Shown here: positions 1 to 14,745 of the stretch, piece after piece
How the letters are laid out: each line of letters opens with the position of its first letter
How positions within the stretch are numbered: position 1 is the stretch's first letter
Assembly (NCBI GenBank): GCA_016839815.1
Contig: JAEOTM010000101.1
Location: forward strand, 1 to 14,745
DNA from: Candidatus Hodarchaeota archaeon
GTDB taxonomy: Archaea; Asgardarchaeota; Heimdallarchaeia; Hodarchaeales; Hodarchaeaceae
Length of the DNA: 14,745 bases
Direction: 5' to 3'
The notes under the pieces: model-generated
Seen by the model: the letters and a program-made list of their open reading frames with translations, nothing else
Databases searched by the model: none
What the model was told of the DNA's origin: nothing
Translations under genes and position numbers: made by a program

Positions 1-2441
1 CCCATAGCGCTTGCCAGTTTCCGAGCATCATCAAACTCTACACTATTATTAAGATACGTCCATCTGTATGCAAGATAAAATTGGGATTCACGATCAATTC
101 TTGAAGGAGAAGCATCTTTGAGAAGACGGTTAATAATGAACTCAGTAACAACTGATCGGATGAAAGTAAGAAGATCTGTAACTAATACTTCTTTTCCTGA
201 ATATGTTTCTATTCTTTCATACCTACTAAACACTTCCATTCCTGGTCCGATAGCTGAAATGAAGAAGTCACCACCCGCTATCCCTTGGTTCCAGAACTGT
301 TGGAGTTTCTTCTTCACCTCTTTACTAATTTTTGGCTGTACATCGTTATAGAATCCTATGTCTTCACGTTTCGTTTTTCTACATACTACATAGATAGAAG
401 ATGCGAGTGCTGCTGATGTTTGAGCCCTCATCCTCCCACTCATTTCCGTATGAAGTGGCCAAGAGGCTGTCACGACAAAACCTGAGTTAACTAGTGAATT
501 AAGCATGACTTCCCATCCCGTTGTGGTTTTGTGAGCATAAATAATGACAGCTATACCATCGGGCTTTAATGTGCGGTAAATTTCAGCAAAGCTTCTAGTT
601 AGAGTCTTTTCGAAGTAACCTTTATCTTTTATTGTTGAATATTTCGATAATTCTCCAATGTTCTTCATCCGTCGTGTCAAGGAATCATTCTGAATACACT
701 CCTCATATCGTGGTACTAACGGTGTCTTGAAAAGATCGGGAAATAAGTCACCTACAGATCTTTTTAACCAAACATAAAAGAAGTCAGAAAGATCAGCATA
801 CGGAATATTATCATAGTAGGGTGGATCTGTAATAGTAATATCAAAGAAGTTATTAGGATACGGTAAAGAAGTAGCTGAATTTTGTCTGCAGGTTATCGAG
901 CCTCCCGTTCGAAATGTGAGTTTTTGTAAGACCATAAGAGTTCTTTCTATAGCTATTGGCCAGCTAGCTCCTTCTGGATTGAATACATTGGTTTCGCAGA
1001 AAGTCCAAGCCATTGGCAGAGCTGTTCTACTAAATGTATGAACAACTCCTCTGCCACCTGTGGTATTAAGTAAACACAATGATGATGCAAAATCAGCCAG
1101 TCGGTCTACCATGATAGCCAGATATCCCGCTACTACTTTTGCGAGTTCATCACCATTTATGTCTTCAATATTATGTGCTAACTTTACGCACTCATCAAGG
1201 ATACTCTTATAATTGCCCTTAATCTTGTCAATAAACGTCAGTAGGGCTAATAATTGTCTACCATTAAACAAGTCTTTGAAACGAGACATATTGTAATTGA
1301 CTTGTTGCATATGAACGAAAAATGGCTCCGTACCGTTTTGAACGACATTGCCCCCTGGAGTAGTCAATAGTTCTTCAGGTAATGGACTCTCAAGCAAACT
1401 CCAGTTCAAAGTCTTTTCTTGGAGATGTGCCTTCGCTCTCTCATAATCACAAATATCTTTTTCTGTTGCAATTCGATACTTCTTTCCTTTCTGATCAGGT
1501 TTGTTTGAAATAACAACTAGAAGTCTTTCACCCATTTTTCCTTCTAACGCCAATTTGGCAATTGAAGTTGTATTAGTTACTTGTCTGCAAAAGGGACATC
1601 TAGCTTTACCATAAGACATGATTCCTTCCAAAGGGTCAAAGTCAATTTCGCTTCCTATTCGAATCGAGAATGTAAGTTCATCGACCTTGTTGATTTCAGG
1701 TTTGAAAGCAACTGATTCTGAGCTTCTTCTCCCTCGAAATCTGGCCAACCAATAACTTGTAATTAGTGGTATTTCTTTGCCACAACTAGGATTTTGGCAT
1801 TGAATAGTACGTGCCCATAAATATCCAATTGGGATATGTCCACTTGGTTCTTTTGGGTAGAATTGTTCAATTTCGTCTTTAGCATCTTCTAAGACTTTCT
1901 TAGACCATTTTTCTACAAGAAGATGTAGTAGATTTACTTCTGTTATTCCTTCGAGTCTGAGTTGTTTTTCTTCATATGGTGTTGGAATAACCTTACCATA
2001 GGTTAAAGGCCACTCTAATGTGGCTTTCTGGATAAAAACTGCAACTGGATTATAGTCACTAGAGTAAACATCACAACCTAATCTTAGGGCTTCTAGAGGT
2101 ATAGAGCCACCTCCCGCAAACGGGTCGAGAACCTTTGGAGGATCACTCCACTGTTCTTTAATCATTGTTTGGGCTCTTTTTAGAGCCACCATTTTTTGAT
2201 TGCTACTCAAATTCCATGGACTAATACTTATGATCGTGTTATCAATCCTTCTCCGTTCTCTTGTAGAGTCAGGGAGATCAAGTAATGAAGCTAGTATCAT
2301 AGCTCTGGATGCCGAAAGTGGTTTCCTCGCCCACCAGATATGTAACGTTGAAGGGTGACCAAACCTGTCATTTCTTTCAATTGCAGAAAAATGTGAGATG
2401 TCTTGTAACGGCAGATCGTATTCTATGTATCGTCTTTTCAA
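1..2441 (-). CDS. DUF1156-family amino (adenine-type) DNA methyltransferase with Zn-ribbon; 3' end lies beyond the left edge (>813 aa)
   Basis: Not in the ORF track; translated by hand. TTG start at 2441-2439 overlaps the helicase TGA, and an in-frame TGA at 2450-2448 excludes an earlier start. N-terminus MKRRYIEYDLPLQDISHFSAIERNDRFGHPSTLHIWWARKPLSASRA matches the DUF1156 LHxWWAR(R/K)PL signature. SAM-binding KVLDPFAGGGSIPLEALRLG at ~2080-2135; Cys motifs YLWARTIQCQNPSCGKEIPL (~1765-1825) and RCPFCRQ (~1580-1600); catalytic TDPPYYDNIPYADLSDFFYVWLKR (~760-830). The same frame reads VEFDDARKLASAM at the left edge. I did not check every intervening codon. Confidence 0.93.
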   Translation of the reverse strand, partial: MKRRYIEYDLPLQDISHFSAIERNDRFGHPSTLHIWWARKPLSASRAMILASLLDLPDSTRERRRIDNTIISISPWNLSSNQKMVALKRAQTMIKEQWSDPPKVLDPFAGGGSIPLEALRLGCDVYSSDYNPVAVFIQKATLEWPLTYGKVIPTPYEEKQLRLEGITEVNLLHLLVEKWSKKVLEDAKDEIEQFYPKEPSGHIPIGYLWARTIQCQNPSCGKEIPLITSYWLARFRGRRSSESVAFKPEINKVDELTFSIRIGSEIDFDPLEGIMSYGKARCPFCRQVTNTTSIAKLALEGKMGERLLVVISNKPDQKGKKYRIATEKDICDYERAKAHLQEKTLNWSLLESPLPEELLTTPGGNVVQNGTEPFFVHMQQVNYNMSRFKDLFNGRQLLALLTFIDKIKGNYKSILDECVKLAHNIEDINGDELAKVVAGYLAIMVDRLADFASSLCLLNTTGGRGVVHTFSRTALPMAWTFCETNVFNPEGASWPIAIERTLMVLQKLTFRTGGSITCRQNSATSLPYPNNFFDITITDPPYYDNIPYADLSDFFYVWLKRSVGDLFPDLFKTPLVPRYEECIQNDSLTRRMKNIGELSKYSTIKDKGYFEKTLTRSFAEIYRTLKPDGIAVIIYAHKTTTGWEVMLNSLVNSGFVVTASWPLHTEMSGRMRAQTSAALASSIYVVCRKTKREDIGFYNDVQPKISKEVKKKLQQFWNQGIAGGDFFISAIGPGMEVFSRYERIETYSGKEVLVTDLLTFIRSVVTEFIINRLLKDASPSRIDRESQFYLAYRWTYLNNSVEFDDARKLASAM

Positions 2442-5400
2442 TTTTTTTCATCTTTTCCTTCAAATTTTGTCCAATTTTCTTCAGGTATCATATACCCTGT
2501 TGAATAGATGTCTTCATTTATCATAAATTGGTCTGCAGGATTTTTTATTCTAGTCAATTTTGAACTATCGGTTTTTGCGTATGTAATTATGTAAAGCCAA
2601 TAATTTTCTCCAAATCTTTTTGCTTTCTTCCACTCGTTAGCTGAGATGTGAACAGCACCTGAACGTGCTCTTGCTTTTACTTCAATATACCTTATTGCTT
2701 GAAAAACTCCATTTACATCGTATTTAGTAGATCGTATGTCAAACCCGAGATTATCATCAGAAACATTTTGAGGAATCCATCCTGTTTGAGTTTCAAAGCC
2801 AATAGCCACTTCCATACCTGCTTGTTCGACTTCTTTACTTGAAAACATAGGTTTAGGTTCAGCTTTTCTTGATGGTGGTATTACAATTGCAGCTCCGAGT
2901 ATTCTTGGTTCTGTAATCGTGATGTTTTTCTCTAATCTTATTTCCTTTTCAAGATCTTGTCGTTTCTGTTCGAGTCTATCTTTCCTCCTTGTCTCATTCA
3001 GAATTGGCATTGACATATCATAGTTTTCTTCCTGCTTTTGTTGGTACTCTAATAGTCTATGCGCAGATTCTTGAATAAGGTAATCGAGGGAACGAAGACC
3101 ATATCTCTTTTTAATCTGACTTTCTCTTAACCTAATTTCTTCAATCTTGGTCTTATATGGGAACAGAATCTCATTTACTGTGTACTCTTCAATGTCATTT
3201 TTATGTTTGAGGAGTGCTTCACACTCTTTATCTATCTTGTCTGGAGGCATCGGTTTTAGGTCCCATAATATGGACGAATTTATTTCTTGAAGACCTCCAT
3301 TCACATCTTGGTATACACAAAACATCCTTTTTCCCGCTGAATTTCCAGCACCATCTAAAACCTCGCCTTCAAAAAACCATTGAACACCATGTTTGCCACC
3401 ATGTTCATCCTCAAACACCGCATAACGTTGGCCTTTGAAGTTCTCATCTAAAATCTTCTCATTCACCGCTTCTAGTAAGGGGTGACCTGGAGCAATATAC
3501 TCGTATTCTCTATTTTCTCTTGCAATTTCTTTATAAAATGTAGTACGACTGTACAATCTTTCAATCTTGCCGTAACGTGTTTTAAAGCTATAATTATCAT
3601 TAAATTGACGTAGAAGGAGGGGGATAAAGTCAATTCGCCAATAATTTCTAATCTTATGAGCCCTTCCACCTATCTTATCAAAAGCTCGAAGGAAGTAATC
3701 TTGAATGTATTCTGGAACTAGCCTGTTTTCATCAGCTTCATTTGACTTTCTTAATAATCCAGTATAATCGATGTGACGTGTTGCTAGTCCTGTTTTGAAA
3801 AAACGTTCTAAAGTGGTTTGTACTTGTTCTTCATCAAGTTTATCCATGTATTCATAGATCTCTTCAATCCTTCTTTGATTGAAAATAGCATCCTTGAAGA
3901 ATTGCTCAAAATCAGTCTCGGGTAAGACTCTGCCTATTACATCAAACACTTTATCTGAACCTAAAGCTATTGCCATTGACTCCATCTTTGAGAAAAGCCT
4001 ATGTAGAATTCGCCCTTCTATAGTATCTCCACTTACCATATTCCATATGAAGACTTCTTTTTTCTGACCATACCTATGGATCCTACCCATTCTCTGCTCT
4101 AATCTATTGGGGTTCCAAGGTATATCGTAGTTGACCATCCATGAGCAAAATTGAAGATTGATACCTTCACCAGCTGCTTCAGTAGCCACCATTATCTGCG
4201 ACTCGTGTTGAAACTCCTTTTCCGCAGTTATCCTGTCAGGCATTCTCATACTACCATGTATTGTACATACGCTGTATCCCCACTTTCTAAGCTTGGAAGT
4301 TAAATAATCAAGGGTGTCTTTGAACTGTGTAAAAATCAAGAGTTTGTTGTCACCCAAATTTGTGAGTACTTTATCTCTTAGACTCACCAACTTGCTCTCG
4401 ATCTCTTTTTGTTTAACTAACTCAGCCTTGCCTATCAAATCAACTAATTGAGAAATCTCCTTCTTCACATCGTCAAGATTTTCAGCTATTGTGAGATTTG
4501 TTAGTTTTTCCTCTATCTCCCAACGCCTTTCCTCCTCCATATCCTCTAGTTCTTCTTCAGTAATGTCTTTAATCTCTTCATACTCGAGTTGTCGTTCCCT
4601 GATCTTACCAGGAAGTTCCAATAACTCCTCCATCCGCTCTTTCCTACGTTTCAAAGATTCAAGAATGGAGTCAATACTAGAAGTTAACCTCCTTTGAAGA
4701 ACCATCATAGCAAAGGAAATGTTACGTTTCTTCTGAGCTCTGTTGAAGTAATATCTCACATATTGGGTCACGCTATAGTAGAGATCTTTCTCTTCTTCAG
4801 TAAGCCTGAACTCTACCGTTCTGATATGACGAGGGGGAAATAACTTATTCCCTTTGAAATCTTTCATATCCTCTTTAAGCCTACGTACAAACAGTGGGTT
4901 TTCTCTTCTTTGAATCGATTCCTCCAGTAACTCAATTTTTGAGAAGAATCCTGGTCTTAAGAGATCTAAAAACAGCCTAAAGTTTTCTTCATTGCCTCTA
5001 TGTGGAGTGGCAGTTAGAAAAAGCATATGAGTCGAAAGGTCGGATAAAACCTCGCCTGCAAGGTATCTCTTCGTCTTTTGAATCTTGTCACCATAAGCCC
5101 AAGCAGATAATTTATGCGCCTCATCAACAACAACCAAATCCCATTGACTTGAACTAATCGTTCTTAAAACATCTGATTGCTTTAAGAAATCTATTGTAGT
5201 GATAACCTGGTTTCTTTCTTCCCAAACGTTCTCAGACCAATAGGCGTCCATCATGCTTCGATCCACGAAAACAAAAGATGAATTGAATTTCTCCTTTAAC
5301 TCCCTCTGCCACTGGTACTTCAAATGACCAGGGACAACAATTAAAATCCTATCTGCCATATTCCTATACTGCAACTCCTTGATCACTAAACCAGCCATGA

Positions 5401-5806
5401 TCGTCTTTCCAGCCCCAGCATCATCTCCAATAAGAAACCTGACTTTTGGAGACTTCAAAGCATAATCATACACACCATCAATCTGATGGGGAAGGGGATC
5501 AATCTGAGAAACATTAACCGCTAATAATGGATCAAATTGATAGGCAAGACGAATACGTAAAGCTTCAATCATTAAAAAGAAATCTTGAGCATCATCAAAG
5601 AAAGATAACTCTTCACTTACAATCTCGATTTGTTCAAGTTGTTCTTTCGAAATACGAAAGGGTTTAAACTGGTTATCCTTTCTTAATACCACCTCTAATA
5701 GAAAATATCCTGATCTCTCCTCAAACTTTTTAACTTCACCCAATCCATCAAAGATATCTGATTTAATTAAATCCCCTTCACTAAGAATTACGACTCCAAC
5801 CCCCAT
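2438..5806 (-). CDS. SNF2-family (SF2) helicase/ATPase with C-terminal DUF3883 (NO VEIN-type PD-(D/E)xK) nuclease-like domain, 1122 aa
   Basis: PLPHQ, motif I GDDAGAGKT, motif II DEAH, motif III LTATPH, QRRLTSS, ATEAAGEGINLQ, motif VI YDIPWNPNRLEQRMGRIHRYGQ. C-terminal GFDIRS...YIEVKAR...ISANEWKKAKRFGENYWLYII is the typical DUF3883 pattern. Confidence 0.93.
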   Translation of the reverse strand: MGVGVVILSEGDLIKSDIFDGLGEVKKFEERSGYFLLEVVLRKDNQFKPFRISKEQLEQIEIVSEELSFFDDAQDFFLMIEALRIRLAYQFDPLLAVNVSQIDPLPHQIDGVYDYALKSPKVRFLIGDDAGAGKTIMAGLVIKELQYRNMADRILIVVPGHLKYQWQRELKEKFNSSFVFVDRSMMDAYWSENVWEERNQVITTIDFLKQSDVLRTISSSQWDLVVVDEAHKLSAWAYGDKIQKTKRYLAGEVLSDLSTHMLFLTATPHRGNEENFRLFLDLLRPGFFSKIELLEESIQRRENPLFVRRLKEDMKDFKGNKLFPPRHIRTVEFRLTEEEKDLYYSVTQYVRYYFNRAQKKRNISFAMMVLQRRLTSSIDSILESLKRRKERMEELLELPGKIRERQLEYEEIKDITEEELEDMEEERRWEIEEKLTNLTIAENLDDVKKEISQLVDLIGKAELVKQKEIESKLVSLRDKVLTNLGDNKLLIFTQFKDTLDYLTSKLRKWGYSVCTIHGSMRMPDRITAEKEFQHESQIMVATEAAGEGINLQFCSWMVNYDIPWNPNRLEQRMGRIHRYGQKKEVFIWNMVSGDTIEGRILHRLFSKMESMAIALGSDKVFDVIGRVLPETDFEQFFKDAIFNQRRIEEIYEYMDKLDEEQVQTTLERFFKTGLATRHIDYTGLLRKSNEADENRLVPEYIQDYFLRAFDKIGGRAHKIRNYWRIDFIPLLLRQFNDNYSFKTRYGKIERLYSRTTFYKEIARENREYEYIAPGHPLLEAVNEKILDENFKGQRYAVFEDEHGGKHGVQWFFEGEVLDGAGNSAGKRMFCVYQDVNGGLQEINSSILWDLKPMPPDKIDKECEALLKHKNDIEEYTVNEILFPYKTKIEEIRLRESQIKKRYGLRSLDYLIQESAHRLLEYQQKQEENYDMSMPILNETRRKDRLEQKRQDLEKEIRLEKNITITEPRILGAAIVIPPSRKAEPKPMFSSKEVEQAGMEVAIGFETQTGWIPQNVSDDNLGFDIRSTKYDVNGVFQAIRYIEVKARARSGAVHISANEWKKAKRFGENYWLYIITYAKTDSSKLTRIKNPADQFMINEDIYSTGYMIPEENWTKFEGKDEKN

Positions 5807-5824
5807 TTCATTCTAAATTGTTTA

Positions 5825-5839
5825 TCTTATTAATTAAGA
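5825..5839 (-). promoter_or_regulatory. Possible TATA-like promoter or near-palindromic operator upstream of the helicase
   Basis: Minus strand TCTTAATTAATAAGA is near-palindromic and lies 19-33 nt upstream of the ATG at 5806, with no obvious Shine-Dalgarno. This spacing fits a leaderless archaeal-type promoter, but the AT-rich background makes the call weak. Confidence 0.3.
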
Positions 5840-5876
5840 ATAGTCATCACAGTAAAAAAAGGATAGTATTACATTA

Positions 5877-5984
5877 AAATTTTAGAGCTAGCTTGCAGGT
5901 ATAAGTAGAAACACCATAGACCTCAAAGTAAAAGAAACACTAAAACAGATAAACGCAAAAATCCTAGAAGAAAAAGAGGAGTAA
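5877..5984 (+). pseudogene. Possible frameshifted remnant of a small helix-turn-helix protein gene
   Basis: One frame gives KILELA; a shifted frame gives LAGISRNTIDLKVKETLKQINAKILEEKEE* (5892-5984). ELA..AGISRNTI resembles an HTH. No intact start was found. Confidence 0.2.
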
Positions 5985-6108
5985 TGGTTTAAAGAAACAT
6001 TTCACGATCGAACGATATTCTAGCCAGCTATATAGTCATCAATATCCAGTCAATGATACAAGGAAAAAACCTCGTAATTTTCAAGGTGACTACTTGAATA
6101 ATGTATTG

Positions 6109-8100
6109 TTAGGACTTGTTAAAATTAATTCTAATAAAGAGTTGATAAATTTGTTTGGAGTCATATTCAATAATTTCATTATCTGATCGATAATCTCTTA
6201 CTCTTGGATCAAAAATTATGTAAAATCCGTAAGGTACGTTTTCATAATCCATATAATATTGTATCTGTTCCATACCTTTTTTGTAATATTCTTTACCTCT
6301 CCAAATTTTTACTTCGAAGGGATATTTTTCATTATCCATAATCAGTAAAATGTCGCTTTTTCCCTTTGAAACCTTAACTTCTCGAAACTGGAACATTCTT
6401 TGTGGAAATGCGCCTTTCAAATGAGCTTGAATAAGTGATCTACCAATTTCTTCATTTGGCTTTTCTGTAATTTTGAATGCTTGGTGTAATTGTCTCTCTA
6501 CTAATGCTTTAAAGCCATCCAAAGCAGTTTTTATATTATTGAAACTAAGTTGTCTCCCAGCAAATGACTTTACATTTTGTTTAATGGTGTCAAGATACAC
6601 GTCTAGATAATATCTATTATCTTCAAACACCCTAGGTATAGGTAAATCTCTAATGCTTAATTCAGGAAGAAGCCTTACAAAATCGTTCAATTTTCTAGTT
6701 GCTCGAGATATTATCAATAAAGCTTGCGTAGGATTTTCAATTGCTGATAAAGCTTCTTCAAATGAACCTATTAACGCATCAAGGATTTTAGCTGTCTTAA
6801 TTGGTAAGTTGGACTTTTTTGTATCATCTAAATGTTTTATTGCTTCATCAATTAAATCGAAATTTTCTGAATGCTTGAATTTTTCAATGCATAAAATTGC
6901 CTTCACACACTGTATTGATGCAATAGTACGTTTTTCTTCTAATCTAATTTTTTTATGTAGTTTTACAGCTTCTTCTAATACTTTTATAGTATTTTCAAGT
7001 AAGCAAACTTTTTGATCATCATCTACGAAATTTGTTTTTGAGAGGTAGTGAAATCCTAGAAAATATCTTGCGTGTCCTTCATAATAGATTTTTTCTCTAT
7101 CGAACCTCAATTGATCCAATTTGGACATTAAAAAATCGTGTATCTTTAAGTACAAAGCAGGTGCTTCGGTCGGAATTGCAAAAGCTCGATTTCTGAGGTG
7201 AAAAGTATAACATATAAAATCACGATGAGTGAAAGGACCTCCCGAAATATTATAGAGTTCCAACCATTTATTACCAGCCAGTGTTAAAAGTTCAGATTTT
7301 TTATCGACTTCTAGCTCAGATCTAGCTTCAAGACTCATAATCTCTGCTCGTAAAAGTTTTTGTTTGTTCTTTCTTTTCCTAAACCAAGACTCATCATTAC
7401 TACTTGAACTCAACGTATGCGCATATTTATCAAATAATGATGAAGTACGACGCCAAAAATATGGTTCTTCAGTTACCTCTGCTACCCAAAAAGCCATGAA
7501 ACCTGCAGTACCAAAATCTTCAAATGATTCAAGTTCAACAAGTTTGTCTTCAACCCATTTCCTAAATGCAGCACTGCTTAACACTCTACGTTTTATTTCA
7601 AGTAATCTATACGTTCCAAGAGGAGGGACTTCTTTGGGATGTTCATTCCTCCAAAGTTCCATAGAAGATATTGCTTCCTGAGCAGCATTATCATAATCAT
7701 TTATTTTTAAAGCCTCATCCATCTTTGTGTAATGATAAGAATAACAAGCTTCAGGAATCCTACCAAAACACTCTCGACACATATTAGAGCAACATCTCAA
7801 CAAAATGTGGTCTTCTTTTTTCTTAATTGATAAATATTGACAATATTCCCCTTGAATTAAATCAGGGATTTCGTTTACTAAAGAGAAATCAACAATTGGA
7901 GACCAATCAGTAACAATTTTTTTGGTATTATTGCATTCTAAACACTGTAGAACAATCCATTCTTGATACCCACCTGCACCACTACCAATTTCTATCTTAG
8001 GTTGTGTTTTCGAATTACATGTAGAACAATGTTTCCAAATCCATCTCTGAAGATCCTCTTTCATATCTTCATATTTCTTCATAAAATCATGCAATGCCAT
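6109..8100 (-). CDS. Hypothetical 663-aa protein: N-terminal Cys-rich (Zn-binding) region, alpha-helical/TPR-like middle, C-terminal PD-(D/E)xK nuclease domain
   Basis: Long ORF with GAGGT immediately before the ATG. N-terminal CSTC...CLEC and C..CC...CREC......C. C-terminal EEIGRSLIQAHL...REVKVSKGKSDILL...YPFEVKIWRGKEYYKKGMEQIQYYM...GFYIIFD has the D..ExK core plus QxxxY, like the PD-(D/E)xK domains commonly fused to AAA-like ATPases. The helical-repeat call for the middle is inference. Confidence 0.75.
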   Translation of the reverse strand: MALHDFMKKYEDMKEDLQRWIWKHCSTCNSKTQPKIEIGSGAGGYQEWIVLQCLECNNTKKIVTDWSPIVDFSLVNEIPDLIQGEYCQYLSIKKKEDHILLRCCSNMCRECFGRIPEACYSYHYTKMDEALKINDYDNAAQEAISSMELWRNEHPKEVPPLGTYRLLEIKRRVLSSAAFRKWVEDKLVELESFEDFGTAGFMAFWVAEVTEEPYFWRRTSSLFDKYAHTLSSSSNDESWFRKRKNKQKLLRAEIMSLEARSELEVDKKSELLTLAGNKWLELYNISGGPFTHRDFICYTFHLRNRAFAIPTEAPALYLKIHDFLMSKLDQLRFDREKIYYEGHARYFLGFHYLSKTNFVDDDQKVCLLENTIKVLEEAVKLHKKIRLEEKRTIASIQCVKAILCIEKFKHSENFDLIDEAIKHLDDTKKSNLPIKTAKILDALIGSFEEALSAIENPTQALLIISRATRKLNDFVRLLPELSIRDLPIPRVFEDNRYYLDVYLDTIKQNVKSFAGRQLSFNNIKTALDGFKALVERQLHQAFKITEKPNEEIGRSLIQAHLKGAFPQRMFQFREVKVSKGKSDILLIMDNEKYPFEVKIWRGKEYYKKGMEQIQYYMDYENVPYGFYIIFDPRVRDYRSDNEIIEYDSKQIYQLFIRINFNKS

Positions 8101-8517
8101 ACCTCAGTAAGGATAATGATATTTTTAAAGTGAAAAATCGATTGAAACCATCTAAATACCAATAGAAATTTACTCTTATCACTACTATAACTTAGTTATC
8201 ATATTTAAATTAGAATTATATAATGATTTGAAGTGAAAACTTGAATCTCTGCTTATTTAATGAACATACTAAGCGCAACTGAAAACGCATTTTTTCTTTG
8301 AGGAGACCAATCTCAAGATTAGATGTATGATAGCGCGCGTGCTATTGATGAAATATGGATTGCATAAAGAACATGAATTATTCGAAAAAGCATATGCATA
8401 CATTAGAGAGTATTATTAACGTAAATTAAGTAACACTATGGATCCATCACTTTTCAAATTAATTGCAGTGTCTCTTTACGTATTCAATTTTATAAAATGT
8501 TATGTTAAGCTTTCCAG

Positions 8518-9177
8518 CTAGCTAACTTTAGAAAAAGGTAGAAATCTTATTACTCTCTTGTATTTTCCGTCAATATTTAATGGATTAATGAATTTGTTAT
8601 AAATACGGGTACCATAAAGACTGATCAACATACTAAAAATAAGTTCTACTGCATTATTTGCGGGTACTAAAATGCAGGGTATGTGTTCAGGTAACCATTC
8701 AAAGTACTCATGTTTCTGATGATGTGGCTTTTTAGTAAATTGTGCATGGTAATAATTATGATTTGATTCTTCATGTTTCTCAAAGCGGATACCAAAACAT
8801 TGGAATCTAGTATCATTGTTATCGATGTATCTATACATTCCAATACGTAATTGAAGTTGAGGAGTATCATTGTTAAAGTTGGAACATAGTGCAAGTAGTG
8901 GAATAAAGTCCTTATTGGCATCAAGTGGTGGTAGATAAAAATTTTCTTCAAAGTCTAAATGAAGACTTGCTAAATTTTCCTTAATCAATTTTTTAAATGA
9001 TTCTTCACTATAAGGGGGAATAAAATATGTTAGATATTCATGGTTATCTCGTGTTGAAGAGATTAATTCATCATCTTTTAAATCCTTATCATTTCGCCAG
9101 AGTTTTTCTGACAGTTCATTCAACCGTTCAAGTACTTGACACATTATTTCAAAGTCTTTTTTTAAACTCTCTGGCAC
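8518..9177 (-). CDS. Hypothetical 219-aa His-rich protein, possible DUF2290-like effector; last gene of the vsr-dcm-GHKL/HK-REC cluster
   Basis: GTG start with GGTGA 6 nt upstream; 41 bp from the preceding gene on the same strand. Contains GIRFEKHEESNHNYYHAQF...LPEHIPCILVP...LIFSMLISLYG. The gene call is firm; the family call is tentative. Confidence 0.7.
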   Translation of the reverse strand: MPESLKKDFEIMCQVLERLNELSEKLWRNDKDLKDDELISSTRDNHEYLTYFIPPYSEESFKKLIKENLASLHLDFEENFYLPPLDANKDFIPLLALCSNFNNDTPQLQLRIGMYRYIDNNDTRFQCFGIRFEKHEESNHNYYHAQFTKKPHHQKHEYFEWLPEHIPCILVPANNAVELIFSMLISLYGTRIYNKFINPLNIDGKYKRVIRFLPFSKVS

Positions 9178-9183
9178 ATCAAT

Positions 9184-9188
9184 TCACC
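9184..9188 (-). promoter_or_regulatory. Ribosome-binding site GGTGA
   Basis: Minus strand ATGGTGAATTGATGTG: GGTGA with a 6-nt spacer to the GTG start at 9177. Confidence 0.55.
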
Positions 9189-9218
9189 ATTTATGAAAAA
9201 TGCTTACTCTTGATGAGT

Positions 9219-10391
9219 TTATAGAAGTCTGACTTTTGGACGGTAATTCGCGTTTTTTAGATTTTCACGAAGTAAAAATCTTCGAATGTACGGTGAGTCA
9301 GATTCAATTATGAACTCTGCACACTCTTCTTTACTATGGAACTTTGAAGTATCCTCACAAAAGCGAAAATTAATTACTTTTCTTTCCCAAGGAGTAAGTA
9401 CTTCTTTGATTTTTTGGTTATCTGAAAGTTTTTTCCAAAACCATGCATGTCTTGATAACCAATAACTAGGTTTAAATTTATAATCTTGAATTCGTTCGTA
9501 ATCGATTCCTAAATCTTCAACTTTTAGGAAGGTTGTAGTTTTATTCCAACTTTCTATATTTTCAGGATCATCTTTCAATAAACTGGGGTATCTATATACA
9601 AGGTGTGGAGTATCTACCAAGATATCTTGTCCAGGTAACAATAATCTCTCTAACCACTTTGAAACCCGAGCCCCTCCAATTCGTCCTACCATATCATCAG
9701 TTGGATTCACATCTAATCTACGTAATCCATTTTCTGAACTTATTACAAATTCTTTAAATGAAGTTTTAGTCGAGTCACCACCAATGAATTCGTTTGCAGT
9801 TCTTGGAAATGTTTCTATTACATCATCAATTCCCAAAACTTCACAAATAGGATCTTCTATATGATCAATAACATCCTTTATTTTTTTATTAAATGACTCA
9901 AGGTATTTTGGTAGTTGAGGCCAGTACCATGGTTTAAATAATGCGTTCTCTTCCCCCCAAAGTCCAAGGTTGTCCAGTTGTTCGCTACCTATATTTAAAT
10001 CAGCATACGATTCTATATGCCCTTTTAAGGTAAGATCAAAGGTATTGGTTCCATACTGGTTCAATCCTATTATTATTGAACACTTAGAAAAACAACGAGT
10101 GAGATAAGATATATTTTCACCAGTTAAAAAAGAATTTGGATCTGTTTTTAAAAGATCATAATCAATTATGAATATCGATGTTTCATCTAACTTGGAGGTT
10201 TTTTCATCCCATTCTCCTTTATGTCGAAGCATATTTTGTCTAGATATTAATACTTTCATCTCTTCTTTGAAATCTTCATTTTTCAATAATTCTACTTCAA
10301 AGTTTGTTTTAATAATATCTAAGTCTCCTAATTTTTTAGCATATCTTTCTCCTAATCGTCTATCATCATCATATATTCGAATCTTTTTCAT
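9219..10391 (-). CDS. Receiver (REC)-like domain protein with a large uncharacterised C-terminal region, ~390 aa
   Basis: Start moved from the track's 10406 to the second Met (10391), which forms an ATGA overlap with the kinase stop. N-terminal KKIRIYDDD (beta1 plus acidic pocket), SIFIIDYDL (beta3 plus candidate phosphoacceptor Asp77), then TGENI and CSIIIGLN. Directly downstream of a His-kinase gene. Confidence 0.75.
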   Translation of the reverse strand: MKKIRIYDDDRRLGERYAKKLGDLDIIKTNFEVELLKNEDFKEEMKVLISRQNMLRHKGEWDEKTSKLDETSIFIIDYDLLKTDPNSFLTGENISYLTRCFSKCSIIIGLNQYGTNTFDLTLKGHIESYADLNIGSEQLDNLGLWGEENALFKPWYWPQLPKYLESFNKKIKDVIDHIEDPICEVLGIDDVIETFPRTANEFIGGDSTKTSFKEFVISSENGLRRLDVNPTDDMVGRIGGARVSKWLERLLLPGQDILVDTPHLVYRYPSLLKDDPENIESWNKTTTFLKVEDLGIDYERIQDYKFKPSYWLSRHAWFWKKLSDNQKIKEVLTPWERKVINFRFCEDTSKFHSKEECAEFIIESDSPYIRRFLLRENLKNANYRPKVRLL

Positions 10392-12514
10392 TCTAATTCT
10401 CTCCATTTCAATGAAAATGCAGTATTGAATCCTTTTTGAGGTTCAACAAAAGATACTTTACACCCAATATTATATGCAATCAATCTTACTATAGTAAGTC
10501 CTAGTCCTGTTCCACCATATCCGAGAGCCCGTCTCTCAGAAGAAATTTCTACTCTTCTTTCAAAAGGCTCAAATAAAATTTCAGAATCTTTAAGATTTAC
10601 ACCACTTCCTGTATTTTGAACTATAATTTCAATAGTTCTATCCATATTTCTTGAACTTACTTCGATGAATTTATTTTCTGAATCTATCATTGCATTGAAA
10701 GAGTTAATGAAAACATTTTGGAATATTGAACTCCACTCAACAAGTGAAGCTTCAGGCAGAAGTAACCCCTCATCAATTTTACTTGTATCTATAGGTATTC
10801 CTCTAGCTAATGATGTTACTTGTTGTGTTATATCATCTATGATTTTTTTTGCTTGAAATCTTTTTTTATTCCTTAAATTTTCTGAATCAATATAATATGA
10901 AAAAAGAGAATTAGTCAGCATAGATCTTTCTAACCATGACGATAAAGCTTGTTTTAGCTCATTCAAAGTCGATCGAATTTTTTCGTTTTCAGTTTCAAAA
11001 GTTAATTGTCCTAATTGCTCAATAATATCTTCAATAGTGAAAAACTGTCGTTTAGTTTCATGCTGATAGGCAAGTGATGTAATCCCAGCCGTTGCTAAAG
11101 GCCCCATCAAGCTCACACGCTTTGCAATCTCTTCAGCTTCGGATTCGATTTCGTTTGTTACTTTTTGAATATCATTGTAAAGATCATCATAAACATTTTC
11201 AGGTATTTCAGGCTGATATTTAACTAAGACTTCTTCAAAACTAGTATGTTTTGGTTTTTCAGTTTTGGTCTTTAAAGCTTCAAGCTTGAGAGTCCTTACT
11301 CTCTCTACGTAAGAATAGTAGTCTAAAGCCCATCTGACCATATAAGCAAGATTGTCAAATGCTACGCTTTCTTGAAGCCTATCCCTAGTAATTAAAATAT
11401 GAAGACCTTTTTCTTTTGAAGTATCTACATTCACAGCTCCAAAAATTCGTGAAAGTGTAGGAAGAAACTGTAAACCTTGTTTTATTTGAAATTCTTTTGG
11501 TAAAAGTTGTGATAGGGTTAATCTATGAGAGTGAGCTAATTCAATCATTAACCAATCGTTTCTGGGATCACCATAATATGGTAGATGAAATCCCCCATCA
11601 TATACATGAACCCCTCCAAATTGATTAAAATACTCTCTAGCTTTTCCTACTTTGATATGATGAGGTTGTCTACGAGTTAAATGGTAAATTCTTATTTCAA
11701 AATCTCCATTAGATAAATCACAATTAGGAATGGTGTAATTGATCTTACTTGGGATCTCTCCAGCATATTCTAAAGATAATGAGACCTTTCCGTTTATATT
11801 ACGTCCAACAAGTTTGCAATGCCAGATATCCATGATGGCCTTTATTTGTTTGTTGAAAACATCTTCATAATCTTTTTCTGAAGAAATAAACGTAATTTCA
11901 AATGCTTTCTGTAGGTCCTCGATAGCTTTTATGTGACTCCTAAAAGGTGGTTGAAGCCACCAAATCTCTTGGGCAAGTCCTTGAATAAGAGACGATGACC
12001 AATCATGTTTTAATTCCATTAAAACGATTTGAGTACCTTTTTCGAATCCTTCTTCAGAGGTTATAATTTCATATTCAACACTTGCCTGAGTTAATTCACC
12101 AGCTTTTACTGCTTCTTCCCAATTAACATAAGCTTCAAGTCTAGAATTCAAATCTTTTTCAGAAGTTGTAAAAAGAGTCAATTTTTTTGCTAAATATTGT
12201 ACAGCAAGTCTACCAACACCTTTCGAGCCAGTCATTGACCTTCCAAAATTTCTTGAAATCCTTTGTTTTCGTTTGTGTGTTGAGCCAATTCTCATCCAGA
12301 AATCTTCAAACTCTTTAAAAGTCATACCGTGCCCATTATCAGTGACTATTACACAGTTTTTTTCAGGGTTTAACTCAATTGTAACTTTAGTAGCATCTGC
12401 ATCATAGCTATTTTTTACTAGCTCAGCTAACGCTATGTAAGGTTTACCAACCAGGCGTTCGCCTAGTTCTTCAAGTAATGCGGAATCGACTGTGAAGTAC
12501 AAATTTTCAGGCAT
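10388..12514 (-). CDS. MORC/MutL-type GHKL ATPase fused to a C-terminal histidine-kinase module, 708 aa
   Basis: N-terminal GHKL motifs ALAELVKNSYDADA, VTDNGHGM, GSKGVGRLA and GTQIVL, then an S5-like region (GGVHVYDGGFHLPYYG..DWL, TRDRLQE). Second module: H-box-like SLAYQHETK (His485), N-box NVFINSFNAM, G1 IIVQNTGSGV, F-box LFEPFE, G2 GGTGLGL. Confidence 0.9.
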   Translation of the reverse strand: MPENLYFTVDSALLEELGERLVGKPYIALAELVKNSYDADATKVTIELNPEKNCVIVTDNGHGMTFKEFEDFWMRIGSTHKRKQRISRNFGRSMTGSKGVGRLAVQYLAKKLTLFTTSEKDLNSRLEAYVNWEEAVKAGELTQASVEYEIITSEEGFEKGTQIVLMELKHDWSSSLIQGLAQEIWWLQPPFRSHIKAIEDLQKAFEITFISSEKDYEDVFNKQIKAIMDIWHCKLVGRNINGKVSLSLEYAGEIPSKINYTIPNCDLSNGDFEIRIYHLTRRQPHHIKVGKAREYFNQFGGVHVYDGGFHLPYYGDPRNDWLMIELAHSHRLTLSQLLPKEFQIKQGLQFLPTLSRIFGAVNVDTSKEKGLHILITRDRLQESVAFDNLAYMVRWALDYYSYVERVRTLKLEALKTKTEKPKHTSFEEVLVKYQPEIPENVYDDLYNDIQKVTNEIESEAEEIAKRVSLMGPLATAGITSLAYQHETKRQFFTIEDIIEQLGQLTFETENEKIRSTLNELKQALSSWLERSMLTNSLFSYYIDSENLRNKKRFQAKKIIDDITQQVTSLARGIPIDTSKIDEGLLLPEASLVEWSSIFQNVFINSFNAMIDSENKFIEVSSRNMDRTIEIIVQNTGSGVNLKDSEILFEPFERRVEISSERRALGYGGTGLGLTIVRLIAYNIGCKVSFVEPQKGFNTAFSLKWRELE

Positions 12515-12570
12515 TTTTCTAATACATTAATAACTCGCATCCAAAATTAAAGGTTTCATCTTCACATTTT

Positions 12571-13806
12571 TCAACTCAATAATTCAAGAGAAAAAATATA
12601 GGTTAACGTCATAGGAACCGCATTACCTATCATTTGCGATAATGATTCTCGAGTCCTTGCGGAGGAAAAATCGAAGAAGTCTGGAAAGAATTGTAAACGT
12701 GCAGCTTCGTGTGGTGTGATTGTTCTCATGCGACTTGGGTGGACATTTCTTCCTTGGCCTGGAGACAAGAAACCACTCGTTATTGTTTGTGCAGGTTTAT
12801 CGTATCTGATCCGACCATACATAGCTGGATATCTGTGAACTTTTCTGTGACAGGGAGGACGCAACCAATTTGGTAAAACATATACATCGTTTTCGTGCAA
12901 GTATCTTATCCTTTTCATATTCTCTTCCGAAAGGCGAGACGGGGTACTGATGTTTCCATTGGGAGTTTCATCCTGTATATCTTCAATAGCCCATCTTACA
13001 GTGCGGTCATTTTCGACACGGTTTTTTTCGACTACCTCTTCTATCGATACTTGTTTAGACCTTGAAGCGATCACAAGATGACGTTTACGTTTTTGAGGAA
13101 CGCCAATCGTAGCTAGGTTGACTATACCACTGTCGACTTTGTATTCTAGTTCATGCATTGTTTCTATTGCTTTCTTTGCTTCTCCGCTGTGGCTATATAT
13201 TATAGCTGGAACGTTTTCGATCATAACGTGTTCTGGTCTAGCTATTTCTATGAATCTTGCAACATTGTCATATAATCTGTTTCGGTCATCCTTGCGTCTG
13301 GTATGATTATTCAAATTCGAATGACCTTGACATGGAGGTCCTGCTAATAGTAAATCTACACGACTTATCTTCTTCAGAAAATCCTGTTCATTTTCAGTAA
13401 TATCTGATCCAACATCACCATCAATAACATCTTGGATCTTATGTTCATATATTCCACTATTGGGAAAATTATCTTTGTACACTCTGAGAAAATCCGGAGT
13501 TTTATCCAACGCTGCCTCTACCAGAAAATGTTTTCCAATCGAGTTACACGCTTCCCTAGCACCTAATGACATGCCTCCACAACCACAAAACAAATCTACA
13601 GCGTGTACAATTTCAGATGAGTTTATCTCTTCAGGTCTATTTTTCATTCTCAGATAACTATATTCAAACAATGAACGGGCATCTTTGTCATTCAAATTCG
13701 TGTTTCCTAATCGAATACTGGATAAAAAACGTCTACTATTTGGGAGATGGATCTCTCGAATAGCGATATTTTTGTCTGGGAAATATTTGAATTCTTGACG
13801 TAGCAT
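12571..13806 (-). CDS. dcm: DNA (cytosine-5)-methyltransferase, 411 aa
   Basis: Motif I VDLFCGCGGMSLG, IV LAGPPCQGHS, VI MIENV, VIII GVPQKRKR, IX ITPHEAARLQFFPD, X QMIGNAVP. About 65 aa of N-terminal extension. The symbol denotes the family, not CCWGG specificity. Confidence 0.96.
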   Translation of the reverse strand: MLRQEFKYFPDKNIAIREIHLPNSRRFLSSIRLGNTNLNDKDARSLFEYSYLRMKNRPEEINSSEIVHAVDLFCGCGGMSLGAREACNSIGKHFLVEAALDKTPDFLRVYKDNFPNSGIYEHKIQDVIDGDVGSDITENEQDFLKKISRVDLLLAGPPCQGHSNLNNHTRRKDDRNRLYDNVARFIEIARPEHVMIENVPAIIYSHSGEAKKAIETMHELEYKVDSGIVNLATIGVPQKRKRHLVIASRSKQVSIEEVVEKNRVENDRTVRWAIEDIQDETPNGNISTPSRLSEENMKRIRYLHENDVYVLPNWLRPPCHRKVHRYPAMYGRIRYDKPAQTITSGFLSPGQGRNVHPSRMRTITPHEAARLQFFPDFFDFSSARTRESLSQMIGNAVPMTLTYIFSLELLS

Positions 13807-13812
13807 TTTTCA

Positions 13813-14304
13813 TCATCCCAAATGTTCGTTATTCTCCTCAGTTCTCTCAATATCGAATGAACCAAGTTGTGTTAAAAACTCATGAAGATCTTTATTTAAT
13901 TTCTTTGGCTCATCCAATTCACATTCCCAAACCACAAGCACAGAATATCCCCTTTTTTCGAGGAGCGTGATTTTTTGTTTATCCCTCGCCTTATTATCGG
14001 CAAATTTTTTCTTCCAAAAATCTCGATTTCTCTTTGGAATAGTGGCTTTTTTACAATTTTCATGAGCGTGCCAGAAGCATCCATGAACAAATATCGCCCA
14101 CATTCCCTCTCGACTCGCCACGTCAGGACTCCCAGGTAAGTCTCTCGTATTCGTTTCATAGTGAACATTATATTGATCTAAAATTTTTCTGACAGCTAAT
14201 TCCAGAGACGTCCCTTTCTGTCTTATGCTAGCCATTAAACGAGATCTTTTTGGTGTAGTCTCGAAATTGAATGTTTCTGACGTCTCCGCATCCCCCAAAA
14301 TCAT
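13813..14304 (-). CDS. vsr: Very-short-patch repair (T:G mismatch) endonuclease Vsr, ~163 aa
   Basis: RSRLMASIRQKGTSLELAVRK, DLPGSPDV, AIFVHGCFWHAHENC, PKRNRDFWKKKFADNKARD, GYSVLVVWECEL. Ends 6 bp before the methyltransferase start. The ATG at 14304 is preferred over the track's GTG at 14361 because it gives a more typical Vsr length. Confidence 0.95.
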   Translation of the reverse strand: MILGDAETSETFNFETTPKRSRLMASIRQKGTSLELAVRKILDQYNVHYETNTRDLPGSPDVASREGMWAIFVHGCFWHAHENCKKATIPKRNRDFWKKKFADNKARDKQKITLLEKRGYSVLVVWECELDEPKKLNKDLHEFLTQLGSFDIERTEENNEHLG

Positions 14305-14465
14305 ATGTATTGAAATTAGAATGGTGAATACATATTTTATTTCTTGTACAACTTTCTTCACTCTCTATAACCTTTACAACCCCATTTAATACATTCCTTT
14401 TCATTTTTAGTTTCATAATCAATGCGGTGATGCTTGATTAATTGCTTCGGGTTCAACTAATGGGC

Positions 14466-14745
14466 TTATGCATTATATTTTGTCCAATTGTATTCATCTA
14501 ATAATTTAGGTAGCGTAGTTGCCTTACTATTACATTCAGACACTAAATTTTCAAAAACTGATTCCTTAGACGTTTTTCGAATGATTGAATATTCACGTAT
14601 CAAATAATCAGCAAATAGTTTCATTCTCCACATGAAATTTACGTATCCTAATTCATTATCCGAACATCCATAATTATATCTAATTTTATTATCGTACATC
14701 ATGAAAAAGTTTGGATTTGTTAAGTGAAGGATTTTTGATGTTGCG
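14466..14745 (-). CDS. 3' part of a hypothetical protein, possibly helical DNA-glycosylase-like (DUF6308-like); 5' end lies beyond the right edge
   Basis: The frame stays open upstream of the track's Met to the window edge: ATSKILHLTNPNFFMMYDNKIR...TTLPKLLDEYNWTKYNA*. SKILH...P..F..YD..IR resembles the Lys/Asp region that follows the HhH in glycosylase-like folds. Confidence 0.55.
   Translation of the reverse strand, partial: ATSKILHLTNPNFFMMYDNKIRYNYGCSDNELGYVNFMWRMKLFADYLIREYSIIRKTSKESVFENLVSECNSKATTLPKLLDEYNWTKYNA

Follow-up and report, generated by a model that had tools for sequence, protein, structure and literature searches.

A kinase-receiver triad beside a C5 methylase and Vsr in a Hodarchaeota archaeon: a candidate divergent branch of restriction-modification cassettes with two-component proteins

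In 2021, kinases that combine HATPase_c_3, HEF_HK and HATPase_c domains were described whose genes stand next to C5 methylases and Vsr and are accompanied by those of Response_reg_2 partners (Bellieny-Rabelo, Pretorius & Moleleki, PMC8011034). The Ambrosia system of Pseudomonas aeruginosa (AbrR-AbrA-AbrB-AbrC-AbrD) defends against phages, and this defence is abolished by the receiver mutation D60A as well as by mutation of any of the other genes; its authors favour transcriptional control (bioRxiv 10.1101/2025.09.30.679545). Phosphorelay-gated, restriction-like immunity has one experimental example to date, which is accounted for by transcriptional control and an HNH nuclease. The branch examined in this study is much more widespread: its kinase has more than 3000 homologues, both bacterial and archaeal. 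The branch shows no recognisable nuclease or DNA-binding output, and two of its conserved proteins have no detected relative of known function. The function of these two proteins, a receiver and a 219-aa protein, would show how prokaryotes connect an effector to a MORC-type ATPase, a member of the family that serves genome defence in eukaryotes, as well as the part played by a swappable methylase.

The window, that is, the whole stretch of DNA analysed, comprises 14,745 nucleotides of a Candidatus Hodarchaeota contig (JAEOTM010000101.1). Its minus strand carries the five ORFs of the cluster, encoding Vsr, a C5 cytosine DNA methyltransferase of the Dcm type, a 708-aa ATPase-kinase fusion, a 390-aa receiver protein and the 219-aa protein, with gaps of 6, 56, -4 and 41 bp. 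An earlier interpretation made from the DNA letters (the sequence-only reading) had described five co-oriented genes with these gaps, among them an intact Vsr and methyltransferase, and had seen no recognisable Type II restriction endonuclease. All five genes are intact, and the description is borne out by the ORF coordinates, by profile matches with readable catalytic motifs, and by profile searches of the cluster proteins, which returned no recognisable restriction endonuclease. The statement that no experimentally characterised system has such a composition is, in contrast, outdated, as a computational study had reported the layout in 2021 (PMC8011034) and Ambrosia, which follows the same logic, has been shown to act against phages (bioRxiv 10.1101/2025.09.30.679545).

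With regard to the HEF_HK/Response_reg_2 modules (PMC8011034), the resemblance covers a soluble kinase that has HATPase_c_3 at its N-terminal end and HATPase_c at its C-terminal end, an adjoining receiver-like gene without a known output domain, a C5 methylase upstream with a frequent Vsr, and an affinity to paraMORC. The middle and CA domains of a true HEF_HK member, from locus L091, are detectably homologous to those of the window's branch (hhalign probability of 83% and 88%, respectively). Nevertheless, the window kinase has no match to HEF_HK (PF19191) at E <= 10 and a whole-genome search gave none on the contig, whereas the L091 protein scores 98.8 bits against a threshold of 24.1 bits, and the window receiver has no match to Response_reg_2 (PF19192; threshold 27 bits). 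The 2021 paper, moreover, does not describe the third conserved protein and is confined to bacteria, whereas the window's branch is also found in archaea.

By published composition, the Ambrosia cassette likewise combines a HATPase/histidine-kinase protein and a receiver protein with a methylase, and it has one more protein besides. It differs in its N6 methylase, its XRE regulator (AbrR), the wHTH of its receiver and its Type IV HNH nuclease (AbrD), whereas the window has a C5 methylase with Vsr, and its fourth gene encodes the 219-aa protein of unknown function; profile searches found no HNH or XRE family match in any of the nine window proteins. The GHKL ATPase part of the kinase is shared with MORC and paraMORC ATPases. 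BbrUII/HgiDII enzymes (NF050001) have the same type of N-terminal GHKL ATPase and a C5 methylase partner, but the correspondence is limited to the first ~180 residues, and the window protein has a middle domain and a histidine-kinase core in place of the remainder. Judged from these profile comparisons, the cassette appears to be a divergent branch of the known class of restriction-modification (R-M) plus two-component systems, one that misses PF19191 and PF19192 and has no HNH nuclease.

The 708-aa protein (10388-12514) is predicted to be a soluble fusion of a MutL/MORC-type GHKL ATPase, a middle domain, a DHp helix bearing H485 and a C-terminal kinase ATP-binding domain. This agrees with the sequence-only reading: HATPase_c_3 (PF13589) matches residues 27-129 (5.7e-25) and HATPase_c (PF02518) residues 596-703 (2e-19), the H-box and ATP-binding boxes appear intact, and no long hydrophobic stretch was seen on reading the translation. 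Mean column identity in the alignment of homologues is 60% across bacteria and archaea. In the GHKL (Bergerat) module (residues 7-180; 11975-12496), E31, N35, D59, G61 and K98-R102 are invariant among 120 homologues. Of the 659 positions of NF050001, this module matches only 3-179 (1.4e-27; 96.5 bits, the cut-off being 550), and the PADLOC REase_II models match the same stretch. The middle domain (residues about 247-401; 11312-11776), possibly a transducer domain, is the stretch of highest conservation in the kinase alignment (A1). The histidine-kinase core (10406-11062) comprises the H-box, with the H485 codon at 11060-11062, and the CA domain (residues 594-703). In this core, none of the 120 homologues departs from H485-E486, N600, N604, G636, G638 or the G2 box (G665-G672), and the PhoR and PnpS profiles match it at about 1e-11 to 1e-12. 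At the G1-box position, Asp is present in 115 of the 120 homologues; the window kinase has N634, and three others also have Asn.

The gene of the 390-aa protein (9219-10391) starts at an ATG that overlaps the kinase stop codon (ATGA, -4 bp), while the longest ORF begins at 10406. Across loci, the median of this junction is about -3.5 bp, and the receiver gene is translationally coupled to the kinase gene. Its identification as a receiver is based on predicted structure and not on Pfam. The model (pLDDT 94.5) consists of an atypical receiver domain (residues 1-170) and a conserved 220-aa C-terminal domain (residues 172-390) whose fold could not be placed. Predicted structure and conservation point to D8 and D9 as the acidic pocket and to Asp77 (10161-10163) as the acceptor, so that the earlier assignment of a REC-domain gene overlapping the kinase gene is supported by the model. 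N111 comes after strand 4, no conserved Lys is evident following the later strands, neither a conserved Lys nor a conserved Thr could be identified, and helix 4 appears to be missing; phosphotransfer is therefore not certain. Among 45 family members, one reaches E 0.009 with Response_reg_2, and only the acceptor-Asp motif aligns with a true member of that family in hhalign. The C-terminal domain carries invariant Asp, His, Glu and Arg residues. Sequence searches of the PDB with the protein and its profile found nothing, the C-terminal region gave no usable match in the ESM Atlas, and a nuclease fold or motif could not be demonstrated for this domain.

The 219-aa protein (8518-9177), the third member of the triad, contains the conserved motif R131-x-E133 ... 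H140-x3-H144-x-Q146 (8740-8787). It has no detectable relative with known function: sequence searches of the PDB with the protein and its profile found nothing, Foldseek and VIA searches against the PDB and BFVD gave no match above background, no PADLOC match was obtained among 22 family members, and neither a nuclease fold nor a nuclease motif could be demonstrated. With DUF2290 proteins it has a short co-linear motif in common, R-[FY]-[DE] ... H-x3-H-x-[QH], and a language-model search placed a cluster with 17% DUF2290 members at rank 22 (score 0.87). Membership in DUF2290 was rejected, as hhalign gave a probability of 0.09 against a 19-sequence DUF2290 alignment and none of 39 family members matched PF10053 at E <= 1. 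The likeness to the Rst helicase+DUF2290 anti-phage system (Rousset et al. 2022, PMC9122126) is limited to this motif, which lacks statistical support, and the partner there is a helicase, whereas the window has a kinase and receiver pair.

The conservation of gene order, which the sequence-only reading had proposed to examine across taxa, proved to be strong. Among 80 related loci, profile searches recovered the kinase at all 80, the receiver protein at 78 and the small protein at 75, and wherever one was missed the contig had ended; each of the 75 loci on a sufficiently long contig has the complete triad. The core of the system is a triad of kinase, receiver protein and 219-aa protein, which always travel together, and the arrangement is far beyond chance. 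The genomes that carry the triad belong to more than 15 phyla of bacteria and archaea, with five archaeal lineages among them. The receiver protein was found in one of 22 genomes of the window's genus and two of 400 of its phylum, and the kinase tree does not follow taxonomy: the cassette is real, horizontally mobile and widely transferred. It lies in a defence island. In the window, the cluster is adjoined by a Hma system (HmaA, 3e-195; HmaB, 7e-124; PADLOC), and the neighbours at related loci include Type I R-M, an AspBHI-like enzyme, AAA_15/DUF3696, STAND and HEPN genes. Neither the receiver nor the small protein is covered by a PADLOC model, so the full set of components is not matched by any model of a named system.

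Vsr, a very-short-patch mismatch endonuclease (13813-14361; longest ORF 182 aa), matches PF03852 (7.6e-19) and TIGR00632 (107.8 bits against a cut-off of 97.85), and its translation shows the PGSPD and FVHGCFWH motifs. The 411-aa Dcm (12571-13806) matches PF00145 (1.1e-52) and TIGR00675 (138.7 bits), and motifs I (FCGCGG), IV (PPCQ), VI (ENV), VIII (QKRKR) and X (GNAVP) are all readable. Within 10 kb of the triad, Dcm is present in 62 of the 80 related loci and Vsr in 35, the latter either ahead of Dcm or past the last gene. Dcm lies directly upstream and co-directional in 38 of 63 Dcm-bearing loci, the window included. For mapping on the kinase tree, Dcm sequences were sorted into two identity classes (single-linkage clustering merged nearly all of them), and the C5 methylase subfamily changed at least 4-7 times along that tree. 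The methylase is a usual but swappable neighbour of the triad. The sequence-only reading, in which Dcm marks self DNA and the ATPase clamp senses unmethylated DNA, is weakened by these repeated exchanges, by the N6 methylases that stand in for Dcm at some loci and by several intact triads that have no methylase nearby. In Ambrosia, furthermore, methylation gave the phage no protection (bioRxiv 10.1101/2025.09.30.679545).

Taken together, the locus is probably a horizontally mobile, R-M-like defence cassette, of a divergent branch of the R-M plus two-component class, that works by a phosphorelay. In this mechanism, the GHKL module and the middle domain would together sense DNA or a cue of infection, driven by ATP. 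Such sensing would lead to autophosphorylation at H485 and transfer to D77, and this His-to-Asp phosphotransfer would switch on the effector: the phosphorylated receiver would release or activate its own C-terminal domain together with its 219-aa partner, the two forming the executive part, which most likely acts on DNA. Dcm would accompany the triad as an exchangeable part and modify the DNA of the host in normal growth; it is probably not the sequence-matched partner of a Type II nuclease, and Vsr would be kept for the repair of 5mC deamination because of this modification. Several observations stand against this explanation, namely the replacement of the G1-box Asp by N634, the atypical receiver (no evident Lys/Thr, apparently no helix 4), the failure to match PF19191/PF19192, the lack of a demonstrated nuclease fold or motif, the preference of the Ambrosia authors for transcriptional control and the separate nucleases of sister cassettes.

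A transcriptional switch like that favoured for Ambrosia, in which the kinase responds to infection and the receiver, once phosphorylated, serves as a transcription factor for the methylase and for an effector to be induced, here the 219-aa protein, is rather unlikely. The receiver AbrC is reported to have a wHTH, reporter genes inside the Ambrosia cassette are induced upon infection, and the unplaced fold of the receiver C-terminal domain leaves room for a DNA-binding role. However, no HTH family match was found among 45 receiver proteins at E <= 1, the invariant Asp, His, Glu and Arg look enzymatic rather than DNA-reading, there is no separate nuclease gene to be induced, and the linkage to Vsr suggests that Dcm is active in normal growth. 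Another alternative is a classical ATP-dependent Type II enzyme of the BbrUII/HgiDII kind, in which the large protein would cut unmethylated Dcm sites and the kinase and receiver functions would merely modulate it. Although the N-terminal 180 residues match the BbrUII/HgiDII and REase_II models and a C5 methylase adjoins in most loci, the match spans a small part of the 659-position model at 96.5 bits versus 550. The methylase subfamily has switched repeatedly beside a conserved triad that has no variable specificity domain, and some triads stand beside N6 methylases or are intact with no methylase nearby, making this possibility quite improbable.

Vsr of Escherichia coli is stimulated by MutL, which is itself a GHKL ATPase. 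Since the window has Vsr and Dcm next to a MutL-like ATPase, the ATPase could serve very-short-patch repair together with Vsr and report 5mC-deamination damage through the phosphorelay. Such a role in repair or epigenetic signalling is most improbable given that Vsr is near the triad in fewer than half of the loci (35 of 80), that triads occur beside N6 methylases or none, that the distribution is patchy and horizontally transferred with defence-island neighbourhoods, and that relatives (Ambrosia) have a phage-defence phenotype.

Within the preferred phosphorelay reading, the nature of the executive part can be addressed tentatively. Distant sister cassettes carry an additional nuclease, GIY-YIG or, in Ambrosia, HNH, which suggests that the triad itself may not cut DNA. 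It is conceivable, if somewhat doubtful, that the receiver C-terminal domain and the 219-aa protein constitute an effector not recognised before, which would be a new nuclease fold or else a module that acts on DNA without nuclease activity, and which would be switched on through His-Asp phosphotransfer, with a MORC-like DNA sensor as the donor. If so, bacteria and archaea would possess an R-M-like immunity whose methylase is an accessory that can be interchanged and not a sequence-matched partner.

With regard to the boundaries of the cluster, a scan for promoters and terminators gave no signal above the shuffled expectation. The downstream gene encoding a 663-aa protein is missing from all 80 related loci and was therefore rejected as part of the system. 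At the other end, the Vsr start at 14304 given by the sequence-only reading corresponds to Met20 of the longest ORF, and translation likely begins at 14304 or 14235.

This analysis confirmed the compact five-gene layout described in the sequence-only reading. Every substantial ORF lies on the minus strand of the contig (C49; 14,745 bp, the entire window), which is part of a 4.24-Mb metagenome-assembled genome (MAG; completeness 89.5%, contamination 7.8%). The cluster comprises genes, all on the minus strand, for Vsr (13813-14361; 107.8 bits, passing the NCBIfam cut-off of 97.85), Dcm (12571-13806; PF00145, 1.1e-52), a 708-aa kinase with HATPase_c_3 and HATPase_c domains (10388-12514), a 390-aa receiver protein (9219-10391) and a 219-aa small protein (8518-9177). 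The intergenic gaps of 6, 56, -4 and 41 bp are exactly those noted before, and the Dcm translation contains motifs I, IV (PPCQ), VI (ENV), VIII and X. Upstream of vsr, a 92-aa ORF (14466-14744, minus strand) that is open at the contig end showed no family match.

A pattern scan using one genome per species yielded 80 related loci spanning more than 15 phyla, with archaeal members in Bathyarchaeota, Nitrososphaerales, Aenigmatarchaeota, Thermoplasmata and one further archaeon, and with one locus on a Rubrivirga plasmid. Profile HMMs detected the kinase at 80 of these loci, the receiver protein at 78 and the small protein at 75. As every miss coincides with a contig end, no locus that allows a judgement lacks a member of this triad, and gene order is strongly conserved. 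The kinase-receiver junction is usually overlapping (median -3.5 bp across loci). The kinase tree does not follow taxonomy; the window copy clusters with archaeal and WOR-3 sequences, and its closest relatives are archaeal (Bathyarchaeota, 61%). Within the window's genus only one of 22 genomes has the receiver protein, and within its phylum only two of 400. This patchy presence, combined with a tree blind to taxonomy, is characteristic of a mobile accessory system. Given the archaeal nearest kinases, the 21 congeners without the cassette and the level of contamination in the MAG, recent transfer or mis-binning of this small 14.7-kb contig is possible.

The kinase has more than 3000 homologues, and mean column identity reached 60% in a sample covering Bacteroidota, Dehalococcoidia, Proteobacteria and several archaeal groups. 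HATPase_c_3 covers residues 27-129 and HATPase_c residues 596-703. Residues 1-180 match the BbrUII/HgiDII restriction-enzyme family through the N-terminal GHKL module only (96.5 bits, cut-off 550). In the N-terminal ATPase, the Bergerat-fold residues E31, N35, D59, G61 and K98-R102 are invariant or nearly so among 120 homologues, as are the kinase H box (H485-E486), N box (N600, N604) and G2 box. Residue 634 of the G1 box (codon 10613-10615) is Asp in 115 of the 120 and Asn in four, including the window. As three other homologues share it, N634 is a tolerated minority state rather than a clear sign of decay.

In the receiver protein, D9 and D77 are fully conserved and D8 almost so; they are located where strands 1 and 3 end and constitute the acidic pocket and acceptor site. 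The receiver domain is atypical: helix 2 is long, helix 4 is not clearly present and no conserved lysine can be recognised. Residues 172-390 form a separate domain, confidently modelled in the predicted structure, in which D260, H263, E346, S349 and R371 are invariant.

The small protein is an old component of the kinase/receiver cassette superfamily, undescribed in PMC8011034, since the fourth gene of two distant plasmid cassettes, L088 (Paraburkholderia) and L095 (Rhizobium), also encodes an H-x3-H-x-Q motif. In L095 (10109-11038), on plasmid pTH2c, a divergent SAM methyltransferase precedes a triad of an ATP-binding protein, a 376-aa protein and the 235-aa protein bearing this motif, and an annotated GIY-YIG nuclease follows. 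A relationship to DUF2290 is a lead: an ESM Atlas search returned, at rank 22 (score 0.87), a cluster with DUF2290 in 17% of its members, and DUF2290 proteins have a co-linear motif, IRY[DE]...HPxxHLHIG. Profile-profile comparison with DUF2290 was not significant (probability 0.09), and searches of family members with PF10053 and PADLOC gave no match.

Dcm lies within 10 kb of the triad at 62 of the 80 loci and, counting the window, is directly upstream and co-directional at 38 of the 63 loci having it. Two Dcm identity classes switch at least seven times along the kinase tree, at least four switches being forced by well-supported branches. Eco57I-like N6 methylases replace Dcm at three loci and in two distant plasmid cassettes, and several intact Poribacteria triads lie between housekeeping or transposase genes without a methylase. 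Such changing methylases beside a highly conserved triad argue against a sequence-matched Type II nuclease. The frequent presence of Vsr (35/80 loci) argues that Dcm modifies host DNA during normal growth.

The methylase-less Poribacteria triads (L010, L014, L022, L023 and L028; no methylase within about 10 kb) all have full-length kinase and receiver genes, and four have a full-length small-protein gene, L023 reaching a contig end. Two of the five are bordered by transposases and Type I R-M fragments; sister Poribacteria loci retain Dcm directly upstream. On a Mycolicibacterium arabiense plasmid (L089), the triad-adjacent Dcm (3092-4756) is apparently fused to a Vsr-like C-terminus, residues 417-530 matching the Vsr regions of other loci by tblastn, and is adjoined by an Eco57I-like methylase. 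At L040 (9126-10352), an AspBHI-like enzyme (RE_AspBHI_N 6.5e-65 and Mrr_cat) directly follows a triad with no methylase nearby. Enzymes of the AspBHI type belong to the Type IV restriction enzymes and depend on 5mC.

The proposed phosphorelay-controlled, methylase-linked defence cassette is a reasonable reading, but one that earlier publications had foreshadowed and that a relative has put partly to the test. In a study without experiments (Bellieny-Rabelo et al., PMC8011034), 91.6% of 644 regions linked kinases of HATPase_c_3, HEF_HK and HATPase_c architecture with Response_reg_2 proteins; C5 methylases and Vsr were enriched in the vicinity, and a paraMORC origin was proposed. Ambrosia, validated in a 2025 preprint, combines a HATPase/kinase and a REC-wHTH protein with an N6 methylase, a Type IV HNH nuclease and an XRE regulator; each of the five genes is required, as is the receiver Asp, methylation does not protect the phage, and its authors favour infection-induced transcription (10.1101/2025.09.30.679545). 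The window proteins matched neither PF19191 (HEF_HK) nor PF19192 (Response_reg_2). A true HEF_HK locus, L091, encodes HEF_HK (2.4e-28), Response_reg_2 (1.1e-35) and then Vsr. By hhalign, its kinase is homologous to that of the window in the CA (88%) and middle (83%) domains, whereas the receivers match at the acceptor-Asp motif only. What is new is a divergent, very widespread branch that extends into archaea, has a strictly conserved third protein and lacks a recognisable nuclease or DNA-binding output, together with evidence that the methylase can be exchanged and dispensed with.

The presence of HmaA (PADLOC 3e-195) and HmaB (7e-124) downstream of the cluster, beyond a 663-aa orphan, makes the contig a defence island. 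None of the 80 related loci has the orphan (6109-8100, minus strand), which is therefore a separate island gene. Its N-terminal part contains CxxC clusters, and its C-terminal matches are faint only (NERD, E 0.14; PADLOC PDC-S54, 1.5e-4). HmaA, a SNF2 helicase with a NOV_C/DUF3883-type C-terminus (2438-5806, minus strand), overlaps HmaB, a DUF1156 methylase (3-2441, minus strand) that continues past the contig edge. The Hma system (3-5806, minus strand) is partial, a third gene being expected past the left edge. At a second triad locus, L060, HmaA- and HmaB-like genes immediately follow the triad.
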